IMG/VR virus record: IMGVR_UViG_3300027896_000034 | Coordinates: 3,256-67,255 of that record | Strand: one strand, 5' to 3' | Length of the DNA: 64,000 nt | From: a virus | In this document: one piece after another, positions 1 to 64,000 of the stretch | How the letters are laid out: every line of letters begins with the position of its first letter | Numbering within the stretch: the stretch's first letter is position 1 | The notes under the pieces: model-generated | Told to the model about the DNA's origin: nothing | Seen by the model: the letters and a program-made list of their open reading frames with translations, nothing else | Database searches by the model: none | Program-made: the position numbers and the translations under genes

Positions 1-310
1 AATCTTGTAAAGCTGCTTTTTGTATATTTAATTTATCATTTAAATCAGAAAGTAATTGATTATATTTTGTAGTTTTTAAAGATACTTCTGATTGAGCTTC
101 TATTATTTTCGAAGTTGTAGTAGATAAAAGTTTATTTATAAGTGAAATAGGATCTAACATACCCCCAAGTTCACTAACTGTCAAATTTATAGCAGCAAGT
201 TCATCAGCAAAATCTGCTGTTAATTTAATTTGAAAGTCTTTAATTCTGCAATATTCAGCTTTAGTTAAATCTATAGTAGTCTGAATATTATCAGTCATTG
301 GAGTATTCAT
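1..310 (-). CDS. hypothetical protein, runs off window start
   Basis: ATG at 310 directly after the spike gene; frame read by hand stays open toward position 1 (MNTPMTDNIQTTIDLTKAEYCRIKDF...). Confidence 0.6.
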   Translation of the reverse strand, partial: MNTPMTDNIQTTIDLTKAEYCRIKDFQIKLTADFADELAAINLTVSELGGMLDPISLINKLLSTTTSKIIEAQSEVSLKTTKYNQLLSDLNDKLNIQKAALQD

Positions 311-325
311 TTTTGTTATTCCTCT

Positions 326-1270
326 TTATGTTATTTCCGTTACAATTCCCTTAACTACAGTTACCATCCTTCCATCTAAACTTACAAAATTTCCATCAGC
401 ACCAGTACTAACTTTAAGATTTCCATTTACATGAACATCAGGGGAATTAAAACTTATATCAGAAGGACTAGTCAATGATATTGCCCCACCTGCTTGTTTA
501 TAAATATTCCCAACTGTTGCAATTTCTATAATATCTCCAGTTTGAGAAGTTGTTGTAATATTTCCTTTTGCTAATGTAGTTATTGTTGAGTCAGTTGATG
601 TTGTAGATATAGCCTGTTTTGCTTTTGTTGTTATTGTTGAATCCGTTGATTCTGTTGAAATAGATTCTTTAAAATTTGTTGTTAATGTTCGTTTTTCAAT
701 ATCTACTTTTATATAATCGCCAAGATAAGTTTTAATTAAAATTTGTTGTTCGCCAGATTTTTCACTTAGTAAAATAGTAGTTTGATTACCCTCTATAGTG
801 GAAACACTTGCAGTATCTCCAGAAGGGGGACTACTCAATAATCTCTTTAACCCTGTAATTTGAACTCTTTCATCATCAGGATCATCGGATACAACTATTG
901 ATCTTCCTTTATTGGATTTAAATATAACCCACTTTCTATGGGGTAATGATCCAACTCTATTTTCTGGTAAAACTTTACTATTTTTTAAATCTAACCCACA
1001 TAAATAAAAAGGTCTTTCTGGTCTTCCATTTTCAAAAAATATAACAACCCAACTTCCTTTTTGCGGGATATAGGAAGACCCCATATACCAATGTTCTGGA
1101 TTTCCATCTGAGTTTAATCCAGAAATTGGATTATTAGCTGGACTTGCCCATAGTCCAGTTTTATCTGAAACTTTTTGCATTAAATCTGGGATCCATACTT
1201 GAACTCTTCCATACTGTTGCGGATCATTCGCATTAATAACTTTTGCTCGATGAAATCCCTTATATACCAT
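326..1270 (-). CDS. baseplate central spike (T4 gp5/VgrG-like OB fold plus beta-helix, no lysozyme domain)
   Basis: N-terminal VINANDPQQYGRVQVWIP and IPQKGSWVVIFFENGRPERP motifs; Thr/Ser-rich ISTxSTDSTITT repeats at the C-terminus. Confidence 0.8.
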   Translation of the reverse strand: MVYKGFHRAKVINANDPQQYGRVQVWIPDLMQKVSDKTGLWASPANNPISGLNSDGNPEHWYMGSSYIPQKGSWVVIFFENGRPERPFYLCGLDLKNSKVLPENRVGSLPHRKWVIFKSNKGRSIVVSDDPDDERVQITGLKRLLSSPPSGDTASVSTIEGNQTTILLSEKSGEQQILIKTYLGDYIKVDIEKRTLTTNFKESISTESTDSTITTKAKQAISTTSTDSTITTLAKGNITTTSQTGDIIEIATVGNIYKQAGGAISLTSPSDISFNSPDVHVNGNLKVSTGADGNFVSLDGRMVTVVKGIVTEIT

Positions 1271-1288
1271 TTTATCCTCTTAAAACTA

Positions 1289-2194
1289 TTATTTTTCTTT
1301 GAAGATCATCTTTGAGATTTCTAGCAATTTTAAATACTCGTCTCGATTATATTTATTAATAAAGGTGGGCACGATACTAGACCCTGAAATACTTGATGTT
1401 GTTATAATTGAAATAAATCTTGAAAAGTCTTCAAAGGCTGGTAAAAAACTAGCTCCTAATAATCTATAAAGTTTGCTAGTAAATGAATACTTATTTAAAC
1501 CTATCATAACTTTTAAATCTGATAGAGCTTGGATAAAATCAATAATACTACTAAAATTATAATTTCCTGTTTCAAGAATTTCATGAATATCTTTTAAACT
1601 AATTCCTGATGCTGCAGCTGCTTTTCTATAAGCTTTTTCTTGTTCTTCACCAAAGAATGCAACTAGAACATAAGCAGATATTAAAAATTTTAATTTTGGT
1701 ATTTCTGAAGAATAAGGACCTAATAATCCATACTCTCTTCCAAAAATTTGTATAAACATACTAGTAATAAAACTTGATATTACACCAAAATATTTTTCTG
1801 GAACATGTATTTTATTATTAACTAAATTATAAAAACATATACCATAAACAACAGAAGCATATATATTTTTAGGATCAGGATTATTTGGATATATATCATC
1901 AGTACCAAATCCAGAAAGATTAATAATTATTTGTTTAGTTGGATTATTATAAGAAATATGTAATGGATAATCCGGCATATTAACTACTTCAAAAAACTTT
2001 CTTTTTTCTAAAATAGTAACAGAATCAAAAACTGTTTTCTTAGTAAAATGATCTATTTTATTTTCCATTAGTTTTAAAACAACAAAAACTTTTCTTGGTC
2101 CAATATCTACTTTAAATGGCTTTAATTTTAAACTAGGTAATTTTAATATATTTGAAGTATCTTTAAGCAATTCAAATTCTTGTTTTATTACCAT
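1289..2194 (-). CDS. hypothetical protein
   Basis: 301 aa ORF in a tightly packed operon. Confidence 0.7.
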   Translation of the reverse strand: MVIKQEFELLKDTSNILKLPSLKLKPFKVDIGPRKVFVVLKLMENKIDHFTKKTVFDSVTILEKRKFFEVVNMPDYPLHISYNNPTKQIIINLSGFGTDDIYPNNPDPKNIYASVVYGICFYNLVNNKIHVPEKYFGVISSFITSMFIQIFGREYGLLGPYSSEIPKLKFLISAYVLVAFFGEEQEKAYRKAAAASGISLKDIHEILETGNYNFSSIIDFIQALSDLKVMIGLNKYSFTSKLYRLLGASFLPAFEDFSRFISIITTSSISGSSIVPTFINKYNRDEYLKLLEISKMIFKEK

Positions 2195-2577
2195 GTTACA
2201 GTCTCCAAATTTTCTAAGCTTTGAGGAGGAAATTTATCTTGACATATGTTTATAATTGAATTTAATGTTGGAATAACTACAGTGCTTAGATCAAAATCTT
2301 CTATGCAAAAAACATTATTGACATACATTAAAAGTTGTTCTAAAATAACAGTTCCATATTGATCAAAAGATAAATATGAAGGTTTATATTTATACTGAGC
2401 ATCAAACTTTTGTACAGTAGAATCTTTTAATAAAAGATATAAATTTTTTTCAATTGTCCACATACTTGGAGATGTAAATGTATAATACCCATTAGTAGTA
2501 ACATATCGTTGAGCAAAGTTATCTATATTTAGAGGACTTCTTGCTCTCTGTTTTGATTCATCACTAATTAGAAGCAT
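2188..2577 (-). CDS. baseplate wedge subunit, gp53/LysM-like
   Basis: YKPSYLSFDQYGT..LLMYVNNV....L..VVIP pattern; near the spike gene. Confidence 0.55.
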   Translation of the reverse strand: MLLISDESKQRARSPLNIDNFAQRYVTTNGYYTFTSPSMWTIEKNLYLLLKDSTVQKFDAQYKYKPSYLSFDQYGTVILEQLLMYVNNVFCIEDFDLSTVVIPTLNSIINICQDKFPPQSLENLETVTW

Positions 2578-3187
2578 TTATTTTTAATCCTGGATAATTA
2601 TCCTTTGACCAATCTTTATATTCATAATCTTTCATTGAAACAGCTAATTTTTCTTGTAAACTATCTAAGTCTTCAGATTCTAAATATTTTGAATATTCAT
2701 TTAGAAAATAATTATAATCGCCTTTTACTAATTCAATAGGTATTTTTAAAAATCCATTATGTAGTTTTTCATGCATTGAACTAACGAGTGGAATATATCC
2801 TACTTTATTCTTAAAATGCAATTCTATTGCTTCAAGAGCAATATCAAATGTAGAAAAAATTTCTGTTTTATCTAATTTTTTATTTACTAAAGCTTTAATT
2901 AAAATAAATAAACTCGGAACTTGATGATGTATATCAATTGTTGCTTCAGAATTTATTTCTTTAGTTAAAGCACATTCATTAATTCCTAATACGTCTTTTA
3001 TATAGTTAGTCCATAATCTATATTCTACTGATCCTCTAACTAATTTTTCACAATTTTTAACAAACTTATTATATTCAGTTTCATTCTCAAAATTAGATAT
3101 TCGTAATGGTAAACTAAACGGATAATTATCACTATATAGCTCTAATGATTCTTCTTTACTTTTTATTTCATTTAAGTTAATTTCCAT
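2564..3187 (-). CDS. hypothetical protein (possible degenerate HNH-like His motifs)
   Basis: IDIHH and MHEKLH motifs. Confidence 0.55.
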   Translation of the reverse strand: MEINLNEIKSKEESLELYSDNYPFSLPLRISNFENETEYNKFVKNCEKLVRGSVEYRLWTNYIKDVLGINECALTKEINSEATIDIHHQVPSLFILIKALVNKKLDKTEIFSTFDIALEAIELHFKNKVGYIPLVSSMHEKLHNGFLKIPIELVKGDYNYFLNEYSKYLESEDLDSLQEKLAVSMKDYEYKDWSKDNYPGLKINASN

Positions 3188-3191
3188 ATAA

Positions 3192-4715
3192 TTATTTCCT
3201 ATTTTTCATCTTTGCAAGTATTTTATCTTTAGCAACTCTAGCTTGTTCCTTGTATTTTTTCATACATTCACTTTTTTCTTTAGAATGTAAACCAGCACAA
3301 ACTCTAGCTGCTTTTGTCATATAATTTCTATAAACTTCTGTTCCTACAATAGTAGCTAAAGCACCAACTCCAATAGCTGTACCTACTTTTACTTTTGTTG
3401 GAGCAGCAGCATTTATTTTTTTTGCACCAGATACAATTTTTTCAGTTCTATCAATTATTTTTTCTGCTATTTTATCAGCTTTATTTAATGTCCATTCCTG
3501 AGCTTTTTTTCTATTAAAAATTTTCCTTCCTGCTTCATCAGCAGTTTCTTTAGCTTTATTTCCAAGATCTTCCTTAAAATCTTCATTTAAATAATCTAAG
3601 TAAGTTGATATTTTTGCTTCAATAACTGATTCTTTAAATAAATTTCTTGGACTAATTTTATGTTTAAAAAATGGACTTGTTACTTTTTGTATATCTTCAA
3701 TTTTTTCATATACTTTATAATTTTCTTTACCAAAACTAGAAAATAAAAGACCATGTGGAACAGAAGAGCACATACCACCAAATTCTTTCATACAAAAATT
3801 TGTTCTTTTATTTACATCATCATTAATTATTATTGATCCCCAACCTAATCCAAATAATTTAGATACAGAACCTGCTTTTCTAAAATGTTTATCATCTTCT
3901 AAATCTTGTTGACTAAGCAAGCAGAAAATTTTTTCTTTATATTTAGTAGATGCAAATAAAATATCTTTTTCTATATTTCCACTTATATCTCTAGATTTCA
4001 TAAAAGGTATTTTATCTGATAAAAAATCATAAACTTGATACCAATATTTAAATAATTCTCTAGTTTTACTATACATAAATTTATCTACTATATTAAATGA
4101 TAAATCAGTACTAATCATTTTTTCAAGTTCTTCACTATTTTTTATAGGATAAGGTATAACTTTTATTCCTAATAGTTTTGTTCCATTAGCTGTATCAACT
4201 GTACAAAAAGTTGGTTCTACATGCATACCCTCAACTCTTGGAAAATCTATATGCATCGTTTTTTTAGACATAGCAGTTTCTATTTTACCTGTTTCTATAT
4301 CTCTTAGTTCTCTTTCTTTAGATATACCTTGTTCAGTTTCCCTTTTCTCCCTTTCAGCTTTAAACATTCTTTCTCTTTCTTGTTCAGATCTTTCAGTTGC
4401 TTCTGCTGCATCTGCTGCTTTTTTATATGCTCTTGTTCTTTCGTATTGTTCTGGACCTCCTTGATCACCTTTAACTTCTAACATAAAATTTTCATGTGCT
4501 CTATGTTTTAACATAAATTTTGAAGCTTGGCTTGCTAATCCTTCTACACCACCAATAGTTATTTTTCCCTTTAATCTAAAACTTTGAGCAACATCTTCTA
4601 ACTCATAAATCATAACAAATCTTTCTAATACTTTACATATACCTGGTAATACATTAGGGTTTATATTAGGAGAAACTAACATAGGGTAAACTGCGATCAT
4701 TTTAAAATCCTCCAA
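3192..4715 (-). CDS. hypothetical protein, possibly virion-associated
   Basis: 507 aa ORF with charged coiled-coil segments and a C-terminal Cys pair. Confidence 0.6.
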   Translation of the reverse strand: MEDFKMIAVYPMLVSPNINPNVLPGICKVLERFVMIYELEDVAQSFRLKGKITIGGVEGLASQASKFMLKHRAHENFMLEVKGDQGGPEQYERTRAYKKAADAAEATERSEQERERMFKAEREKRETEQGISKERELRDIETGKIETAMSKKTMHIDFPRVEGMHVEPTFCTVDTANGTKLLGIKVIPYPIKNSEELEKMISTDLSFNIVDKFMYSKTRELFKYWYQVYDFLSDKIPFMKSRDISGNIEKDILFASTKYKEKIFCLLSQQDLEDDKHFRKAGSVSKLFGLGWGSIIINDDVNKRTNFCMKEFGGMCSSVPHGLLFSSFGKENYKVYEKIEDIQKVTSPFFKHKISPRNLFKESVIEAKISTYLDYLNEDFKEDLGNKAKETADEAGRKIFNRKKAQEWTLNKADKIAEKIIDRTEKIVSGAKKINAAAPTKVKVGTAIGVGALATIVGTEVYRNYMTKAARVCAGLHSKEKSECMKKYKEQARVAKDKILAKMKNRK

Positions 4716-4718
4716 TAA

Positions 4719-5630
4719 TTACATTAGAAAAACTGTTTTTGGTTTTTCTATAATTTTTTCATTAATTTTTTTAAATGGTTTCTCTATTTTACTTTCATCT
4801 TTTTCACAAAACTTTTTAAATAAACAATATCTACATTGTTCCTCTGTTGCATCACCAACATCAGGAACTTCTTTTTTTACAATATAATTTTGTAACTTCT
4901 TTCCTTTTAATAAATAAGATTCCGCTTCTTTACCATTTACTTTTATTTCAAAAACAGCTGGTCTTTTTTTTAGATTATTTCTAAAAAAATATAATAGAAC
5001 AACTGTATTAATATTCATATTATATTCATTATTTAATATAGTAGCGTATATGTTTCCTTGTTGATAATCATCTGGTCTATAAGTTCCAGAAAATTTATCT
5101 TCATCCAATGTTTTTATTTCATAAATAAAAGTTTCTTTTAAAGCATCTAATCTTCCTTTAACTCCATATTTTTCACTAACTATAGTTTTCTCAGTTTCAG
5201 AAAAATCATAAACTGACTGTACTACAGAATGTACTGTATTCCCAACTTCCTGCATTAATTTAAGATAAGAAAATTTAAATAGATCTTTAACATCTACTTG
5301 ATACTTTAATCTTGCATAATAATTGCTTCTCATACAAGAAAATAATTCACCTACAGAAATATATGGTCTTTCATAACTCTGCATTTTCTTATATTCATCA
5401 ATTAATTTAGCACGCATTAAATTTTCAAATCTTGTAACATCAAATCCTGCAGTGGATTTTGTGCTTTGAGGAACCTCAAATATATCAGATATTTGAGATT
5501 CCTCAATTATTTTATCTATTGTTTTAGAAACAGATTCTGCCTTAACTTCCTCTTTTTTAGGAACTGGTTTTTTATCTGTTTCTTTTAAACTGTCTAAATA
5601 TTCTAAAAGTTTATCGTATTCATTGTTCAC
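4719..5630 (-). CDS. Cas4-like PD-(D/E)XK exonuclease
   Basis: GRLDAL..YEIKT, QGNIY and split Cys ligands (FSCMR ... CRYCLFKKFC). Confidence 0.75.
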   Translation of the reverse strand: MNNEYDKLLEYLDSLKETDKKPVPKKEEVKAESVSKTIDKIIEESQISDIFEVPQSTKSTAGFDVTRFENLMRAKLIDEYKKMQSYERPYISVGELFSCMRSNYYARLKYQVDVKDLFKFSYLKLMQEVGNTVHSVVQSVYDFSETEKTIVSEKYGVKGRLDALKETFIYEIKTLDEDKFSGTYRPDDYQQGNIYATILNNEYNMNINTVVLLYFFRNNLKKRPAVFEIKVNGKEAESYLLKGKKLQNYIVKKEVPDVGDATEEQCRYCLFKKFCEKDESKIEKPFKKINEKIIEKPKTVFLM

Positions 5631-5832
5631 TATTTAACTCCATCATTAAAAAATTAAACTTGTTTACATTTTTCCATACATGTTCTATATATTATCCCAA
5701 CTCCAAGTTTATTTTTAATACCTTTTAATTTTGCGCAATTTGTCATACATTCATCTTGTTTAATTTGTTTATTAGTAAAAGATGAATCTAAAGTAGCTTT
5801 AGCTCTTCTACCAAATCCAATTTTTTCTTCAT

Positions 5833-6417
5833 TTATGACTTTTTTTTTGATTCATCCTCAACTACATTATCAAGAACATTAATAGATGCTTCAACCAAAT
5901 TATCTCTTAACACTTTGTAAGCATCTTCAAGAATTTTTCCTTTCCAAGTATTTAATTTATCAAAACTTTCAGATTCAGTAATTGGTCTTGATATTAAAAG
6001 ATTATCAACAGCTAGCCCATAAGCTTTTCTCTTAATTTCATTTTGAATTATTTCATCAATATTAACTTTCTTAGTTTTAACTTTTAATAATGATTCTCTT
6101 AAAGATTTTTTAACATCTTTTCTTCCATCACTAGATGATACTAAAATCTTACAATTTTCCCTAGCTATTTCAGCACTCTCTTTAGCCATAGTTTTCAACA
6201 CAGAAGTATCAATTTTTTCTTTTATAACTTCTGGATTATGACCAATTAGTTCTTGTATTTCAATCATTACTGACATTAATGCACCTTTAGCAGATAGATA
6301 TTCTTCAGTAAAGAATGGGCAACATACTCCCATTTTACTTAAAGGTTTTCCAAAAACAACATAGTCAATAGCTTGGAAATTCTCTAATATTCTAATTTTT
6401 GACTCTTTTGTTAACAT
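5833..6417 (-). CDS. hypothetical protein with candidate -1 frameshift extension to 5654
   Basis: ends TCA AAA AAA AAG TCA TAA; the -1 frame is open for 61 further codons. Confidence 0.65.
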   Translation of the reverse strand: MLTKESKIRILENFQAIDYVVFGKPLSKMGVCCPFFTEEYLSAKGALMSVMIEIQELIGHNPEVIKEKIDTSVLKTMAKESAEIARENCKILVSSSDGRKDVKKSLRESLLKVKTKKVNIDEIIQNEIKRKAYGLAVDNLLISRPITESESFDKLNTWKGKILEDAYKVLRDNLVEASINVLDNVVEDESKKKS

Positions 6418-6442
6418 AATTTATTTCCTCCCATAATTTAAC

Positions 6443-6742
6443 TTAATTTTCTTTTTTATATGATTTAAAACTAGAATTTTCATCTTCTAAAATTTCTAGA
6501 ACTACATTTCTAGAATGATCATCAAACTTTGTATTTTTTATAGCTGATGCTATAACTTTTAGAGATTCAATAGTTTTCCCTTTTCTTCCAATAACTTTAC
6601 CACAATCATTTTTAGAAGTTTTAATTTGAACTAGTATTGTTTTTGTTGATGTTTTAATATCAACTAAAACTTCATTAGGCTCATCAACAATCATCTTAAT
6701 AGTATCTTCAAGATACGTTTTCAAAATATCAGTCATTCCCAT
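6443..6742 (-). CDS. khpA: KH-domain RNA-binding protein, KhpA/UPF0109 family
   Basis: IVDEPNEV N-terminus and DCGKVIGRKGKTIESL GxxG loop. Confidence 0.8.
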   Translation of the reverse strand: MGMTDILKTYLEDTIKMIVDEPNEVLVDIKTSTKTILVQIKTSKNDCGKVIGRKGKTIESLKVIASAIKNTKFDDHSRNVVLEILEDENSSFKSYKKEN

Positions 6743-6807
6743 TGTATAGTTTCTCCCTTAGTAATAGTTTTTCCATATTTTTAATTTGTTCTAAACTTTT
6801 AAAAGGT

Positions 6808-8088
6808 TTAGATCTCTGGATTATACTTATTAATAATTTCTGATTGTATTGTTTCTTTTGAAGCTCTATCAAAAGCTTCTTTAAAAATAGGATTTGTATT
6901 ATATGTTGAAAGGAAATCTTTAGTTCTTATTTTAACGTTTGGTAAATCTACTAAGTAATTCCAAGCTCCAGATACTATTCTATCATTACTTACTAAAAAG
7001 TCATAATTAGTCCACAGATTACTAAACCCAGTAACAAAATTTCCTACTATTTCAACTGGAATATTTGGTGAGAATAGTTTATTTTTAACACACCATATTG
7101 AAGCTTTAATCCCATCAAATCCATATTTTTCTGGTTTTAAAACTTCTTTAATTTTCATTTCAAGTAAATGGAATGCATTAAACTTTAAAGTATTTCCTCC
7201 AGGAATAGTTTTTCCCATACTCATAAACTTTAATTCTTTAGCTGGAGTAAAATTACCAATTTGAATATTATCTCTTAATTGATTTATAGTTATAAAACAT
7301 ATATTAAAAACAGATAATTTTGAAACATACTTTGGTATTAATAATGATAATAATCTTGCTTTATATCCAATAGCAGAATTTATATCTTCAACTTCTCTTT
7401 CTTTTTGACTTAAAGTATTTGCAATTGAATCCCATACAACAACAGATGGTTGATCAACAATATTTTTCATTTCTTTGTATAAACATAATCCTTCTAAAAA
7501 TTTAAATACTTTTTCAACTGTTATATCATTATATGGTTTTATTTTTGGATGTTTAACCCCAAGATTATACATTCTAGCGGTGGTAGTTGCTTCTTCTGAA
7601 TCCAATAATGCAACTAATGTTCCTTCCCTATATTTTCTCTGCGCAGATCCCATACATTGAATTGCAACACAAGTCTTCCCAGATCCTGGTGCACCAACTA
7701 ACATTCCCATTGTTCCTAGAGCAAAACCTCCTCCCATTACAGCATCTAATAAATCAATACCAGTTGGAATTGTTTCCTTAACTCCAAGATCTTGTTTTAT
7801 TTTTGCTTTATCCTCTAAGAATGAAGAAAATTCCATATATAAATCTTTAGATTCATTATCCATATTATCTACAATATCTTTATCTGACATTTCAGATTGT
7901 TCTTCTAAAGATGGAACACCATTCTTTGGTTTCCTTCCTGGTTTCTTTTTTTCAATAGGTTTATATTTTTCTTTATCATTATCATCTAGTTTAATTTTTA
8001 AAGCATCTAACTCAGCTTGGGTTGGTTCTACAAAAGCTATCTCTTCTTCTAAATTCTCTTCATTGACTATGATTTCATCTTTACTCAT
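6808..8088 (-). CDS. RecA/UvsX-like recombinase
   Basis: IPTGIDLLDAVMGGG, GAPGSGKT, LDSEEA, VVWDSIA, INQLR, PGGNTLKF, KNK motifs. Confidence 0.9.
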   Translation of the reverse strand: MSKDEIIVNEENLEEEIAFVEPTQAELDALKIKLDDNDKEKYKPIEKKKPGRKPKNGVPSLEEQSEMSDKDIVDNMDNESKDLYMEFSSFLEDKAKIKQDLGVKETIPTGIDLLDAVMGGGFALGTMGMLVGAPGSGKTCVAIQCMGSAQRKYREGTLVALLDSEEATTTARMYNLGVKHPKIKPYNDITVEKVFKFLEGLCLYKEMKNIVDQPSVVVWDSIANTLSQKEREVEDINSAIGYKARLLSLLIPKYVSKLSVFNICFITINQLRDNIQIGNFTPAKELKFMSMGKTIPGGNTLKFNAFHLLEMKIKEVLKPEKYGFDGIKASIWCVKNKLFSPNIPVEIVGNFVTGFSNLWTNYDFLVSNDRIVSGAWNYLVDLPNVKIRTKDFLSTYNTNPIFKEAFDRASKETIQSEIINKYNPEI

Positions 8089-8470
8089 TTATTGCCTCCA
8101 ATTTTTTTTTGTCATCTTCTTTATTAAGTTGTTCTATTTTCTTTACTATATATCTAACATCTGCTGTTCCAAAAATATCAGTATCACTATCTTTATCTTC
8201 AATATATCTACTTCTTAATTCAAATTCATCTTTTATATTTTTAGTTATTTCTTTTCTTATTTCTAAAATCCCCTTAAAAAGTTCTGTTACAGCTTTTATT
8301 TTTTCCTCTAAAAATCTAGAGTATCTAGCATCTAATTTTTCTGGAAATATTTTTTCAATTCCTATTTTTAATTTTTCTAATTCAGCAACCATTTCTTTTA
8401 GTTTATTTTTTTGCTCAACGTATTCTGCAATTAGTTTCTCACTAACTGGATTTTTTGTTTCTTCTACCAT
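8081..8470 (-). CDS. hypothetical coiled-coil protein
   Basis: 129 aa helical ORF coupled to recA. Confidence 0.6.
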   Translation of the reverse strand: MVEETKNPVSEKLIAEYVEQKNKLKEMVAELEKLKIGIEKIFPEKLDARYSRFLEEKIKAVTELFKGILEIRKEITKNIKDEFELRSRYIEDKDSDTDIFGTADVRYIVKKIEQLNKEDDKKKLEAINE

Positions 8471-8471
8471 T

Positions 8472-8684
8472 TTATTTATTCTCCATAATAACTTTCATTT
8501 TACCGGTTTCATCAAATTTACTTCTAAAACTACTTTCTGTAAATACTCCTTCAACTGAAACTAAATCACATATAAAAGGTCCTGGTCTTTTTGAACTTCC
8601 ACCTATACAGAAGTTTTGTCCTGTTTGATTATTATATGGACATGTTACAGAATATTTGCAAACTTCATACTCTTTTAATATCAT
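8472..8684 (-). CDS. small Cys-rich hypothetical protein
   Basis: four Cys; coupled ORF. Confidence 0.55.
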   Translation of the reverse strand: MILKEYEVCKYSVTCPYNNQTGQNFCIGGSSKRPGPFICDLVSVEGVFTESSFRSKFDETGKMKVIMENK

Positions 8685-9391
8685 ATTTTTATCTCCTCTT
8701 CCAACATTTTTCCTATTATTCCATTTCCCATAAAATATTTTGCTGTTCCACCATGTTTATTAGATGGATAATCAAAAGTTTTTACAAATTCAAAATCTGA
8801 AATATAATCTACGTGCTTTATATCATCTTTACAAAACTTTCCGAAAAAAAGATTATATTTAGTTTTTATTCTTTTCTCTAAAATTAATTTTCTAGAATCA
8901 AAATCATCTATGTTATAATTAAATCCTTCTAGTTTTTCCTTTAATAAATCTAAATTCTTAGTTATACTATACTTATTGTTCATAGAATCTCTCATATGTG
9001 TTTTAGGAGAAAAAGCATATACTGAATCTACATTTAAATGAGTTCCAAATAAAATAGCTCCTAGGGCTCCTTTTGAGGAACCAAGTGTTATAATTTTTCT
9101 ATATTTATGTTCTGAAATTTTATTCTGTAAAAATTTTACAGCAGAATGTATTCCATACCCTTCTATACCTTTATATTCTCCCATCCACCAAGAATTATCA
9201 AAATCTGCTATCCATATTTCATTTAAATCTAGATGTTTTACTCCTTTAGCTAAAAAATTTGACCAATCAAATTTTTCATTACTTATTGAAAAAGCTATAA
9301 TTAATAAATCACTTGAATGCCCTAATGATTCTTGATACCATGGTATTTCTTTTTGTGGATCTATAAATACTGGAATTTTTTCTTCACTCAT
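8681..9391 (-). CDS. alpha/beta-hydrolase-fold protein
   Basis: nucleophile elbow LGSSKGALGA; C-terminal His (NKHG). Confidence 0.65.
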   Translation of the reverse strand: MSEEKIPVFIDPQKEIPWYQESLGHSSDLLIIAFSISNEKFDWSNFLAKGVKHLDLNEIWIADFDNSWWMGEYKGIEGYGIHSAVKFLQNKISEHKYRKIITLGSSKGALGAILFGTHLNVDSVYAFSPKTHMRDSMNNKYSITKNLDLLKEKLEGFNYNIDDFDSRKLILEKRIKTKYNLFFGKFCKDDIKHVDYISDFEFVKTFDYPSNKHGGTAKYFMGNGIIGKMLEEEIKI

Positions 9392-11118
9392 TTTTTATCA
9401 CATAATCCACAATCTTTATCTTCTGCTGTTAAATCAGTTTTTACTTCTAATTCTGAGTTTACAATATAATCCATTGCATCTGATTCTGACAATCTATTAT
9501 ATATTTGACCTTCCCTAGATCCCTCTACATAAACTGTTACTCCCTTTAAATCATAAATATATTCAAGAAGTAATTTATCTAATTGTTCATATGTTGTTCC
9601 AAATGGTAAATTAATAGTTTTTGAGACTGAATTATCTGTATATTTTTGAACTATTCTTTGGGTTTCAAAATGATCTATAGCTGTTAGATCACCAATATCT
9701 ACAAACCAATCTGGAACTTTAGCACCAGATAATAATAGTTTTTTATATTGAGGATGAATATAAATTCTTTCACTAACTCGGTCAACTCTCTTATAAGCTT
9801 TGTATATTAGTGGTTCTATACCAGAAGATACTTCTGGAATTAAAGATGTAGTTCCAGTTGGTGGTGATGTTAAATATGTAACATTTCTAATACCATTTTT
9901 CTTAATAGATAATCTTAATTCAGCAGGTAATTTTCTAACAAAAGATGAACTACCAAATAAAACTGGATCAAATTTTGGAAATGATCCTTTTTCAATTGCT
10001 AACTCAACCCCAGTTTCATAAGCAACATCTCTTATAAATTTCATTAATCTTTCAATTTCAAAAATTGCTTTTTCAGATCCATATCTAGCTTCTTTAGCAA
10101 ATAAATATTCTGCTAACCCCATAATTCCAAGACCTATTCTTCTTGAATTATGAGCTTTTATATCAAGTTCTTTTAAGGCGTATTTATTAATATCTATAAC
10201 ATTATCCAAAAATCTTATTGCTAATTTTATAGTAGTTTCAAGTTTTTTCCAATTAGTATTAGTGGTTCCAGTAACAAAATTTGGAAGAACTAAAGAACCT
10301 AAATCACAACATCCATACGGTTCCAATGGGATCTCACCACATGGATTTGTTGCAATAACTGGATCATAATAATATGAATTATTCTTTGTTAAATTTGATG
10401 CATTCAATAAACCAGGTTCTGCATGTTTAATCATATTTGTAACAATTAGTTTCCAAATATCTCTAGCAGGAACAGAATTATATTCTTTTTGTTTAAATTT
10501 AAAAGTCCATTTATCATTTCTTTCAACAGCTTTTAAGAAATCATTATTAACTAAAACTGATATATTAAAATGATCTAAAATTCCTTCTGTCATTTTAGCA
10601 TTTATAAAATCTATAATTTCTGGATGAGAGACTTCTACACATCCTAAAGCTGCAGCTCTTCTTTGACCACCACTTTCAATTGTTTTAGATACAGCATTCG
10701 CTGCTTCAATAAAACTAACTAATCCAGAACTTCTTCCACCCTTTCCTAATATTGAATCTCCCTTTGGTCTTAGAGAAGAAAAATTACATCCAGTTCCCCC
10801 GCCTTCACTCCATAAAATTAAACAATCTTTTATAAATTGTCCTATTTCTTCAATTGAATCTCCAATGGGAACAACATAACAATTTAACATACTTCCTTTA
10901 CTCTTACCAGAATTTCTTAATATTCGTCCAGCTGGAATAAAATCCATATTATAAATCATATCAAAAAATTTAGTTTCGTAAATAGATTTATCTTTCTCTA
11001 CAGATGAAACAGCACTTGCAGCTCTCCTTACACATCCTTCCCAATCTTCGCCATTTTCAAAATATCTGGTTTGTGCTACTTTTTGAGCATTTTCAGATAA
11101 TACCACTTTTTTCGACAT
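9388..11118 (-). CDS. nrdJ: ribonucleotide reductase, probably class II (AdoCbl-dependent)
   Basis: PAGRIL, NCYV, ATNPCGEIPL, PPTGTTS, SVSKTIN, C-terminal CxxC; no beta subunit in the window. Confidence 0.85.
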   Translation of the reverse strand: MSKKVVLSENAQKVAQTRYFENGEDWEGCVRRAASAVSSVEKDKSIYETKFFDMIYNMDFIPAGRILRNSGKSKGSMLNCYVVPIGDSIEEIGQFIKDCLILWSEGGGTGCNFSSLRPKGDSILGKGGRSSGLVSFIEAANAVSKTIESGGQRRAAALGCVEVSHPEIIDFINAKMTEGILDHFNISVLVNNDFLKAVERNDKWTFKFKQKEYNSVPARDIWKLIVTNMIKHAEPGLLNASNLTKNNSYYYDPVIATNPCGEIPLEPYGCCDLGSLVLPNFVTGTTNTNWKKLETTIKLAIRFLDNVIDINKYALKELDIKAHNSRRIGLGIMGLAEYLFAKEARYGSEKAIFEIERLMKFIRDVAYETGVELAIEKGSFPKFDPVLFGSSSFVRKLPAELRLSIKKNGIRNVTYLTSPPTGTTSLIPEVSSGIEPLIYKAYKRVDRVSERIYIHPQYKKLLLSGAKVPDWFVDIGDLTAIDHFETQRIVQKYTDNSVSKTINLPFGTTYEQLDKLLLEYIYDLKGVTVYVEGSREGQIYNRLSESDAMDYIVNSELEVKTDLTAEDKDCGLCDKK

Positions 11119-11157
11119 TATTAATTCTCCTTTATTTTATATAAATATGTTCAATAA

Positions 11158-11478
11158 CTATTTTTTTATTTCTTTTTTATGTTGTATAATCTCTTTTATA
11201 TTATTAGAAACAATAGCGCTATATAATCCTACCAATATTTTACTTGTATTTTTTGGATCTTCTTCTTTATAAATCATACCCATACAAAATAACGTTGTTA
11301 TAATCTTAACAATTCCAAAACATTTTTTCTTAATAAAAAAATTAACTATTGGATTTAACTCTTTACCACCAGTTTTTAAAATCTTTTTAGTTGTAACATA
11401 ATCTGCTACATTTAATGCTCCAAATGTTAATGCCATAATAGAACTTTTATTAAAAATTTTTTCACTATTTTTATCCAT
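11158..11478 (-). CDS. small membrane protein (DUF5658-like)
   Basis: D..TT....GG.ELNPI motif with hydrophobic helices. Confidence 0.6.
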   Translation of the reverse strand: MDKNSEKIFNKSSIMALTFGALNVADYVTTKKILKTGGKELNPIVNFFIKKKCFGIVKIITTLFCMGMIYKEEDPKNTSKILVGLYSAIVSNNIKEIIQHKKEIKK

Positions 11479-12679
11479 TATTTTTTAACCTCTTCTCAAA
11501 AAAATACCAGTATCTATTCGGATACTCACTTGATTTTGTATCTATTAATTTCCAATTTTTTGCCATTGAAATTAAAAAATTATTTCTTGTATATTTTTCA
11601 TCTAGTTCCCAATCTTTTATACAACAATCAGTTTTATTAATATATTCAATTATTGCATATTTATTACAAATTTTATTCCATAACTCACATTGTTTTTTAA
11701 AGTCAAAACCACTTTTATATAAATGATGAATTATAGAAGAACAGAATACAACATCAGATGCTATTTTTCTTTTCCATTCTTTTCCTAATACACTATTATA
11801 TTTTTTTGTTATATCCATTTTTACACAAAAGATCTTTGTATTTTTACTATTATTATATAATTTATCTAAAACATATTCACTATTATCAATAGCTATAACA
11901 TTATATTTTTTTTTGCTAAATAAATGAGAAAATTCTCCAGAACAACAACCAACATCAATAATAGATTTAATATCTTTCTTTGATTTTAACCAGTTAAATA
12001 CAATATTAAATTCATAATCTAAATGAGCTGCATTTGAATAATCTCCCCAAGGACCTTTATCTAATTCAATATTAATTTTATTGATATCTTCTAGTAATAT
12101 ATTCCAATTATTTTTAAAAGTAAGACCAAATTTATTTATCATTTTTTGAACATGATCATTTATCCAGTCTCCTTTTTTTGTAGAAAAAGAACCAACATCT
12201 ACATATACTGGTTTATAGTGATCAAACCCAAAATTAAACCAATTTACATCTGTTAAAACATATTCACTTTTAAACTCTTCTAATAATATAGATATTTTAC
12301 ACATTAATCTTAAGCAATCTATTTCTTGACTAATTGTTTTAAAATTATCACCAAAATCATCATATAAACAATAAACTTCATCAATAATTTTATAAATATC
12401 CCCATCTAAATAACCTTCTAATTTCATATCTGTTAGTTCATAGTTAGGAATAAATCCTTGTTTCATTAGTTCTTGAAATTCATTAGTATTCATAAATTCT
12501 TGAATTTTACTCCATCTTTCTTCTTGAATATTAGAATTAATAATTAATCTATATAAAGAGTTATTAAATCTAAAAACCCAGTTAACATCTCTATCATTAT
12601 CAATTTCTAAAATTCTACCATCATGAATAATAGGATAATCAGTAGAAGGAATAATATCTTTTAAACTAATTAAATTCAT
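11471..12679 (-). CDS. SAM-dependent methyltransferase with kinase-like N-terminal domain (NoeA-like)
   Basis: DVNWFN..YVDVGSF followed by IIDVGCCSGEFS, IAID, SIIHHL. Confidence 0.65.
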   Translation of the reverse strand: MNLISLKDIIPSTDYPIIHDGRILEIDNDRDVNWVFRFNNSLYRLIINSNIQEERWSKIQEFMNTNEFQELMKQGFIPNYELTDMKLEGYLDGDIYKIIDEVYCLYDDFGDNFKTISQEIDCLRLMCKISILLEEFKSEYVLTDVNWFNFGFDHYKPVYVDVGSFSTKKGDWINDHVQKMINKFGLTFKNNWNILLEDINKINIELDKGPWGDYSNAAHLDYEFNIVFNWLKSKKDIKSIIDVGCCSGEFSHLFSKKKYNVIAIDNSEYVLDKLYNNSKNTKIFCVKMDITKKYNSVLGKEWKRKIASDVVFCSSIIHHLYKSGFDFKKQCELWNKICNKYAIIEYINKTDCCIKDWELDEKYTRNNFLISMAKNWKLIDTKSSEYPNRYWYFFEKRLKNNG

Positions 12680-13089
12680 TCTATTTCCTTTTTTCCTTTA
12701 AAAAACATATACATTCTTTTTTTATGTTCTTTATATCCTCCAAAAACAGAAACATTTATAAAATGATGAAGTCCTTTTAATTTAGATCCTTGAAAATTAA
12801 CTGCCATTCTGGTTACTTTAAAGGTTATAACATCACAACTCCCACCATCAATTTTTTTAATTACACCAGCACCATACTCTCCTTCTGGAACAGTTCCTGT
12901 AAATAATGCATTTTCTTCACTATGATCAGTTGTTCTTATACAAGTAAATTTTTCACCTTGTTTTAAATCTAATGGATTTTTTCTAAAAGCATAAGACGCC
13001 CAATTACTAGAATCTGGCATCTCAAATCTTAAATCCCAATGAAGACCAGCTTTCTTAGCTTTATGTTCAACTAGAATAAATTTAGACAT
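12676..13089 (-). CDS. stand-alone LigD 3'-phosphoesterase domain
   Basis: EHKA..LHWDLRFE, TTDHS, FTGTVPEGEYGAG. Confidence 0.85.
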   Translation of the reverse strand: MSKFILVEHKAKKAGLHWDLRFEMPDSSNWASYAFRKNPLDLKQGEKFTCIRTTDHSEENALFTGTVPEGEYGAGVIKKIDGGSCDVITFKVTRMAVNFQGSKLKGLHHFINVSVFGGYKEHKKRMYMFFKGKKEIE

Positions 13090-13559
13090 TATTTTACCTC
13101 TTGTTGGATTGCGTATTTAGCTAAAGAAAATGCATCTGCTAAATCGTCACTATCAAATTCAACTCCAAATTTTTTATATACATGCAACAACATTAAATTC
13201 TTTTTACATTGTCCATTTCCAGTTATAAATTTTTTAATTGTTGTAGGAGCTATAGGTTTAAATTTTATATTATTTTGATGTAAAAACATTCTAATAAAAA
13301 AATTAACTCCAGCTAATTCAAATGAACTTTGTCCCCTACTAGCATATGATATTCCTTCAATATAAACAACTACAATATCATCTATAATATCTTTAATAAA
13401 AGATATTTGATTTAAAATATAACAAACTCTTTCCTCATAACTTTTAAAATTTTCTGGTTTTGTTTTTATTAATTTTTTATCTAAAATATTTCCTTTTTCA
13501 TCTAAAATCATAACTGCAGAACTTGAAATCGATGGGTCTATACCTATAAATTTTTTCAC
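13089..13559 (-). CDS. RuvC-like Holliday junction resolvase
   Basis: IGIDPS, YIEG, PTTIKKFITGNG, DDLADA. Confidence 0.85.
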   Translation of the reverse strand: MKKFIGIDPSISSSAVMILDEKGNILDKKLIKTKPENFKSYEERVCYILNQISFIKDIIDDIVVVYIEGISYASRGQSSFELAGVNFFIRMFLHQNNIKFKPIAPTTIKKFITGNGQCKKNLMLLHVYKKFGVEFDSDDLADAFSLAKYAIQQEVK

Positions 13560-13691
13560 TTTTTATTTTTTTCCTTTCTTAATTTTTTAACTTGTTTTTT
13601 AAGAATATCATTTACAGCATATTCTATTAACTTTTCTTCTTCATTTCTATTTAAATCAATTGTAACTAGGGCACTACCATCTTTTTGTTCT

Positions 13692-13907
13692 TTAATTCTG
13701 ATCACTTTCATATTTTTCACCTTTATATTTTTTTAAATGAATTTCATACATAACTATATCTTGAGGATAATTATCATTCTCATTAGCGCTATCACCAGGT
13801 AAAGATAAATAAATATTGGTTAGATCATCAGATTTAAGATCTTTATTCCAACTACAATTTAAAAGAAATAAAATTGTTAATATTAATACTACTAACAATT
13901 TTTTCAT
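13692..13907 (-). CDS. putative small lipoprotein
   Basis: MKK, hydrophobic stretch, then LNC. Confidence 0.5.
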   Translation of the reverse strand: MKKLLVVLILTILFLLNCSWNKDLKSDDLTNIYLSLPGDSANENDNYPQDIVMYEIHLKKYKGEKYESDQN

Positions 13908-13919
13908 TTTTTGTGTTCC

Positions 13920-14639
13920 TTATCCTATATTTAAAACTATATTTGTCATAATACTTGTATTGAGTTTATCTATAATTGCTGCTCTTTTTTCTTTACCTTC
14001 GTCCCCGATCTCAGCACTAATTGGAATATCCCCAAAAGGAGTCTTTAAATTTCCATCATATTTCTTTCTAATTCTTCCTATTAATATCATGATATCTGCA
14101 CAAGCAAGATCACAAAATAACATTTGAAGATCATTAGGAATTTTGCTTAAATCTTTTGGTTGAGATCTCTCGTATTCTATTGCTACCCAGTGTTCAGAAG
14201 ATAATGGCGATGGAGAAATTCTAACTATATTTGGAGATTTAAACTCATATGTATAATCCCAATTTGAAAATTGCTTCATCCAACCAGCAACTTCAACATC
14301 AAGTATCCATGATCTAAGTTCTCCAAAACTCATAGGACCAAATGGAGGATGCCCAAACATATATAAGTTTGCTCCAGAAAAATAAATATTAGCTATTCCA
14401 AAAATTTCTAATCCTAGTTCATCTTCAATATAATATTCATTTCCTTTTCCAGGAACTTTATTTGCTGGTGCACCAAGATTATATCCTATAGTTACAACAT
14501 CAGGAATATAATAAGAAAATTCTCTAAGTGAAAAAGTTGTTACATGTTCTAATATTTGTTGATCTGTATATTCTATCATTTGATACGGGAAACCCAAATT
14601 AACTTTTATATATTCTAAAACTCTACTTTGATTTAACAT
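13920..14639 (-). CDS. neck protein, T4 gp13-like
   Basis: YIKVNLGFPYQMIEYTDQQI N-terminus; GRIRKKY motif. Confidence 0.7.
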   Translation of the reverse strand: MLNQSRVLEYIKVNLGFPYQMIEYTDQQILEHVTTFSLREFSYYIPDVVTIGYNLGAPANKVPGKGNEYYIEDELGLEIFGIANIYFSGANLYMFGHPPFGPMSFGELRSWILDVEVAGWMKQFSNWDYTYEFKSPNIVRISPSPLSSEHWVAIEYERSQPKDLSKIPNDLQMLFCDLACADIMILIGRIRKKYDGNLKTPFGDIPISAEIGDEGKEKRAAIIDKLNTSIMTNIVLNIG

Positions 14640-14641
14640 AA

Positions 14642-15790
14642 TTAAAAATCTCCTTGAGTGTAACTAGAGGTAGGATTTTTATAATATAAAGAATCATACT
14701 CGTTAGTTACGAAAACTCCTGTTTTATTTAAAGCGTCGGTTAATATATTTAATTCTGTAACTTTCTTATTTTTTATGGAATCTTCAATAACTTTTCTTTT
14801 TTCAATTAATTCTGTTGAGTTTGGATTATCTAAAAATCTTGATAGAACTTCAAAACTAACTAATTTTAAATTTCTTGAAACTATATCTATATTTTCTACT
14901 ACAGTTCTCATATATTTGTTCTGAATTTTACATGATTCTAAAGCAAGAATAGGTTTTTCTAATAGTACATTATTATATATTTCATTAATTCCACCACATT
15001 CTCCAACAAAATCTTCAATAAATTTTTCTATTGTTTTTGGACCTATTCCTTTAATACCATCAACATTATCTCCTGGGTCTCCAATAATAGCCATAATCAG
15101 TGGAAGATATTCATCCGGATAATTCTTTGTATATTTAAGATAATGTTTTAAAACATTTCCTGATTTTATTAATTTTTTTCCAGATTGAGTTTTTGAGAAT
15201 AAATAAGTATTTTTATTTATACATTGTAACATATCATGATCATTTGAATAAACTATATTTGCAGCATTAGTTTCATCTATCAATTTATTTCTAGTTAGAT
15301 AATAAGGAACAAAATCAGCTTCTAAATTTTGTAATCTTATAACATAAGTATCTGGTAATCTACTAGCTGCTTTTTCAATTAATAAGAAATTTTTCTGTAA
15401 TACTTCAAAAAAGTAATCTCTCTTTTCTTTATCTAATCCATAAAGATCATCTACTCTTCTAGAAATCTTATATTTTTTCCATATATTTGTATGAAAATAA
15501 GAATGACCAGATTCAAAAAATATATAAAAATTTATATCTATATGTCTACTAGCAGAATATACTTTATGAAAAGTTAGAAAAGAAATTAATGATGAAAATA
15601 CAGAAGTATCTATAAATTTAGAATTTAAAGAATTTTCAATTATTCCTTCTATAGCATGTTTCATATAAGTTGTTTGAAGATTATTTTTAAGATCAAAAAA
15701 TAAATTTAATTTTTTACATCCACTTTCAGATATTACCTCATCTAGAATAGCATAGTTTGGATAATAACTTAGTAAATTTTCATAACCCAT
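14642..15790 (-). CDS. 5'-3' exonuclease / flap endonuclease (T4 RNase H-like)
   Basis: LEADF, SNDHDMLQ, GDPGDNVDGIKGIGPKT. Confidence 0.85.
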   Translation of the reverse strand: MGYENLLSYYPNYAILDEVISESGCKKLNLFFDLKNNLQTTYMKHAIEGIIENSLNSKFIDTSVFSSLISFLTFHKVYSASRHIDINFYIFFESGHSYFHTNIWKKYKISRRVDDLYGLDKEKRDYFFEVLQKNFLLIEKAASRLPDTYVIRLQNLEADFVPYYLTRNKLIDETNAANIVYSNDHDMLQCINKNTYLFSKTQSGKKLIKSGNVLKHYLKYTKNYPDEYLPLIMAIIGDPGDNVDGIKGIGPKTIEKFIEDFVGECGGINEIYNNVLLEKPILALESCKIQNKYMRTVVENIDIVSRNLKLVSFEVLSRFLDNPNSTELIEKRKVIEDSIKNKKVTELNILTDALNKTGVFVTNEYDSLYYKNPTSSYTQGDF

Positions 15791-15971
15791 TTTTTATTTT
15801 ATCCTCTATTTTTTTTAGTATATCTTTTTCAGTAAGTCTATCTTTAATCATAACTATAACCAAAACAATGGAATATATAGCCCAAAATCCAGTTGAAAAT
15901 GTATCAATCCCTATCTTATTTAAAACTATACCAAGTAATATCCAAAAAAATAAGTATAATAAAGTAAACAT
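15780..15971 (-). CDS. small membrane protein
   Basis: two hydrophobic helices. Confidence 0.5.
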   Translation of the reverse strand: MFTLLYLFFWILLGIVLNKIGIDTFSTGFWAIYSIVLVIVMIKDRLTEKDILKKIEDKIKNGL

Positions 15972-15972
15972 T

Positions 15973-16299
15973 TTATTTTTTTTGATCTATTCTTTCTTGA
16001 ATTAATCCTTCAAGTAAAAATAAATAATTAATGTTATCATTAATTTTTTCATCTAATATTTCTTTAGAAGGTAGTTTTTGATCAGCTTCATTAATTATAT
16101 CAATAATAGAAACTAAATGCTTAGTCCACATTCCCAATAAAGCTTTTTCTGGCGTAATATTTTCTAAAGTAGCTGCTCTTTTAAAATTATAAAGTTTATC
16201 ACCACCTCTAGAATACTCAGCATCTTTTGGACCAAGCATTAATTTAGAACAACTTTCAAATCTATTATTAACAAGCTCCCTGAATTTAGATAACTCCAT
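15973..16299 (-). CDS. nucleotide-modification-associated (Nmad1/DUF1599-like) helical protein
   Basis: K.AEYS....LYNF, KH, EKINDNINY pattern. Confidence 0.55.
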   Translation of the reverse strand: MELSKFRELVNNRFESCSKLMLGPKDAEYSRGGDKLYNFKRAATLENITPEKALLGMWTKHLVSIIDIINEADQKLPSKEILDEKINDNINYLFLLEGLIQERIDQKK

Positions 16300-16302
16300 A
16301 TT

Positions 16303-17040
16303 TTACTCCAATTCTTCTTCATTAAAAACTAATTTACCTCTTGTATACAAGTTAATATTTATATCTGAAATTGTAGTTGAAAATCTACTCAAAACTCTAT
16401 CCTCTCCATTTCTAAACATTTCAAATAAAATATCCCCATCATGATCTATAATAAAAGGAATAGAAATTAAATTAGTTTTACAAACTATTTCTTGTTCAGT
16501 TCTTATATCACTAATAAAACTAGAATCTAAATCCTTAGATACAGTTGTAGTTGTTAAAGATGCTTCATTCCCAGTAAAAGCAACTTGAACATTTTCAACA
16601 TGAAATCCCATAGTTACAACTTTAATTCTCTCAGAAATAATTGGAATTATTGGAGTGCTAAGTATTAAATCTTCTCTATTAGTTGACATAACATTATTTA
16701 AATCTTCAGCAGAAATAAATTTATTATCTATAAAATCTTTATCTGGAACTTTAATTGTTAAAGATGAATACATATCTGAAAATTGAAAAGTTGTAGTATT
16801 ATTTTCAATAGAGACATTTTGACCAATAAAAATTCTAAATAAATCAAGTTTTTCCTTTAGGTGAGATATTGGAACATTTAAATTTCCAATAACTGAATTT
16901 AAATCTACTTCAAAAACAACCAATTCATTATTTGTTTTTTGTCTAATAACTCCTTCCCTAATATCAACATCATTACATAAATCTTTAAAAATTGAAATAC
17001 ATCTCATAAATTCGCTAAATTTCGTTAAATCTAAATTCAT
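16303..17040 (-). CDS. sliding clamp (gp45/PCNA-like)
   Basis: 245 aa, beta-rich; N-terminus resembles gp45/PCNA; near clamp loader and primase. Confidence 0.55.
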   Translation of the reverse strand: MNLDLTKFSEFMRCISIFKDLCNDVDIREGVIRQKTNNELVVFEVDLNSVIGNLNVPISHLKEKLDLFRIFIGQNVSIENNTTTFQFSDMYSSLTIKVPDKDFIDNKFISAEDLNNVMSTNREDLILSTPIIPIISERIKVVTMGFHVENVQVAFTGNEASLTTTTVSKDLDSSFISDIRTEQEIVCKTNLISIPFIIDHDGDILFEMFRNGEDRVLSRFSTTISDININLYTRGKLVFNEEELE

Positions 17041-17447
17041 TCTTCATTCTCCTTTATTTTTTTTATAAACGTTACATATGAAAATTTATCTTCTTTTACT
17101 TCTTTAAAACTTACATAATCTAAATTTATAAAACACTCTTCCATAATTTTTAAAACATCCATAACTTTTTCAGATGGATGTTTTTTATCTTCTGAGTCTA
17201 CTTTCTTTAAAGAAAAAGGAACAGAAAATATTATTATAATTGAATCTTCTCCTTCAAATTCACAATTAAATAAACACATATTAAAATTAAACATTTTATG
17301 TATTTTATTTAATGATGTTGCTTTACATAACAATGAGTAATAATCTATATCTTCTATATCCTTTATTTGAACTTTATCTCCTGATTCAATAGTCTCGTTG
17401 TAAATATTTCTAATCCTCTCAATGTGAGATAACTTAGAAGATGTCAT
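17037..17447 (-). CDS. hypothetical protein
   Basis: ORF in the replication operon. Confidence 0.6.
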   Translation of the reverse strand: MTSSKLSHIERIRNIYNETIESGDKVQIKDIEDIDYYSLLCKATSLNKIHKMFNFNMCLFNCEFEGEDSIIIIFSVPFSLKKVDSEDKKHPSEKVMDVLKIMEECFINLDYVSFKEVKEDKFSYVTFIKKIKENEE

Positions 17448-17464
17448 TATTTGGATTCTCCTTT

Positions 17465-18448
17465 TTAAATTATAAATTTTTCTATAGAAGCAGGAACATC
17501 AGCAAAATCTTTTCCTCTTCTATTATAATATACTGTTAAAGAATCAATTATATGATTATTGAATCTTTTTAATTTCTTATAATAATCTAAACTTATACCA
17601 TTATCTGAAATAACATGAACATTTAATCTAAAAATATTTTCATAAAAAACTACACTTTTGCAAAGTGAATCATAAAAAGTAGATAAACCTGCAGCATATA
17701 ATTTTACTTTATCTCGTAAATTAATGGAATCAAATATATGTTCTAGAACTACATCAAATATTCCCTCCCCAAGAATTACAATATTCGAATTATAATCAGG
17801 TCCAAATACTTTATAATAATCAGTAAATACAGGATTATAAATATTAAATTTATAATGTCTAAAACTTGATTCTATATCTATATTTCTAAAAACTATAATT
17901 GAATTATGTTCAGTTGTAAAACCAATAAAATTAGAATGTAAATATTCTTTAATCTTAAAAAGTTTTGGATCTATTGGAATATTATTAATATCAAAAAAAG
18001 AGTTTACATCAAAAATTAATCCTTTTATATTATTTAAATTCATCTGATTAAATCTTAATCTCTTTTTAAGATATAATGATTTTAACTTAAATTTATCTTC
18101 ATTTATTTCTGGAAATTTTAATTCTATTTGATTATGATTATATTTAGAAACTTTAATTACTGTTTGTGGTAATTTTGAAATTTCATTTTTATCTACATAT
18201 TTTTCAGAAGTATCATTACCAGATATCTTCTCAAAAAGTTTTGAAATTATTCCACTTTTATTACATCCTGCATGAAAACAATGAAAAATTGGTGCATCTA
18301 AAGCTATATAAAAATGATAGTGATCTTTTTTGGTATTATATTCACACCAAGGACAACTGGTAATTATATTCTTTCCAGTTATTTTTGGTTCAACTCCTAA
18401 ATTATCTCTTAAATAATTTAGAAAAGAATCTTGATAAATTCCTATCAT
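17465..18448 (-). CDS. DNA primase (gp61-like)
   Basis: CPWC..H..CFHAGC zinc finger; Toprim EGIFD, SDNG, KDF. Confidence 0.75.
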   Translation of the reverse strand: MIGIYQDSFLNYLRDNLGVEPKITGKNIITSCPWCEYNTKKDHYHFYIALDAPIFHCFHAGCNKSGIISKLFEKISGNDTSEKYVDKNEISKLPQTVIKVSKYNHNQIELKFPEINEDKFKLKSLYLKKRLRFNQMNLNNIKGLIFDVNSFFDINNIPIDPKLFKIKEYLHSNFIGFTTEHNSIIVFRNIDIESSFRHYKFNIYNPVFTDYYKVFGPDYNSNIVILGEGIFDVVLEHIFDSINLRDKVKLYAAGLSTFYDSLCKSVVFYENIFRLNVHVISDNGISLDYYKKLKRFNNHIIDSLTVYYNRRGKDFADVPASIEKFII

Positions 18449-18795
18449 TAAACATCTCCTACTATTGCGTCAACCCAATCTGCGAATCCTTTTCCTTTAC
18501 ACTTACTACATCTAATCCCAAAAAGATATCCATACCCTTTACAATTTTTACATATATAAAAAGGATATGATAATTTTAAATCAAATTTTTCTACTCCACT
18601 TCCTTTACATATATTACAATAATCTTCTTGAGTTCCTTGTAAATTTGGATATTTATAATGATTTAATCCAGTTCCTTTACATTTTTTACATCCTTGTAAT
18701 TGTTCTACATTTCCAGCTTTAAATTGTTTTGAAATAAATTTTTTAAAATCATCAAATCTTGAAGATGGTTCCTCTCCATAATAGACTTCACTCAT
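18448..18795 (-). CDS. DnaJ-type zinc-finger protein (CxxCxGxG x4)
   Basis: four CxxCKG repeats ending ADWVDAIVG. Confidence 0.7.
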   Translation of the reverse strand: MSEVYYGEEPSSRFDDFKKFISKQFKAGNVEQLQGCKKCKGTGLNHYKYPNLQGTQEDYCNICKGSGVEKFDLKLSYPFYICKNCKGYGYLFGIRCSKCKGKGFADWVDAIVGDV

Positions 18796-19775
18796 TTTTT
18801 TCCTACCATTTGATTATATTGTTTCATTGTTTTTATCATATCAAATATCATTGCTGAGAAATGCAAATTTGGTAATAAACAATCTTTATGAGAATTAGCA
18901 TATTTATTAATAACTATCTTAGCTTGAATTGGAACATCTTTATTAAAAAACAAATCAGAATATATTGCTCTAAAATCTAGATCAATTTCATTTAGATATT
19001 TTACTATATTAGATAAGTTTGAACTTATTTTATGATCTTCATTATTTTTTATAAAATTTATAATTTCTAATGCGTTTCCTATAACTATTTTTTCATTAGT
19101 TAAAACTGAATCTTTATTTACTCTTAAAGAACCAGTCATTGAATTCTTTTGTAAACATTGAACTATCTTTCTAATATCAGGATACAAATTTCCTACAACA
19201 TATTTTAACTGTTGTTCATCAAATTTAACATTTTCAGTATTTAAAATTTTAGAACAATAAGATTCTACAAATTCTACTGGCATCCTTTTAAATTCATATG
19301 GTTGTGTTCTACTGACTATTGCATCGGGTATTTTAGAAACATAATTACATGTAAAAATAAATCTTGCATATTTTTCAAATTTTTCAATAGTTCCCCTTAA
19401 AGAATGAGCAGCTTCATCTGTAAGATAATCTGCTTCATCAATAAATATTATTTTTTGTTTATCAGGATTAGCTGGAGGGATTTTAAAATATGGTTCTATA
19501 ATATCATTTACAAATGATATTCCTCTAGTTGACTTACTACTTCCATTTATTGTTAAACAATTATCTTTTGGATTTTGTAATACTCCATTCTTAGATGTTA
19601 AAATTCTTGCAATACAAGATTTTCCAGAACCAGGAGGTCCATAAAATAAAAGATTATTTACTTCTTGGTTTTTAATACAAATTACAAAATCTTCCCTATA
19701 TTCATTTGGAAGAATCATATCTTCTAATTTATTAGGTCGATATTTTTCTACCCACAGACTGTTCAATATTTCCAC
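18792..19775 (-). CDS. clamp loader ATPase (gp44/RFC small subunit-like)
   Basis: LWVEKYRP, GPPGSGKS, IFIDEAD, FIFTCNY, SRT. Confidence 0.9.
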   Translation of the reverse strand: MEILNSLWVEKYRPNKLEDMILPNEYREDFVICIKNQEVNNLLFYGPPGSGKSCIARILTSKNGVLQNPKDNCLTINGSSKSTRGISFVNDIIEPYFKIPPANPDKQKIIFIDEADYLTDEAAHSLRGTIEKFEKYARFIFTCNYVSKIPDAIVSRTQPYEFKRMPVEFVESYCSKILNTENVKFDEQQLKYVVGNLYPDIRKIVQCLQKNSMTGSLRVNKDSVLTNEKIVIGNALEIINFIKNNEDHKISSNLSNIVKYLNEIDLDFRAIYSDLFFNKDVPIQAKIVINKYANSHKDCLLPNLHFSAMIFDMIKTMKQYNQMVGKK

Positions 19776-19956
19776 TATTCTCTCCTTCTTTATTACATTC
19801 TAAACATCCAAAAACTGGATTAATAATTTCTCCACATATATTGCATGAATAAATTGCTACTGGTGATTTACCACTCAGTAAATTATTTCTAAAAAAATTT
19901 CTTTCATCTTCATCATTATGAATATTATTTATTTTTCTCCATTCACTAATTTTCAT
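19732..19956 (-). CDS. small zinc-ribbon protein
   Basis: CNIC...CLEC. Confidence 0.5.
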   Translation of the reverse strand: MKISEWRKINNIHNDEDERNFFRNNLLSGKSPVAIYSCNICGEIINPVFGCLECNKEGENSGNIEQSVGRKIST

Positions 19957-19971
19957 TATTTATATGTTCTC

Positions 19972-20370
19972 CTAACATTTATATCCATCTGCTTGCATTA
20001 AAAAATGTTTTTCAGATTGATATTTTACAAAATCTTTAATAACTTTCTCAGCTTTTTTGCTTTCAAATAACTCAAAAGCTTGATCTCCATCTAAATAATT
20101 TCCAGTATCATCAAATATAAATGCTTCTGTAACAAATATTTTAAAACCTTTAATCTCATTTAAAGTTAGAGCAATAATTACAGCATCTTCTATTCTACTT
20201 GAAACATGAAAAGAAATAGAAATATCTTTTCTTTTTTGATTTATTATAATTATTGAATCTTGTGTTGCTATCATATATTCATTATTATCTTCATCTAATT
20301 CTTTTTCATTTACTATTTCAATATTTATTTTTTGTAGTTTATCAGTAACTAAATCTTTTATTTTATTCAT
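19972..20370 (-). CDS. hypothetical protein
   Basis: coupled ORF. Confidence 0.6.
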   Translation of the reverse strand: MNKIKDLVTDKLQKINIEIVNEKELDEDNNEYMIATQDSIIIINQKRKDISISFHVSSRIEDAVIIALTLNEIKGFKIFVTEAFIFDDTGNYLDGDQAFELFESKKAEKVIKDFVKYQSEKHFLMQADGYKC

Positions 20371-20641
20371 GATAATTTTCCATTAATTTATTTAGTTCTT
20401 CTGATAGATACATAAAAATCTTATCCACTTCTTTAATTTTCTTTACTTTTATTTTTATTCCCAACTGAACTCTCATATTATTTAGAAACTTATTTATAGA
20501 TATTTCTGTTAAATCAGCTTCTGTTTTTGGTTCATTATCTTTTACCATTGGACATTTTCCACGAACTGGTGGATGATAAGTTCCGCATTCTGCACAAAGA
20601 GAAAAAGACGGTGCTAAACCATGACCAGGACCCATAACCAA
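20363..20641 (-). CDS. hypothetical protein with CxxC-H-C motif
   Basis: CAECGTYHPPVRGKC; GAGGAGG RBS. Confidence 0.6.
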   Translation of the reverse strand: MVMGPGHGLAPSFSLCAECGTYHPPVRGKCPMVKDNEPKTEADLTEISINKFLNNMRVQLGIKIKVKKIKEVDKIFMYLSEELNKLMENYHE

Positions 20642-20697
20642 TAACCTCCTCTAAATTTTTAATATGTTCTAGTTATTATAAAAAAAATCTAAACAAA

Positions 20698-20737
20698 AAA
20701 AATAATGGGGAAATCTAACCATTCCCCCATTATTTTT
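20698..20737. terminator. intrinsic terminator, likely bidirectional
   Basis: AAAAATAATGGGG / CCCCATTATTTTT inverted repeat. Confidence 0.65.
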
Positions 20738-20749
20738 AGAACAATTTAT

Positions 20750-20956
20750 TTATATCTCTCTTCCTTCTTTATAAGCTTTTCCTTTTCCCATTCTCCATTT
20801 AGAAGCTTGTCTTGCTAAACTAGTAAATGCAGATCCTTTTATATCACCTTTTCTACGGTGAATATGCGGAATATGATTTCCCAAATCTACTTTTTGACAA
20901 GCTTTTTTAAATACTTCGTCAGTTCTACTAAACTCTAAATTTGTAACTACTGCCAT
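20750..20956 (-). CDS. small basic hypothetical protein
   Basis: RQASKWRMGKGKAY; AAGGAG RBS. Confidence 0.6.
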   Translation of the reverse strand: MAVVTNLEFSRTDEVFKKACQKVDLGNHIPHIHRRKGDIKGSAFTSLARQASKWRMGKGKAYKEGREI

Positions 20957-20971
20957 TTTTCACTATTCTCC

Positions 20972-21511
20972 TTATTTCATATGTCTTTTTCTTGTTTTAT
21001 TAGGACCAAAAATAACCATTCCAAAATGAAGCAACTTCTTTCCATCAATATTTATATCATGCCATCTTTCATTCAACTCTTCATAGGAAAGAAATGTTCT
21101 AAGAGTTGATGAAGGATCTTGAAAGTAAATTTTTTTATCATCATAACCAATAGGAATTACATAATGTCCATTAGCCCATGATCTTGAGTATTTAAAATTT
21201 TGTGATTTTCCACTATAAGCTTGAATTGTAATAATAACAGGACAATGACGATCTATATATTTTTTCAAATCATCAATTGACATATTAGTAAAAGTTTTAT
21301 ATTTAACTCCAAACTTTTTAGAAACTCTTTTCAAACCCTTTATATAAGTTCCATCTTTAGTGGTCCCTGCTATTTTAAAAATTTTATCTTCTAGATCAAT
21401 AAAACCAAAAAATGTAAGAACAGATTCCATACAAGCAGAACCACAATCATAACTATATTTTTGCATCTTTGATGGAAAAGTCATTTCTACATAATTATTT
21501 CCATTACTCAT
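20972..21511 (-). CDS. C39-like cysteine peptidase
   Basis: Q...YDCG, GHYVIPIGYD, FQDP catalytic pattern. Confidence 0.8.
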   Translation of the reverse strand: MSNGNNYVEMTFPSKMQKYSYDCGSACMESVLTFFGFIDLEDKIFKIAGTTKDGTYIKGLKRVSKKFGVKYKTFTNMSIDDLKKYIDRHCPVIITIQAYSGKSQNFKYSRSWANGHYVIPIGYDDKKIYFQDPSSTLRTFLSYEELNERWHDINIDGKKLLHFGMVIFGPNKTRKRHMK

Positions 21512-21529
21512 AATTAATTTCCTTCTTTT

Positions 21530-21880
21530 TTAATAAACACTTACTATTTCTTTTAGAATTTTTTCTCTATATTTAGGATCAAATTCCTCTATGGATTTTG
21601 ATTCTAAATACCAAGTACTGTTTCCCCAATGTACCATTTTAAAAACAATTTTACAATAAATACAAACTAAATCATTTTTTTCATATACATCTAGATGTTT
21701 ATAAAATCCTTCCTTTTTATGACAGTATGGACAACGTAAAAATACTAAATTCATATTACCATCAAACCATAAATCTTCATACTCTATACAAAAGTTTTTT
21801 GGTTTAGTTTCTTTAATTGTATCTGATGTTAAAGAAAAAACATCTACTATATCATTTTCTAGGTGCTCATGTAAAATCAT
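21530..21880 (-). CDS. hypothetical zinc-ribbon protein
   Basis: CPYC...CIYC. Confidence 0.55.
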   Translation of the reverse strand: MILHEHLENDIVDVFSLTSDTIKETKPKNFCIEYEDLWFDGNMNLVFLRCPYCHKKEGFYKHLDVYEKNDLVCIYCKIVFKMVHWGNSTWYLESKSIEEFDPKYREKILKEIVSVY

Positions 21881-21897
21881 ATTTTAACCTTTTCATG

Positions 21898-21975
21898 TGG
21901 TTCACTCGGAAGGCTTCGAACCTCCAAAAATCGTGCTTCAAAGGCACGTGACTTTACCAGTTCGTCTACGAGTGA
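21898..21975 (-). tRNA. tRNA-Gln(UUG)
   Basis: cloverleaf; CGTGC-CTTTGAA-GCACG arm; TCACTCG/CGAGTGA acceptor; CCA. Confidence 0.85.
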
Positions 21976-21980
21976 TTAGA

Positions 21981-22322
21981 TCATTCAAAATGGTAATCAT
22001 AATATCCTTGTTTATGCTTATATACTTTAACTGAGTTATATTTTATTCTACAATTACCAAGATCAACTGGAGCATAAGTATACATACCATCAGATGTATA
22101 AAAAGTAATAGAATTATTCTCTTTATTGGTATCTACTTTAGTTATATTAGTAAGTATCTGAATTAATTCTGGAGCATATTGCGCATACTCACTATTTGTG
22201 GTTTGATGGCGTCCACGATTTTTATAAGACGTATACTGCGGAATTGCTATAGCTGCTAGGATACCAATAATCATTATAACTATCATCATTTCTATTAATG
22301 TAAAACCTTTTTTATTTTTCAT
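21981..22322 (-). CDS. type IV pilin-like protein
   Basis: class III signal [27 protein letters not shown]. Confidence 0.85.
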
Positions 22323-22352
22323 AATTCTCTAATTTCTCCTTTAATTATTTCA

Positions 22353-22799
22353 TTACCAAGATTTAAAATTTAATTGATCTCTTTTTTTCATTATTAATTT
22401 TCCAAGAATATTCTTACCATTTCCTGTTTTTAAATCAACCCCCCAGAAAGTATCACCCCATCTATTTCCTTCTTGTATAATTTGATCTTTTGTTTCCAAT
22501 AATTTTGTTTTAAAAGGTTCTTGATTGAATTTTTGATCTATAAGAATCTTCATTACCTTTATTTTTTGTTCATCCCAAACGTTCCTATCAACTTCAATTT
22601 TTTTAGATTCTATTTTTATCAATCCTGGTTTTATAGTATCTCTACAGAATTTCTTCCAAACTGAGTCTTTACTTTTTGCAGATTGATAAGCATGTTCAAC
22701 ACTTATATATTCTACCCCTTCAAAAATAACTTTACATGGATAAAAATTACTTAACCACCTATATTCATTTTGAAATTCTTTTATCATATTATTTCTCAA
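22353..22799 (-). CDS. NADAR (YbiA-like) family protein
   Basis: LSNFY, SVEHAYQSAK, KF.Q, WGDTFWG, G.N.LGKLIM. Confidence 0.85.
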   Translation of the reverse strand: MRNNMIKEFQNEYRWLSNFYPCKVIFEGVEYISVEHAYQSAKSKDSVWKKFCRDTIKPGLIKIESKKIEVDRNVWDEQKIKVMKILIDQKFNQEPFKTKLLETKDQIIQEGNRWGDTFWGVDLKTGNGKNILGKLIMKKRDQLNFKSW

Positions 22800-23020
22800 G
22801 CTAAAGGAAATTCTTTTTCCATTAATTCATTATGAAACTTTTTAAATTCTTTATCATATTTACTTGTTAATTTTTTCTCTGTATTCATAAATATAGATGG
22901 TTGTATCATACTTTCTTTTAATTCCTCAAAACAATCGTTACAAATATAACCATAGATTGAAGAATATCTATCACATAAGATACATTCACAACCCTTTCTT
23001 CCACATTGCATCACGCTCAT
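22796..23020 (-). CDS. small Cys-rich hypothetical protein
   Basis: CGRKGC..C...YICNDC. Confidence 0.55.
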   Translation of the reverse strand: MSVMQCGRKGCECILCDRYSSIYGYICNDCFEELKESMIQPSIFMNTEKKLTSKYDKEFKKFHNELMEKEFPLA

Positions 23021-23277
23021 TTTTTGATATCCTCAAAAATTGTCATTGATTTATCCAACTCAAAAATTATTATTGGTTTATTCCAATAATACCTTTTACT
23101 TCTATGAATCCCATCAAAACCATTTATTGTACAAGACCCAGTATGATTACCTTTTATACTTCTTAACTGTATTAGAAAATAATCATCAACAATAGATTCA
23201 ACAATCATTATTCTTTTTTCAAATGAATCCCATATTCTGTCTTTTTCTTTTATTCCTTTGAAATATTTAAAAGACAT
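23017..23277 (-). CDS. hypothetical protein
   Basis: coupled ORF. Confidence 0.5.
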   Translation of the reverse strand: MSFKYFKGIKEKDRIWDSFEKRIMIVESIVDDYFLIQLRSIKGNHTGSCTINGFDGIHRSKRYYWNKPIIIFELDKSMTIFEDIKK

Positions 23278-23680
23278 TTTTTTTATCCTTATCTTTATTA
23301 ATTGGAGAATTATTTACTGGATGATGAAATATTAAATACCAATAATACCAATGCCACCAAGAATAAGAATAATTATTATAATACACTGATCCATAATGAT
23401 AAACAGGTGTATTATAGTAATGTACTGTAGTATGACCAACTGGTATAGTTGATTTTGTAGCAGTTTTTGTTTTAGTTACAGTTTTTGTTTTAGATGAAGC
23501 ATAAGAAGGAGTAGATTTTGATTTTGACACACTTGATTTACTTGTTGATGTGTGAGATCTAGTCGACGAATGGGAGCTACAGGATGAGTGTCCTCCTCCG
23601 CCACCGCCCCCTTTTGCTAATCCTATACTTGTTACAAAAAATATAGTAATCAATGAAAATATACTTATTTTTTTAAACAT
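23267..23680 (-). CDS. exported low-complexity protein (Gly/Ser/Thr-rich, aromatic C-terminus)
   Basis: signal-like N-terminus, G8 run, YSWWHWYYWY. Confidence 0.6.
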   Translation of the reverse strand: MFKKISIFSLITIFFVTSIGLAKGGGGGGGHSSCSSHSSTRSHTSTSKSSVSKSKSTPSYASSKTKTVTKTKTATKSTIPVGHTTVHYYNTPVYHYGSVYYNNYSYSWWHWYYWYLIFHHPVNNSPINKDKDKKNVF

Positions 23681-23692
23681 TTTTTTCTCCTT

Positions 23693-24262
23693 TTAGTGCT
23701 GACATTCATTTAACAAATAAAAGTCTTTTTCTTTAATTATTAGATTGTCTCTATTATAATCCATTGCTACTGCATTTCCTCCACAAATTTGACCGTGATT
23801 ATCACCAAATTCTATTCTTAGAAAACTAGAAAGACCCTTTCCTTTAGCTTCTTTAAGTTCTCTTATAGTTACTCGGTATGATTCCGCATAATCTTCATAC
23901 CGTATAGAAGCATCAGGATCTCTTTTTTCAGGTCTTTCTAATTCTTTTTTAACTTCATTTTCCCAATATACTACTTGTTCTTCATAATCTTTAATTAGTT
24001 TTTTAATTGGTTCAATTTTACATTGACTATATTCATCATATTTATCATCTTCTGTTATAACACTATCAATTGAATCAATTACATAACCTGAATCACATGA
24101 ACGAGTATCTTCTACATTTCCAAAACCATAATCTACTGATTGATTAAATATTTTTTTATATTTTCTAATTAAATTAAATAGTTTTTCTTTCTTTTTTCCT
24201 GAGAATATAAAAAAGAAAGCTGTTGAACTTGAGTTTGTAATGAAATCATCCTTTAGTTTCAT
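23693..24262 (-). CDS. hypothetical protein with MKxxxxFxxNSSS N-terminal motif
   Basis: MKLKDDFITNSSSTAF. Confidence 0.65.
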   Translation of the reverse strand: MKLKDDFITNSSSTAFFFIFSGKKKEKLFNLIRKYKKIFNQSVDYGFGNVEDTRSCDSGYVIDSIDSVITEDDKYDEYSQCKIEPIKKLIKDYEEQVVYWENEVKKELERPEKRDPDASIRYEDYAESYRVTIRELKEAKGKGLSSFLRIEFGDNHGQICGGNAVAMDYNRDNLIIKEKDFYLLNECQH

Positions 24263-24272
24263 TTTTAAACTC

Positions 24273-24527
24273 CTACTTATTACTTTGACTTATGGAAACT
24301 ATAGATGGTACTAATTTTTGAATTTGCTCTCCCAAAAATGTACATACCAAAAATATACCAACTATGTGCCAATATGGTATATTTAAAAATACTGTAGGAA
24401 TATATGCAATTAAATATTTTGGTGCTATACAATTCCAAGCGAAATACATTGGTATTGCACTAACTATAGAAAAAGCAACATTAAACGCTATTTTTACAAA
24501 TGCCAAAACATATTCTAACCCAAACAT
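24273..24527 (-). CDS. small membrane protein
   Basis: hydrophobic; GGAGG RBS. Confidence 0.6.
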   Translation of the reverse strand: MFGLEYVLAFVKIAFNVAFSIVSAIPMYFAWNCIAPKYLIAYIPTVFLNIPYWHIVGIFLVCTFLGEQIQKLVPSIVSISQSNK

Positions 24528-24528
24528 A

Positions 24529-24750
24529 TTATTTTCCTCCTTTAGATATGATTTTATTTATTTCCAACTTAGCTTGCTCTAATCCGAAGTTATATCCTTC
24601 TGTGTATATTCTATTAATATCATATGCCACATCTGCAGTTGAAGTGCAGTGGATTTTAAATAATGTATCTCCAATTTTTCTAATATTATATTGTAAACAA
24701 AAACCAGGTTTCACTTTGGAATTTTCAATCGCTTGTTCTATTTTTGTCAT
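24529..24750 (-). CDS. hypothetical protein
   Basis: packed ORF. Confidence 0.5.
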   Translation of the reverse strand: MTKIEQAIENSKVKPGFCLQYNIRKIGDTLFKIHCTSTADVAYDINRIYTEGYNFGLEQAKLEINKIISKGGK

Positions 24751-24755
24751 TTTAT

Positions 24756-25193
24756 TTACTCCAAAACTCTTACTGAATCAAATGCAATTATTCCTGTATA
24801 ATCGTTTCGTGGATCAAAATATTCCTTTGTATCATCTAAAAAATTAAATAAATTTACACCACCGCAACGAACTCTAAAATTCCCTACTCTTTTTCCAAAA
24901 CCTTTAACTCGAATTATTACTGATGGTGTTTTTAAATCACTAACGATACCTCTAAAATATTCAGCATCCATAAAATTACTAAAACAAAGTATTCCAACAC
25001 TTCCTGATTTTGCTTTAACTAGTTTTCCTTTATCATATTTTTTTATATAAGGTTTTATTTTTTTAAGACTAGGATATACTCTAAAAATTTCATCTAATGT
25101 CATTCCTTTATTATATTCAAAAGCAGTAACATTTGATCCATACCTTCTTTCTTTACCAACTACTTTAAATACTATTTCCCCTTTATTTTTCAT
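24756..25193 (-). CDS. hypothetical protein
   Basis: AAGGAG RBS; 145 aa. Confidence 0.6.
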   Translation of the reverse strand: MKNKGEIVFKVVGKERRYGSNVTAFEYNKGMTLDEIFRVYPSLKKIKPYIKKYDKGKLVKAKSGSVGILCFSNFMDAEYFRGIVSDLKTPSVIIRVKGFGKRVGNFRVRCGGVNLFNFLDDTKEYFDPRNDYTGIIAFDSVRVLE

Positions 25194-25378
25194 TTTTATC
25201 TCCTTACTTATTCAGAATATATAAAGAATAAACTTCTTTTTTATAAAAATCTACTTCACCTTTAGTTAACCCTACTACCTTTGGTTTATTATTTAAAAAT
25301 ACAGCCCAACTATGTGAATCATCACCACCATATTTTTTTGCTGTAATACCATGTTTTTTATAATTAATTTTCTCCAAA

Positions 25379-25564
25379 TTATTCTTCCTCCTTTGGTGGG
25401 AAAGTCCAAATCAACCACTTAGATATTTCTTCTATTGGTTTCCCAAAACATTTAGCATCACTATTCCTTGAATTACATTCTGGATCTTCACATAATCCAT
25501 TACCCTCTTTCATATAAACACACTTTATTTTATCACATTTTACTGCCCAGTTAGGTAACCACAT
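25379..25564 (-). CDS. small Cys-rich hypothetical protein
   Basis: five Cys; AGGAG RBS. Confidence 0.5.
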   Translation of the reverse strand: MWLPNWAVKCDKIKCVYMKEGNGLCEDPECNSRNSDAKCFGKPIEEISKWLIWTFPPKEEE

Positions 25565-25572
25565 AACATCTC

Positions 25573-26778
25573 CTAATCATAAGACATAATTATAAGTCTT
25601 TCTGATGCTCTTGTTATCCCTGTATATAACCATTTTGCATAAAGTGAATCAGGCCAATTCCAAGCTCTTTCTTCTAAAAGAACAACTCTTTTCCACTCAC
25701 TTCCTTGAGATTTATGAACAGTTATGCAATATCCCCAATCAAAATAATCAAGATAACTAAAGTTTGTATTTTTTATTGCTTCTTGAATTTTTTTATATTT
25801 ATCTTTTGGTAAATTAAAAATATTATCATATGATTCTTTACCAAAAACTCTTTCATAAATTAAACCATTATATAATTCTTTTTCACCATCCATTTGTATA
25901 CATGCTTCTAATATATCTGGTGATTCATGTAAAATCATCATTAACATTCCAAGTTGTCCATTAAAAATTCCAGAGCGTCTATTGTTTCTTAAACAAATTA
26001 ATCTTTCACCAGGATATAAAATATCATCTTTAAAACCTAAATTTTTTCTTATGATACTATTATATTCAACTCTAGTTTTATTAAGACCACAAAGAACAAT
26101 ACTGTCTTCAGTCCATCCTACTTTATTAAACCATTCTTTACTTTTTTCATCTGTTCTTTTTATTTTTGCAACTTCTGGTTTAAAAACTCCAAAAGGAATG
26201 GATCCAGATTTTCTAGCAATTTCTGATAAAGCTATTATTGGATTATTATAGGCTTGTCTAAAAATTTCTTCTAATTTATATTCTGGATTTTTCATTAAAC
26301 TAAAATTAGATTCTTGTATTGGTGGAAGTTGACCATGATCTCCAACCGCTAAAATATTAACACCAAATGAGTTTAAATCATTAAAAATTTCTTCAGAAAC
26401 CATACTAGCTTCATCTATTATGATTAAATCCCTGTCAATATCTTCTACCCTATCCCAACCAACAACAACACGATCATTCATTTTAGGATTCCATCTAAAT
26501 CTTGGTCTATAAATTAAAGAATGTATAGTTCCTGTAGAATGTTTAGACTCATCAATACCTCCTAATTTCTGACGTAAAACACTTGAAGCTTTTCCAGTAA
26601 ATGCTGTAAATGCCATTTTAGTTTTAGGATTTTCTTTTTCAAGAGTTTTTCGTACTTGTGAAATTAAGAAAGTTTTTCCTGTTCCAGCATATCCACCTAA
26701 TGTAGTTAAAGATTTTTGACTTTTAATACCATCAATTATACAATCATGTATATTTTTTTGAGTTTTAGATAGGTCCAT
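25573..26778 (-). CDS. SF1B helicase, Dda/RecD-like
   Basis: GYAGTGKT, AFTGKA, TIHS, DEASMV, GDHGQLPP, FRQ, TVHKSQGSEW, LYTGITRA. Confidence 0.9.
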   Translation of the reverse strand: MDLSKTQKNIHDCIIDGIKSQKSLTTLGGYAGTGKTFLISQVRKTLEKENPKTKMAFTAFTGKASSVLRQKLGGIDESKHSTGTIHSLIYRPRFRWNPKMNDRVVVGWDRVEDIDRDLIIIDEASMVSEEIFNDLNSFGVNILAVGDHGQLPPIQESNFSLMKNPEYKLEEIFRQAYNNPIIALSEIARKSGSIPFGVFKPEVAKIKRTDEKSKEWFNKVGWTEDSIVLCGLNKTRVEYNSIIRKNLGFKDDILYPGERLICLRNNRRSGIFNGQLGMLMMILHESPDILEACIQMDGEKELYNGLIYERVFGKESYDNIFNLPKDKYKKIQEAIKNTNFSYLDYFDWGYCITVHKSQGSEWKRVVLLEERAWNWPDSLYAKWLYTGITRASERLIIMSYD

Positions 26779-27028
26779 TTATTCTCTCTTCTTCCTTTTT
26801 AAATTTAACAAAATCTGATTTTTTTCTTTCAACAATACTCCAAATAACTTCTTCTAAAAAACTTTCATCAGCTCCAGTTATAATTTCAGTCCAGTCTAAA
26901 AATCTTTTTCCTAAACAAAATAAACAAACTTTTAATGTAATTAAATTATCAGATTTAAATTCTATATCATCAAATGATACAGGAATTCCGTGACAAACAG
27001 GACATAATAACTTTATTTCATTTTCCAT
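26765..27028 (-). CDS. CxxC-CxxC-DW zinc-finger paralog
   Basis: CPVCHG...CLFCLGKRFLDWTEIITG. Confidence 0.65.
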   Translation of the reverse strand: MENEIKLLCPVCHGIPVSFDDIEFKSDNLITLKVCLFCLGKRFLDWTEIITGADESFLEEVIWSIVERKKSDFVKFKKEEERINGPI

Positions 27029-27031
27029 AAT

Positions 27032-27271
27032 TCACACCTTCTTAATATTATGTTTTTTAAGTTTCATATCCATTGAATTAAAATTTACATTAAACCAACT
27101 CTCATCTACACCTATTATTATTTCAGTCCAATCTAAAAGTTTTTTTCCTAAACAAAATCCACAAATTGTTATAATTAGTCCTAATTTATCATTGTATTCT
27201 TTTTTGATATAATTACCTTTGCAAATAGGACATGTAAAAAATCCAGAAATTTCTTTTGTATTTTCTTCCAT
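27032..27271 (-). CDS. CxxC-CxxC-DW zinc-finger paralog
   Basis: CPICKG...CGFCLGKKLLDWTEIIIG. Confidence 0.65.
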   Translation of the reverse strand: MEENTKEISGFFTCPICKGNYIKKEYNDKLGLIITICGFCLGKKLLDWTEIIIGVDESWFNVNFNSMDMKLKKHNIKKV

Positions 27272-27537
27272 AAACTTCCACTCTTATTTAATTCATTAAG
27301 TTTTTTTATATTAAATTCTTTATTACTACGAAAAATATCTATATCTCTAGCTTCTGGAGATATATACCATTTTTCTACTCCAGTTATGCATTCAATCCAA
27401 TCTAAATATTTTTTTCCTTTACAAAAATTACATACATTTTTTACAGGAATAGTTATTCTATTATTATCTATAATTACTTTTTCAAATTTTTCTAATGACC
27501 CCAATCCTCCACATATAGGACAAATATTTAGTTCCAT
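27181..27537 (-). CDS. CxxC-CxxC-DW zinc-finger paralog
   Basis: CPICGG...CNFCKGKKYLDWIECITG. Confidence 0.65.
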   Translation of the reverse strand: MELNICPICGGLGSLEKFEKVIIDNNRITIPVKNVCNFCKGKKYLDWIECITGVEKWYISPEARDIDIFRSNKEFNIKKLNELNKSGSLWKKIQKKFLDFLHVLFAKVIISKKNTMIN

Positions 27538-27563
27538 AATCTTAATAAACCTTTCTTTTAAAT

Positions 27564-27613
27564 AAAAAAATGTAGGAAACCTATATATAAAAATATAGGT
27601 TCCTACAAATTTT
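27564..27613. terminator. intrinsic terminator
   Basis: TGTAGGA(A)ACCTATAT / ATATAGGTTCCTACA hairpin with A/T tracts on both sides. Confidence 0.6.
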
Positions 27614-27949
27614 TTATTTCTTTAATTTTTGTTTTTCTATTTTATCAGGTGGTGCTTCAGGAACAGGAGCTGGTGTTGTTATTGAATTTGGATCTGGATT
27701 TGCATTTACACTCAACAAAATTTTATACGGTTGGTCTTTATAAATCATCCCACCAATTTTAATTGATTTATCCATTGATATTTCTTGATCATGAACCCAA
27801 TATTTAATAGTTGTGCATATACCAATAGATATTCCAATCAGAATGAAAACCAAACTCATAAAATATATATTATTGTAAATCCAACATTTGGTAATTTTAA
27901 CTCTTTTTTCAATCCAATTATCTTTATTTATGTTTTCGTCATCATTCAT
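27614..27949 (-). CDS. single-pass membrane protein
   Basis: one TM segment and a Pro-rich tail; follows the SLT gene. Confidence 0.55.
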   Translation of the reverse strand: MNDDENINKDNWIEKRVKITKCWIYNNIYFMSLVFILIGISIGICTTIKYWVHDQEISMDKSIKIGGMIYKDQPYKILLSVNANPDPNSITTPAPVPEAPPDKIEKQKLKK

Positions 27950-28509
27950 ACTTTCACTCCTTTAATTTTGTTTCTTTCCAGTAACTTGTTATACAAGATA
28001 TATGTTTCTTTAGCATAGCGCCTTGCTAAAGGATTATCTCCACCTTTATATAAAGCTAGGGCTTGTAATAAGTCACCGTGAGTCATAGTTAATTTTGTTT
28101 GAAGTATTTTTGCTCCATGAAGTATATCTACTTCTGCATATATTTTAGTTGCACTTGGAGTCTGCATTAATCCAACATAATTTTTACTGGATTTTGCATC
28201 ATATTTAAAATTAGATTCTGTTTTAACTATTGCTGTTAATAATTCTTTATCAACTCTAGTCATATTTGAAACCATTATTATTGAATGAGCTAGATCTTTG
28301 ACCTTTTCTTGAGGAGCACCTAACTCTTCAAGATTTTTTTCTGTTGTAATTGTTTGTTGTTCATTGTTTGCGCTAAGTTGTGCTGGAACAATTGTTTTCT
28401 GAATTGAAGTTAATTCTGCATTTATAAAGAATAAAAATGCTAGAATAACTAAAAATTCAAAAATCTTCGTTTTTTGCATAAGATAGTACCTCCATACCTT
28501 TTTGTTCAC
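27946..28509 (-). CDS. lytic transglycosylase (SLT) with N-terminal TM
   Basis: AIVKTESNF, SSK.YVGLMQ, ALALYKGG. Confidence 0.8.
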   Translation of the reverse strand: MNKKVWRYYLMQKTKIFEFLVILAFLFFINAELTSIQKTIVPAQLSANNEQQTITTEKNLEELGAPQEKVKDLAHSIIMVSNMTRVDKELLTAIVKTESNFKYDAKSSKNYVGLMQTPSATKIYAEVDILHGAKILQTKLTMTHGDLLQALALYKGGDNPLARRYAKETYILYNKLLERNKIKGVKV

Positions 28510-28546
28510 TAACTATTACAAATTTACTATAATTTTCTCCTTTAGT

Positions 28547-28559
28547 ATTAATATATATA
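28547..28559 (-). promoter_or_regulatory. TATATATATTAAT promoter-like motif
   Basis: exact copies at 28547, 51451, 62498 and 62661, each upstream of a minus-strand unit. Confidence 0.55.
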
Positions 28560-29006
28560 GTTCGAGAAACTAACTATAAAGATATTTTTTTATTTTTTGA
28601 TGTTATGATAATTTAGTACTTATCAGAAACAAACTAATCAGATTCCAAGAAAATTTTCTAGAACAAATCATTGAACTCAATGAAGGAGACAATCTTCAGT
28701 AGAAATAACATTAGGAAAAAGTTGTAGGAAAAATTCAAGCACCCCAGGTAGATCGCACCGCTACGCCCCCCCTGGTGCTGCAAAATCTGCGGTGACCCTG
28801 GTTTAGTTAACGTTGTATTCTAAAAACTGTAACTGTAATTTTAGATTTGAAATTATATTATAATATTTGATATAAATTATATTTTAATCAAAAAGTCGAC
28901 TACGAACAAAAAAGATAACCACCAACGACCCTGTCGGGCGTGTGGTGTCCTTTTACTTAGGATTACATATTATTCATTAATTTTTTCAGATAAAATTTCA
29001 ATTATA

Positions 29007-29015
29007 TAGAACAAA
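29007..29015 (+). promoter_or_regulatory. TAGAACAAA promoter-like motif
   Basis: recurs shortly upstream of gene starts on both strands (see findings). Confidence 0.55.
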
Positions 29016-29055
29016 CAAATAGTATAGAATATCTAACGAAAGGGAGTTAAAAAAT

Positions 29056-31014
29056 ATGAATGAAGAAAAGATATGGTTTAATCAGCAGTTGTTTTATTTT
29101 AGAGATAAAATATACACAGTAAATGGATGTTTAGAAATTTCAATAAATAGTAGTACAATTGATTATCAAACATTTTCAACAATAGGTTTAAATTTAACAA
29201 TTAGTAATGATCAAATTAGAAAAACTCAAAGTTTAAATTATTATAATACTATTGATTTAATTAATTCTTTAGAAGAAATTAGAAAAGTAGAAAAGAATTT
29301 ATTTGAATCAAAAACTAATGTAAATGATATAACTAAAAAATATTCAAATAAAACTTTTAGATTATCTTTTAAAATATCAAAGACAGATGAAAAAATTTGT
29401 ATTATATCAATTGTTGATAATGAAACTGATTTTACTAGAGTTGTTATACCTTATGAGTTAGTTATAACAATATTAGAAATATTAAAATCTTTTAGAAATG
29501 ATTTTATTAATATAAATTCAAATTTTATAAATAGATGTATAAATACAGAAGTTTTAAATCAAATTAAAAATACAAGAGATAGTATTAAAGCTTTACCAAG
29601 TTTCTTTGGATCATTAAATACAAATAATACTAATGTAAAAAATATATTATTAGAAGAAGCAAAAGAAATAGATACATCTGTAGTAGAAGAAAATATTAAT
29701 GATTTAGATAAATTTTTAGGTGAAGATATGTCAAATATTAAAATCCCTGAAATAGATAGTCCTAAGAAAACATCTGAAGATAAAAATCCAATAGTTGTAA
29801 GTGATTTCATTAATAATTTTTTAAAAAATGACTTATTTAATTTAGAAAATGTTTTAATGTCAAGTGCATTAAATGATAATCCATTTTTATCTATAGTTAA
29901 TAATATTGAAGGAAGTCTTCAATTAAATGATTCTTTAATTCCAGAAATATCTCAAAATGATTTAAAATCTATTTCTTACATGTCAAAGAAAATTTATCTT
30001 GAAATTTTAAAGAAATGTACTGAATATAATGAAAAGGTTCCAAGTTCAATTTTTGTAATAAAATATAATATTATAGATCCAGAGAAAGTAAAAGAAATAA
30101 ATAAAAATTTAGCTTTAGATTTATTAGTTATATTATCTTATTTTAAGAACTTAAAAGAAAAATTAGAATTAAGAGAACCAGATCTAGTAAAAAATAAAAA
30201 TTTGTTATATTTAAATTTTAGATTATTTATGGATCCACTAATATTTACTTTCTTAAATCTTATAGATGTAAATGTTATAAAACCATTAGTAAGAGATAAG
30301 TATTCTAAATATTCAAAAATTGGATTATTTAATACATATTCAAATTTACTTAGTACATATAATTTAGATGATGTTAGTGAAAATAAAATAATTGAATTTA
30401 TAGATATGTTGGTTGATAAAGTTGTAAGTCAATCTAAAACGATTGATGTTGTTCATAAGAACTTTTATGATTCAAAAATGTTAAAGTTACCGTATGAAAA
30501 TGACTTAACATTAGAACAAATAATAAATGAATTTATTCCGAAAGAATTATTTTATATTTTTAGAAAAGATAATTCTATAAGCTTAGAACAAGCATTTATT
30601 GAAAAATTCGGAAAAGATCAAGAACTTACTGATAAATATTTTCTAAGTAAAGTTCTTGGTGAACAAGAAATATCTAAAAAACTGGATAAAAAATCTAATA
30701 TAGAAAGATTATCTCAGTTTTTTACTAATGAAGTTCCAGAAAAATATAAAGAGGAATTTACATCTTATATAAAATCTTTAAAGAAAGAAAATTTTATACC
30801 AGAACAATTAAGTTTTAATTTAATAGAACTTGGTGATAATATTTTAAAGATTATTTATATTTGGAATAATAGCGAAAAAACAGAAACATATACAGATTTC
30901 TCAACAAAAGTTGAAAGTTGTATATTAGATAAAAATACAATACTATCATCTTTTACTTCTAAAAAAGATGATGAAGTTGTTAATAATGAATGGGATTTAA
31001 GTTTATTAAATTGA
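29056..31014 (+). CDS. large hypothetical protein
   Basis: 652 aa; AGGGAG RBS. Confidence 0.7.
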   Translation: MNEEKIWFNQQLFYFRDKIYTVNGCLEISINSSTIDYQTFSTIGLNLTISNDQIRKTQSLNYYNTIDLINSLEEIRKVEKNLFESKTNVNDITKKYSNKTFRLSFKISKTDEKICIISIVDNETDFTRVVIPYELVITILEILKSFRNDFININSNFINRCINTEVLNQIKNTRDSIKALPSFFGSLNTNNTNVKNILLEEAKEIDTSVVEENINDLDKFLGEDMSNIKIPEIDSPKKTSEDKNPIVVSDFINNFLKNDLFNLENVLMSSALNDNPFLSIVNNIEGSLQLNDSLIPEISQNDLKSISYMSKKIYLEILKKCTEYNEKVPSSIFVIKYNIIDPEKVKEINKNLALDLLVILSYFKNLKEKLELREPDLVKNKNLLYLNFRLFMDPLIFTFLNLIDVNVIKPLVRDKYSKYSKIGLFNTYSNLLSTYNLDDVSENKIIEFIDMLVDKVVSQSKTIDVVHKNFYDSKMLKLPYENDLTLEQIINEFIPKELFYIFRKDNSISLEQAFIEKFGKDQELTDKYFLSKVLGEQEISKKLDKKSNIERLSQFFTNEVPEKYKEEFTSYIKSLKKENFIPEQLSFNLIELGDNILKIIYIWNNSEKTETYTDFSTKVESCILDKNTILSSFTSKKDDEVVNNEWDLSLLN

Positions 31015-31026
31015 AAGCAATATAAT

Positions 31027-31665
31027 ATGGGATTAGTTTTAGGAAAATCATTAAATAGAAATTATAATATAAGATTACCTTTTCTTGATGGATTTTATAA
31101 TGTTGGTTTATTTTATAATACAAAATCTCCATTTTTATTGTTTAGTGTTGATCCAGTTATTTCATCTAGTGAATTAAAACACTCTGTAAAAGTAAATATG
31201 TTTAAAAATATTGAATCTTCTAAATTTGTAGAAACTTTTTTAAATCTTCATAACTATAAAAGTTATAATTTAGATATAATAAATCAATTTAATGAAATAA
31301 AACCAGATTATGTTAGTGATGTAAATTTTATATTAAATGAAAATTTAGTTTTATCTAAAATACAAGTAGATGAAGATAAAACTTTTATAGACCAATTAGT
31401 TTTATATGGACTAACACTAACTTCTTACTCATCAGAAATAATATTTTTAATTGCAGAAAGACAAAATATAGTATCTAAATTAAGGAAAAAAATAGTTAGA
31501 ACATCTGCTCTTCAAATTTCTACAATAGGTGCAATGAATATGATTGATGATTATTTTGAAGAGTTGAGAAAAAGACAAAAAAATGAAAACAAATATTTAT
31601 CTCATGAAGCTATAAATTTTAATGAGATAGAAAAAGAGGAGATTGAAAAAATTGACAGAACTTAA
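31027..31665 (+). CDS. hypothetical protein
   Basis: 212 aa ORF. Confidence 0.65.
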   Translation: MGLVLGKSLNRNYNIRLPFLDGFYNVGLFYNTKSPFLLFSVDPVISSSELKHSVKVNMFKNIESSKFVETFLNLHNYKSYNLDIINQFNEIKPDYVSDVNFILNENLVLSKIQVDEDKTFIDQLVLYGLTLTSYSSEIIFLIAERQNIVSKLRKKIVRTSALQISTIGAMNMIDDYFEELRKRQKNENKYLSHEAINFNEIEKEEIEKIDRT

Positions 31666-32905
31666 AGATAGTGATAGAAACCCAAATAGATATCATTATG
31701 AATTTATACATAATGTTCTTGGGAATTTTATGAAAGATCTTTTAGATTATTTTTCTACATATTTATACCCAAGATTTCAATGGACTGCTATTGGAACATA
31801 TGATAAAGCTGTTGCTTATTTAACTCAAAATGAAAAATATGGAAGAGAAACAGATCAAGCAATGAAACCAGCTTTAATTTTAAATCCTTCTGGAGATTTT
31901 GATTTTGATGAAACTTATGGGAAGTTATTTTGGAGATTTCCAAATCTTGCTCCAGGTATGGTTAAAAGAATTCTTGATCCAATATATCAAGATCAAAATG
32001 TAATTATAAATCTTGGTTATAGTAGATTGAAGGGTGAAGTAGAATTTATAGCTTTGGTAAATTCTTTTTATGAATATATTGATGTTAAAATGTATTTAGG
32101 ATTAATTTTTGGTGGAAAAGATAGATATATTTATCCTACATCTTTTGATTCATTTATAATATTACCAAAAGAAATTTATAATTATCAATATAATAATGAA
32201 TATACTGGTGTAGCATATAAATTAAATATTCCGGAAGCACAAAGTAAATTAATAGAAACAACTAATTTAACAGAAGTTGTCTATCCTCTTAAATTAACTC
32301 CAAAATTTAAATTAATAGGAATGTCTGATGCATCTGAAAGATTAGGTGGAACAGATAGGATGCCTACTTGGAAACTTATTTTTAATATAGAATATGAAAT
32401 TGAAGTTCCATCTTGGTTAATTTTAGAGAGTGATTATTTAGTTCAAAATATAAAAATGAATATAAAATATGGTTCTTGTTTTTCAGAAAATACTTCTTAT
32501 AATCTAGAAGAAGTTCCAGTTAATATTTCAATAATTAATGGCGAAATGAAGTATATGGATAGCACTACTGGATTAGAGATAGATATTGATAGTACATCAC
32601 CAGTTGATGTTAGAGTTGGAATTCCAGAATCAAGTGTAAAAAGTGAAAGAGATTTAGAATTTAAAACTAGATATTTTCATGTAGTTACAAAACCAGAAGA
32701 AGAATCTACAACTACAATATCATTTGATTTACCAGAGCCAATTTTAGATATAGAATTAATAATTGTAAATACTAAAAATGGAAAATTAAATTATGGTGAT
32801 AATTATACTATTAGTAATGATGGTTTAGTTATTACAATTAATAAAGAAACAGTAACATTAACTGAAAATGATATTCTTGAACTTTACGTATATGAGGATA
32901 TTTAA
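31643..32905 (+). CDS. hypothetical protein, possibly virion structural
   Basis: 420 aa with a beta-rich C-terminal domain. Confidence 0.55.
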   Translation: MKKLTELKDSDRNPNRYHYEFIHNVLGNFMKDLLDYFSTYLYPRFQWTAIGTYDKAVAYLTQNEKYGRETDQAMKPALILNPSGDFDFDETYGKLFWRFPNLAPGMVKRILDPIYQDQNVIINLGYSRLKGEVEFIALVNSFYEYIDVKMYLGLIFGGKDRYIYPTSFDSFIILPKEIYNYQYNNEYTGVAYKLNIPEAQSKLIETTNLTEVVYPLKLTPKFKLIGMSDASERLGGTDRMPTWKLIFNIEYEIEVPSWLILESDYLVQNIKMNIKYGSCFSENTSYNLEEVPVNISIINGEMKYMDSTTGLEIDIDSTSPVDVRVGIPESSVKSERDLEFKTRYFHVVTKPEEESTTTISFDLPEPILDIELIIVNTKNGKLNYGDNYTISNDGLVITINKETVTLTENDILELYVYEDI

Positions 32906-33427
32906 ATGAGTTTAAAACCATACCTTGAATTTTTAATGGATAAATATAAAAATGTTAAAAGAAAAATAAATGTTGCTGGTGGAGTAATTATAAAAAAGAG
33001 TGAAACAGGAGATGATATACTTCTTTTAATTCAAAGATCATCAGATGATAATTATCCTTTATTTTTTGAGTTTCCACGAGGAAAATGTGATAAAGGAGAT
33101 AAAAATAGATTAACTGATTGTTTAAAACGTGAGGTTAAAGAAGAAACAGGATTAGATGTAATTCCAATAAAATTTATAGATAAATTTACATATATAGCAG
33201 ATGAAGGTGAAAGAGAATCTACTCAATATAATTATCTTTGTAAATTGAAAGACCCAAATCAAGAAGTTAAATTATCAAAAGAACATCAAGATTATAAGTG
33301 GGTGTCCTCAGTAGGAGAAGTAGAATTATTATGTCAACCTGAGATTAAAAAAACCATATCTAGAGTTTTTAATACTGAAATGAAAACAGTAATTTATCCA
33401 GAAAAAAATGAGGAAATTGAAGAGTGA
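32906..33427 (+). CDS. NUDIX hydrolase
   Basis: PRGKCDKGD...LKREVKEETGL box; LSKEHQDYKW. Confidence 0.85.
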   Translation: MSLKPYLEFLMDKYKNVKRKINVAGGVIIKKSETGDDILLLIQRSSDDNYPLFFEFPRGKCDKGDKNRLTDCLKREVKEETGLDVIPIKFIDKFTYIADEGERESTQYNYLCKLKDPNQEVKLSKEHQDYKWVSSVGEVELLCQPEIKKTISRVFNTEMKTVIYPEKNEEIEE

Positions 33428-33918
33428 TAATATTAGAAATAAAGGATCCTGGTCATTTTTTAAATATTCCCGGATTTAAAGAAATAAGAACTCCTATAAG
33501 AATGGATGTAACAAAAAAAGATTTAACTCTAATATTAACTTATTTGAGAAAAATGAGTATAACTAATTATACGTTAAAAACTCCAAGTGAGGATGAAGAA
33601 AAAATAGAACAAAATAAAGAAAATATCGATTTAAATAAAAAAATGGAAAACATAGAAGGGTTATTAAATAAACTTCTTCAAAAACAACCACAATTAACAC
33701 AACAAATAATAAGCGTAGATAATACAGTTTTAACTAAAAAAGAAAAAGAAGTTGAAGTTGATAATAGTTTTATACCAGAAATTGATATAAGTGGATTATC
33801 AACAAAAGGAGAATTAACCAAAACAACTGTTCAATCTGATAGTAATAGCAGTATTAGAGAGTCCGCTAACTTATTAAAAACATTAAGGAAAAAATCTTTA
33901 AAAGATTATCATGGTTAA
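33424..33918 (+). CDS. hypothetical protein
   Basis: coupled ORF. Confidence 0.6.
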   Translation: MIILEIKDPGHFLNIPGFKEIRTPIRMDVTKKDLTLILTYLRKMSITNYTLKTPSEDEEKIEQNKENIDLNKKMENIEGLLNKLLQKQPQLTQQIISVDNTVLTKKEKEVEVDNSFIPEIDISGLSTKGELTKTTVQSDSNSSIRESANLLKTLRKKSLKDYHG

Positions 33919-34028
33919 ATACCAGAACTGGTATTTTCCAAGGTATAAACTATTGAAATTAAAAAGGAAAAAATCTTAATTTTAATGGTTTTAAGAACTT
34001 TTGAGTTAGATTTAAAAAGGAGATAAAA

Positions 34029-35093
34029 ATGTCTGATGATATAACTGAAGTTTTAGAGAGTTTTAATCAAGAGAAGAAAAAGAATCCTATTTTATGTTGT
34101 GGAGTAGATTGTGGGACTATGTTTGTCGCTGTAGCTAGATCAGATTCTGACGATATTAAAATTATAAGAAACGCATATCTTAGTTTAGATAAAGAAGAAA
34201 TTTCTTTATCAGAACTTACTGATATAAATTATGTAAAATCTGATGATGGTGAAATTTACATAATTGGCGAAGATGCTTTTAAATTAGCAAATTTATTTAA
34301 TAAACAAATTTCTAGACCAATGGAAAAGGGAATGATCTCACCAAAAGAAGTTAATGCAATAGATATTTTAACTTTAGAACTAAAAAGTATTTTAGGAGAT
34401 ATTAAAGATAAAGATGTATATTGCACATATAGTATACCAGCTCCTACTATTGATGAGGAGGGAAGATCTGTAATTTATCATGAAAAAGTATTTTCTAAAA
34501 TATTTAATTCTCTTGGAATAAATAATACATCTTGTAATGAAGCAGCAGCAATTGTTTATTCGGAAGCATCTACTGAAAAGTTTAGCGCATGTTCAATTTC
34601 TTTTGGTGCTGGAATGGTCAACGTTGCAATTTTATATAGAGGAATAGAAGTTCTAAAATTTTCAACTTCAAGAAGTGGGGACTGGATAGATAAAAGTGTT
34701 GCTGAATCTTTAAATATAATTCAAAATAGAGTTTCTAGTGTAAAAGAAAAGTTGTTTGATTTAGAAACTGACTATAAAAATAATCCGGATAAAAAGAAAA
34801 GAAGAATACTTGAAGCACTTGGTTATTTTTATGAAAATCTTATAAATTATACAATTAAAAATATTATAAAACAATTTGAACAAAAAGTAGATATAGAAAT
34901 AAATGAAGCCATTCCAATTATTATAGCTGGAGGAACATCAATTCCAAATGGATTTATAAATTTATTTAAAAGTGTAATTTCTAAATATATTTTACCTTTT
35001 GAAGTTAGTGAGATTAGACAAGCAAAAAATCCTTTAACTGCAGTAGCAAAAGGTCTTTTAATTAAAACTATGAGTGACGTAGGAGATAAGTAA
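34029..35093 (+). CDS. actin-like ATPase (MreB/FtsA/ParM superfamily)
   Basis: GVDCGT, NEAAA, ISFGAGMVN, IAGGTS, PLTAVAKG. Confidence 0.8.
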   Translation: MSDDITEVLESFNQEKKKNPILCCGVDCGTMFVAVARSDSDDIKIIRNAYLSLDKEEISLSELTDINYVKSDDGEIYIIGEDAFKLANLFNKQISRPMEKGMISPKEVNAIDILTLELKSILGDIKDKDVYCTYSIPAPTIDEEGRSVIYHEKVFSKIFNSLGINNTSCNEAAAIVYSEASTEKFSACSISFGAGMVNVAILYRGIEVLKFSTSRSGDWIDKSVAESLNIIQNRVSSVKEKLFDLETDYKNNPDKKKRRILEALGYFYENLINYTIKNIIKQFEQKVDIEINEAIPIIIAGGTSIPNGFINLFKSVISKYILPFEVSEIRQAKNPLTAVAKGLLIKTMSDVGDK

Positions 35094-35157
35094 CTAAAAT
35101 TAATTTTTTATAGAACAAAAAGGAAAGTATATATATTTATACCAAAGGGAGGTATTT

Positions 35158-35364
35158 ATGAACTTAGCAGAATTTGATGATATAACTGATTCTTACATTA
35201 ATTTATTATGCGAAAACAATTATCGAGAGTTTTTTAAAAAGAAATTAAAAGCAAGAGGAATAAAATCACCATTTGCTCTTCAAGGTGAAGAAAGATCAGC
35301 TTTCTTTAAAGAACTAAGTAAAGAATGGGCAGCTGAAAAGGCAAAAACTCAACCTCAAGAATAA
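35158..35364 (+). CDS. small protein, possibly head-associated
   Basis: YREFFKKKLK..GIKSP..L..EER..FF...SKEW; GGGAGG RBS. Confidence 0.55.
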   Translation: MNLAEFDDITDSYINLLCENNYREFFKKKLKARGIKSPFALQGEERSAFFKELSKEWAAEKAKTQPQE

Positions 35365-35390
35365 AAAATAGAAAGTGAAAGGGGATTTAA

Positions 35391-36635
35391 GTGAACAATA
35401 TAAACAGAGATTTTAAAAGTATTACTAATAATGAATTAAATGAACTTGGAATAAAACTAGATAAACAATTTGTTGAAACAATTGATGATCTAAAATCCTC
35501 ACCTCCGAGTATTGTTATTGCAGAATGTGTAAAATCATTTAAGTTCACGCAAAATCAATATCCAAATAATCAGCAATTAACTAAGAAAAATAAATATATT
35601 ATGGGACTCGGAATCTATCAGCAATTACATTTTGATACTAGAGTAAAAGAACAACTTCTAAAACCATCTCAAGTAAAATTTAAAAATATGTATAGACCAT
35701 ATACCGGTCAAGATTTAACAGATAAAACTCTTTTAATTTGGAGAACCGGTGGTATTGGTGATCTTCTTTTTATTCAACCAAACTTATTTTATTTGAAAGA
35801 AAAATATCCTACGTGCGAAATTTTGTTTGCATGTGGACCTCAATATCAAAGTATGGTTAGAACTTGGGATTGTATAGACGAAGTTATAGATTTACCATTT
35901 AATATGAGTTATATGATTGATTCTGATTACCATGCAATTTTTGAAGGAGTTATAGAAAGAACAAAACAAGCTGAAAAAGAAAACTCTTACCATCTTTTTA
36001 CTAAATGGTTGGGATTAAATTTACCAGATGAACTATTAACACCAAAACAATCTGTAGATGAAGAATCTGTAATTAAATGTATAGAAGTTTTAGATAAATT
36101 TGGAGTAAAAGAAAAAGATTTTATATTACTACAAATGAGATCTTCTTCACCAATTAGAAATCCAAACACAAAAATTTGGAAAACAATTATAGATGAGTTA
36201 ACAAAAAATGGACATAAAATTATACTTACAGATAGTTCTCATCATGAAAAAGAAATTACAAGATTTATAGAAACACTTAATGATAAAGATAAAGTATTTA
36301 ATTTTGCAGAACATTCAAAAGAAATTGCTGATACTATAGCTTTAGCTAGTTTAGCAAAATTATGTATTGGAACAGATTCAGCTTTAAATCATATTGCAAT
36401 TTCAGTTGGAACAAAATCTTTTGGAATTTTTGGACCTTTTCCTGGAGAAATAAGATTATCAACTTATCCTAAAAATTTATGTGACTGGATAAATGTTGAA
36501 GATAATTGCACACCATGTTTTATACACTCAATGGGTAATTGTAAGAATACAGATATTTCTGGATTTTCCAAGTGTTATCATAAATTAGATATAAATTTAT
36601 GTATTGAGAAAATAGAGAAATTATTAACTTTATAG
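35391..36635 (+). CDS. GT9 (heptosyltransferase-like) glycosyltransferase
   Basis: RTGGIGDLL, IGTDSALNHIA, FGP, CTPC. Confidence 0.8.
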   Translation: MNNINRDFKSITNNELNELGIKLDKQFVETIDDLKSSPPSIVIAECVKSFKFTQNQYPNNQQLTKKNKYIMGLGIYQQLHFDTRVKEQLLKPSQVKFKNMYRPYTGQDLTDKTLLIWRTGGIGDLLFIQPNLFYLKEKYPTCEILFACGPQYQSMVRTWDCIDEVIDLPFNMSYMIDSDYHAIFEGVIERTKQAEKENSYHLFTKWLGLNLPDELLTPKQSVDEESVIKCIEVLDKFGVKEKDFILLQMRSSSPIRNPNTKIWKTIIDELTKNGHKIILTDSSHHEKEITRFIETLNDKDKVFNFAEHSKEIADTIALASLAKLCIGTDSALNHIAISVGTKSFGIFGPFPGEIRLSTYPKNLCDWINVEDNCTPCFIHSMGNCKNTDISGFSKCYHKLDINLCIEKIEKLLTL

Positions 36636-36650
36636 AAAGGCGAATGTTGA

Positions 36651-37481
36651 ATGATAAAAATATTTTTGAGCGTGAGGAATAGATTATCTATTACTACAAA
36701 ATGTATTACAGCTTTATATAAACATTCAACTTTACCGCACCAAATCTATGTGTATGACAATTTGACAAATTATAAAATAGATGAACATTATATGTATTTT
36801 AGTTTATTAATGCAAAAAGGAATAATAGATCAAGTTACGTTTACAAGTTCTAATTCAACTTTTAATGCTTTTTCCAAAGCTGCTAGCTGTAATTTTTTTG
36901 GTCTTCAACATCAAATGGATCCAAAAAAAGATAAATATGATTTTTTACTTTTTATAGATAATGATATAATTGTAAGTCCAGGTTGGGATGAAATTTTAAA
37001 ACAATCTTGGGAAGAAGTTAAAAAATTGGGTTTAAATAATATAAAAATAATCTCACAATTTCCTGGTGGGATAAAAGGAAAAATAGAGTTAAGTCAAAAA
37101 ATAGCTGGAAAACAATCTGTTACTGGAAAATTTGGAGGGTCTGGATTTTGGTCAGTCCCTTCAAATTTTTTTGACGATGTTGGTTTTTTAAATTTAAAAG
37201 AATTAGTAGGACATCATAAAAAACATGATCAAAGTTATTGGAGGTTATTAGAAAAATCTTCAGGTGGTAAAGATTATATATTGGGATTAAAAGATAAGTT
37301 AGCTAGACATTGTGGAGGAAAAATATCTGGTTCAGTTTGTAATACTCTTACAAGAAATAATATGAGTGATAAAAAATTAGATTTAATTAAATTTGAAGAT
37401 TCTGAAAAGAGAATAGATGAAATGACATTTGATGAATTTTATGAAATGATTAATAAAGATGAAAGTCTTTGGGTGTGGTGA
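36651..37481 (+). CDS. GT2-like glycosyltransferase
   Basis: YVYDN, LLFIDNDIIV..GW. Confidence 0.7.
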   Translation: MIKIFLSVRNRLSITTKCITALYKHSTLPHQIYVYDNLTNYKIDEHYMYFSLLMQKGIIDQVTFTSSNSTFNAFSKAASCNFFGLQHQMDPKKDKYDFLLFIDNDIIVSPGWDEILKQSWEEVKKLGLNNIKIISQFPGGIKGKIELSQKIAGKQSVTGKFGGSGFWSVPSNFFDDVGFLNLKELVGHHKKHDQSYWRLLEKSSGGKDYILGLKDKLARHCGGKISGSVCNTLTRNNMSDKKLDLIKFEDSEKRIDEMTFDEFYEMINKDESLWVW

Positions 37482-37484
37482 AAA

Positions 37485-38003
37485 ATGAACACAAAAAAAT
37501 TGATTAAAAAAATAGATATAGATAAAAGAATTAAAGAATTAGGAGAAGAAATTTCAAAAGATTATGAAGGTAAAGATTTAGTAATAATTGGAGTCTTAAA
37601 AGGATCTTTTATTTTTTTAGCTGATTTAGTTAGACAAATAACAGTCCCACATATTATTGACTTTATACAAGTTTCTAGTTATAATTCTAAAACATTTAGT
37701 TCAGGAAGAATTAAATTTATAAAAGATATTACAGAAAAAATAAATGGAAAAGAAGTTTTGTTAATTGAAGATATAATTGATACAGGATTAACTGTATCTG
37801 CTATTCTTAGTCATATAGCTAGAAATTATGAAGTTTCTTCAATAAATGTTTGTTCTCTTTTAGATAAACCATCTAGAAGAAAAGTATATTTTATTCCAGA
37901 TTATATTGGTTTTAGTATTGATAATGATTTTGTAATTGGATATGGATTAGATTATGATCAAAAATATAGATCATTACCATATATTTTAAAGGTTATAGAA
38001 TAG
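37485..38003 (+). CDS. hpt: hypoxanthine phosphoribosyltransferase
   Basis: VLKGSFIFLADL, VSSY, LIEDIIDTGLT, FVIGYGLDY. Confidence 0.92.
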   Translation: MNTKKLIKKIDIDKRIKELGEEISKDYEGKDLVIIGVLKGSFIFLADLVRQITVPHIIDFIQVSSYNSKTFSSGRIKFIKDITEKINGKEVLLIEDIIDTGLTVSAILSHIARNYEVSSINVCSLLDKPSRRKVYFIPDYIGFSIDNDFVIGYGLDYDQKYRSLPYILKVIE

Positions 38004-38899
38004 TGGAAAAATCAAAAGCTATAATTTCAATGTTTTTAGGAGAGTTATATTGGGAGTTTGCTAGATTTGCTCCACATATTATATATAAAAAATTAAAACA
38101 GTATAAAGATCAAGACATAAAATTAATAGTTGCAACAAGAGAAGATCGTTTAGATATTTATGGAGAAATAGCAGATATTTTTGTTCCCATAAGATTAGAT
38201 GAAACTAATATGGTTCAAGATTGTTTTAGATTAACCAATTACCCAGAAAATGAATATAATAATTTAGTAAAATGTTTAGAAATTCAATTTAAAGATAGAT
38301 ATGAAATAATTGAAAAAATTTATCCTAAAATAGATGGAAGAAATTTTTGTAATAAGTTTCAGTTTCCTAAAGATAAAATGACTTATAAATATTTTCCAAG
38401 AGAAGAAAATAAAAAAACTATTGAAGATCAAATAATTACAAATAAAAAGATTGTTGTAATAGCTCCAAGATATAGAAAGGGTTTAAGTAGAAATTGGATT
38501 TATTGGGATAAATTATATAATTTAATATATGAAAATAAAGAGTTAACTAATAGATTTGAATTTGTTATATGCGGAAAAAATCCAGATTATGCTCCAGATG
38601 AAAAAAATAGATTTTTAGATATAAATAATTTTTCAAAAAATGAAAAAGAATCTTTAATTGGATTAACAATTGAATTAATAAAAAAATCTATTTTAACAGT
38701 GGGAAGTCAATCAGGAATTCCAAATATTTCATTATTACTTGGTGTTCCTGTTTTAGAGTGGGGAAATCAAAAAGTTTTACATACCGTATCTTATAATGTT
38801 CTAAAAACACCAGTAACATTTTTAGATGATATGAATTTTAATTTATCCCCAGAAAAAATTTATGAAGAAATGTTAAAAATTTTAAATAAAGGAGAATAA
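38003..38899 (+). CDS. GT-B (GT9-like) glycosyltransferase
   Basis: GELYWE, RNW..W, VGSQSG...LLLGVPVL. Confidence 0.6.
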   Translation: MEKSKAIISMFLGELYWEFARFAPHIIYKKLKQYKDQDIKLIVATREDRLDIYGEIADIFVPIRLDETNMVQDCFRLTNYPENEYNNLVKCLEIQFKDRYEIIEKIYPKIDGRNFCNKFQFPKDKMTYKYFPREENKKTIEDQIITNKKIVVIAPRYRKGLSRNWIYWDKLYNLIYENKELTNRFEFVICGKNPDYAPDEKNRFLDINNFSKNEKESLIGLTIELIKKSILTVGSQSGIPNISLLLGVPVLEWGNQKVLHTVSYNVLKTPVTFLDDMNFNLSPEKIYEEMLKILNKGE

Positions 38900-38902
38900 A
38901 AG

Positions 38903-39160
38903 ATGAGTAATAATACTAGTTGGTACAGTAAGAATTTAAAGTATTTAAATGGATTAATTGATAGATTAGAAAAATACATGCTTCAAGGTTCTTTTGAACG
39001 AGAATTAGACCTTAAAGAAATTATTAATGTAATAAGAAGTATGGGTATGGAAATAACTTCGCTTCAAAATAAACTTTTAGAAAGAGATATAACAATTGGT
39101 CAGTTAAAACTTGATGCTCAAAAATTAACAAATAAAAAAGATCGTAATATTAATAAGTAA
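38903..39160 (+). CDS. hypothetical coiled-coil protein
   Basis: AAGGAG RBS. Confidence 0.55.
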   Translation: MSNNTSWYSKNLKYLNGLIDRLEKYMLQGSFERELDLKEIINVIRSMGMEITSLQNKLLERDITIGQLKLDAQKLTNKKDRNINK

Positions 39161-40137
39161 TGGAAATTTTATTTAATCTTGTTGGAAGCAATCTTGGAAA
39201 TAATGGTGGGAGTCATACGATAGTTAGATCTTCTAATATTTTAATAGATTTAGGGTATAAAGTTAAATTAATAGTTGATGGGAGAAATCAATATACATGG
39301 ACTGATGTAAAATCAGAAATTATTGTTTCTAGAGACCCAAATGAGATTCCAGATTCGGATGTAATTATAGCGACTAGTTTTTGGAGTGTTGATTCTACAA
39401 ATAGATGTAATATAAAAAATAAGTTCTGGTGGATTAGAGGATGGGAAAATTGGACTAATAAAGAAAGTAGTTTAGTAAGTATTTTAAAAAATTCTCCATC
39501 TAAAAAAATAGTTAATAGTATTGGATTACAAAATAAATTAAAAAGTTTTAATATTGATTCAACCATTGTATATCCAGGATATGATTTTAATGAAATATAT
39601 CCTTTAAATATTAGAAATTTAGATAATGATATTATTTTAGGTGGTTTATACAATAATGGAAAGAAAAGATCTTCTAAAAGAACAGATTGGATATTTAAAT
39701 GTTATCAAAAATTAAAAAAGAAATATCCAATAAAATTATTTATGTTTGGAATAGAGGGTTCCCCAGGTAATTTAGTTGACTATTATATTAAAAATCCAAA
39801 TATAGAAGAGAAAAATAAGATGTATAATTCTATTAATATTTGGTTATCATCTAGTGAAAATGAAGGATTGCATTTAACTCCAGCAGAAGCAATGATGACA
39901 GAATGTTGTGTAGTTGGAAATTCTTCATTACTATCTGGAACTATAGACTATTTAATAAATCAAAAAACTGGATTAGTTTCTGAAAACAACTTTGATTCAT
40001 TTATTAATTGTGTTGAGGTTTTAATAAATGATAAAAATTTAAGAGAAGAACTTGGAAGAAATGGGAGAGAAAAAATAACATCAATAGGAAGTAGAGAAGA
40101 AAATATGAAAAAGATGATAGAGGTTTTGAGTGGATAA
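39160..40137 (+). CDS. GT4 glycosyltransferase
   Basis: NGGS, IATSFW, EGLHLTPAEAM (ExxxxxxxE). Confidence 0.8.
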   Translation: MEILFNLVGSNLGNNGGSHTIVRSSNILIDLGYKVKLIVDGRNQYTWTDVKSEIIVSRDPNEIPDSDVIIATSFWSVDSTNRCNIKNKFWWIRGWENWTNKESSLVSILKNSPSKKIVNSIGLQNKLKSFNIDSTIVYPGYDFNEIYPLNIRNLDNDIILGGLYNNGKKRSSKRTDWIFKCYQKLKKKYPIKLFMFGIEGSPGNLVDYYIKNPNIEEKNKMYNSINIWLSSSENEGLHLTPAEAMMTECCVVGNSSLLSGTIDYLINQKTGLVSENNFDSFINCVEVLINDKNLREELGRNGREKITSIGSREENMKKMIEVLSG

Positions 40138-40822
40138 AATTGATATCACAATGGTAGCAACTATTAGACCTAATATTTTAGATAGAACTTTAGAATCTTT
40201 TTGTTTAAATTTATTTATAGATAATAATAGATATAATTTAATTTTAAATATAGATAATATTGGTGAAAAAAAACCAAGAGAAGAAGTTTTTAAAGTAGCT
40301 TCTAAGTATTTTAAAAATATAATTGTTAACTATCCAGAAGAGCCTAGTTTTAGTAAAGCTGTTATATGGACTTTTAGTCAAACAACTGAAAAATATGTAT
40401 TTCATCTAGAAGATGATTGGATTTTATTAAGACCATTAAATATAGAATTAATGATTGAATGTTTAGAAAAATATTCTAATTTAGCTTCTTTAAGATTAAA
40501 TAAAAATAAACTAGAAAAACGAACAATAATAGGAGACTATACTTTATCCCCTCTAAATATGTTAAGTTTAAATCCAACATTATTTAAAGGAGATTTTATA
40601 AGAAATATTTATCCTTTAATGAAACCTAATTTAAATCCAGAAAAACAATTAAGAAAAGATGAAAAAACTAAAAGAGGAAACTATATAAATCAATGGAATT
40701 TTGGGATACATACAAAAGAAACTTCCTCGATTGTAATTTTAGATATAGGAAGAGATTGGTTGAAAAGAACAAAATATTGTAAAGATTCAGATTTTATAAA
40801 CTGGGGAATTAAAAAGAAATGA
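40130..40822 (+). CDS. GT-A/GT2-like glycosyltransferase
   Basis: TIRP, YVFHLEDDW, SLNP. Confidence 0.65.
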   Translation: MDKIDITMVATIRPNILDRTLESFCLNLFIDNNRYNLILNIDNIGEKKPREEVFKVASKYFKNIIVNYPEEPSFSKAVIWTFSQTTEKYVFHLEDDWILLRPLNIELMIECLEKYSNLASLRLNKNKLEKRTIIGDYTLSPLNMLSLNPTLFKGDFIRNIYPLMKPNLNPEKQLRKDEKTKRGNYINQWNFGIHTKETSSIVILDIGRDWLKRTKYCKDSDFINWGIKKK

Positions 40823-41502
40823 AAATACCAGTTCTAACATATCATAAAGTTGATGATTATTCCTACAGTGGAAATTGGGTAACAACCAATAAATTTGAAG
40901 AACATTTAGAAACTATAAAAAAATATAAATATACTCCTATTTTTTTAGATGATATTTATAAAGATAATTCAATTATTATTACTTTTGATGATGGATATGA
41001 AAATTTTTATACTAAAGCTTATCCGGTTTTAAAGAAGTATAATTTTAAATGTACAAATTTTATATCAACTAATTTTATATCTTATAATGGTGATACAAGA
41101 CATTACAATACTGAGTGGGAAAATAATAAAGTAGAAATGAATTTTCCTGTAAAACATCTAACTTGGGAAGAAATTAAACTAATGAAAGATGATGGATTTA
41201 AGTTTGAATGTCATACAAAAAGCCATTCTGATTTAACTGTATTATCTTTGAATAATATAAAAAATGAAATTGTTGAAAGTAAAAAAATTATAGAAGAAAA
41301 TTTACAAGAACCTGTTTATTTTTTTTCAGCTCCGTATTCTAGATATAATAAATATATTGAAAATATATTAGTAAAAAATGGATTTCATGGAGCAGTAAAA
41401 ACTAACAAATATAAATTTAGTACAAAGAATCTTATTGGAATAAATAGGTTAGCAATAAATATGGGCACAAACATTAATAGTATTTTGGAGAGGAAAGAAT
41501 GA
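40819..41502 (+). CDS. polysaccharide deacetylase (CE4)
   Basis: PVLTYHKV, ITFDDGY, HTKSH. Confidence 0.85.
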   Translation: MKIPVLTYHKVDDYSYSGNWVTTNKFEEHLETIKKYKYTPIFLDDIYKDNSIIITFDDGYENFYTKAYPVLKKYNFKCTNFISTNFISYNGDTRHYNTEWENNKVEMNFPVKHLTWEEIKLMKDDGFKFECHTKSHSDLTVLSLNNIKNEIVESKKIIEENLQEPVYFFSAPYSRYNKYIENILVKNGFHGAVKTNKYKFSTKNLIGINRLAINMGTNINSILERKE

Positions 41503-42398
41503 ATATATATTTTTATAATGCATGGCACAATGGTGATTTACATGTATCCAGAACTTTTGTAAGATATATAATGGAAAATATTAAAGCTAAAAATTATTAT
41601 TATTGTCATTCTAATTCTAAAAAAATTTTAAGTGATATAGAAAACTTAAAACAAATTCCTTTTGATTGTATTAATAAAAATGATGAAAGAGGATATTTTA
41701 TGCAAAGTGATCAAGATTATTATATAAATACTTGGTATGGTTCATATGATTTTAGTTACTTAAATAATCAAGAATTAAATCTTTATACTTTGTTTAATAT
41801 TTTTAAAAGAACATTAAAAGAACTATTCAATCATAAAATTTTAAATGATCCAATATTTTTTTTACCAAAAGTAGATTTTACAAAATTTGATGTAAGAGAT
41901 ATAGATAATTTTATTTTAAAAGATAATAGAAAAAAAGTTTTAATTTGTAATAATGAGGTAGATTCTGGGCAGTCTGAGAATTTTGATTTCAATCCAATTA
42001 TTAAAAGATTATCTGATGAATACCCAAACATTTTATTTATAATAACAAATGTTATAGATAATAATTTAATAGAAAAAGATAATATAGTTTATTGTAGAAA
42101 TATTATTAATTCTAATGATAATGATTTAAACGAAATTGGGTATCTTAGTAAATTTTGTGATATAGTTGTTGGAAGATATTCTGGTCCTTATACTTTTGCT
42201 ACTACTTATGAAACTTTATTAGATCCAAATAAAATATTTATAAATTTTGTTAATAAAAAAACTAGAACTTATAACTATGGTGATGGGTCTTTTGGAATTT
42301 CAGCTTTTTTACCAGAAGGAAAAAGAACAAAGTTTGTTACCTCATCAAATTTTTCAGAAAGTAATATTATTAATGTTATAAAAGGAGAATTAATATGA
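41499..42398 (+). CDS. putative GT-B glycosyltransferase
   Basis: HNGDLH, SGQS, CDIVVGRYSGP. Confidence 0.5.
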   Translation: MNIYFYNAWHNGDLHVSRTFVRYIMENIKAKNYYYCHSNSKKILSDIENLKQIPFDCINKNDERGYFMQSDQDYYINTWYGSYDFSYLNNQELNLYTLFNIFKRTLKELFNHKILNDPIFFLPKVDFTKFDVRDIDNFILKDNRKKVLICNNEVDSGQSENFDFNPIIKRLSDEYPNILFIITNVIDNNLIEKDNIVYCRNIINSNDNDLNEIGYLSKFCDIVVGRYSGPYTFATTYETLLDPNKIFINFVNKKTRTYNYGDGSFGISAFLPEGKRTKFVTSSNFSESNIINVIKGELI

Positions 42399-43036
42399 AA
42401 TCAATATGGATGTTTTCAGCATCTGGATTTTCAAAAGAAAATTATGGAGTTGCTAGAAGATGTGGATTAAAAGTTGCTGGTTTTGTTGAAAAAGACAAAC
42501 AACCTGCAGGTTTGACTTTTGATGGTTTACCAATTATATGTGAAGACGACTTTGGTGTAATAGTAGATCCACCAGAAGCTGCAATCATTTCAGTTGGAGA
42601 TCCTAAATTAAAGGAAAAAATATATAATAATATTATATCTAAATTTCCGGATTGTGAGTTTCCAAATGCTATTGATCCAAGTTGTGTTTTTCTAATTCCA
42701 GAGAGTATTAAGTTTGGGAAAGGAGTTATTTTACATGCGTGGTGTTTAGCAACTTATAATGTAACATTTGGGGATTTTTGTCAGTCTGGAAGTGGTTTAA
42801 TAATAGGACATGATTGTGTTGTTGGAGATTATGGAATTTTTGGGATAGCAGCAAGTATAGCAGGTCATGCAACCATCGGAAAATCGGTAAGGATTGGTTC
42901 TAATGTTGCAACAAGAGAAGGAACAACAATATGTGATAATGTCACTTTAGGAGTTGGTGCAGTTGTTGTTAAAGATATAACAGAACCTGGAGTATATATT
43001 GGAAATCCAGCTAAGAAATTAGTTAAGGAGAAGTAA
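42395..43036 (+). CDS. sugar acetyltransferase, NeuD/PglD/PerB family
   Basis: IGHDC, hexapeptide repeats, VYIGNPAK. Confidence 0.85.
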   Translation: MKSIWMFSASGFSKENYGVARRCGLKVAGFVEKDKQPAGLTFDGLPIICEDDFGVIVDPPEAAIISVGDPKLKEKIYNNIISKFPDCEFPNAIDPSCVFLIPESIKFGKGVILHAWCLATYNVTFGDFCQSGSGLIIGHDCVVGDYGIFGIAASIAGHATIGKSVRIGSNVATREGTTICDNVTLGVGAVVVKDITEPGVYIGNPAKKLVKEK

Positions 43037-43329
43037 TGGATACATTAGGATCTTTAGTAGATAAACTTTCTGTTGTAAATCTAAAAATGTGGTCAGCTCA
43101 GGAGGGGTTATATACAATAAGAAGAATGACTTTAGAACAATTTAAAGAGAAATATTATAATGATAAAGGAATAGAAGAATTATTTAATTCATTAAATAAA
43201 GCTGCAGATTTAAATGTCCAAAGGAATGTTTTGATTGATAGTATAGATGAATTAGTTGTTGAAATGATACAATCAAAAGAAGATTTGGATAGTGGAAAAT
43301 ATATACAAAGGAAACATAAAACTTATTAA
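43036..43329 (+). CDS. DUF4254-like helical protein
   Basis: TLGSLVDKLSVVNLKMW, LNVQRNVLIDSID. Confidence 0.55.
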   Translation: MDTLGSLVDKLSVVNLKMWSAQEGLYTIRRMTLEQFKEKYYNDKGIEELFNSLNKAADLNVQRNVLIDSIDELVVEMIQSKEDLDSGKYIQRKHKTY

Positions 43330-44311
43330 TATGACAATATACATTAGTTTTATAAATGATCCAGAAGGATACAAAGATAAAGAAAAAATAATATCACATG
43401 ATCAAATAGCTTATTTTATATATAAAGACTTAAGTAAAAGATTTAGTAATATTGTTTATCATCCATTTCATAAACCAATAGATTTATCTGGGGATGATAT
43501 ACTAGTAACTTGTATTCCAAATAAAAATATAACAAAGTGGAAAGATAGAACTATTATTGTAGATAATGATACTTTTGAAGTAGATAAATGGAAATATGGA
43601 AAATTTAAAAAATATGGTCTAGATAAAAATATAGATTATACTTATTGTTTTAATAATTATTTGGAGGGATTATATGGTGCTTTAATTATGACTAATGATA
43701 TAGCAATTATGAAATTAAGCAATAATCATCCAGATGTTTTAGAAAAAAAGAATTTTATAGAATCTAATATTAAACATTTTTTTTGCACACCACATCCAAT
43801 AGATAAGAAATACTTTTCTGAAAATTATAATAAAGATCTAAAACTTTTATCCCCAAAAATGTTAGTTTATTATAATGGTGAAAGAAAGAATGCTTATGAA
43901 TTAATAGAAATACTTAAATCAGATTCATTTTTTAATGATAAATATGATGTTGTAAATTTAATTGAAAGAACAACTAATATAGAATATTCTAAAAAATATA
44001 ATTATTTTGCTCATGTATCTTTATCCGAAAGTGGTCCTTATCTAGCATATGAACTATTATGTCAAGGAATTGTTACTTATGGTCATGAAGAATGGTGGGA
44101 TGGATACGGATATGATATTCTTAGATATACTTATAATCCAGAAGAAAATGATAGAAATATATCTAATCTAAAAAAACTTTTATCTAATGATTTTTTAGAA
44201 CAATATTACTTGATGAGGAATGATATACTTTTAAAATATCTAAGTAGAACAGATAATGAATGGAATTATTTTAATAATATTTTAACTAATTTAATAAAAG
44301 GATTATTATGA
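43292..44311 (+). CDS. putative glycosyltransferase (true start probably 43331)
   Basis: SESGPYLAYE ExxxxxxxE-like motif; cluster context. Confidence 0.5.
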   Translation: MENIYKGNIKLINMTIYISFINDPEGYKDKEKIISHDQIAYFIYKDLSKRFSNIVYHPFHKPIDLSGDDILVTCIPNKNITKWKDRTIIVDNDTFEVDKWKYGKFKKYGLDKNIDYTYCFNNYLEGLYGALIMTNDIAIMKLSNNHPDVLEKKNFIESNIKHFFCTPHPIDKKYFSENYNKDLKLLSPKMLVYYNGERKNAYELIEILKSDSFFNDKYDVVNLIERTTNIEYSKKYNYFAHVSLSESGPYLAYELLCQGIVTYGHEEWWDGYGYDILRYTYNPEENDRNISNLKKLLSNDFLEQYYLMRNDILLKYLSRTDNEWNYFNNILTNLIKGLL

Positions 44312-45057
44312 TAATTTATAAAACAACCAATTTAATAACTGGAAAGATTTATGTTGGACAAGATTCTAAAAATAAACCAAATTATTTAGGATCTGGAAAA
44401 TATCTCTGGAACGCTATTAATAAACACGGGAAAGAAAATTTTAAAAAAGAAATTATTTGTGAATGTTTCTCTAAAGAAGATCTAAATGAAAAAGAAAAAT
44501 ATTGGATTAAAACTTTAAATTGTAAAGTTCCAAATGGATATAATATTACAGAAGGCGGAGATGGAGTAGTAGGACGAAAACATACAGAAGAAGAAAAAGT
44601 TCAAATTAGAGAACAAATGAAGGGAAATAAGTATTCTTTAGGATCTAAGAGGAGTGAAGAATTTAAAAATAATATAAGAGAAATAAACAAAGGAAATAAA
44701 TATAATTTGGGAAGAAAACAAACAGAAGAACATAAGAGAAAAACAGGAGAAAAATCAAAAGGAAGAGTAAAGTCATTTGAAGAGAGAAAAAATATTAGTA
44801 TAAGAATGAAAGGAAATAAAAATTGTATTGGAAGAAAACATACAGATGAAGAAAAGAAAAAAATTGGTGAAAAAAGTAAAGGAAAAAGACTCTCAGAAGA
44901 AACAAAACTAAAAATGAGAAAACCAAAATCTAATACAGAAAAGATTGGGAAATATAAAAGAACAGAAGAAATAAAACTAAAAATGAGAAATTCCCGAAAG
45001 TTATATTTGGAGAAAAGAAAAAATGAAAATTCCGATTTATCAACCTTACCTTCCTAA
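44308..45057 (+). CDS. free-standing GIY-YIG homing endonuclease with NUMOD3 repeats
   Basis: IIYKTTN..GKIYVGQ, YLGSG, GYNI..GG, repeated G.KHTEE.K. Confidence 0.85.
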   Translation: MIIYKTTNLITGKIYVGQDSKNKPNYLGSGKYLWNAINKHGKENFKKEIICECFSKEDLNEKEKYWIKTLNCKVPNGYNITEGGDGVVGRKHTEEEKVQIREQMKGNKYSLGSKRSEEFKNNIREINKGNKYNLGRKQTEEHKRKTGEKSKGRVKSFEERKNISIRMKGNKNCIGRKHTDEEKKKIGEKSKGKRLSEETKLKMRKPKSNTEKIGKYKRTEEIKLKMRNSRKLYLEKRKNENSDLSTLPS

Positions 45058-46120
45058 AAAAAGTTTAAAGTATGCTCATGAAGCTATAGACTCTGGATGG
45101 ATTTCTTCACTAGGAAAATATAAAAATTTATGTGAAGAAAAACTAAAAGAAATGTTTGGATATAAATATCTTCTTTTAGTTAACAATGGAACTGCAGCAA
45201 TACATCTTGTTTCTAAATGTTTAAAATATAGATATCCGCATATTGAGAGAGTAATTGTTCCAAATAATATTTATTGCGCTGGGTGGAACGCTTTTTTATA
45301 TGATAAAGATTTTAAATTATTTTGTTCTAAAATAGATATAGATACTTGGAATATTAAATTAGAATCTGTTAGACAATGTGATGCAATATTAATAGTTCAT
45401 AATTTAGGAAATATTTTTAATGTTCCAAAACTAAAAAGAGAAATTAATAATGTTATAGTAGAAGACAATTGCGAAGGACTAGGTGGGAAATATGAAGGTT
45501 TTTATTCTGGAACTAAATCTATATGTTCTTCATTATCATTTTTTGCAAACAAAAATATTACTTGTGGAGAAGGTGGTGCTTTTTGTACAGAAGATGAAGA
45601 ACTATATGATTATGCAAATTTAGTTCATGGTCAAGGACAATCTAAAAAAAGATATATTCATAGTATTTTAGGATATAACTTTAGAATGACAAATATTCAA
45701 GCTGCATTATTACTAGGACAACTAGAAATATTCGATGAAATAATGAAAAGAAAACAAGAAATATTTAATTACTATAGAGAGGAATTATTAAAAGTAGAAG
45801 AAGTTAAAATACAAAAAATTGAGGATAATACTTCTCCATCAAACTGGATGTTTGGAATAAGAATTCCTGGAGAAGATGGTTATACAGAGATAGAGAAATA
45901 TTTTAATGATAAAGGAATAGAAACTCGTCCACTTTTTTATCCAATTGATTATCATGCACATTTATGGTCTAACTCTTTTGTTGATATAGATAAGAATGAT
46001 AGACTTCCATCAATATTATCTGATGAATGTTTTATGATTCCTAGTTATCCAGAATTGACAAAAAATGATCAAAAATATATTATAGAAACTATTAAAAATT
46101 ATTGTAGAGGAAATCTATGA
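45023..46120 (+). CDS. DegT/DnrJ/EryC1/StrS aminotransferase (perosamine synthase-like)
   Basis: SGWISS, NNGTAAIHL, EDNCE, SFFANKNITCGEGG, GYNFRMTN. Confidence 0.88.
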   Translation: MKIPIYQPYLPKKSLKYAHEAIDSGWISSLGKYKNLCEEKLKEMFGYKYLLLVNNGTAAIHLVSKCLKYRYPHIERVIVPNNIYCAGWNAFLYDKDFKLFCSKIDIDTWNIKLESVRQCDAILIVHNLGNIFNVPKLKREINNVIVEDNCEGLGGKYEGFYSGTKSICSSLSFFANKNITCGEGGAFCTEDEELYDYANLVHGQGQSKKRYIHSILGYNFRMTNIQAALLLGQLEIFDEIMKRKQEIFNYYREELLKVEEVKIQKIEDNTSPSNWMFGIRIPGEDGYTEIEKYFNDKGIETRPLFYPIDYHAHLWSNSFVDIDKNDRLPSILSDECFMIPSYPELTKNDQKYIIETIKNYCRGNL

Positions 46121-48153
46121 TCAACTTATTTATTAATTATTATACTATATCAAATGAAGAAAGACAAGAAGAATTAGACTATTGCGTCCAAAAAAATATA
46201 GATAATATTTTAATAGATAATATTTATATTTTTTTAGATAAAAGAATAAAAATTCCATTTATATCTAGTAAGATAAAACTTATAAATTTAGAAAGACCGA
46301 CATATGCTGATATTATTAATTACATAAACTCAAAAAAAGATTTTAGAGATTCATATAATATTATTTCAAATACAGATCTATATTTTGATAGAACTCTGTT
46401 ACTTTTAGATAGAATAGATATGAAAAATACTTGTGTTGTATTAAATAGATGGAATGTTAATCCAGATGGATCATCTAAATTTTTGGAAACAAAAGGTTCT
46501 CAAGATGTATGGATATTTAAAGGAAAAATTAAACAAGATCTATCTGATATTTCTAATTTTTACTTAGGAAAAAGATGTTGTGATAATGTTTTCTTAAATA
46601 ATTTATATCTTGTTGATTATAGAAGCATAAGTCCATCATATGATATTAAAGCTTTTCATTTACATAATGTAGATTTTAGAACTTGGCAGTGGGGAATAGA
46701 TGAAATCCCAGGAAAACATATGTATATAAATTTATGTCATATAGAAGATGTTTTAGAAGGAAAATCTATTATGGACTATTATGATACTACTACAGAAGTT
46801 GACCAGAAAGAAATTAGAAAGAAAATAAATCTTTTTATTAATTATTATAAATCTGAAAATAAACAGAGACAAGAAGAAATTGATAAATGTCTTCTTAAAA
46901 ATCATGAGAATCCTTGTATATATAGAATTTATGCATTTTGTGATAAGAATATAATACCAAAAATAGTATCTGAAAAAATAATATATGTAAATATAGAAAG
47001 AGTTACTTATAGTGATTTTATATGCTATATAAATAGTCATATAAAATTTTTGAATTCTTATAATATTATTTCAAATTCAGATATTTACTTTGATGAATCT
47101 ATTTTACTACTTGATAAAATTGATATGGAAAATACTTGTGTTTCTTTAACTAGGTGGAATGTTCAACGAGATGGGTCATTAAAATTTTATAAAACAAAAA
47201 CTTCTCAAGATGTATGGATATTTAAAGGAAAAATTAAAATAGAACTAGAAAATACTTGTAAATTTATTTTAGGGCAACAATGTTGTGATAATGTTTTTAT
47301 TCATAGATTGTATACTGCAGGATATAGAACCATAAATCCTTGTGGGGATATTAAAGTTTATCATTTACATAATGTTAATTTTAGGAAATGGAATTATTCA
47401 AATAGAAATACTGGACCGCATATGTATTTATATCATTGTGATTTGCATGAGGTTACTAAAGATAAGCCATTAAAAAGTTGTTATGATATAGACAGACCAA
47501 TTAAAACTAATCTATTTATAAATTATTATGAAGATGAAAATAAAGAAAGACAAAAAGAACTTATTTTTTGTTTGAATGAAAATATGAATAATAGACGTAT
47601 TGATGTTGTTACTATATTTTCTGAAACTGATAATATTCCAGATTTTGTTCCTCATGGTGATGTTAATATTATTAAAATTGGAAGACCTACTTATGAATCT
47701 ATTGTAAAATATATAAATGATAGACCTCAATATCATGATTCTTATAATATAATTACAAATGCTGATATATTTTTTGATAATACATTATCCATATTACATA
47801 AAATTGATTTTAAATCTAAGAAAACTTGTTTAGCTTTATCTAGACATGAAGTAAATAAAAAAGAAGTAATTAAAATACCTTCACAAAAATTTACTAAAGA
47901 TAGTCAAGATGCTTGGATATTTAAAGGAAATATTGAAATAAAAGATACAAGTACTGTTCATTTTAATTTTGGAGTTCCTGGATGTGATAATAGATTTGCT
48001 TTTGAATTAAATAAAAATGGATATAATCTTATAAATTTATGTTATGATATTAAAATTTATCATTATCATTTACAAAGACCAGAAAAAAAAGGAATAGTAA
48101 TTCCAGGTCCTTATACATTAGTTGGAGCAAGTCGTAGAGGATTTAGTATATAA
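46117..48153 (+). CDS. protein with three tandem GT-A-like domains
   Basis: three copies of NLFINYY..RQ.E..C / N.D.(Y/F)FD / SQD.WIFKG / CDN / IK..H.H. Confidence 0.7.
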   Translation: MINLFINYYTISNEERQEELDYCVQKNIDNILIDNIYIFLDKRIKIPFISSKIKLINLERPTYADIINYINSKKDFRDSYNIISNTDLYFDRTLLLLDRIDMKNTCVVLNRWNVNPDGSSKFLETKGSQDVWIFKGKIKQDLSDISNFYLGKRCCDNVFLNNLYLVDYRSISPSYDIKAFHLHNVDFRTWQWGIDEIPGKHMYINLCHIEDVLEGKSIMDYYDTTTEVDQKEIRKKINLFINYYKSENKQRQEEIDKCLLKNHENPCIYRIYAFCDKNIIPKIVSEKIIYVNIERVTYSDFICYINSHIKFLNSYNIISNSDIYFDESILLLDKIDMENTCVSLTRWNVQRDGSLKFYKTKTSQDVWIFKGKIKIELENTCKFILGQQCCDNVFIHRLYTAGYRTINPCGDIKVYHLHNVNFRKWNYSNRNTGPHMYLYHCDLHEVTKDKPLKSCYDIDRPIKTNLFINYYEDENKERQKELIFCLNENMNNRRIDVVTIFSETDNIPDFVPHGDVNIIKIGRPTYESIVKYINDRPQYHDSYNIITNADIFFDNTLSILHKIDFKSKKTCLALSRHEVNKKEVIKIPSQKFTKDSQDAWIFKGNIEIKDTSTVHFNFGVPGCDNRFAFELNKNGYNLINLCYDIKIYHYHLQRPEKKGIVIPGPYTLVGASRRGFSI

Positions 48154-48175
48154 AAAATAATAGGAGATTTTTTAA

Positions 48176-48862
48176 TTGATTAATTTATTTATTAATTATT
48201 ATATATCTTTAAATAAGGAACGTCAAGATGAGATAGATTATTGTTTTAGAAAAAATTTAGATAATCTTTTAATAGATAAAATTTATGTTTTTGTATCTAA
48301 AAAAATAAATTTTCCATTTGGTTCTGGTGATGGAAGAATTCAATTAATAGATTTAGAAAGACCAAAATATTCTGACATTCTTCATTATTTTAATTCAAGG
48401 GATGAATTTAAAGAATCTTATAATGTAATTTCAAATTCTGATATTTATTTTGATTATTCAATTTCTTTTTTAGATAGAATTGATATGAATAATACTTGTG
48501 TTGTTTTAAATAGATGGAATATTAAAAAAGATGAAAATCCTAGTCATTCTGATAAAATAAAATCTCAAGATGTATGGATTTTTAAAGGTCATACAAAAAA
48601 AGAATTAGAAGCATCATCAAATTTTTATATGGGGAAAAAAGCTTGTGATTGTGTATTTTTAAATAAATTATATAAGACAGGTTATAGAAGTGTTTGCCCA
48701 TCTTATGATATTAAAGCTTATCATTTACATCTTAGTAATTATAGAACGTGGAAAGATGGCAATGATGATATTTTAGGTAAACGTATGTATATTAGATTGT
48801 GTAATATAGAAGATATTGAGAAAGGAAAAGATCAGGTAAATTATTATATCAATAAATTATAG
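48176..48862 (+). CDS. single-domain paralog of the preceding GT-A-like protein
   Basis: same motifs (NSDIYFD, SQDVWIFKG). Confidence 0.7.
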   Translation: MINLFINYYISLNKERQDEIDYCFRKNLDNLLIDKIYVFVSKKINFPFGSGDGRIQLIDLERPKYSDILHYFNSRDEFKESYNVISNSDIYFDYSISFLDRIDMNNTCVVLNRWNIKKDENPSHSDKIKSQDVWIFKGHTKKELEASSNFYMGKKACDCVFLNKLYKTGYRSVCPSYDIKAYHLHLSNYRTWKDGNDDILGKRMYIRLCNIEDIEKGKDQVNYYINKL

Positions 48863-48873
48863 GATACAATACT

Positions 48874-49587
48874 ATGAAAGTTATGGATAGAATTGAAACA
48901 TTAGATTATATAAAAAATAAGATGAATAATAATGAAAGAACAGTTGTATCCCGTTATAATGATGGTGAATATCTTTTAATGAATAATACAAAAAAATATA
49001 TTGCTAAATCTCATTCTGGAAAAATTTCTGAATTATTAAAAAAATCAATTAAAGTAAAAGGTCAACTAGTTTGTGTTAATTATTTAAAATCACATAATTT
49101 AAAAAGAAAAGATAGTTGGTATTTAGCTCATAATTATTTAGTACAAGAAGGTGGTCATAATTTATATGGTTGTAGTAATTACAATACTTATGATTTTTCA
49201 AATGATAGTTCTTTATTAATAAAACAATTTTCTGGAAAAGTAATATTAGTAACTGGATTAGTTGATGAATCAAAAAAATTTTTTAGACATATAAAAAAAG
49301 ATATAGATTTTTATGAAACACCATTAGAAGATGCAGTTTCTAATTACGAGCAAATAAAAAATAATTTAACTAGTATAGGGAATAACTATGAAACTATAAT
49401 ATTCTCATGTGGACCTTTAGGGAAGGTTTTAGTAGCAGATTTAATTAATAAATGTAATTGTAATCTAATTGATTTGGGATCAGTTTTAAATGCTATTTTA
49501 AATTTAACTAATCAATGGACAATGAGTTGGATTAAAGAGATTAATTTAAAAGAACAAATAGATATATTTAAAAGAGGTATAAGATAA
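48874..49587 (+). CDS. GT-D fold (DUF1792-like) glycosyltransferase
   Basis: SRYNDGE, GPLGKVL, IDLGS. Confidence 0.7.
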   Translation: MKVMDRIETLDYIKNKMNNNERTVVSRYNDGEYLLMNNTKKYIAKSHSGKISELLKKSIKVKGQLVCVNYLKSHNLKRKDSWYLAHNYLVQEGGHNLYGCSNYNTYDFSNDSSLLIKQFSGKVILVTGLVDESKKFFRHIKKDIDFYETPLEDAVSNYEQIKNNLTSIGNNYETIIFSCGPLGKVLVADLINKCNCNLIDLGSVLNAILNLTNQWTMSWIKEINLKEQIDIFKRGIR

Positions 49588-50277
49588 ATGAGTATTCCAA
49601 AAAATCCAGAAACTCTTGTTATTAAAAATCAATTTTACCCACAAGGTTTACGAGAGATTGATGTTTGGAATTACTATCAAAAAATTAAACCTACTTTTTT
49701 TAGAGAAGTACTTGGTAAGAATCTAACAATTTATTTTGCGGTAGAATTAAATAAGATTGTAGTTATGAGAAGAGCAAAAACACCAACAGGTTTTTTAAGA
49801 ATACATTGGTCAAATTATGATGAAGTTATTTCTGGTAGGACTATATCAATACATTCAAATTTTGGTAAGACTTCAGACTTTGGAATAATTGATATTGATA
49901 TAGCAGATTTTGATTTATCTAGGAGAGCAACTTTAAATGTTTATAATTACTTAATTAGAAAATGTAATTTTATTGATTCAGCTCTTATTAAATATACAGG
50001 TAAAGAATCATTTCATATAATTTGTAATTTAAAAAGAACAATGTATATAGATAACATTAGAATTTTAATTAGAAAATTTTTACAAGAATCTGAGTTAAGT
50101 AAAATATATACAGTTGAAAGTAAAAGATTTCCAAAGATACCAAATCTAGATCTTTCAAGTAATAAGTATCTTGGAGGTTATATAACATTAAATTCTTTGT
50201 CAACTATTGGATTAAGATCAATAGTTGTTCCTGATAATAAAATTTTAAGATTTAGAAAAGAGGATGCAAAAATTTAG
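49588..50277 (+). CDS. LigD-type primase-polymerase (AEP) domain protein
   Basis: IDVWNYY.KI, IIDID, KYTGKESFHI, LDLSSN. Confidence 0.7.
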   Translation: MSIPKNPETLVIKNQFYPQGLREIDVWNYYQKIKPTFFREVLGKNLTIYFAVELNKIVVMRRAKTPTGFLRIHWSNYDEVISGRTISIHSNFGKTSDFGIIDIDIADFDLSRRATLNVYNYLIRKCNFIDSALIKYTGKESFHIICNLKRTMYIDNIRILIRKFLQESELSKIYTVESKRFPKIPNLDLSSNKYLGGYITLNSLSTIGLRSIVVPDNKILRFRKEDAKI

Positions 50278-50302
50278 AAAAAAATACCCGAAGGTATTTT
50301 TT
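50278..50302. terminator. bidirectional terminator between convergent blocks
   Basis: A-tract-TACC-CGAA-GGTA-T-tract. Confidence 0.7.
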
Positions 50303-50651
50303 ATTCTTCGTCATCATCCGAAGATGGATCGAATTCTACAAGATCTTTCTTCTGAGGTATAGGACGACAACTAATATATCTTGATTCAATTTCTCTTAGT
50401 TTATTAGGTGGAATTATTACTTCAGGAACAATATGAATTGGACCACCATTTTTTATATATTCTTCTATTGATCTTGATACAATTTTTTTAGTTTCTGCTC
50501 TTCTCATTTCTGCTGTATGATGACATGATATGGAATGTTTTATATTTCTACCATCCATAATATTTACACCAGTCATTTCTTCGAGGTCTTTAGCAAATTC
50601 AACTTGCTCTAATTCATTATTTTCGTAACATCTTTTCATTTTTAATAACAT
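50301..50651 (-). CDS. hypothetical protein
   Basis: AGGAGG RBS; IEEYIKNGGPI motif. Confidence 0.6.
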   Translation of the reverse strand: MLLKMKRCYENNELEQVEFAKDLEEMTGVNIMDGRNIKHSISCHHTAEMRRAETKKIVSRSIEEYIKNGGPIHIVPEVIIPPNKLREIESRYISCRPIPQKKDLVEFDPSSDDDEE

Positions 50652-50678
50652 AATGATCTTCCACCTCCTTTTTTATTA

Positions 50679-51014
50679 TTAAATTTCAATCTTAGCCCAA
50701 TTATTTTTGGTATTTTCAATTGATGAATGATATAAAATCCACGCATGTTTAATAGCTTCTTCTTTTGTAGAATCTGTAAATGCTGATGAATGTCCTTTAT
50801 CACCACAAGGTCTATATCTTTTTGTGACTGAATTATATTCTATTGTATATCCTTTTGGTAGTTTGATAGAACTTTCTTTTTTTGGATATTCTTCCTTAAT
50901 TTTTTTCTTTTTTTGAAACCACAACTTACCTTGTAGATACAAATATATAATTCTTCCTGTTATTGCACCAGCTATAAAACCAATAATTATTTGCAATATT
51001 CCCATTATTTCCAT
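50679..51014 (-). CDS. membrane-anchored hypothetical protein
   Basis: N-terminal TM; RBS. Confidence 0.6.
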   Translation of the reverse strand: MEIMGILQIIIGFIAGAITGRIIYLYLQGKLWFQKKKKIKEEYPKKESSIKLPKGYTIEYNSVTKRYRPCGDKGHSSAFTDSTKEEAIKHAWILYHSSIENTKNNWAKIEI

Positions 51015-51035
51015 TTTATTTTCTCCTTTTATAAT

Positions 51036-51401
51036 TTATCTACTTTTTATATTCCAGATAACCCAATCAGGATTAAATGGTTTTTTCTCATAATTTAGAA
51101 TTTTTATTATTTTCCAGTCTTCAGCATATACTGTACAGAATCTTATACAGTTTTTATAACCTTTGTCTTGTGATGATATATCATGACATCCCTGCTCTGT
51201 CATACATTGTTCATTAATATAATTTATATCTCTTTTTTCTTTTACAAATCCTAACTTTACAATTGAATCTGCATCATTGTTTCTATCCGAAATTAAAACC
51301 CACACTGGTCTTAATCTAACTTCTTTATCGTTGTCTCTACTATAAAGAAGACAAGGAACTAACATTATAAATATTATTACTAAAACAAATATTTTTTTCA
51401 T
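51036..51401 (-). CDS. exported hypothetical protein
   Basis: signal peptide; four Cys in mature part. Confidence 0.6.
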   Translation of the reverse strand: MKKIFVLVIIFIMLVPCLLYSRDNDKEVRLRPVWVLISDRNNDADSIVKLGFVKEKRDINYINEQCMTEQGCHDISSQDKGYKNCIRFCTVYAEDWKIIKILNYEKKPFNPDWVIWNIKSR

Positions 51402-51504
51402 AATTATCTCCTATTTTAAATAATTTTTTAGAACAACTCACTACTTTAGGATTAATATATATAGTAAAATATGATAAAACTAGAATGGAATTTTAACAAA
51501 AAAA

Positions 51505-51593
51505 TGGCGGAAGGTAAAGGGATCAAACCTTTGCACCTTTTACAGTGGCCACGGTTTAGCAAACCGGCACAGTTATCGCTCTGTCAACCTTCC
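51505..51593 (-). tRNA. tRNA-Ser(GCU), atypical D and T loops
   Basis: CGGT-TTGCTAA-ACCG arm, long variable arm, CCA; T loop TTTGATC. Confidence 0.7.
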
Positions 51594-51715
51594 ATTTTAT
51601 TCATTCAACTATTTCTACGAATCCCGATTCTCCACGTAGAATTCAACCCTTGGTGGTTCCGCTAAAGTTGTGTTTTGTTTTTATTGATCGTCTACTTAAA
51701 CTAAATAGTTGAATA

Positions 51716-51967
51716 TTATAAACTTTTTTTAATTTCTTTAACTTTTTTCTTAACCATTTCTGTATGTTCTTTTTTAAACACCATTGGTTTAATAACTGGT
51801 GTATTTACTTTTTTTAAGTGAATCATGATATCTGGAGAATAATTATATCCTTCCATTGATCGGATTGCATATTCTTTTTCCCCATACCAAAATTCTATTC
51901 TTGCATTTTCTCTATCTTCCTCTTTTACTTCTTTAGACAGAGTATCTATTAATTCTTTTACGTTCAT
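51716..51967 (-). CDS. hypothetical protein
   Basis: GAGG RBS; MNVKELI start. Confidence 0.6.
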   Translation of the reverse strand: MNVKELIDTLSKEVKEEDRENARIEFWYGEKEYAIRSMEGYNYSPDIMIHLKKVNTPVIKPMVFKKEHTEMVKKKVKEIKKSL

Positions 51968-52218
51968 AAATTCCTCTTTAAATAATCAAAAGTTTTTACT
52001 GAAATTATAATTAACACCGATATTATTAGTGCCCTCCAAAAAGGTTCACATTGAGTTATCATATAACCTGCTACCATTGCAGATATTGGGCAACATATCA
52101 TTGCTAAAGTTTTTTTAATTTTCATTTTTTATCCTTTTTTATTGGGATCTTGGTTGGATTTGAACCAACTGGGTAGCCACCCCCTAGTCCTAAAGACCAC
52201 AAGATCCATGATTATATT

Positions 52219-52293
52219 TGGCGAGAGTGCTAGGATTTGAACCCAGAGTCCTGGTTCTGGAGACCAGAGGTTTTCCAATTAACCGACACTCCC
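52219..52293 (-). tRNA. tRNA-Trp(CCA)
   Basis: CTGGT-CTCCAGA-ACCAG; G73-CCA. Confidence 0.85.
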
Positions 52294-52299
52294 GAATTG

Positions 52300-52382
52300 C
52301 GGAGTCGATAGGACTCGAACCTACAATGGTGTTACCCACGCATGTTTAGCAAACATGTTTCTTACCATTAGAATACGCCTCC
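52300..52382 (-). tRNA. tRNA-Ser(GCU), CCA not encoded
   Basis: CATGT-TTGCTAA-ACATG; long variable arm; overlaps the end of the endonuclease ORF. Confidence 0.8.
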
Positions 52383-53050
52383 GGACTAAATACTCTTCCT
52401 CTTTTCCACCCTTGTAATTCCCAATTTTGAAACTCCTCTTTTTTAATAGTTTTACAGATATTATCCTTATAAATCCAACAATTTCCAAATTGAGAATTAT
52501 TGACGCCAAAATGGTTAAGTTTGTTAGATTTTCTTATTTTATTTTTTGAATCTTCTGAATGGTTTTTACCTAAAAATCCCATAACAGGACTTTTTCTTTT
52601 TAATAATATTCCGTCTTTTATTCTGTCACTGTGCTTCTTTTTAAACTCTTCATTATTTTTCATTAAATATTTAAATTGTATCACAGCTCTCTTAAGTTTT
52701 TTAATTGCTTCTTCGTTTTTATTATCGTGATTTATATTTTCTAAATGATTTTTATTTATATATGAAAATCCACCTTTTCCGCCAGTTAATAAATTATATG
52801 TTTTCCCGGTATTTTTTAAAAGAAATTGGTCTGTTAATATCTCTTTTTCTTTATTTTTCATATCTTCTTCATCTTTACAAATGAAAAGAACTTCTTTATT
52901 AAATTTTTCTTTTCCATATTTTTTTATAGCTGCTTGAAGATATTTACCAGAACCAAGATAATCATCATTTAAATTTTTGGTTTTGTGAAAACCTATATAA
53001 AACTTCCCAGTTTCTATATTTGTGGTTTTATATATAATAAAATAATACAT
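52346..53050 (-). CDS. Seg-like GIY-YIG homing endonuclease
   Basis: IIYKTTN..GKFYIG.H, YLGSG, YNL..GG.GG, NUMOD3-like GKNHSEDSK. Confidence 0.85.
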   Translation of the reverse strand: MYYFIIYKTTNIETGKFYIGFHKTKNLNDDYLGSGKYLQAAIKKYGKEKFNKEVLFICKDEEDMKNKEKEILTDQFLLKNTGKTYNLLTGGKGGFSYINKNHLENINHDNKNEEAIKKLKRAVIQFKYLMKNNEEFKKKHSDRIKDGILLKRKSPVMGFLGKNHSEDSKNKIRKSNKLNHFGVNNSQFGNCWIYKDNICKTIKKEEFQNWELQGWKRGRVFSPEAYSNGKKHVC

Positions 53051-53096
53051 GTTAAATCCTCCTATATATTTGTTCTATATAGGAGGTGATATCGTG

Positions 53097-53186
53097 CGGA
53101 AGGTAGAGGACTTGAACCCCCATAACGACTCACATCGTATACACTCGATCTCAAGTCGAGTCTCTTACCAATTAGAGTAACCTTCC
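53097..53186 (-). tRNA. tRNA-Ser(UGA), CCA not encoded
   Basis: CTCGA-CTTGAGA-TCGAG; long variable arm. Confidence 0.85.
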
Positions 53187-53203
53187 AGATTTATTATATA
53201 ATT

Positions 53204-53279
53204 TGGTAGTCGTGAGAAGAATTGAACTTCTGACATATCGCTTATCAAGCGATTGCTCTACCAACTGAGCTACACGACT
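53204..53279 (-). tRNA. tRNA-Ile(GAU)
   Basis: ATCGC-TTGATAA-GCGAT; CCA. Confidence 0.9.
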
Positions 53280-53285
53280 ATAATT

Positions 53286-53362
53286 TGGTGCTGGTGAAAG
53301 GACTTGAACCTTTAAAATTTAGAGTTTGAATCTAACATGTGTGCCAATTTCATCACACCAGC
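53286..53362 (-). tRNA. tRNA-Leu(CAA), short variable loop
   Basis: TTAGA-TTCAAAC-TCTAA; CCA. Confidence 0.8.
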
Positions 53363-53372
53363 TCTTTTAAAT

Positions 53373-53448
53373 TGGTAGTCCTGGAGTGATTTGAACACTC
53401 GACCAAAGCCTTATAAGGACTCTGCTCTACCAACTGAGCTACAGGACA
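53373..53448 (-). tRNA. tRNA-Ile(UAU)
   Basis: GAGTC-CTTATAA-GGCTT; A73-CCA. Confidence 0.85.
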
Positions 53449-53453
53449 ATATT

Positions 53454-53534
53454 TGGTGCGAGAGGAGAGATTCGAACTCTCACCCGAAGACTAGGTTCTA
53501 AGCCTAGCACGTCTACCAATTCCATCACTCTCGC
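53454..53534 (-). tRNA. tRNA-Leu(UAG)
   Basis: CTAGG-CTTAGAA-CCTAG; CCA. Confidence 0.88.
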
Positions 53535-53538
53535 TTTT

Positions 53539-53627
53539 TGGTGGGAGCGGAGAGGGTCGAACTCTCAATCCCTTGTGGGCATGTGATCTTAAGCCACATG
53601 TGTATGCCAAGATTCCACCACGCTCCC
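53539..53627 (-). tRNA. tRNA-Leu(UAA)
   Basis: TGTGG-CTTAAGA-TCACA; long variable arm; CCA. Confidence 0.88.
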
Positions 53628-53641
53628 ATATAAAAATAAAT

Positions 53642-53717
53642 TGGGTGAATAGAGGGACTCGAACCCTCAAACTGGGAGCCACAATCCCAGGTCTTATCCA
53701 TTTTGACGATATCCACC
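53642..53717 (-). tRNA. tRNA-His(GUG)
   Basis: TGGGA-TTGTGGC-TCCCA; G-1:C73. Confidence 0.85.
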
Positions 53718-53731
53718 ATTAAATTCATCTT

Positions 53732-54247
53732 TTATTCCTTTTTATATAACCAACACGTTTCATTTAATAAAATAGTAGCAGTTGGAAGAAGTTCATCAAC
53801 ACATTTTTTTACATCTGGATAATATTCAACATAATCATGCCCTGCTAATATTCCCCCCTTTTTAACTTTTGGAAGCCAATTAATTATATCATTTTTAACG
53901 CACTCATAATCATGATTAGTGTCTATAAAAACAAAATCTAAACTTTCATCATCATATAGTTTTGAAGCTACATCACTATCTTTTTTAATTAGGTTTACAA
54001 TATCTTTTACTGACTTGAGTGTTTCTAAACACATTTCATAATCACCATCACCCCTCCAATGATCTACAAGATCTAATTTTATTTTCTTTTCACTATTAGC
54101 AATACAAACAGCTATAAATGCAGCACTTCTCCCTTTAAAAACTCCAACTTCTACAAAATGATCCCCATCTTTTGCTTTATTCACCATATCTTGATATAAT
54201 CCTTCAAAAGTGAAATATCCTTCTATATTCTCATAAAAATGCTCCAT
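53732..54247 (-). CDS. class I SAM methyltransferase (Methyltransf_24-like)
   Basis: VEVGVFKGRS, FVFIDTNHDYE, GGILAGHDY. Confidence 0.85.
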   Translation of the reverse strand: MEHFYENIEGYFTFEGLYQDMVNKAKDGDHFVEVGVFKGRSAAFIAVCIANSEKKIKLDLVDHWRGDGDYEMCLETLKSVKDIVNLIKKDSDVASKLYDDESLDFVFIDTNHDYECVKNDIINWLPKVKKGGILAGHDYVEYYPDVKKCVDELLPTATILLNETCWLYKKE

Positions 54248-54261
54248 AAAAATACTCCCTT

Positions 54262-55149
54262 TTATTTCTCCATTTCAAATTTAGTTTTCATCATTGTATT
54301 AAGCATGAATAATGTTCTTGCTGAATAAGAATGATTTAGAGCCCATTTCTGTCCATATTCAGCAGAAATTTCAGCTTTTGTTAAAGCTTCATCATATACT
54401 TTTTGCATCTTACTAAGATCTGATCTTTCAAAATAAGATATAAATTTATCTATTCCCTCCAGCATCGGTGACGAATGATCTACTGTTCTATCAGCCATCA
54501 CAGGGATACCTGATGCTATAATCTCTATATTTCTACAATTAAAATCTCCACCAAGAGAAACATTTAAACCCACACGAGTCTTTCTTAATTCTGGTACATA
54601 TTGATCATGAGGAAGATTTTCAGATAATTTAACTATACAATTTGGTAATAATGATTTCATTTTTGCCAATATCTTTATTCTACTATCACCAAAAACATGA
54701 TATGGGATAGAAGCTTGAAATACATCATACTCTCTTATTTTATTAGGAGGTCCCCATTCATCTATAGATATGATATGATTTGTGCAACATGGCATATGAT
54801 ATATATCTTTTCCTGGTAACTCCCTTTTAAAATCATTTATATAATGACTATGAGCTATAAAAATATATGGAAGTAGTCTTGCTAATTTCATCTCTTCTTC
54901 AAATAATACATGACTATCTAAAAACCAAACTCCAACAGGGCACTTATATTTAGTTATTCCAAGATTAATTACTCTAGATGAAGCAGAACCAAAACAAGTA
55001 ATTAAAACTGCATCAAAATCCTCATCTGGTAACTCTTTTACCGCCCAAGGTGCATTTACATTAATAAGATTTATTTCAGATGGAATATACTTCAATTCAT
55101 TACCATGATCAGGTCCAACCATTAGAACCCTCATTAAACTAACCTCCAA
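54262..55149 (-). CDS. CgeB-like GT-B glycosyltransferase
   Basis: WFLDSH, VGLN..DFNCRNIEIIASG, HSYSAR. Confidence 0.7.
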   Translation of the reverse strand: MEVSLMRVLMVGPDHGNELKYIPSEINLINVNAPWAVKELPDEDFDAVLITCFGSASSRVINLGITKYKCPVGVWFLDSHVLFEEEMKLARLLPYIFIAHSHYINDFKRELPGKDIYHMPCCTNHIISIDEWGPPNKIREYDVFQASIPYHVFGDSRIKILAKMKSLLPNCIVKLSENLPHDQYVPELRKTRVGLNVSLGGDFNCRNIEIIASGIPVMADRTVDHSSPMLEGIDKFISYFERSDLSKMQKVYDEALTKAEISAEYGQKWALNHSYSARTLFMLNTMMKTKFEMEK

Positions 55150-55160
55150 TTGTTAATTAT

Positions 55161-55236
55161 TGGTGAGACTAGAGAGATTCGAACTCTCGACTTACTGGTT
55201 AAAAGCCAGCTACTCTACCAACTGAGTTATAGTCCC
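55161..55236 (-). tRNA. tRNA-Lys(UUU)
   Basis: GCTGG-CTTTTAA-CCAGT; CCA. Confidence 0.9.
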
Positions 55237-55425
55237 AATTATAAATTTTCCATTTTTAAAAGTTCCACGATCAGTTTTTCCATTAAGTTCTCGAATCATT
55301 ATATTAGAATTATTTTCATCCAACCAATATAATGGAACATTCTTTTTTCTTCTTATTTTAATACCTGGTTTTAAAAGAAAATTTAAATTCCAATTTTTGT
55401 TCATTTTTTCTCTCCATTTATTTAT

Positions 55426-55503
55426 TGGAACGTCTGAAGGGACTCGAACCCTCATGTATCTTGGTTCGTAGCCAAGCGCCTATCCAAGTTAGACTACAGA
55501 CGC
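55426..55503 (-). tRNA. tRNA-Arg(ACG)
   Basis: CTTGG-CTACGAA-CCAAG; CCA. Confidence 0.88.
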
Positions 55504-55509
55504 ATTTAT

Positions 55510-56196
55510 TTATAACTTGTTAGATTTTGCTAATTTACTATAATGGTTATTGTAATATTCATTATAATAATCATACCTCTTTCCTTTTCCTTTATTAGCA
55601 CCTTTATATGTTTTTGTTAAAGAGTGACAGTTTGGACACAAAAGATCAACATTATTTGGATTATTGTTTTCTGGGTTTCCATCTATGTGCTCTAATTCTA
55701 AAGGAATTGTTTTAGAAAATGGATTAATTTCTCCCCATCCGCATTTGGAACATTTGTTATTATATTTTTTTAATAAATATTTTTTTACATAACTGGCGTG
55801 TCCAAAAGTTTTGCACCCACCACTTATTTTTCCTTCCAACCAATCTTTAATTAAATTGTTTAATGTAAATTCTGCTTTACAAGTGTTGTTGCAAAACATT
55901 CTTAATACAGGTTTTCCACAATTTAAACATGGTTTCATAGTTGGTATAGTTCCGATTCCACCTAATGAAATGCTAATTTTTCTTCTAGTCTCAGTTGATT
56001 GTTTTCTTCCAGGACTATTCACTTTACCTGCACAAGTTGGACAACAAAATTTATTTTTAGGTTTTATATTGTTAAAACATTCAGGATTTAAACATTTTTT
56101 AAATTGATTACATGGTATTTTTCTTCTTAAGTGTTGAATCAGAGCTGAAGGTTTTTTAAAATCAACTCCACACTTTTCACATATTATCATAATCAT
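55510..56196 (-). CDS. HNH endonuclease with N-terminal zinc fingers
   Basis: CSKCG..LELEHIDGN..NN...N..LLCPNCH; several CxxC pairs. Confidence 0.85.
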   Translation of the reverse strand: MIMIICEKCGVDFKKPSALIQHLRRKIPCNQFKKCLNPECFNNIKPKNKFCCPTCAGKVNSPGRKQSTETRRKISISLGGIGTIPTMKPCLNCGKPVLRMFCNNTCKAEFTLNNLIKDWLEGKISGGCKTFGHASYVKKYLLKKYNNKCSKCGWGEINPFSKTIPLELEHIDGNPENNNPNNVDLLCPNCHSLTKTYKGANKGKGKRYDYYNEYYNNHYSKLAKSNKL

Positions 56197-56254
56197 TCCT
56201 CCTTTTTATATTTGTTCTAAGGAATGATTCGAACTAGTAAGTAATTGAATACGT

Positions 56255-56330
56255 TGGAACGCCAGATGGGGCTCGAACCCATATAGGACAGATTAGAAGT
56301 CTGTTGCAGATCCAATTTTGCTACTGGCGT
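56255..56330 (-). tRNA. tRNA-Arg(UCU)
   Basis: ACAGA-CTTCTAA-TCTGT; CCA. Confidence 0.85.
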
Positions 56331-56562
56331 TTAATTATTAAATAATCATTGAGTAGACGGCTGGTTGAACCACCAATTCACGTAAGCTGAAATTACTATT
56401 CGCTATAACCGCTCCACCGTCTACCTTTTGATTCCTCTGGTTAAATTATAATATTGAATTAAAGATTTTTTCATTAATTTGTAATAAATTAATCCAGAAG
56501 TACCAGAAATAATACAAATAATAATTACAAATGTTAACATTAATATTCTCCTTTGGTTTTAG

Positions 56563-56638
56563 TGGAGCCGATAGTAGGAATTGAACCCACAACAAGATGA
56601 TTACAGATCACCTGCTCTACCTATTGAGCTATACCGGC
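56563..56638 (-). tRNA. tRNA-Thr(UGU)
   Basis: GGTGA-TCTGTAA-TCATC; CCA. Confidence 0.85.
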
Positions 56639-56640
56639 AT

Positions 56641-56721
56641 TGGAGCGGAAGACGGGGTTCGAACCCGCAAGCCGAAGCACTAGTTTGGAAGACTAGCCAC
56701 TTACCATTAGTGTACTCCCGC
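56641..56721 (-). tRNA. tRNA-Gly(UCC) with extended variable arm
   Basis: CTAGT-CTTCCAA-ACTAG; U73-CCA; GC-TTCG-GC extra hairpin. Confidence 0.85.
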
Positions 56722-56726
56722 ATTAC

Positions 56727-57068
56727 TTATTTTAATGAAGAATCCATTGATTCAATCAATCGAATAGTATCTATTGAATGTTCTACATCATGAAGATTTT
56801 TAAAAATATCATTTTTTATATGATTAAAGACATGTTGTCTTCTTTCTCCTGTTATAACTTTTACTTTTTCTTTCCCATCAATTCCTCCGCAAAAAGGACC
56901 ACCATAACTATCTTGATAGTCAAAATATGTATAATCTACTTTGACGAATCCTGTTTTTGCAATTACCAGAACAATATCATCATATTTCACTCTTCTTTTT
57001 ATACCAATAATCATTCCTGGTTTGATTTTTGATGCTTCAATAAAATCATCACTATTCTTTTTTTTCAT
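56727..57068 (-). CDS. hypothetical protein
   Basis: AGGAG RBS. Confidence 0.6.
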   Translation of the reverse strand: MKKKNSDDFIEASKIKPGMIIGIKRRVKYDDIVLVIAKTGFVKVDYTYFDYQDSYGGPFCGGIDGKEKVKVITGERRQHVFNHIKNDIFKNLHDVEHSIDTIRLIESMDSSLK

Positions 57069-57228
57069 TTCTTTCTCCTACTTTTCTTATCTGGAATAAA
57101 TGATTTATGGGTTCTACAAAATTCCTTAAAATCTTCATCACACATAGGTGGTAATCCAGCACATTTTCTTGTGTTAAGATGAAGAGCAATAGTATTAATT
57201 CCATATTGAATTTTTTTCTTTTTTAACT

Positions 57229-57651
57229 TCATAATAATTTTAAATCTCCAGTTATTCCATCAATTTTATCTTCATAATCTGGTCCGATTGCGCAACAAGT
57301 TTTAGTTGGAACTCCATTAAACTCTGTTAAACCAGCGTCTTCAATTAAAGAACAAAGAATATTTTTTTCAAGAGCGTCTCCATAAACTCTCATTAGTTCA
57401 TCTTCGCTATTTACATAAACTACAACTTTTGTAAATAATCCACTCAACCATAAATCTAATGGAGATCCTTTTTCTGTATACAATTCTTTTGAAATATCAT
57501 CTTCACCATTCCATATATCTACCATCTGGTCTAAAATAACTTTCATACTTGCGTGAGATCCTTGAGCAATCATTTTCCCTTTTCGCATATTTAGATCTTT
57601 TCTTATTACGATAACTTGTTTAATTTTTTTATCCATCCCATTCCCACTCAA
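57229..57651 (-). CDS. pth2: peptidyl-tRNA hydrolase type 2
   Basis: KQVIVIRKDLNMRKGKMIAQGSHAS, KVVV, DAGLTEF, TCCAIGP, TGDLKLL. Confidence 0.92.
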   Translation of the reverse strand: MSGNGMDKKIKQVIVIRKDLNMRKGKMIAQGSHASMKVILDQMVDIWNGEDDISKELYTEKGSPLDLWLSGLFTKVVVYVNSEDELMRVYGDALEKNILCSLIEDAGLTEFNGVPTKTCCAIGPDYEDKIDGITGDLKLL

Positions 57652-57916
57652 ATACTATTTCTTTAATAACTCTAATTGTAGCTTTGGTTGAAGAATCAAT
57701 AGGTTTTTTTCTTTTTATTATTTTTTTAATTATAAGTTGTAGTGAATCCCAAAATATAGTAATCATAAACCAGAAACAAAGAACAGGAAGAACTACTACC
57801 CAAAAGATAGAACATAATATAACAATTATATTAAAAATGTTAACATCATATTTAACTTTACAAAAAGCTGCATATATTACAATTACTATTATACCAAAAA
57901 ACCATAAACCACCCAT
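57629..57916 (-). CDS. membrane protein
   Basis: two TM segments; RBS. Confidence 0.55.
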   Translation of the reverse strand: MGGLWFFGIIVIVIYAAFCKVKYDVNIFNIIVILCSIFWVVVLPVLCFWFMITIFWDSLQLIIKKIIKRKKPIDSSTKATIRVIKEIVFEWEWDG

Positions 57917-57917
57917 A

Positions 57918-58103
57918 TTACAATTCTCCTTTTACCTTTTTAATTTTAATAATAATTCCTTCTATTTTTAAAGATACATCTTTAACTTTATATTTATTTT
58001 TATCTTGATCAATTAGTGTAATGTTTTCTGAACCAACTTCTTTGTGTCCATCAATTTCATTAAAAAACACTTTAATGAAATCGTCAACTGTATTTATTTT
58101 CAT
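57918..58103 (-). CDS. hypothetical protein
   Basis: AGGAG RBS. Confidence 0.5.
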   Translation of the reverse strand: MKINTVDDFIKVFFNEIDGHKEVGSENITLIDQDKNKYKVKDVSLKIEGIIIKIKKVKGEL

Positions 58104-58144
58104 TATTTTCTCCTATTTTTATTTTTAGTTATTTTAAATATTTT

Positions 58145-58290
58145 TGGAACACGTGGTAGGAATTCGATATCCCACAAGGATGCGCTATCTAGCCTTATTC
58201 CGCACCACCACCGGTTTGCTAGCCACCAGATCCCGTTATTTGCCCACCTCCGGACTACGTTCCCGGAGGATTTGCTTTGGTTACACGTAT
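58145..58290 (-). ncRNA. 146-nt tRNA-like RNA (acceptor stem, T-like arm, CCA, large insert)
   Basis: ATACGTG/CACGTGT-T-CCA; GTGGGA-TATCGAAT-TCCTAC; internal CCTCCGG/CCGGAGG stem; GC-rich. Confidence 0.6.
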
Positions 58291-58303
58291 TCACTTTTTA
58301 TTT

Positions 58304-58381
58304 TGGAGATGACAGCTGGATTCGGACCAGCGATAGAATGCTTTGCAGGCATCCGCCTTAACCGGACTTGGCTATGTCATC
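58304..58381 (-). tRNA. tRNA-Cys(GCA)
   Basis: GATGC-CTGCAAA-GCATT; U73-CCA. Confidence 0.85.
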
Positions 58382-58394
58382 CCTTTAGTATTAT

Positions 58395-58739
58395 TTACTG
58401 GTGTGTTTCTACATAAGAATGATACCAATCAAAATTATCATAATCCTCACACTCTTTTGGATCCTCAACTTTTTTACCATATTCAAAAACCATTTTTTTA
58501 GCTACGTCTCTTTTAAATTTAAAATTTTTATCATCTGGATATTTAGATAGAAAATCATTATACATAGATAATTTATCGTTCCATCTAAAAAATTCTCTAT
58601 CATTATGTTCAATACAAAAATATTTACTCATTTCTTTATAACTAATTATTTTTTTATCTTTAACATGAAGATCAAAAAGAAATCCATAAGTTATTACAAT
58701 CATAAGAAAACTAAGAAAAAATATTTTAATGTAACTCAT
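58395..58739 (-). CDS. membrane-anchored hypothetical protein
   Basis: N-terminal TM; AAGGAG RBS. Confidence 0.6.
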   Translation of the reverse strand: MSYIKIFFLSFLMIVITYGFLFDLHVKDKKIISYKEMSKYFCIEHNDREFFRWNDKLSMYNDFLSKYPDDKNFKFKRDVAKKMVFEYGKKVEDPKECEDYDNFDWYHSYVETHQ

Positions 58740-58761
58740 AATTTACTCCTTATATTTAAAT

Positions 58762-58852
58762 TGGTGGGTAGTGATGGGTTCGAACCACCGTGGAGTTAAA
58801 CTCCGTCTGATCTACAGTCAGATGCCATTGTCCTATTCTCGACCAACTACCC
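58762..58852 (-). tRNA. tRNA-Tyr(GUA)
   Basis: TCTGA-CTGTAGA-TCAGA; long variable arm; CCA. Confidence 0.88.
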
Positions 58853-58855
58853 ATT

Positions 58856-58931
58856 TGGTGATCTCGCAGAGGTTCGAACTCTGGTCATGTGAGTGAAAGT
58901 CACATTGCCTAACCAATTAGCAGACGAGATC
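58856..58931 (-). tRNA. tRNA-Glu(UUC)
   Basis: TGTGA-CTTTCAC-TCACA; CCA. Confidence 0.85.
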
Positions 58932-58936
58932 ATTTA

Positions 58937-59212
58937 TTATTTACTTCTTGCAAAAAATAAACTCGGTTTTGCGTTTTTAGTATTTCTTGAATCTAAAGAA
59001 TTAGATCTTACTGTATTCAAAGATTCTACTTCTACTTGTAAAATATTTTTTATAGATTTTATTCTTGTTTCTTGAAGAGAATTAGAAACACTATGATATT
59101 CCTCGTCGATTATTTTTTCGACATAAATCCCTTCATCTTCTAAAGCTTTAACAATTATTTTTGCAACTGTTGTTTTACCCTCTCCTAAATGTCCTGTTAT
59201 AAGTATTCTCAT
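58937..59212 (-). CDS. short P-loop-containing protein
   Basis: ILITGHLGEGKTT; only 91 aa. Confidence 0.55.
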   Translation of the reverse strand: MRILITGHLGEGKTTVAKIIVKALEDEGIYVEKIIDEEYHSVSNSLQETRIKSIKNILQVEVESLNTVRSNSLDSRNTKNAKPSLFFARSK

Positions 59213-59229
59213 ATTTCAATCCTTTCGTG

Positions 59230-59306
59230 CGATGATGGCGGGATTCGAACCCGCGAATAACCAGATCGACAATCTGGCGCCTTAGACCAAACTGGGCTAC
59301 ATCACC
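59230..59306 (-). tRNA. tRNA-Asp(GUC), CCA not encoded
   Basis: CCAGA-TTGTCGA-TCTGG; G73. Confidence 0.88.
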
Positions 59307-59359
59307 ATTATTAATCATATCAAAAAAAAATCCTTTCATGATTTTTTAGTATAACGTCG

Positions 59360-59465
59360 CCCCAGTTTAAGGTTACTCTCTAGAGTTACATGTGACGAAA
59401 AAAGAAAGGAAACGTCACATGCGTCCTCTCGGTGAGGGGGAAAATGATTTCACCTTAAACTGGGG
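59360..59465 (-). ncRNA. structured small RNA candidate (strand inferred from context)
   Basis: perfect 14-bp outer stem CCCCAGTTTAAGGT/ACCTTAAACTGGGG; 9-bp inner stem CATGTGACG/CGTCACATG. Confidence 0.6.
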
Positions 59466-59478
59466 GTTATTAATTAAA

Positions 59479-59778
59479 TTATTTCATGCTATCTAGAAGA
59501 GCATCCTTTTCTGCTTGAAGAGCAGCTCTTCTTTCTTCACGACCCATTGTAGCTCTCAGCATCGAGTCTATTTTTTTCAGTTTCGCCAATTTTTCAGCTT
59601 TTGATAAAGACTTAATTTCAGCTTCTACTTCATTTAATTTTTCATCAACCCAGTCAGGAATATCCAACTGAAGTTCTGCGTAGTTGGTTGCAACTAATTT
59701 GATCTCTGCCCTTACACCAACCATCGTTTCAATATCATTGTTTTTAACTTTAAAATTTTTTAATCCTTCGATATTCAT
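59479..59778 (-). CDS. helical hypothetical protein downstream of the Ro60-like gene
   Basis: 99 aa; AAGGAG RBS. Confidence 0.65.
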   Translation of the reverse strand: MNIEGLKNFKVKNNDIETMVGVRAEIKLVATNYAELQLDIPDWVDEKLNEVEAEIKSLSKAEKLAKLKKIDSMLRATMGREERRAALQAEKDALLDSMK

Positions 59779-59895
59779 AAGTAAAATAGTTCTCCCTTAT
59801 TAAATAAATTTAATTTAAGTTATAGTTATAAGGTGAATCCTATTTATGTTTTGTTTATTCTCTAATTATAAATGCGAATAAATAAATTTTTAATC

Positions 59896-61443
59896 TTATT
59901 TTCTTTTTTCAAATATTTTGTCAAATGTTAACAATGGAAAGTTCATGATTTCGTCCATTAAACTATAGCGACTAGTTTTCATAGTTGCAACTAAATTAGG
60001 TAAAGCATAGTAATCTGTTTTCTCCATATTAAAAAATTCTACTGGAATATTTGCTTTTTTACAATACTGAGATAAATAATCACTATCTCCATGTACATGA
60101 TATAAATAAACAGTAGGTTCAATATCTAATTTTTTACAATAATTTTTATATGCATCATGAAAAAGAGGAGATGTATTATCTCCACCATCAGAAACTAAAG
60201 CAATACCATTTATAATTATATTTTTATCTTGTAAATATTTTAATCCACATCCACAAGATGTTCCTCCCCAAGCTTGAATGTGTTTTGCTTCTTTTTCTAT
60301 TTCTTCAAGTTTCTTCCCAGTTACATCAAATACTCTTGGTTCAGTATTAAAGAAAATTAAATAAACTTTTCCTGCTACTGATTTAGTAATATATGATGCA
60401 ATTTCTTTAGCAAGTTTAACAGCTGACTGCATAGACCCAGAACAATCACCAAGGATCAACCAGTCACCTTCTATGGTCTTTTGAGAAATTTTAGCTTCTT
60501 GAAGTTTTGAAAGTTTTTCAATTATATCCTTATTAATATCTGGATCATTTTCTTCTAAAGATTTCATAGCTTTACTTGCTTTTAAAGTCGAAACTTTTTT
60601 ATCTTTTGTTGCTCTAGTGAGAGCTTTATCATATTCACTTTTTAACATTTTGGATCTAAATACACCAATAGATTCCAAAAATTTTGTACTATTTATAAGT
60701 TGTTGCCCTGACATTCCATTTATAAGTGCAAGAATAAATTCTGGATTTTTTTCAAAATCTTCTTTTTTTACTCCAAGAGATCCAAGAGCTATCTGAAAAG
60801 GAATATTACGATTTAAGATTGTTCCAGCCGCTTCAGATGGTTGCATATTTTTAAGATTTGCTATTGCATAGAATATTGAGTTTACTGGAAAATTTTTTTC
60901 AAATAAAATTTCTTGAACAGTTATATCCGGATCTTCTTTCTTTAGAGATGGATATATTATAGTAGATGGATTATAATGAGATACTGTATATAATTCTTTT
61001 AAAGAAGATCTATGCTGAACTGCAGTTCTAATCCACCAACCAATTTTTTCTTCCCGAATTTCTAAATATTTTTTCATTGCTTCTTCTAATAATCTTCTGT
61101 GTCCACCAGTTATATGTAAACCTTCTTCTGAAAGTTCTTTATTAAATTTATAAGCTTTAACCAAATTTCTTGGATCTAAAGTCATTAAAGAAGCTACTGC
61201 ATTTTCTGCAAATTCAGAATCTCCTTTTTTTAAGGACCTCAAATTTATGATCGGTAAAGCAATTTTTGAATCTCTGATTTCTCCTTTAATTAAGTTCCAA
61301 GAAATTAAGTGAGCAAGAAATTCTGGATCTTCTTTTGCAACTTTTAAAGTTATTGAGACATAATCTTTTAAGTCTCCGTGCTTACTTTTTATTAACTCAC
61401 TTATCATTGATTGTTTGGTAGACGCAACATTCTCACTTTTCAT
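59896..61443 (-). CDS. Ro60/TROVE-like protein (helical N-terminal region plus C-terminal vWA MIDAS domain)
   Basis: 515 aa; DPEFLAHL..W....EIRD near the N-terminus; DCSGSM, GGTS, VSDGGDN. The vWA call is firm; TROVE is inferred from architecture. Confidence 0.7.
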   Translation of the reverse strand: MKSENVASTKQSMISELIKSKHGDLKDYVSITLKVAKEDPEFLAHLISWNLIKGEIRDSKIALPIINLRSLKKGDSEFAENAVASLMTLDPRNLVKAYKFNKELSEEGLHITGGHRRLLEEAMKKYLEIREEKIGWWIRTAVQHRSSLKELYTVSHYNPSTIIYPSLKKEDPDITVQEILFEKNFPVNSIFYAIANLKNMQPSEAAGTILNRNIPFQIALGSLGVKKEDFEKNPEFILALINGMSGQQLINSTKFLESIGVFRSKMLKSEYDKALTRATKDKKVSTLKASKAMKSLEENDPDINKDIIEKLSKLQEAKISQKTIEGDWLILGDCSGSMQSAVKLAKEIASYITKSVAGKVYLIFFNTEPRVFDVTGKKLEEIEKEAKHIQAWGGTSCGCGLKYLQDKNIIINGIALVSDGGDNTSPLFHDAYKNYCKKLDIEPTVYLYHVHGDSDYLSQYCKKANIPVEFFNMEKTDYYALPNLVATMKTSRYSLMDEIMNFPLLTFDKIFEKRK

Positions 61444-61472
61444 CTTTTCTTATTCCTTTCTTTTTAAATAGG

Positions 61473-62147
61473 TTAGGCTAGTTAAGTCAATTTTTTTAGC
61501 ATTAGAATTGCATGTATATTGACTAAGTGCCTAATTTTATATAGGCAACAGAACCGACGTAAAAAAATACGGGTTCCTGGTTTAGAGGGAACAAAAACCT
61601 CATACCTAAAACATTCACCCGTAGTAGTTTTTAAAATAGGCATAGTTAGACCAACGTTTAACCCATAACTAACCCCCATGATCTGTTTTGGTGGGGGTCT
61701 ATGGAGCGTTTTATGCATGATATAATTTGCTTGTAGGTTGCTCAGGTGCCTATTATTTAAAGGGCTAGTTTAATCGACGTTTTTACTTTTTTGGTGGAGG
61801 TTTGAGATTAGTAATCTCATACCCCCGAAGTAGCTTTTTTCATCTTCATTGAAATGCTTGTATGTCGATCATGTGCCCTATTCTTAAAACATGGCGAAGT
61901 TAAAGAAGTTTTAATCTATCTTTCGATAGTGTGTAGGATTTGAACCTACTAACATTTGCTTAAGAGGCAAATTGACAAACCAATTGTCAAACATGTAAAC
62001 TTCTTAGATGCCATGTATATTTATTTTAGTGGCATAGTTAAGTGACCTTTAGGGTTGCATAGATGGGATTGAACCATCTACAGTTAGTTTTCAAAGACTA
62101 ATGCTCTACCAAATGAGCTATATGCATGTATGATCACTATGTGCCAC
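61473..62147 (-). ncRNA. tandem array of five Y-RNA-like units
   Basis: units 62029-62147, 61889-62016, 61761-61879, 61635-61754 and 61473-61534 share GGCA-NNT-stem-TACAWG ... stem'-WAACTW-GCC with covarying stems. Confidence 0.7.
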
Positions 62148-62714
62148 ATATAAAAGTATTTGTTCTGAAAAAAATTAAGATCAGAACTTAGTTTGTTTCT
62201 TTAAGGAACCGCGGATTATTACATAATAAAATCTTGGTTATCTGAAATAATCCACGATTAATTTCTATAGTTTTACAGCAAGGATCCGGTTTCCTGTACT
62301 GGAAGGTTACTCATCCGGGTGCTAGCGTCCGGAAGTTATTATTACTAATAACCTTTTTAATGAACCTACAAGTTCTCGATGAATGTATATATCGACTATA
62401 GTTGCTCCAACATGTTGGAAACTACAGGATATATGTGGGAGTACCACTAAACACTCACAACGGATAATAAAACACCCAAGAATATCTTACTTCATGAATT
62501 AATATATATACTTAATTTTTTTATATATGATTATTTTATTTATAACTGGTCTTATGTAGAAAAGAACTAAAGTAAAAACTATTCTTTTTAATAGATACAA
62601 GTTATTACCAAGTTTCTAATCTACATAAGACCTTTGCAAAAATGGAGGTGCCTATTGTTTATTAATATATATACAAGAACAAAATATAAATGGTTTTAGA
62701 AAGGAAATATTTAT

Positions 62715-63713
62715 ATGAAAATATTTTGGGTATTTAGAACGAATTTAAAAAATTTAGAATACTATCATGAATACAAAGATTTAGAAACATTTAAAAAGAA
62801 ATGTCATGATTTTTACCTTCTCCAAGGAATATGGTTCCTAGAAAATAATAAATTTGATGAAGTTATTATATGGAGACTTTCTGATCAAAACCTTCCTGAC
62901 ATAGTTTTTGAAGTAAATGGTAAACGATTTATTCAAAGATGGGTTAAAAACTTTAATGAAGTTCTTAAATACCCTCAACCAACTATATCTTTTTTCAGAG
63001 GCGGATTTCAAGAGTATGATATTATTACAAAACATAATCCAGAATTTTTTGGATTAAAATTATATTTAGGAGCTGGTAAAAGAACTAATCCACAATATGG
63101 TGGAACTTACGATAAAATATTAGTTGAAGATGATAGTCATATAACTAGTAGATCTCATATACCTTTTTATAAAACTGCTTCTAATGAAGTATTTAAACCT
63201 TTAAGTTTAAAAGTTATTTATGATTTAATATGGATTTGTAACTTTACTCAAATTAAACATAAAGGTCAAGAATTCTTTATTGAAAGTATTTCAAAATCTA
63301 ACTATTTAAAATCATTAAAAATAGTTCATTGTGGTAATAAAGAAGATGTTGGAAAAGAACTTTGTAAGAAATATGGAATTTCTAATATTAATTTTCTTGG
63401 TCATATAACTAGAGAACAAGCGAACGAATATATAAATCAAAGTAGATTTGGAATAATGACAAGTAATGAAGAAGATGGTTGCCCAAGAATTATAACTGAA
63501 ATTTTAATGTCAGGAACTCCTTTATTGATAAGAGATAAAACTAAGTTATTAAATTTCTATAAAGAAAGAGCTGTAATAGTATTTAATGATAATAATATAG
63601 AAGAAAAAATAAAACAAGCAATGAATAGAAATTATATAAGTGAATCTCTTGAAAATAGAACTAAAATTTATATGGATAGGATATGTAAATTAAATCTAGA
63701 TTTATGGAGATAA
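62715..63713 (+). CDS. GT4-like glycosyltransferase
   Basis: HKGQ, INFLG, DGCPRIITEILMSGTP. Confidence 0.75.
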   Translation: MKIFWVFRTNLKNLEYYHEYKDLETFKKKCHDFYLLQGIWFLENNKFDEVIIWRLSDQNLPDIVFEVNGKRFIQRWVKNFNEVLKYPQPTISFFRGGFQEYDIITKHNPEFFGLKLYLGAGKRTNPQYGGTYDKILVEDDSHITSRSHIPFYKTASNEVFKPLSLKVIYDLIWICNFTQIKHKGQEFFIESISKSNYLKSLKIVHCGNKEDVGKELCKKYGISNINFLGHITREQANEYINQSRFGIMTSNEEDGCPRIITEILMSGTPLLIRDKTKLLNFYKERAVIVFNDNNIEEKIKQAMNRNYISESLENRTKIYMDRICKLNLDLWR

Positions 63714-63970
63714 TTATGGAAATAACATGCTGTGTTATTAAATGGATAGATTCTACATACTATAGAATTGATGATAGTTTTATAGATGAAATTCCAAAAT
63801 TATTAAAACCAAGAACATTAATTTCAATGGGAATATTAGTAGATGAAAATGAGGATTCTATAACCATTTGTCAAGATAGTGAATCATTATGTGATGGAAA
63901 TAGACTGGTTCTTACAATACCAAAAATTTCAATTTTATATTATGAAATTTTTACAAAAAAAATTCCGTAA
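63704..63970 (+). CDS. small hypothetical phage protein
   Basis: VIKWIDS..S.GILVDE.ED.ITI.QD..IPK pattern. Confidence 0.6.
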   Translation: MEIIMEITCCVIKWIDSTYYRIDDSFIDEIPKLLKPRTLISMGILVDENEDSITICQDSESLCDGNRLVLTIPKISILYYEIFTKKIP

Positions 63971-64000
63971 TTTTTACTTAGAAAAATAAGGGTTTCTGCC

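What the first reader, a model, noticed from the sequence alone, without database searches (positions are those of the whole stretch)
59479..62167. Ro60/TROVE-like gene preceded by an array of five modular Y-like RNAs with different cargos
Seen on the minus strand, in transcription order: GTGGCA-CAT-AGTGATC-ATACATG..GGTCACT-TAACTA-TGCCAC (62147-62029); ACATGGC-ATCT-AAGAAGTTT-ACATG..AAACTTCTT-TAACTTC-GCCATGT (62016-61889); AGGGC-ACAT-GATCGAC-ATACAAG..GTCGATT-AAACTA-GCCCT (61879-61761); AATAGGCA-CCT-GAGCAAC-CTACAAG..GTTGGTC-TAACTA-TGCCTATT (61754-61635); TTAGGC-ACTT-AGTCAAT-ATACATG..ATTGACT-TAACTA-GCCTAA (61534-61473). Stem sequences differ but stay paired, while the internal loop and TACAWG are conserved, which is the pattern of a repeated protein-binding RNA module. 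A GAACAAA promoter-like motif lies about 12 nt upstream of the first unit, and the last unit ends 30 nt before the gene start. Established: Ro60 binds the terminal helix of Y RNAs, whose second domain acts as effector; the 3' CUUAACUAGCC here recalls the CUUGACUAGCC end of vertebrate Y3, although the 5' GGUCCGA motif is absent. Inference: one phage Ro-like protein loaded with a set of interchangeable RNAs, possibly tRNA decoys or adaptors against tRNA-targeting defences, with the 99-aa downstream gene as a partner.
Basis: partly seen in the sequence, partly recalled or inferred. Interest (0 to 1): 0.92.

Follow-up and report, generated by a model that had tools for sequence, protein, structure and literature searches.

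The report
Phage Ro60-like gene with Y-RNA array
An uncultured phage carries a very diverged relative of the RNA-binding ring protein Ro60, preceded by five small RNA genes that share one docking stem but carry different tRNA-like heads; this is a new branch of a known protein-RNA system.

Summary
On the minus strand, 62147-61473, five tandem units share one design: outer stem, small internal loop, inner stem, a UACAWG junction, a variable head, then the return strands around a UAACUA-type loop.

The 515-aa gene behind them has no Pfam TROVE match. Its model aligns over its full length to Ro60/Rsr structures (Z 19.4 to human Ro60).

The same handle lies on the gene strand beside homologues in at least 44 of 58 non-redundant loci. 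Both stems covary.

A homologue of the 99-aa gene follows the Ro60-like gene in 51 of 54 loci. The locus sits in a phage tRNA island.

The RNAs lack the GNCGAA motif of described bacterial and phage Y RNAs. They match no Rfam family except tRNA.

Heads include tRNA bodies that keep an anticodon arm, often with abnormal anticodons (15 of 32 against 6 of 263 free tRNAs).

Verdict: a new variant of the known Ro60/Y RNA system. Its function is unproven, and a role in tRNA conflicts is plausible. This scan has already noted the same kind of locus on other DNA.

The parts
62159..62165 (-). GAACAAA word 12 nt upstream of unit 1; a possible phage promoter or leader motif
   Evidence: 32 copies in the window against 18.2 +/- 3.8 expected; several copies lie just upstream of genes, in sense. 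Not tested further.
62029..62147 (-). Y-like unit 1: shared handle plus a near-complete tRNA body in normal order
   Evidence: Sequence. Fold (z -2.43, both stems formed). Found by the scan.
62052..62127 (-). tRNA-like head of unit 1, with an 8-nt anticodon loop
   Evidence: ARAGORN reports tRNA-??? with anticodon 'ttga'. Rfam tRNA scores 50.1 bits over model positions 1-71, with the first acceptor pair not standard.
61889..62016 (-). Y-like unit 2: handle plus D, anticodon and T arms and an extra GAAA hairpin; no acceptor stem
   Evidence: z -5.37. The Rfam tRNA match is partial: 34.4 bits, model positions 10-63, at 61933-61989.
61761..61879 (-). Y-like unit 3: handle plus two hairpins, one an acceptor-like minihelix followed by ACCA
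   Evidence: z -6.38. In the sequence, GGGGGU pairs with ACCUCC, the third pair is G-U, and ACCA follows (also listed).
61635..61754 (-). Y-like unit 4: handle plus a long hairpin whose loop begins with ACCA (a loop-closed, permuted acceptor-like stem)
   Evidence: (z -2.73). One mismatch in the inner stem.
61561..61623 (-). Hairpin followed by a U7 run between units 4 and 5; terminator-like, uncertain
   Evidence: Fold, sixth sequence. The whole spacer has z -0.40, so this is not significant on its own.
61534..61563 (-). Sigma-70-like match (TTTACG, 18 nt, TAAAAT) ending at the first base of unit 5
   Evidence: The region holds 13 such matches against 17.1 expected, so this is a consensus match only.
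61473..61534 (-). Y-like unit 5: handle with only a small hairpin as head
   Evidence: z -3.40. It is the best hit in the window (9.9 bits, E 0.11 in 4 kb, filters off) of a model built only from relatives' units.
59896..61443 (-). Ro60-like gene, 515 aa: helical TROVE-type ring (about residues 1-320) plus a VWA domain with the DxSxS..T..D residues
   Evidence: AF2 model pLDDT 86.1. Foldseek ranks 1-13 are all Ro60/Rsr/TROVE. VIA-align gives Z 19.4 with 442 residues aligned to human Ro60 and Z 18.4 to D. radiodurans Rsr. Family invariants D333, S335, S337, T395 and D419.
59479..59778 (-). 99-aa helical protein, a conserved downstream neighbour of the Ro60-like gene
   Evidence: A homologue lies within 1 kb downstream on the same strand in 51 of 54 non-redundant loci. 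The model is three long helices at pLDDT 93.7. No Pfam family and no fold match at E <= 0.001.

Best explanation
This is a phage-encoded Ro60/Y RNA-type ribonucleoprotein locus of a diverged, so far unnamed branch. The minus strand encodes five small RNAs, then the Ro60-like ring protein, then a 99-aa helical partner. All of this sits at the head of the phage's tRNA island.

Each RNA has two parts. The first is a shared handle: the outer stem, an asymmetric internal loop (3-4 nt against UAACUA), the inner stem and a UACAWG junction. The second is an interchangeable head. The five heads are a near-complete tRNA body, a tRNA body without an acceptor stem, an acceptor-like minihelix ending in ACCA, a loop-closed acceptor-like hairpin, and a bare hairpin.

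The most likely working:
- The ring protein docks on the handle, as Ro60 does on the terminal helix of Y RNAs.
- The heads present tRNA-shaped surfaces. These either bring host tRNA-handling or RNA-decay factors to the ring, or occupy those factors.
- One protein would thus be loaded with a panel of adaptors during infection.

Shown here: the protein fold, the RNA design and its covariation, its linkage to the gene family, the linkage of the small partner gene, and the tRNA-like nature of the heads.

Inferred: transcription and processing of the units, binding of the handle by the protein, and what the heads recruit.
For: Protein:
- The full-length structural match is to Ro60/Rsr only. Foldseek ranks 1-13 have TM 0.50-0.63. 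VIA-align gives Z 16.3-19.4 with 418-446 residues aligned for ten Ro60/TROVE entries, ahead of VWA-only hits at Z <= 14.9.
- The family profile reaches human Ro60 at E 4.1e-4 over profile positions 77-396.
- The MIDAS-type residues are invariant across the 40 aligned sequences.

RNA design:
- Five tandem units, against 0.6 expected by chance. All five fold as drawn.

Linkage to the gene family:
- A structure-plus-UACAHG scan of 77 viral loci (660 kb) found 106 units on the gene strand and 4 on the other strand.
- A covariance model built from 16 short units found 60 hits at E <= 0.01 in 63 loci (522 kb). All 60 are on the gene strand, and 44 of them were not in the training set.
- Taking both methods together, 44 of 58 non-redundant loci have at least one unit: 101 upstream of the gene, 0 inside it and 9 downstream. 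This is a lower bound. L001 has at least four units by eye and none was detected.

Covariation on the 60 hits:
- 91.0% of cells are paired, against 55.5% in shuffles.
- 258 cells changed on both sides, against 66 in shuffles; 0 of 500 shuffles reach these values.
- Slid controls pair in at most 40.8% of cells.

Heads:
- Rfam tRNA matches in U1 and U2.
- Of 32 tRNA-like calls embedded in units, 15 have abnormal anticodons (A34 other than Arg, stop-reading, or irregular loops). Among free tRNAs in the same loci the figure is 6 of 263.

Partner gene: present just downstream in 51 of 54 loci.

Precedent: Y RNAs lie next to Ro60 in bacteria and phages (PMC4201824, passages read), and Thermus phage phiLo Ro60 binds two upstream Y-like RNAs (PMC12135203, passages read).
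Against: - No Pfam TROVE match for the window protein, nor on record for any of the 120 listed homologues.
- The Ro60-binding motif of described bacterial and phage Y RNAs, GNCGAAN0-1G, is absent from all 5 window units and from the first 30 nt of all 110 relatives' units.
- No Rfam family other than tRNA matches, at E <= 1 in the window region or at gathering score in 15 loci.
- The model built from relatives finds the window's own units only weakly: nothing with default filters. With filters off, U5 scores 9.9 bits at E 0.11, U1 and U3 score 3.7 bits, and a stray hit ranks between them. Homology of the window's handle to the relatives' handle therefore rests mainly on shared design and position.
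- The units used for the covariation count were found by methods that reward pairing, so that count leans towards the structure.
- There is no evidence here on expression or binding.
- 14 of 58 loci had no detected unit.
Confidence: 0.72

Rival explanations
1. The units are precursors of working phage tRNAs. On this view the paired flanks are leader-trailer processing stems, and the neighbouring protein is a pre-tRNA chaperone or processing scaffold. The RNAs would not be stable Y-type partners.
For: - Many embedded bodies are complete cloverleaves with high Rfam tRNA scores, for example L046 2145-2217 at 67.1 bits and L010 3456-3526 at 58.9 bits, both over model positions 1-71.
- 17 of the 32 embedded calls have ordinary anticodons.
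- The locus lies inside a tRNA island on the same strand.
Against: - 15 of 32 embedded bodies have anticodons that bacterial decoding does not normally use, or irregular loops, against 6 of 263 free tRNAs.
- Several bodies have shortened acceptor stems, with Rfam matches covering only model positions 3-68, 4-67 or 5-66.
- U2 has no acceptor stem. U3, U4 and U5 and many relatives' units hold no tRNA body at all.
- Some acceptor stems are closed by a tetraloop (L004 and L001).
- The free tRNAs of the same islands lack the handle.
Confidence: 0.13
2. The repeats are cis-acting elements of the operon rather than free RNAs made for the protein. They would be transcription terminators or insulators, RNase III-type processing sites, or a regulatory leader of the Ro60-like mRNA.
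For: - The last unit ends 29 nt before the start codon.
- A hairpin with a U run lies within the array.
- Long stems could be cut by double-strand-specific nucleases (general knowledge).
Against: - In relatives the units lie anywhere from 23 nt to more than 3 kb upstream, and in L009 they lie downstream of the gene pair.
- The conserved sequence sits in unpaired loops and in the junction, which is the pattern of a binding site for a protein or RNA.
- The heads are tRNA-like.
Confidence: 0.07
3. The handle is bound by some other factor and not by the Ro60-like ring. Candidates are the 99-aa protein or a host protein. The gene linkage would then only reflect shared residence in tRNA islands.
For: - The 99-aa gene is as tightly linked as the Ro60-like gene.
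- Nothing here shows which protein binds the RNA.
- The canonical Ro60-binding motif is absent.
Against: - The units track the Ro60-like gene on its strand across loci of very different base composition and neighbourhood.
- The design, a terminal stem with an internal loop plus a variable second domain, is that of Y RNAs (PMC4201824 and PMC12135203).
Confidence: 0.08

Closest known systems
Bacterial and mycobacteriophage Ro60 (Rsr) with YrlA/YrlB Y RNAs (Chen et al. 2014, PMC4201824; passages read)
   Same: - A Ro60-type ring protein with one or more small RNA genes nearby on the same strand.
- The RNAs consist of a terminal stem plus a second domain that imitates tRNA.
- Some relatives of this locus carry heads in the YrlA order: T arm, loop-closed acceptor stem, D arm (L031 3173 and L038 2229).
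[quoted passage not shown]
   Different: - The protein is not recognised by Pfam TROVE.
- The 5' GNCGAAN0-1G motif is absent. The handle instead has a YACU/GACUU-type internal loop (UAACUA in the window) and a UACAUG junction.
- No Rfam match other than tRNA.
- The window's tRNA-like heads are in normal order and keep an anticodon arm. In YrlA the Y stem takes the place of the anticodon stem.
- There are five units in tandem.
- The locus has a conserved 99-aa partner and no RtcB/RtcA neighbours in the window.
Thermus phage phiLo Ro60 with Yrl1 and Yrl2 (PMC12135203; PDB 9KOP, 9L5Y; passages read)
   Same: - A phage Ro60 with low sequence identity to cellular Ro60 and with Y-like RNAs just upstream of the gene.
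- The structures are among the top matches of the model here: Z 18.0 and 16.3, and Foldseek ranks 1-2.
   Different: - phiLo's RNAs were found through a CGAA motif, which is absent here.
- phiLo has two RNAs and this locus has five.
- The passages I read report no tRNA island or small partner gene for phiLo.
- Sequence relation to this family is marginal (profile E 0.67-0.68).
Vertebrate Ro60 with Y RNAs
   Same: - Fold of the protein: Z 19.4 to human Ro60 and Z 18.6 to Xenopus Ro60 with RNA.
- The RNA is built as a terminal helix with an irregularity plus a variable effector domain.
   Different: - The GGUCCGA motif contacted by Xenopus Ro60 (as quoted in PMC4201824) is absent.
Ro60-like gp130 of coliphage Bas63, directly upstream of its tRNA genes, reported to counter the ppl defence system (bioRxiv 10.1101/2024.10.10.617714; passages read)
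   Same: - A phage protein that resembles Ro60 only by structure and sits at a tRNA array.
- The authors suggest that some of the annotated tRNAs are Y RNAs.
- It links such proteins to counter-defence.
   Different: - I could not fetch Bas63 itself.
- As a stand-in I used ORF86 of the related phage Felix O1, chosen by its position before the tRNA array. It matches this family's profile only in the VWA part, at 24.7% probability, and has no Y-like array upstream.
- Membership in the same family is therefore not shown.
Listeria phage CKA15_055, an HHpred match to Rsr, with three highly transcribed non-coding regions within 2 kb upstream (PMC12282133; passage read)
   Same: A diverged phage Rsr-like gene with abundant upstream non-coding RNAs on the same strand, proposed to be Y RNAs.
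   Different: - No shared handle or tRNA-like heads are described in the passage read.
- A tblastn search of 50,697 phage records with the window protein found no Listeria phage.

Membership tests
Ro60 / Rsr (TROVE-VWA) proteins | Helical-repeat ring (TROVE module) followed by a VWA domain, as one chain | tested here: met
   The AF2 model (pLDDT 86.1) aligns over residues 4-496 to human Ro60 (Z 19.4, rmsd 4.2, 442 residues aligned). It aligns likewise to Xenopus Ro60, D. radiodurans Rsr and phage phiLo Ro60. VWA-only hits follow at Z <= 14.9.
Ro60 / Rsr (TROVE-VWA) proteins | Sequence signature: Pfam TROVE domain | tested here: not met
   Pfam gives only a sub-threshold VWA_2 match (E 0.0048). 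None of the 120 listed homologues has a TROVE entry on record. The family profile does reach human Ro60 at E 4.1e-4.
Ro60 / Rsr (TROVE-VWA) proteins | MIDAS-type metal site in the VWA domain (DxSxS, T, D) | tested here: met
   D333, S335, S337, T395 and D419 are invariant in 40 aligned family members. Reading them as a MIDAS site rests on general knowledge of VWA domains and on PMC12135203.
Ro60 / Rsr (TROVE-VWA) proteins | Binds Y RNA on the outer ring surface and single-stranded RNA ends in the cavity | not testable with these tools
   Needs a binding assay or a structure of the complex.
Y RNAs (general) | Encoded beside the Ro60 gene, on the same strand | tested here: met
   Window. Relatives: 106 units on the gene strand against 4 on the other; 60 of 60 model hits on the gene strand; 44 of 58 loci with at least one unit.
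Y RNAs (general) | The 5' and 3' ends pair into a long stem with an internal loop or bulge, joined to a variable second domain | tested here: met
   Folds. Covariation in both stems. Variable heads.
Y RNAs (general) | Conserved Ro60-contact motif on the 5' strand (GGUCCGA in vertebrates, GNCGAAN0-1G in bacteria and phages; PMC4201824) | tested here: not met
   0 of 5 window units have it. 0 of 110 relatives' units have it in their first 30 nt.
Y RNAs (general) | Match to a curated Rfam Y RNA or YrlA model | tested here: not met
   Only tRNA matches, plus one chance-level microRNA match, at E <= 1 in 59000-63000. Only tRNA at gathering score in 15 related loci.
YrlA subclass | tRNA-like domain in the order T arm, loop-closed acceptor stem, D arm, with the Y stem in place of the anticodon stem | tested here: not met
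   The window's U1 and U2 have normal arm order and keep an anticodon arm. U3 to U5 have no T or D arm. Some relatives do show the order T arm, acceptor loop with ACCA, D arm (L031, L038). Others show T, acceptor hairpin, D and then an anticodon arm (L004, L001).
Functional tRNA genes | 7-bp acceptor stem, 7-nt anticodon loop and an anticodon used in decoding | tested here: not met
   U1 has an 8-nt loop and a non-standard first acceptor pair. U2 has no acceptor stem. Among relatives, 15 of 32 embedded bodies have abnormal anticodons or loops.

The most novel reading that the evidence does not exclude
The array would be a panel of ring-docked tRNA baits. Each Y-like RNA would display a tRNA body, an anticodon arm with a freely drifting anticodon, or a sealed or ACCA-ended acceptor mimic (in U3 with a G-U third pair). 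The Ro60-like ring and its 99-aa partner would use these baits to capture or misdirect host enzymes that attack or modify tRNA during infection, such as anticodon nucleases, acceptor-end-modifying toxins and tRNA-fragment sensors. This would shield the phage's own tRNA island. It would be a counter-defence use of the Ro60/Y RNA principle, common in uncultured phages.
Probability: 0.2. Interest if true: 0.85.

Novelty: new variant of a known kind. Interest (0 to 1): 0.62.

Why it matters
Ro60 and its Y RNAs are a classic but still poorly understood RNA-surveillance particle. Known bacterial and phage examples have one to a few Y RNAs with a CGAA-type motif.

Here a protein family that standard domain libraries do not recognise as Ro60 turns out to be a full Ro60-type ring. 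The family has 601 representative clusters at E <= 0.001. Only one of 50,697 deposited phage records holds it, an uncultured phage. Only four small MAG contigs among one genome for each of 185,579 species hold it.

The family has its own RNA handle, arrays of up to five or more RNAs with swappable tRNA-like heads, a fixed small partner protein and a home inside phage tRNA islands.

This gives a natural series of one protein with many adaptor RNAs for asking what the second domain of a Y RNA does. It also ties the system to the current question of how phages defend their translation apparatus against tRNA-targeting immunity. The handle can be turned into a covariance model to annotate these RNAs, many of which are at present called as odd tRNAs.

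Tried and rejected
- A first structure-only scan without sequence anchors gave 11,030 hits on one strand of the A+T-rich window and was useless.
- The strict window-derived motif scan found only 5 plus-strand and 1 minus-strand hits in the 77 viral loci, because relatives use GACUU rather than UAACUA. I replaced it with the UACAHG-anchored scan.
- The relatives-only covariance model found nothing in the window with default filters. With filters off it found only weak hits.
- A single-sequence search of PDB sequences gave nothing relevant.
- Complex prediction on the Ro60-like protein plus the 99-aa protein returned no verdict (score 0.00). This says nothing either way.
- The look-up of sequencing runs listed one DNA run of a freshwater metagenome, possibly the source. 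No RNA holder was listed, and I did not lay reads.
- The one metagenome scan returned a single partial locus without upstream DNA.
- Two review papers were not held. Supplementary tables of PMC4201824, which list the phages and RNAs found in 2014, could not be seen and might include relatives of this family.
- I tried to reach phage Bas63 by guessing accession numbers and failed. I used Felix O1 instead, and its ORF86 matched only in the VWA part.
The passages I read (PMC7919456) describe a short end-joining stem and an 11-nt motif next to its 5' strand. The motif's letters are in a figure, and no Rfam family matched in the searches.
- The fold of the 99-aa protein had no PDB match at E <= 0.001.
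- Literature searches for this clade or handle found only the papers cited. I found no description of a UACAUG-type handle or of Ro60-linked arrays in phage tRNA islands, within the held library.

Full report
**What is there.** All of the following is on the minus strand, in transcription order.
- A GAACAAA word at 62165-62159.
- Four back-to-back units: U1 62147-62029, U2 62016-61889, U3 61879-61761 and U4 61754-61635, separated by 12, 9 and 6 nt.
- A 100-nt spacer with a hairpin plus a U7 run (61623-61561) and a sigma-70-like match (61563-61534).
- A fifth, short unit, U5 61534-61473.
- 29 nt later, a 515-aa gene (61443-59896), then a 99-aa gene (59778-59479).
- Downstream, on the same strand, lie 19 of the window's 20 ordinary tRNA genes (59306 to 51505) and a PTH2 peptidyl-tRNA hydrolase gene.
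- The rest of the window carries phage replication genes: ribonucleotide reductase, a UvsX-like recombinase and a Dda-like helicase.

**The units.** Each unit reads: outer stem (5-8 bp, always with a GGC/GCC core), 3-4 unpaired nt, inner stem (7-9 bp), (A/C/U)UACAWG, a head of 19-90 nt, the return strand of the inner stem, UAACUA (or UAACUUC, AAACUA), and the return strand of the outer stem.
- The five inner stems all differ in sequence and stay paired. U4 has one mismatch.
- Each unit folds into this shape on its own, with z from -2.4 to -6.4.
- A scan for the whole design finds the five units plus two A+T-rich strays on the minus strand and none on the plus strand. Shuffles give 0.6.

**The heads.**
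- U1 holds a near-complete tRNA in normal order. Rfam tRNA scores 50.1 bits over the whole model. ARAGORN cannot name it because the anticodon loop has 8 nt.
- U2 holds D, anticodon and T arms (34.4 bits, model positions 10-63) plus an extra GAAA hairpin, but no acceptor stem.
- U3 holds a hairpin and a six-pair minihelix whose third pair is G-U, followed by ACCA.
- U4 holds the same kind of C-rich/G-rich helix in permuted order, with ACCA opening the loop.
- U5 holds only a three-pair hairpin.
I checked them against the sequence.

**The protein.**
- Pfam sees only a sub-threshold VWA match. PHROGs gives a weak match to an 'RNA-binding protein' family in the VWA part.
- The family is large. 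The word-indexed search scored 8000 candidates, found 329 proteins at E <= 0.001 and listed the best 120, almost all unnamed metagenome proteins. The exhaustive search found 601 representatives at E <= 0.001 and 218 at E <= 1e-30.
- A profile of 40 members reaches human Ro60 at E 4.1e-4.
- The AlphaFold model (pLDDT 86.1) matches only Ro60-type structures over its full length. Foldseek ranks 1-13 are Ro60/Rsr/TROVE entries. VIA-align gives Z 19.4 (442 residues, rmsd 4.2) to human Ro60, 18.4 to D. radiodurans Rsr, and 18.0 and 16.3 to Thermus phage phiLo Ro60, well above the VWA-only matches.
- The DxSxS, T and D residues of the VWA metal site are invariant in the family.
- The gene is therefore a Ro60-type ring protein that sequence libraries miss.

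**Where the family lives.**
- Of 50,697 deposited phage records, one holds a relative: an uncultured 595-kb phage, at 28% identity.
- The genome collection holds one genome for each of 185,579 species. In it, four small MAG contigs hold most of the protein, and the other 25 matches are VWA-only.
- IMG/VR gave 77 loci, of which 68 cover most of the protein.
- This is a family of uncultured phages.

**Linkage of RNA and protein.**
- Reading the DNA upstream of homologues showed the same design at once, in L060, L004, L046 and L001. The consensus is: outer stem, YACU, inner stem, UACAUG, head, inner stem, GACUU, outer stem. A few relatives use UAACU-type 3' loops like the window.
- A scan anchored on UACAHG that required both stems found 106 units on the gene strand and 4 on the opposite strand in 660 kb. 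Three of the 106 lie in loci that match only the VWA part.
- A covariance model built from 16 short units of relatives found 60 hits at E <= 0.01 in 63 loci, all on the gene strand, and 44 of them were new.
- I counted units in 72 loci, L001-L068 and L079-L082. The VWA-only loci L069-L077 and L083-L107 were left out. By gene DNA, 58 of the 72 are non-redundant.
- Of these 58, 44 have at least one detected unit: 101 upstream of the gene, none inside it and 9 downstream. Detected units per locus range from 0 to 5.
- Detection is incomplete. L001 has at least four units by eye and none was detected.
- On the 60 model hits, both stems covary. 91% of cells are paired against 55.5% in shuffles, and 258 against 66 cells changed on both sides. 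No shuffle of 500 reaches these values, and slid controls pair in at most 41% of cells.
- The caveat is that scan and model both reward pairing, and the model built from relatives sees the window's own units only weakly.

**The small partner.** A profile of the 99-aa protein finds a homologue within 1 kb downstream of the Ro60-like gene, on the same strand, in 51 of 54 non-redundant loci that have enough downstream DNA. Two more loci have one nearby. It is predicted as three long helices (pLDDT 93.7). It has no Pfam family and no fold match. Conserved adjacency supports a functional tie. Physical binding is not shown.

**tRNA context.**
- In the related loci, 255 of 263 free tRNA genes lie on the strand of the Ro60-like gene. 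Many loci hold 10-20 tRNAs within 9 kb.
- A call counts as embedded if it lies inside a detected unit or has UACAHG at its 5' end. Of the 32 embedded tRNA-like calls, 15 have anticodons with A34 other than Arg (act, atc, aat, aaa), stop-reading anticodons (tta, tca) or irregular loops.
- Among free tRNAs the figure is 6 of 263.
- Several embedded bodies have shortened acceptor stems, and some are circularly permuted with tetraloop-closed acceptor stems.
- This fits imitation of tRNA shape without decoding.

**Comparison with what is known.**
- Y RNAs next to Ro60 in bacteria and phages, with tRNA-like domains, were described in 2014 (PMC4201824, passages read). Thermus phage phiLo Ro60 with two upstream Y-like RNAs was solved in 2025 (PMC12135203, passages read).
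- Structure-only Ro60-like proteins at phage tRNA arrays, or near abundant non-coding RNAs, were noted in passing for Bas63 and a Listeria phage. TROVE proteins are mentioned for some jumbo phages.
- Against these, the present locus differs in several ways:
  - the protein clade is not recognised by Pfam TROVE;
  - the handle has no GNCGAA motif (0 of 5 window units and 0 of 110 relatives' units) and no Rfam match;
  - the heads are in normal order and retain the anticodon arm;
  - the array has five units;
  - there is a fixed 99-aa partner.
- I file it as working like a Ro60/Y RNA particle and as a new variant of that kind, not as a member of the YrlA family.
- Earlier notes of this scan describe the same kind of locus on other genomes and reach a similar verdict. 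Some of those clades have a different partner (ARPP-1-like), which I did not see here.

**Mechanism.** The likeliest working is that the ring protein docks on the conserved handle and the heads act as adaptors or baits for tRNA-binding factors. The central cavity and the partner protein would complete an RNA-handling particle that serves the phage's tRNA economy. I put 0.72 on the identity as a Ro60/Y RNA-type particle. What the heads recruit or block is open. The bait or counter-defence reading is kept as the novel case at 0.2.

Noticed in passing
window 59352-59470 (-): Strongly structured RNA just after the 99-aa gene: a 14-bp outer stem enclosing three hairpins, with z -7.87. The loop of its 10-bp hairpin holds 13 nt complementary to the purine-rich stretch before the Ro60-like start codon (read; lead from note e1-6191287). 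It could be an operon terminator or a regulator. Not examined in relatives.
   Followed up: partly
window 62180-62440 (-): ORF-free stretch upstream of the array with stable stems: z -3.11 for 62300-62440 and -1.98 for 62180-62320. No Rfam match. It may be a further RNA of the locus or a shared regulatory region with the divergent glycosyltransferase gene at 62715.
   Followed up: partly
window, e.g. 53069, 56211, 35113, 29009, 62677, 62159: TA-GAACAAA-TATA-like words lie 10-40 nt before several ribosome-binding sites, in sense. The word is enriched, 32 copies against 18.2 expected. Possibly a phage promoter or leader element.
   Followed up: partly
window 57229-57651 (-): A PTH2-type peptidyl-tRNA hydrolase gene (E 2e-31) lies inside the tRNA island.
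   Followed up: no
window 58937-59212 (-): A 91-aa ORF that holds only the P-loop start of an NTPase or kinase fold, lying between tRNA genes. Possibly a remnant.
   Followed up: no
L038 2229, L031 3173, L047 3698, L054 3627: Relatives carry permuted tRNA-like elements in the order T arm, 3' acceptor strand, encoded ACCA, loop, 5' acceptor strand, D arm. In L038 the third acceptor pair is G-U.
   Followed up: partly
L009 5799-6560: In this relative the five-unit array lies downstream of the Ro60-like gene and its small partner gene, not upstream. One of its heads is called as a tRNA with anticodon tta.
   Followed up: no
L001 3230-3300 and L004 365-445: Permuted heads in the order T arm, UUCG-closed acceptor hairpin, D arm, complete anticodon arm. 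The handle therefore leaves the tRNA body at the variable-region position.
   Followed up: partly

Follow-up and report, generated by a model that had tools for sequence, protein, structure and literature searches.

Y RNA genes adjoin Ro60 genes in bacteria and phages, and Y RNAs carry tRNA-like modules (PMC4201824; PMC12135203). In the available text of the reports, bacterial YrlA is a circularly permuted tRNA mimic that has no anticodon loop, has a loop-closed acceptor stem and bears the Ro60 stem at the anticodon position (PMC4201824; 10.1101/312249), and M. smegmatis YrlA is a substrate of RNase P to which CCA is added (PMC4201824). The published model of D. radiodurans Yrn1 differs from YrlA in orientation and has an 'anticodon arm' of 5 bp capped by a 6-nt loop (Chen 2014, PMC4201824). 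Among phages, Thermus phage phiLo has a Ro60 with two Y-like RNAs upstream (i.e. Yrl1 and Yrl2), which show a stem–internal bulge–stem layout (PMC12135203). The Bas63 protein gp130 has a Ro60-like structure, is encoded beside a phage tRNA array and counters the ppl defence system, and the authors of that study raise the possibility that Y RNAs are among the genes annotated as tRNAs (PMC11482910).

Here we analyse a stretch of 64,000 nucleotides (hereafter the window) whose source is a tRNA-rich uncultured freshwater phage, and in which the original prediction had placed two Y-like units enclosing tRNA bodies that keep their anticodon arm. Both units (A and B) lie in an array of five units (A–E), each closed by a stem, which are arranged in tandem with short spacers on the minus strand, directly upstream of the ORF at 61443–59896, in the same direction as this ORF and 30–700 nt from it. 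The best explanation is that the array comprises five Y-RNA-like genes, with units A and B as its two promoter-distal members, and we consider it probable that these two units are the Y-like RNAs of a divergent Ro60 particle of the phage and carry a non-permuted tRNA mimic. The locus lies within a tRNA array that also contains PTH2.

Unit A (62029–62147, minus strand, as for all features below) is closed by stem 1 (5' strand 62141–62147, partner 62029–62035), an internal loop with a short 5' strand (AT) and the 3' strand TAACT (62036–62040), and stem 2 (5' strand 62133–62138, partner 62041–62046); in the predicted fold, the outer stems are GTGGCA/TGCCAC and GTGATC/GGTCAC. A UACAUG linker (62125–62130), in which the CA of UACA is invariant family-wide, leads into a full tRNA-like cloverleaf (62052–62127). 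This body consists of a 6-bp acceptor TGCATA/TATGCA (62121–62126 with 62056–62061; cmscan adds a seventh A.A pair), a D arm GCTC-ATTTGGTA-GAGC (62103–62118), an anticodon arm TTAGT-CTTTGAAA-ACTAA (62084–62101) with an 8-nt loop (62089–62096), and a T arm GATGG-TTCAATC-CCATC (62062–62078). It is followed by ACCC instead of CCA, and its ends are embedded in the stems. The predicted near-complete tRNA is thus present, and every motif named for it and for unit B lies at its place when read on the minus strand. The Rfam tRNA model matches unit A with 50.1 bits (model positions 1–71, 62054–62127), and ARAGORN, which had been proposed as a check, gives an undetermined call for unit A ('tRNA-???', anticodon ttga, 62052–62127) and calls nothing within unit B. 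The minimum-free-energy z-score of unit A is −2.43, and 2 of 200 shuffles fold as well.

Unit B (61889–62016) contains D, anticodon and T arms in a tRNA-like body (61933–61989) that the Rfam tRNA model matches with 34.4 bits at model positions 10–63 only. Its anticodon arm, TTTGC-CTCTTAA-GCAAA (61955–61971), has a canonical loop, unlike the 8-nt loop of unit A, with anticodon CUU (CTCTTAA at 61960–61966), and its T arm is GTAGG-TTCAAAT-CCTAC. The description of this unit as lacking an acceptor stem is correct in that no full acceptor exists, but a 3-bp TGT/ACA remnant (61930–61932 with TGT at 61992–61994) is retained and is followed by a GAAA-capped hairpin, CTATC-GAAA-GATAG (61916–61929). Capped hairpins of this kind are also present in short-acceptor family members. 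The proposal that both RNAs are non-chargeable likewise holds for unit B, whereas we can only infer it for unit A. Unit B folds with a z-score of −5.37, and none of 200 shuffles folds as well. A family covariance model (R1) scores 92.1 bits on unit A (E 1.8e-23, model positions 1–147) and 71.6 bits on unit B (E 4.3e-18, filters off); both units are in the R1 seed, so these scores arise partly by construction and independent support comes from the related loci.

The other three units share the closing module but have different contents: (i) unit C (61761–61879; z-score −6.53) has the module followed by TACAAG and a non-tRNA interior, and shares the 5' repeat family D1/D2; (ii) unit D (61635–61754) has the module (AATAGGCA/TGCCTATT), matches to the module motif, a local R1 match at 61625–61765 and a non-tRNA interior; and (iii) unit E (61473–61534) is a minimal Y-like unit of 62 nt with a z-score of −3.85, an R1 score of 13.9 bits (E 0.006) and a motif match. 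The motif TAACTN(1-2)GCC has five matches in the 64 kb (1.1 expected), and four of these coincide with the 3' termini of units A, B, D and E. The module is absent from all 20 genuine tRNAs of the window, the best of which reaches 56.5 bits with R1 compared to at least 61.6 bits for family units. In the window, Rfam at E up to 10 returns only tRNA and two chance-level rows; a promoter/terminator consensus scan gives counts not above those in shuffles; a 'TTGACT...' repeat upstream, considered as a plus-strand promoter, was dropped because it fits in only one of four copies. A DNA similarity search with 61400–62700 finds no match in 50,697 phage records. The one sequencing run listed is probably that of the source DNA sample, and the listing contains no RNA run.

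The ORF next to the array (59896–61443) encodes a 515-aa protein with a helical ring and a vWA domain with a MIDAS motif. Its AF2 model (pLDDT 86.6) retrieves exclusively Ro60/TROVE structures at Foldseek ranks 1–13 (E 1.3e-9 to 3.4e-7), and the phiLo Ro60 is among its best structural matches with insignificant sequence similarity. VIA-align gives Z-scores of 16.2–19.4 over 420–449 aligned residues against Ro60 structures, covering both domains, compared to Z-scores of at most 14.7 over ∼160 residues against vWA-only chains. None of the MIDAS residues (DxSxS, T, D; i.e. D333, S335, S337, T395 and D419) varies among 38 homologs. At the sequence level, Pfam TROVE (PF05731) has no match in the record and matches 0 of the 38 family members at E up to 0.01, PF25045 (the Ro60 vWA domain) weakly matches one of the 38, and the family profile finds no significant match among PDB sequences (best E 0.91). 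The protein is best explained as a highly divergent Ro60-like protein, with the predicted fold as the basis for orthology, and the Ro60 fold of this neighbouring ORF bears out the earlier description of the units as Y-like. The family comprises 393 clusters at 50% identity (E up to 1e-30); close homologs of the 515-aa protein are 60–72% identical, and tblastn against the 50,697 phage records gives a match only in the uncultured LR756511.1. Immediately 3' of the gene lies a conserved 99-aa ORF (59479–59778) that matches no Pfam family and gives no usable feature match in the ESM Atlas, where the structures retrieved are generic helical ones. In 61 of 69 sources, the gene is followed by a homolog of this ORF.

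We then compared the loci that contain a homologous gene. R1 units of at least 61.6 bits occur in 44 of 56 non-redundant loci in addition to the window, all on the same strand as the gene and mostly within 2.5 kb upstream, and this linkage persists despite homing-endonuclease genes inserted between the RNA and the gene. GenBank LR756511.1 contains two units (85.4 and 75.6 bits), and a 20-nt pattern scan of viral contigs yields none beyond those already in the comparison. Twelve of the 56 loci have no high-scoring unit, three of which have <500 nt of upstream sequence, and R1 finds no unit in nine vWA-only loci. Rfam at its gathering score in 16 loci returns only tRNA and no Y RNA match. A crude scan for the shared closing module with other interiors yields 126 candidates on the gene strand, compared to 30 on the opposite strand and 36 in shuffles; arrays that combine the module with different interiors are seen at many loci. 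Family loci lie inside tRNA arrays, beside PTH2 or an RF-1-domain gene.

From 5' to 3', family units consist of stem 1, a YACU/GACUU internal loop, stem 2, an invariant UACA and the tRNA-like body. YACU is on the 5' loop strand and GACUU on the 3' strand, where the window has TAACT-like sequences and two units have CGAAU. Linker letters in 48 units are C in 48/48, A in 48/48, T in 47, A in 46 and G in 46. In an alignment fitted to the model, 96.7% of cells are paired (62.8% in shuffles and 33–43% in slid controls) and compensatory changes occur at 26 of 27 pairs, including all five anticodon-stem pairs; helix 1 is 98.5% paired with compensatory changes at 7/7 pairs, and helix 2 is 88.9% paired with compensatory changes at 6/6 pairs. 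RNAalifold recovers 24 of the 27 pairs from a plain MAFFT alignment. Conservation of the arms in related phages, on which the original prediction had been made to depend, is therefore confirmed: the tRNA body with its anticodon arm, and the module that closes it, are kept and covary. Decaying tRNA pseudogenes with chance flanking complementarity could have produced the abnormal anticodon loop of unit A and the abnormal acceptor of unit B, but covariation in every helix and conservation over dozens of distant loci contradict this explanation, which we regard as extremely improbable.

The layout of the module also raises the question of RNA processing. A stem–internal loop–stem arrangement resembles phage RNase III sites, so the module could be a double-strand RNase site or a protective stem that cuts polycistronic RNA, with the gene linkage reflecting shared operon history. 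Five tandem units with short spacers, and the absence of the known Ro60 motif, agree with such a processing or stability cassette. However, YACU, GACUU and UACAUG are conserved in a sequence-specific manner across loci of 32–54% G+C, and a single gene family is linked to the units in 44 of 56 loci, even across homing-endonuclease insertions, which makes a cassette very unlikely.

How, then, do the units compare with the described systems? Like YrlA, they have an adjacent Ro60 gene and ends that pair around an internal loop, most members lack a free CCA end, and the apical module closely mimics tRNA, with D and T arms that hardly vary. In contrast to YrlA as described in the available text (PMC4201824; 10.1101/312249), they are joined at the acceptor end and keep a full anticodon arm, they lack the YrlA 5' GNCGAAN0-1G, their protein partner has no Pfam TROVE match and Rfam recognizes them only as tRNA. 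The published Ro60-binding motifs (GGUCCGA and GNCGAAN0-1G) are absent from the 5' strand, and GACUU is present instead on the 3' strand. The reversed topology relative to YrlA, as originally predicted, is borne out but is not without precedent, because Yrn1 has been modelled in the same orientation (PMC4201824). In the published Yrn1 model, T and D elements follow tRNA order from the 5' end and a 5-bp stem-loop lies between them at the anticodon-arm position, as in the phage units, but that model lacks a full D arm and a variable region, and its loop is 6 nt long and its Ro60-binding helix metazoan-like, whereas the cloverleaves of the phage units are nearly complete and are recognized as tRNA by Rfam and ARAGORN. 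The phiLo system resembles the window in its phage Ro60 and in the position and layout of its RNAs, which were picked by a CGAA motif and are not described as tRNA-like in the available text (PMC12135203). Bas63 gp130 is likewise a Ro60-like protein beside a tRNA array, but sequence searches of the 50,697 phage records give no match between it and the family; the available text does not give its RNA anatomy. Ordinary phage tRNAs share the D arm, T arm, anticodon stem, U33, A37 and tRNA-rich location of the units, whose ends, however, are locked in the module, whose triplet and loop length are unconstrained and whose acceptor is often a capped hairpin. In the literature covered, which excludes the Chen 2014 supplements (a phage YrlA list and Yrn1 drawings that may bear on the rarity of this orientation), we found neither this protein family nor tRNA-like Y RNAs tethered at the acceptor. 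Several observations count against a Y-like reading: the published Ro60 motifs are absent, Rfam matches no family but tRNA, the link to Ro60 is by fold only, 12 of 56 loci are without a high-scoring unit, the pair counts come from a model-fitted alignment, and some units keep longer acceptors followed by CCA (see below).

We also analysed the anticodon loops and acceptors of 48 distinct family units. No part of these units is less conserved than the triplet: 42 seven-nt loops contain 23 different triplets and 12 of the 42 have A34 (11 of these 12 anticodons are not Arg-ACG), and six units, with unit A as the sole 8-nt case, have loops of 5, 6, 8 or 13 nt. The anticodon stem, U33 and A37/A38 around the triplet are conserved. 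Acceptors are ≤4 bp in 26 units and at least 5 bp in 22, about 12 of which are followed by CCA according to our reading of the unit table. The stop-reading anticodons UCA and UUA occur in three and two units, respectively, and UGA (Ser) occurs in six units, on bodies with 5-nt variable loops. The free triplet, A34, the loop lengths of 5–13 nt and the short acceptors indicate that the units are not ordinary decoders.

These data bear directly on whether the units are precursors of working tRNAs, in which the module would be a leader–trailer processing stem and the bodies would be excised for translation, including as suppressors or, for unit A, as a four-base decoder. The full cloverleaf of unit A, the 22 longer acceptors with their partial complement of CCA ends and the anticodons that would read stop codons would suit this explanation. 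Bacterial tRNA-Ser requires a long variable arm, so the six UGA units are poor candidates, and so are unit B and the 26 of 48 units that have no usable acceptor, the non-Arg A34 anticodons and the loops of unusual length. Moreover, genuine tRNAs of the window lack the module (0/20), and this module also closes units with no tRNA inside. We therefore consider this explanation quite unlikely, although M. smegmatis YrlA sets a precedent for cleavage by RNase P and CCA addition (PMC4201824), and the acceptors of at least 5 bp with CCA would fit RNase P cleavage and 3' trimming that release tRNA-sized molecules.

A different function was suggested by the original prediction, namely that the displayed loops serve as tRNA-Lys decoys. 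As a family function this lacks support, because 42 loops carry 23 triplets and CUU recurs in one other unit only (L038). By contrast, the loop of unit B is identical to that of five of eight genuine phage tRNA-Lys(CUU) genes compared, so unit B itself might act as a decoy. In general form, the displayed loops would soak up or misdirect host anticodon nucleases, with the Ro60-like protein as carrier. Retention of the anticodon stem, U33 and A37/A38 in members of which many are not chargeable, the position of the locus in a tRNA array with PTH2 and a hypervariable triplet on a conserved scaffold, which would suit an arms race, are all consistent with a decoy or sponge. But the known substrate of PrrC and AriB is the UUU isoacceptor and not CUU, the units have no visible shared target, enzymes with specificity for a particular anticodon loop should reject the A34 loops and those that deviate from 7 nt (6/48, including unit A), and free drift explains the triplet variability equally well. 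We judge a decoy function unlikely, even though Bas63 has a Ro60-like protein that acts against a defence system (PMC11482910). This alternative concerns function only and is compatible with Y-like anatomy. Alternatively, a non-chargeable scaffold on the Ro60-like ring could offer a programmable anticodon display, with a triplet under diversifying selection and matched to a host tRNA-targeting defence or to another codon- or anticodon-reading factor; this possibility is doubtful.

In the reading as Y-like RNAs of a divergent Ro60 particle, the closing module (stem 1, internal loop, stem 2 and the near-invariant UACAUG) carries a variable apical part, which in units A and B is a tRNA body in natural order, with elbow-forming D and T loops, a 5-bp anticodon stem and ends tied into the module; in unit B, the acceptor is additionally swapped for a capped hairpin. 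If the units are expressed, the module may be bound by the Ro60-like ring, which would thereby display an L-shaped tRNA mimic that could not decode (in unit A, probably does not decode). The mimic may recruit or occupy a tRNA-binding factor. Candidates are (i) an exoribonuclease, by analogy with Ro60–Y RNA–PNPase particles; (ii) a tRNA processing or repair enzyme; and (iii) a tRNA-targeting nuclease. The particle could thereby have a part in maintaining or protecting the tRNA pool in infection.

This system adds a large Ro60-like family, missed by domain databases and with its own putative RNA partners, and would take Ro60 and Y RNAs into many large phages that are uncultured. Its tRNA mimic is opposite to YrlA in topology and much more complete than that of Yrn1, and the closing module is defined well enough to be tested directly for binding. 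Its setting in tRNA arrays, by PTH2 or an RF-1-domain gene, makes it a concrete system in which to address the role of Y RNA tRNA-like modules. If anticodon display is true, Ro60/Y particles would represent a counter-defence device against anticodon nucleases. Finally, tRNA finders label some units as 'SeC', 'Stop' or undetermined, so phage tRNA counts, and suppressor or recoding inferences in large phages, can be inflated by units that are called tRNAs.

The window is A+T-rich and belongs to a 67-kb IMG/VR virus record, whose estimated completeness is 22; the sole sequencing run containing its sequence is a freshwater metagenome. Its 20 standard tRNA genes are all on the minus strand (19 at 51.5–59.3 kb and one at 21.9 kb), and the tRNA array also contains a peptidyl-tRNA hydrolase gene (PTH2, 57229–57651, minus strand, E 2e-31) and a GIY-YIG-like ORF (52346–53050). 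The five stem-closed units A–E and the Ro60-like gene are on the minus strand as well, and sequences are quoted here in the minus-strand reading.

Unit A (62147–62029) holds a full tRNA-like body inside a closing frame. Its 5′ side consists of stem 1 (GTGGCAC), AT, stem 2 (AGTGAT) and the linker C-A-UACAUG. The 5′ acceptor strand TGCATA overlaps UACAUG by the two bases UG and is followed by TA, the D arm (GCTC/ATTTGGTA/GAGC), the anticodon arm (TTAGT/CTTTGAAA/ACTAA), CTGTA, the T arm (GATGG/TTCAATC/CCATC) and the 3′ acceptor strand TATGCA; the 3′ side then runs through ACCCTAAAG, stem 2′ (GTCACT), TAACT and stem 1′ (ATGCCAC). The anticodon loop CUUUGAAA resembles the common CUUGAAA with one additional U. 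Unit B (62016–61889) has the same frame (ACATGGC, ATCT, AAGAAG and UU-UACAUG before the body; CTTCTT, TAACTTC and GCCATGT after it) and contains D, anticodon (loop CTCTTAA, anticodon CUU) and T arms. The original prediction described unit B as lacking an acceptor stem; this is nearly so, but a remnant of 3 bp (TGT/ACA) exists and is followed by a 5-bp hairpin with a GAAA cap, which could stack on the three pairs and stand in for a closed acceptor arm. ARAGORN was expected to return a pseudogene or no call; for unit A it did make a call, albeit an undetermined one ('tRNA-???' with a four-base anticodon). The Rfam tRNA model matches unit A across its whole length (50.1 bits) and unit B at model positions 10–63 only (34.4 bits), and both units fold better than shuffled sequences (z −2.43 and −5.37, respectively). 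The predicted Y-like units enclosing tRNA bodies, with their motifs at 61889–62147, are confirmed by these analyses.

The units are a real, conserved feature. We compared 77 related viral loci (L-numbered), i.e. 68 with a near-full-length homolog of the Ro60-like protein (29–49% identity) and nine with vWA-only matches. In many loci, isolated and atypical tRNAs are called by ARAGORN a short way upstream of the Ro60-like gene (Ser-ACT, Ile-AAT, Asn-ATT, Phe-AAA, 'SeC' or a two-base anticodon); folded with 40-nt flanks, they show the same enclosing stems. We aligned 27 units with MAFFT (window units A and B together with 25 units from the loci); all of them have UACA, and the RNAalifold consensus has 27 pairs, 24 of them with compensatory changes. 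A covariance model built from this alignment reaches at least 60 bits in 59 matches, all on the strand of the Ro60-like gene; these fall in 55 of the 68 loci (counted from the table) and in window unit A. No match reaches 60 bits in the nine vWA-only loci, and the best genuine window tRNA scores 56.5 bits. Unit B is missed with speed filters on and scores 71.6 bits with filters off. After removal of 12 duplicate loci (L006, L007, L028, L029, L036, L039, L040, L043, L048, L056, L057 and L064), 44 of 56 loci contain at least one unit of at least 61.6 bits; 12 contain none (L002, L011, L022, L026, L030, L034, L041, L051, L054, L058, L061 and L063), among which L022, L026 and L061 have <500 nt of sequence upstream of the gene. 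When 48 units are aligned by fitting to the model, paired cells make up 96.7%, compared with 62.8% in shuffles and 33–43% in slid controls, with compensatory changes in 26 of 27 pairs and covariation in every helix; fitting tilts these figures somewhat toward structure, a bias from which the 27-unit result is free. Lack of conservation of the arms in relatives, named beforehand as evidence against the prediction, is not found: body and anticodon stem are kept and covary across the 48 units.

The family consensus (48 units) begins with a 7-bp stem 1, the loop YAC-U (A in 42, C in 37 and U in 34 units), a 6-bp stem 2, two bases and UACA(U/C)G, in which C and A are present in all 48 units. The 3′ side consists of stem 2′, GACUU (G 43, A 44, C 39, U 42 and U 35 of 48) and stem 1′, with a (T)TAACT(A) variant replacing GACUU in the window units. 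The tRNA body is strikingly uniform (D stem GCUC/GAGC in 44–47 and T-stem G-G in 47–48 of 48 units). An acceptor of at least five pairs follows UACA in 22 units, and CCA, usually as NCCAAA, comes after ∼12 of these (our own reading of the table). The other 26 acceptors have 0–4 pairs, most with a GNRA- or UUCG-capped hairpin as in unit B; UACA itself is paired in a few short-acceptor units (e.g. L066, L038 and L052).

The 5-bp anticodon stem is 98.3% paired, and its loop has seven nucleotides in 42 units, six in three, and five, eight (window unit A) and 13 in one each. Among the 42 seven-nucleotide loops, U33 (37), A37 (34) and A38 (38) predominate, while positions 34–36 are near random (entropy 1.73–1.99 bits): 23 kinds of triplet occur, the commonest being UGA (6), and A34 is found in 12. 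The same stem, TCTGA/TCAGA, carries UGU, CUU, UAU or ACG. Ordinary decoding by the family is unlikely because of A34 anticodons other than Arg-ACG, odd loop lengths and missing acceptors, and because Ser-type anticodons sit on bodies without the long variable arm expected from tRNA identity rules. ARAGORN calls several UCA or UUA units 'tRNA-SeC' or 'tRNA-Stop' (L009:6425–6571, L012:867–1011, L018:2359–2505, L025:2656–2803 and L049:1807–1950); where an altered genetic code is being inferred for large phages, such calls could pass for suppressor tRNAs.

A minority reading is that the units mimic anticodon loops as lineage-specific decoys. A scaffold with a free triplet is what such decoys should look like, and the loop of unit B is a perfect tRNA-Lys(CUU) loop, as in five of eight genuine phage genes. 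PrrC and PARIS AriB reportedly target tRNA-Lys(UUU). However, many family loops are incapable of mimicking any host tRNA, and CUU occurs only in unit B and one other unit (L038 and its duplicates), which argues against a tRNA-Lys decoy as a conserved function. The structural part of the original prediction stands, and its functional inference is weak.

The Ro60-like ORF (61443–59896, minus strand, 515 aa) starts thirty bases downstream of unit E. Pfam gives only a sub-threshold vWA match and no TROVE match to this ORF, TROVE matches none of 38 family members, and the family profile finds no link to Ro60 among PDB sequences (E 0.91). By contrast, the AlphaFold model (input alignment of 38 homologs) is confident (pLDDT 86.6), and every one of its top 13 Foldseek matches is a Ro60/TROVE structure, from human, Xenopus, Deinococcus or Thermus phage phiLo. 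VIA-align superimposes 420–449 residues on Ro60, including the helical ring and vWA domain (Z 16.2–19.4); the next-best matches are vWA-only chains (Z ≤14.7). MIDAS residues are invariant in the 38-homolog alignment. As judged from its predicted fold, the product is Ro60-like, although invisible as such by sequence. The family is large, comprising 393 clusters at 50% identity (E up to 1e-30); among 50,697 deposited phage genomes it is present in LR756511.1 only, a 595-kb uncultured phage whose gene has two units (85.4 and 75.6 bits) on its upstream side. The 99-aa ORF immediately downstream (59479–59778, minus strand) matches no Pfam family and may encode a third component of the particle. It is predicted to be helical and has same-position homologs in 61 of 69 sources.

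Units C (61879–61761), D (61754–61635) and E (61534–61473), all on the minus strand, share the closing frame and TACA(A/T)G and have different interiors. TAACTN(1-2)GCC occurs five times in the whole window (1.1 expected), four times as the 3′ end of A, B, D or E. A crude scan of the loci for the frame is noisy, with 126 candidates on the strand of the gene, 30 on the other and 36 in shuffled sequences; it nevertheless places arrays of 2–4 units in L003, L004, L009, L021, L034, L038, L041, L050, L053, L062 and L066, including minimal 64–75-nt units that resemble unit E. Because arrays carry the same frame with other interiors, what stays constant is the closing module together with UACAUG, and the apical part varies, the tRNA body being one of several apical modules. 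Y RNAs are built on this logic, with a protein-binding stem joined to a variable effector module. Units C and D also share the motif ACC(C/T)CCACCAAAA, which in unit C comes after a 6-bp stem enclosing a hairpin and resembles an acceptor/T-arm minihelix ending in ACCA. It may represent a second, smaller type of tRNA-end mimic.

What the analysis shows is the sequence of the units, the conservation of their structure, their linkage to the gene and the fold of the protein model. The units are most likely Y-like RNAs belonging to a divergent phage Ro60 particle, whose expression, binding and partner we infer, and the effector module of A and B is most likely a non-permuted tRNA mimic. As the original prediction noted, YrlA differs: it is described as a permuted mimic whose acceptor is closed by a loop and which lacks an anticodon loop (PMC4201824; 10.1101/312249). 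Yrn1 of D. radiodurans was modelled by Chen et al. in the same orientation as the phage units; its 'anticodon arm' has 5 bp and a 6-nt loop, and it lacks a full D arm. YrlA and Yrn1 were concluded to have arisen from tRNAs independently (PMC4201824). The phage family is a third version of a tRNA-like Y RNA, far more complete, with its own closing-module sequence and, encoded beside it, a Ro60-like protein missed by domain models. In the PhageMaP preprint (PMC11482910), some tRNA genes beside a Ro60-like gene in Bas63 are speculated to be Y RNAs. The present family gives this speculation a concrete anatomy, although the Bas63 protein has no sequence similarity to the Ro60-like protein here. We found no description of the family in the literature searched, and class the feature as a new form of the Ro60/Y RNA system.

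As for function, we favour tethering, in which the tRNA-like module would bring a tRNA-binding factor to the Ro60-like ring, by analogy with Ro60–Y RNA–PNPase particles (PMC4201824; PMC12135203). The setting is tRNA-devoted: besides the tRNA array and PTH2, an RF-1-domain ORF immediately precedes the Ro60-like gene in one locus (L005:3613–4005, E 7.9e-14). The open-acceptor subtype, including unit A, may also release tRNA-sized RNAs; in M. smegmatis, RNase P cleaves YrlA, which also acquires CCA (PMC4201824).

Between units D and E (61560–61625, minus strand), seven T in a row follow a long hairpin (TACGGGT...ACCCGTA), and a promoter-like site (61563–61534) precedes unit E. Units A–D may be transcribed separately from unit E and the Ro60-like gene. 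Upstream of unit A, the stretch 62200–62640 has no ORF of at least 60 aa and no Rfam match; it is locally G+C-richer and contains hairpins, namely a terminator-like site (62314–62333, plus strand) and a 33-nt inverted repeat (62548–62632). In 29 loci, the tRNA-like unit and the Ro60-like gene are separated by inserted HNH endonuclease genes (e.g. L003:2956–3537, Pfam HNH E 1.3e-10).
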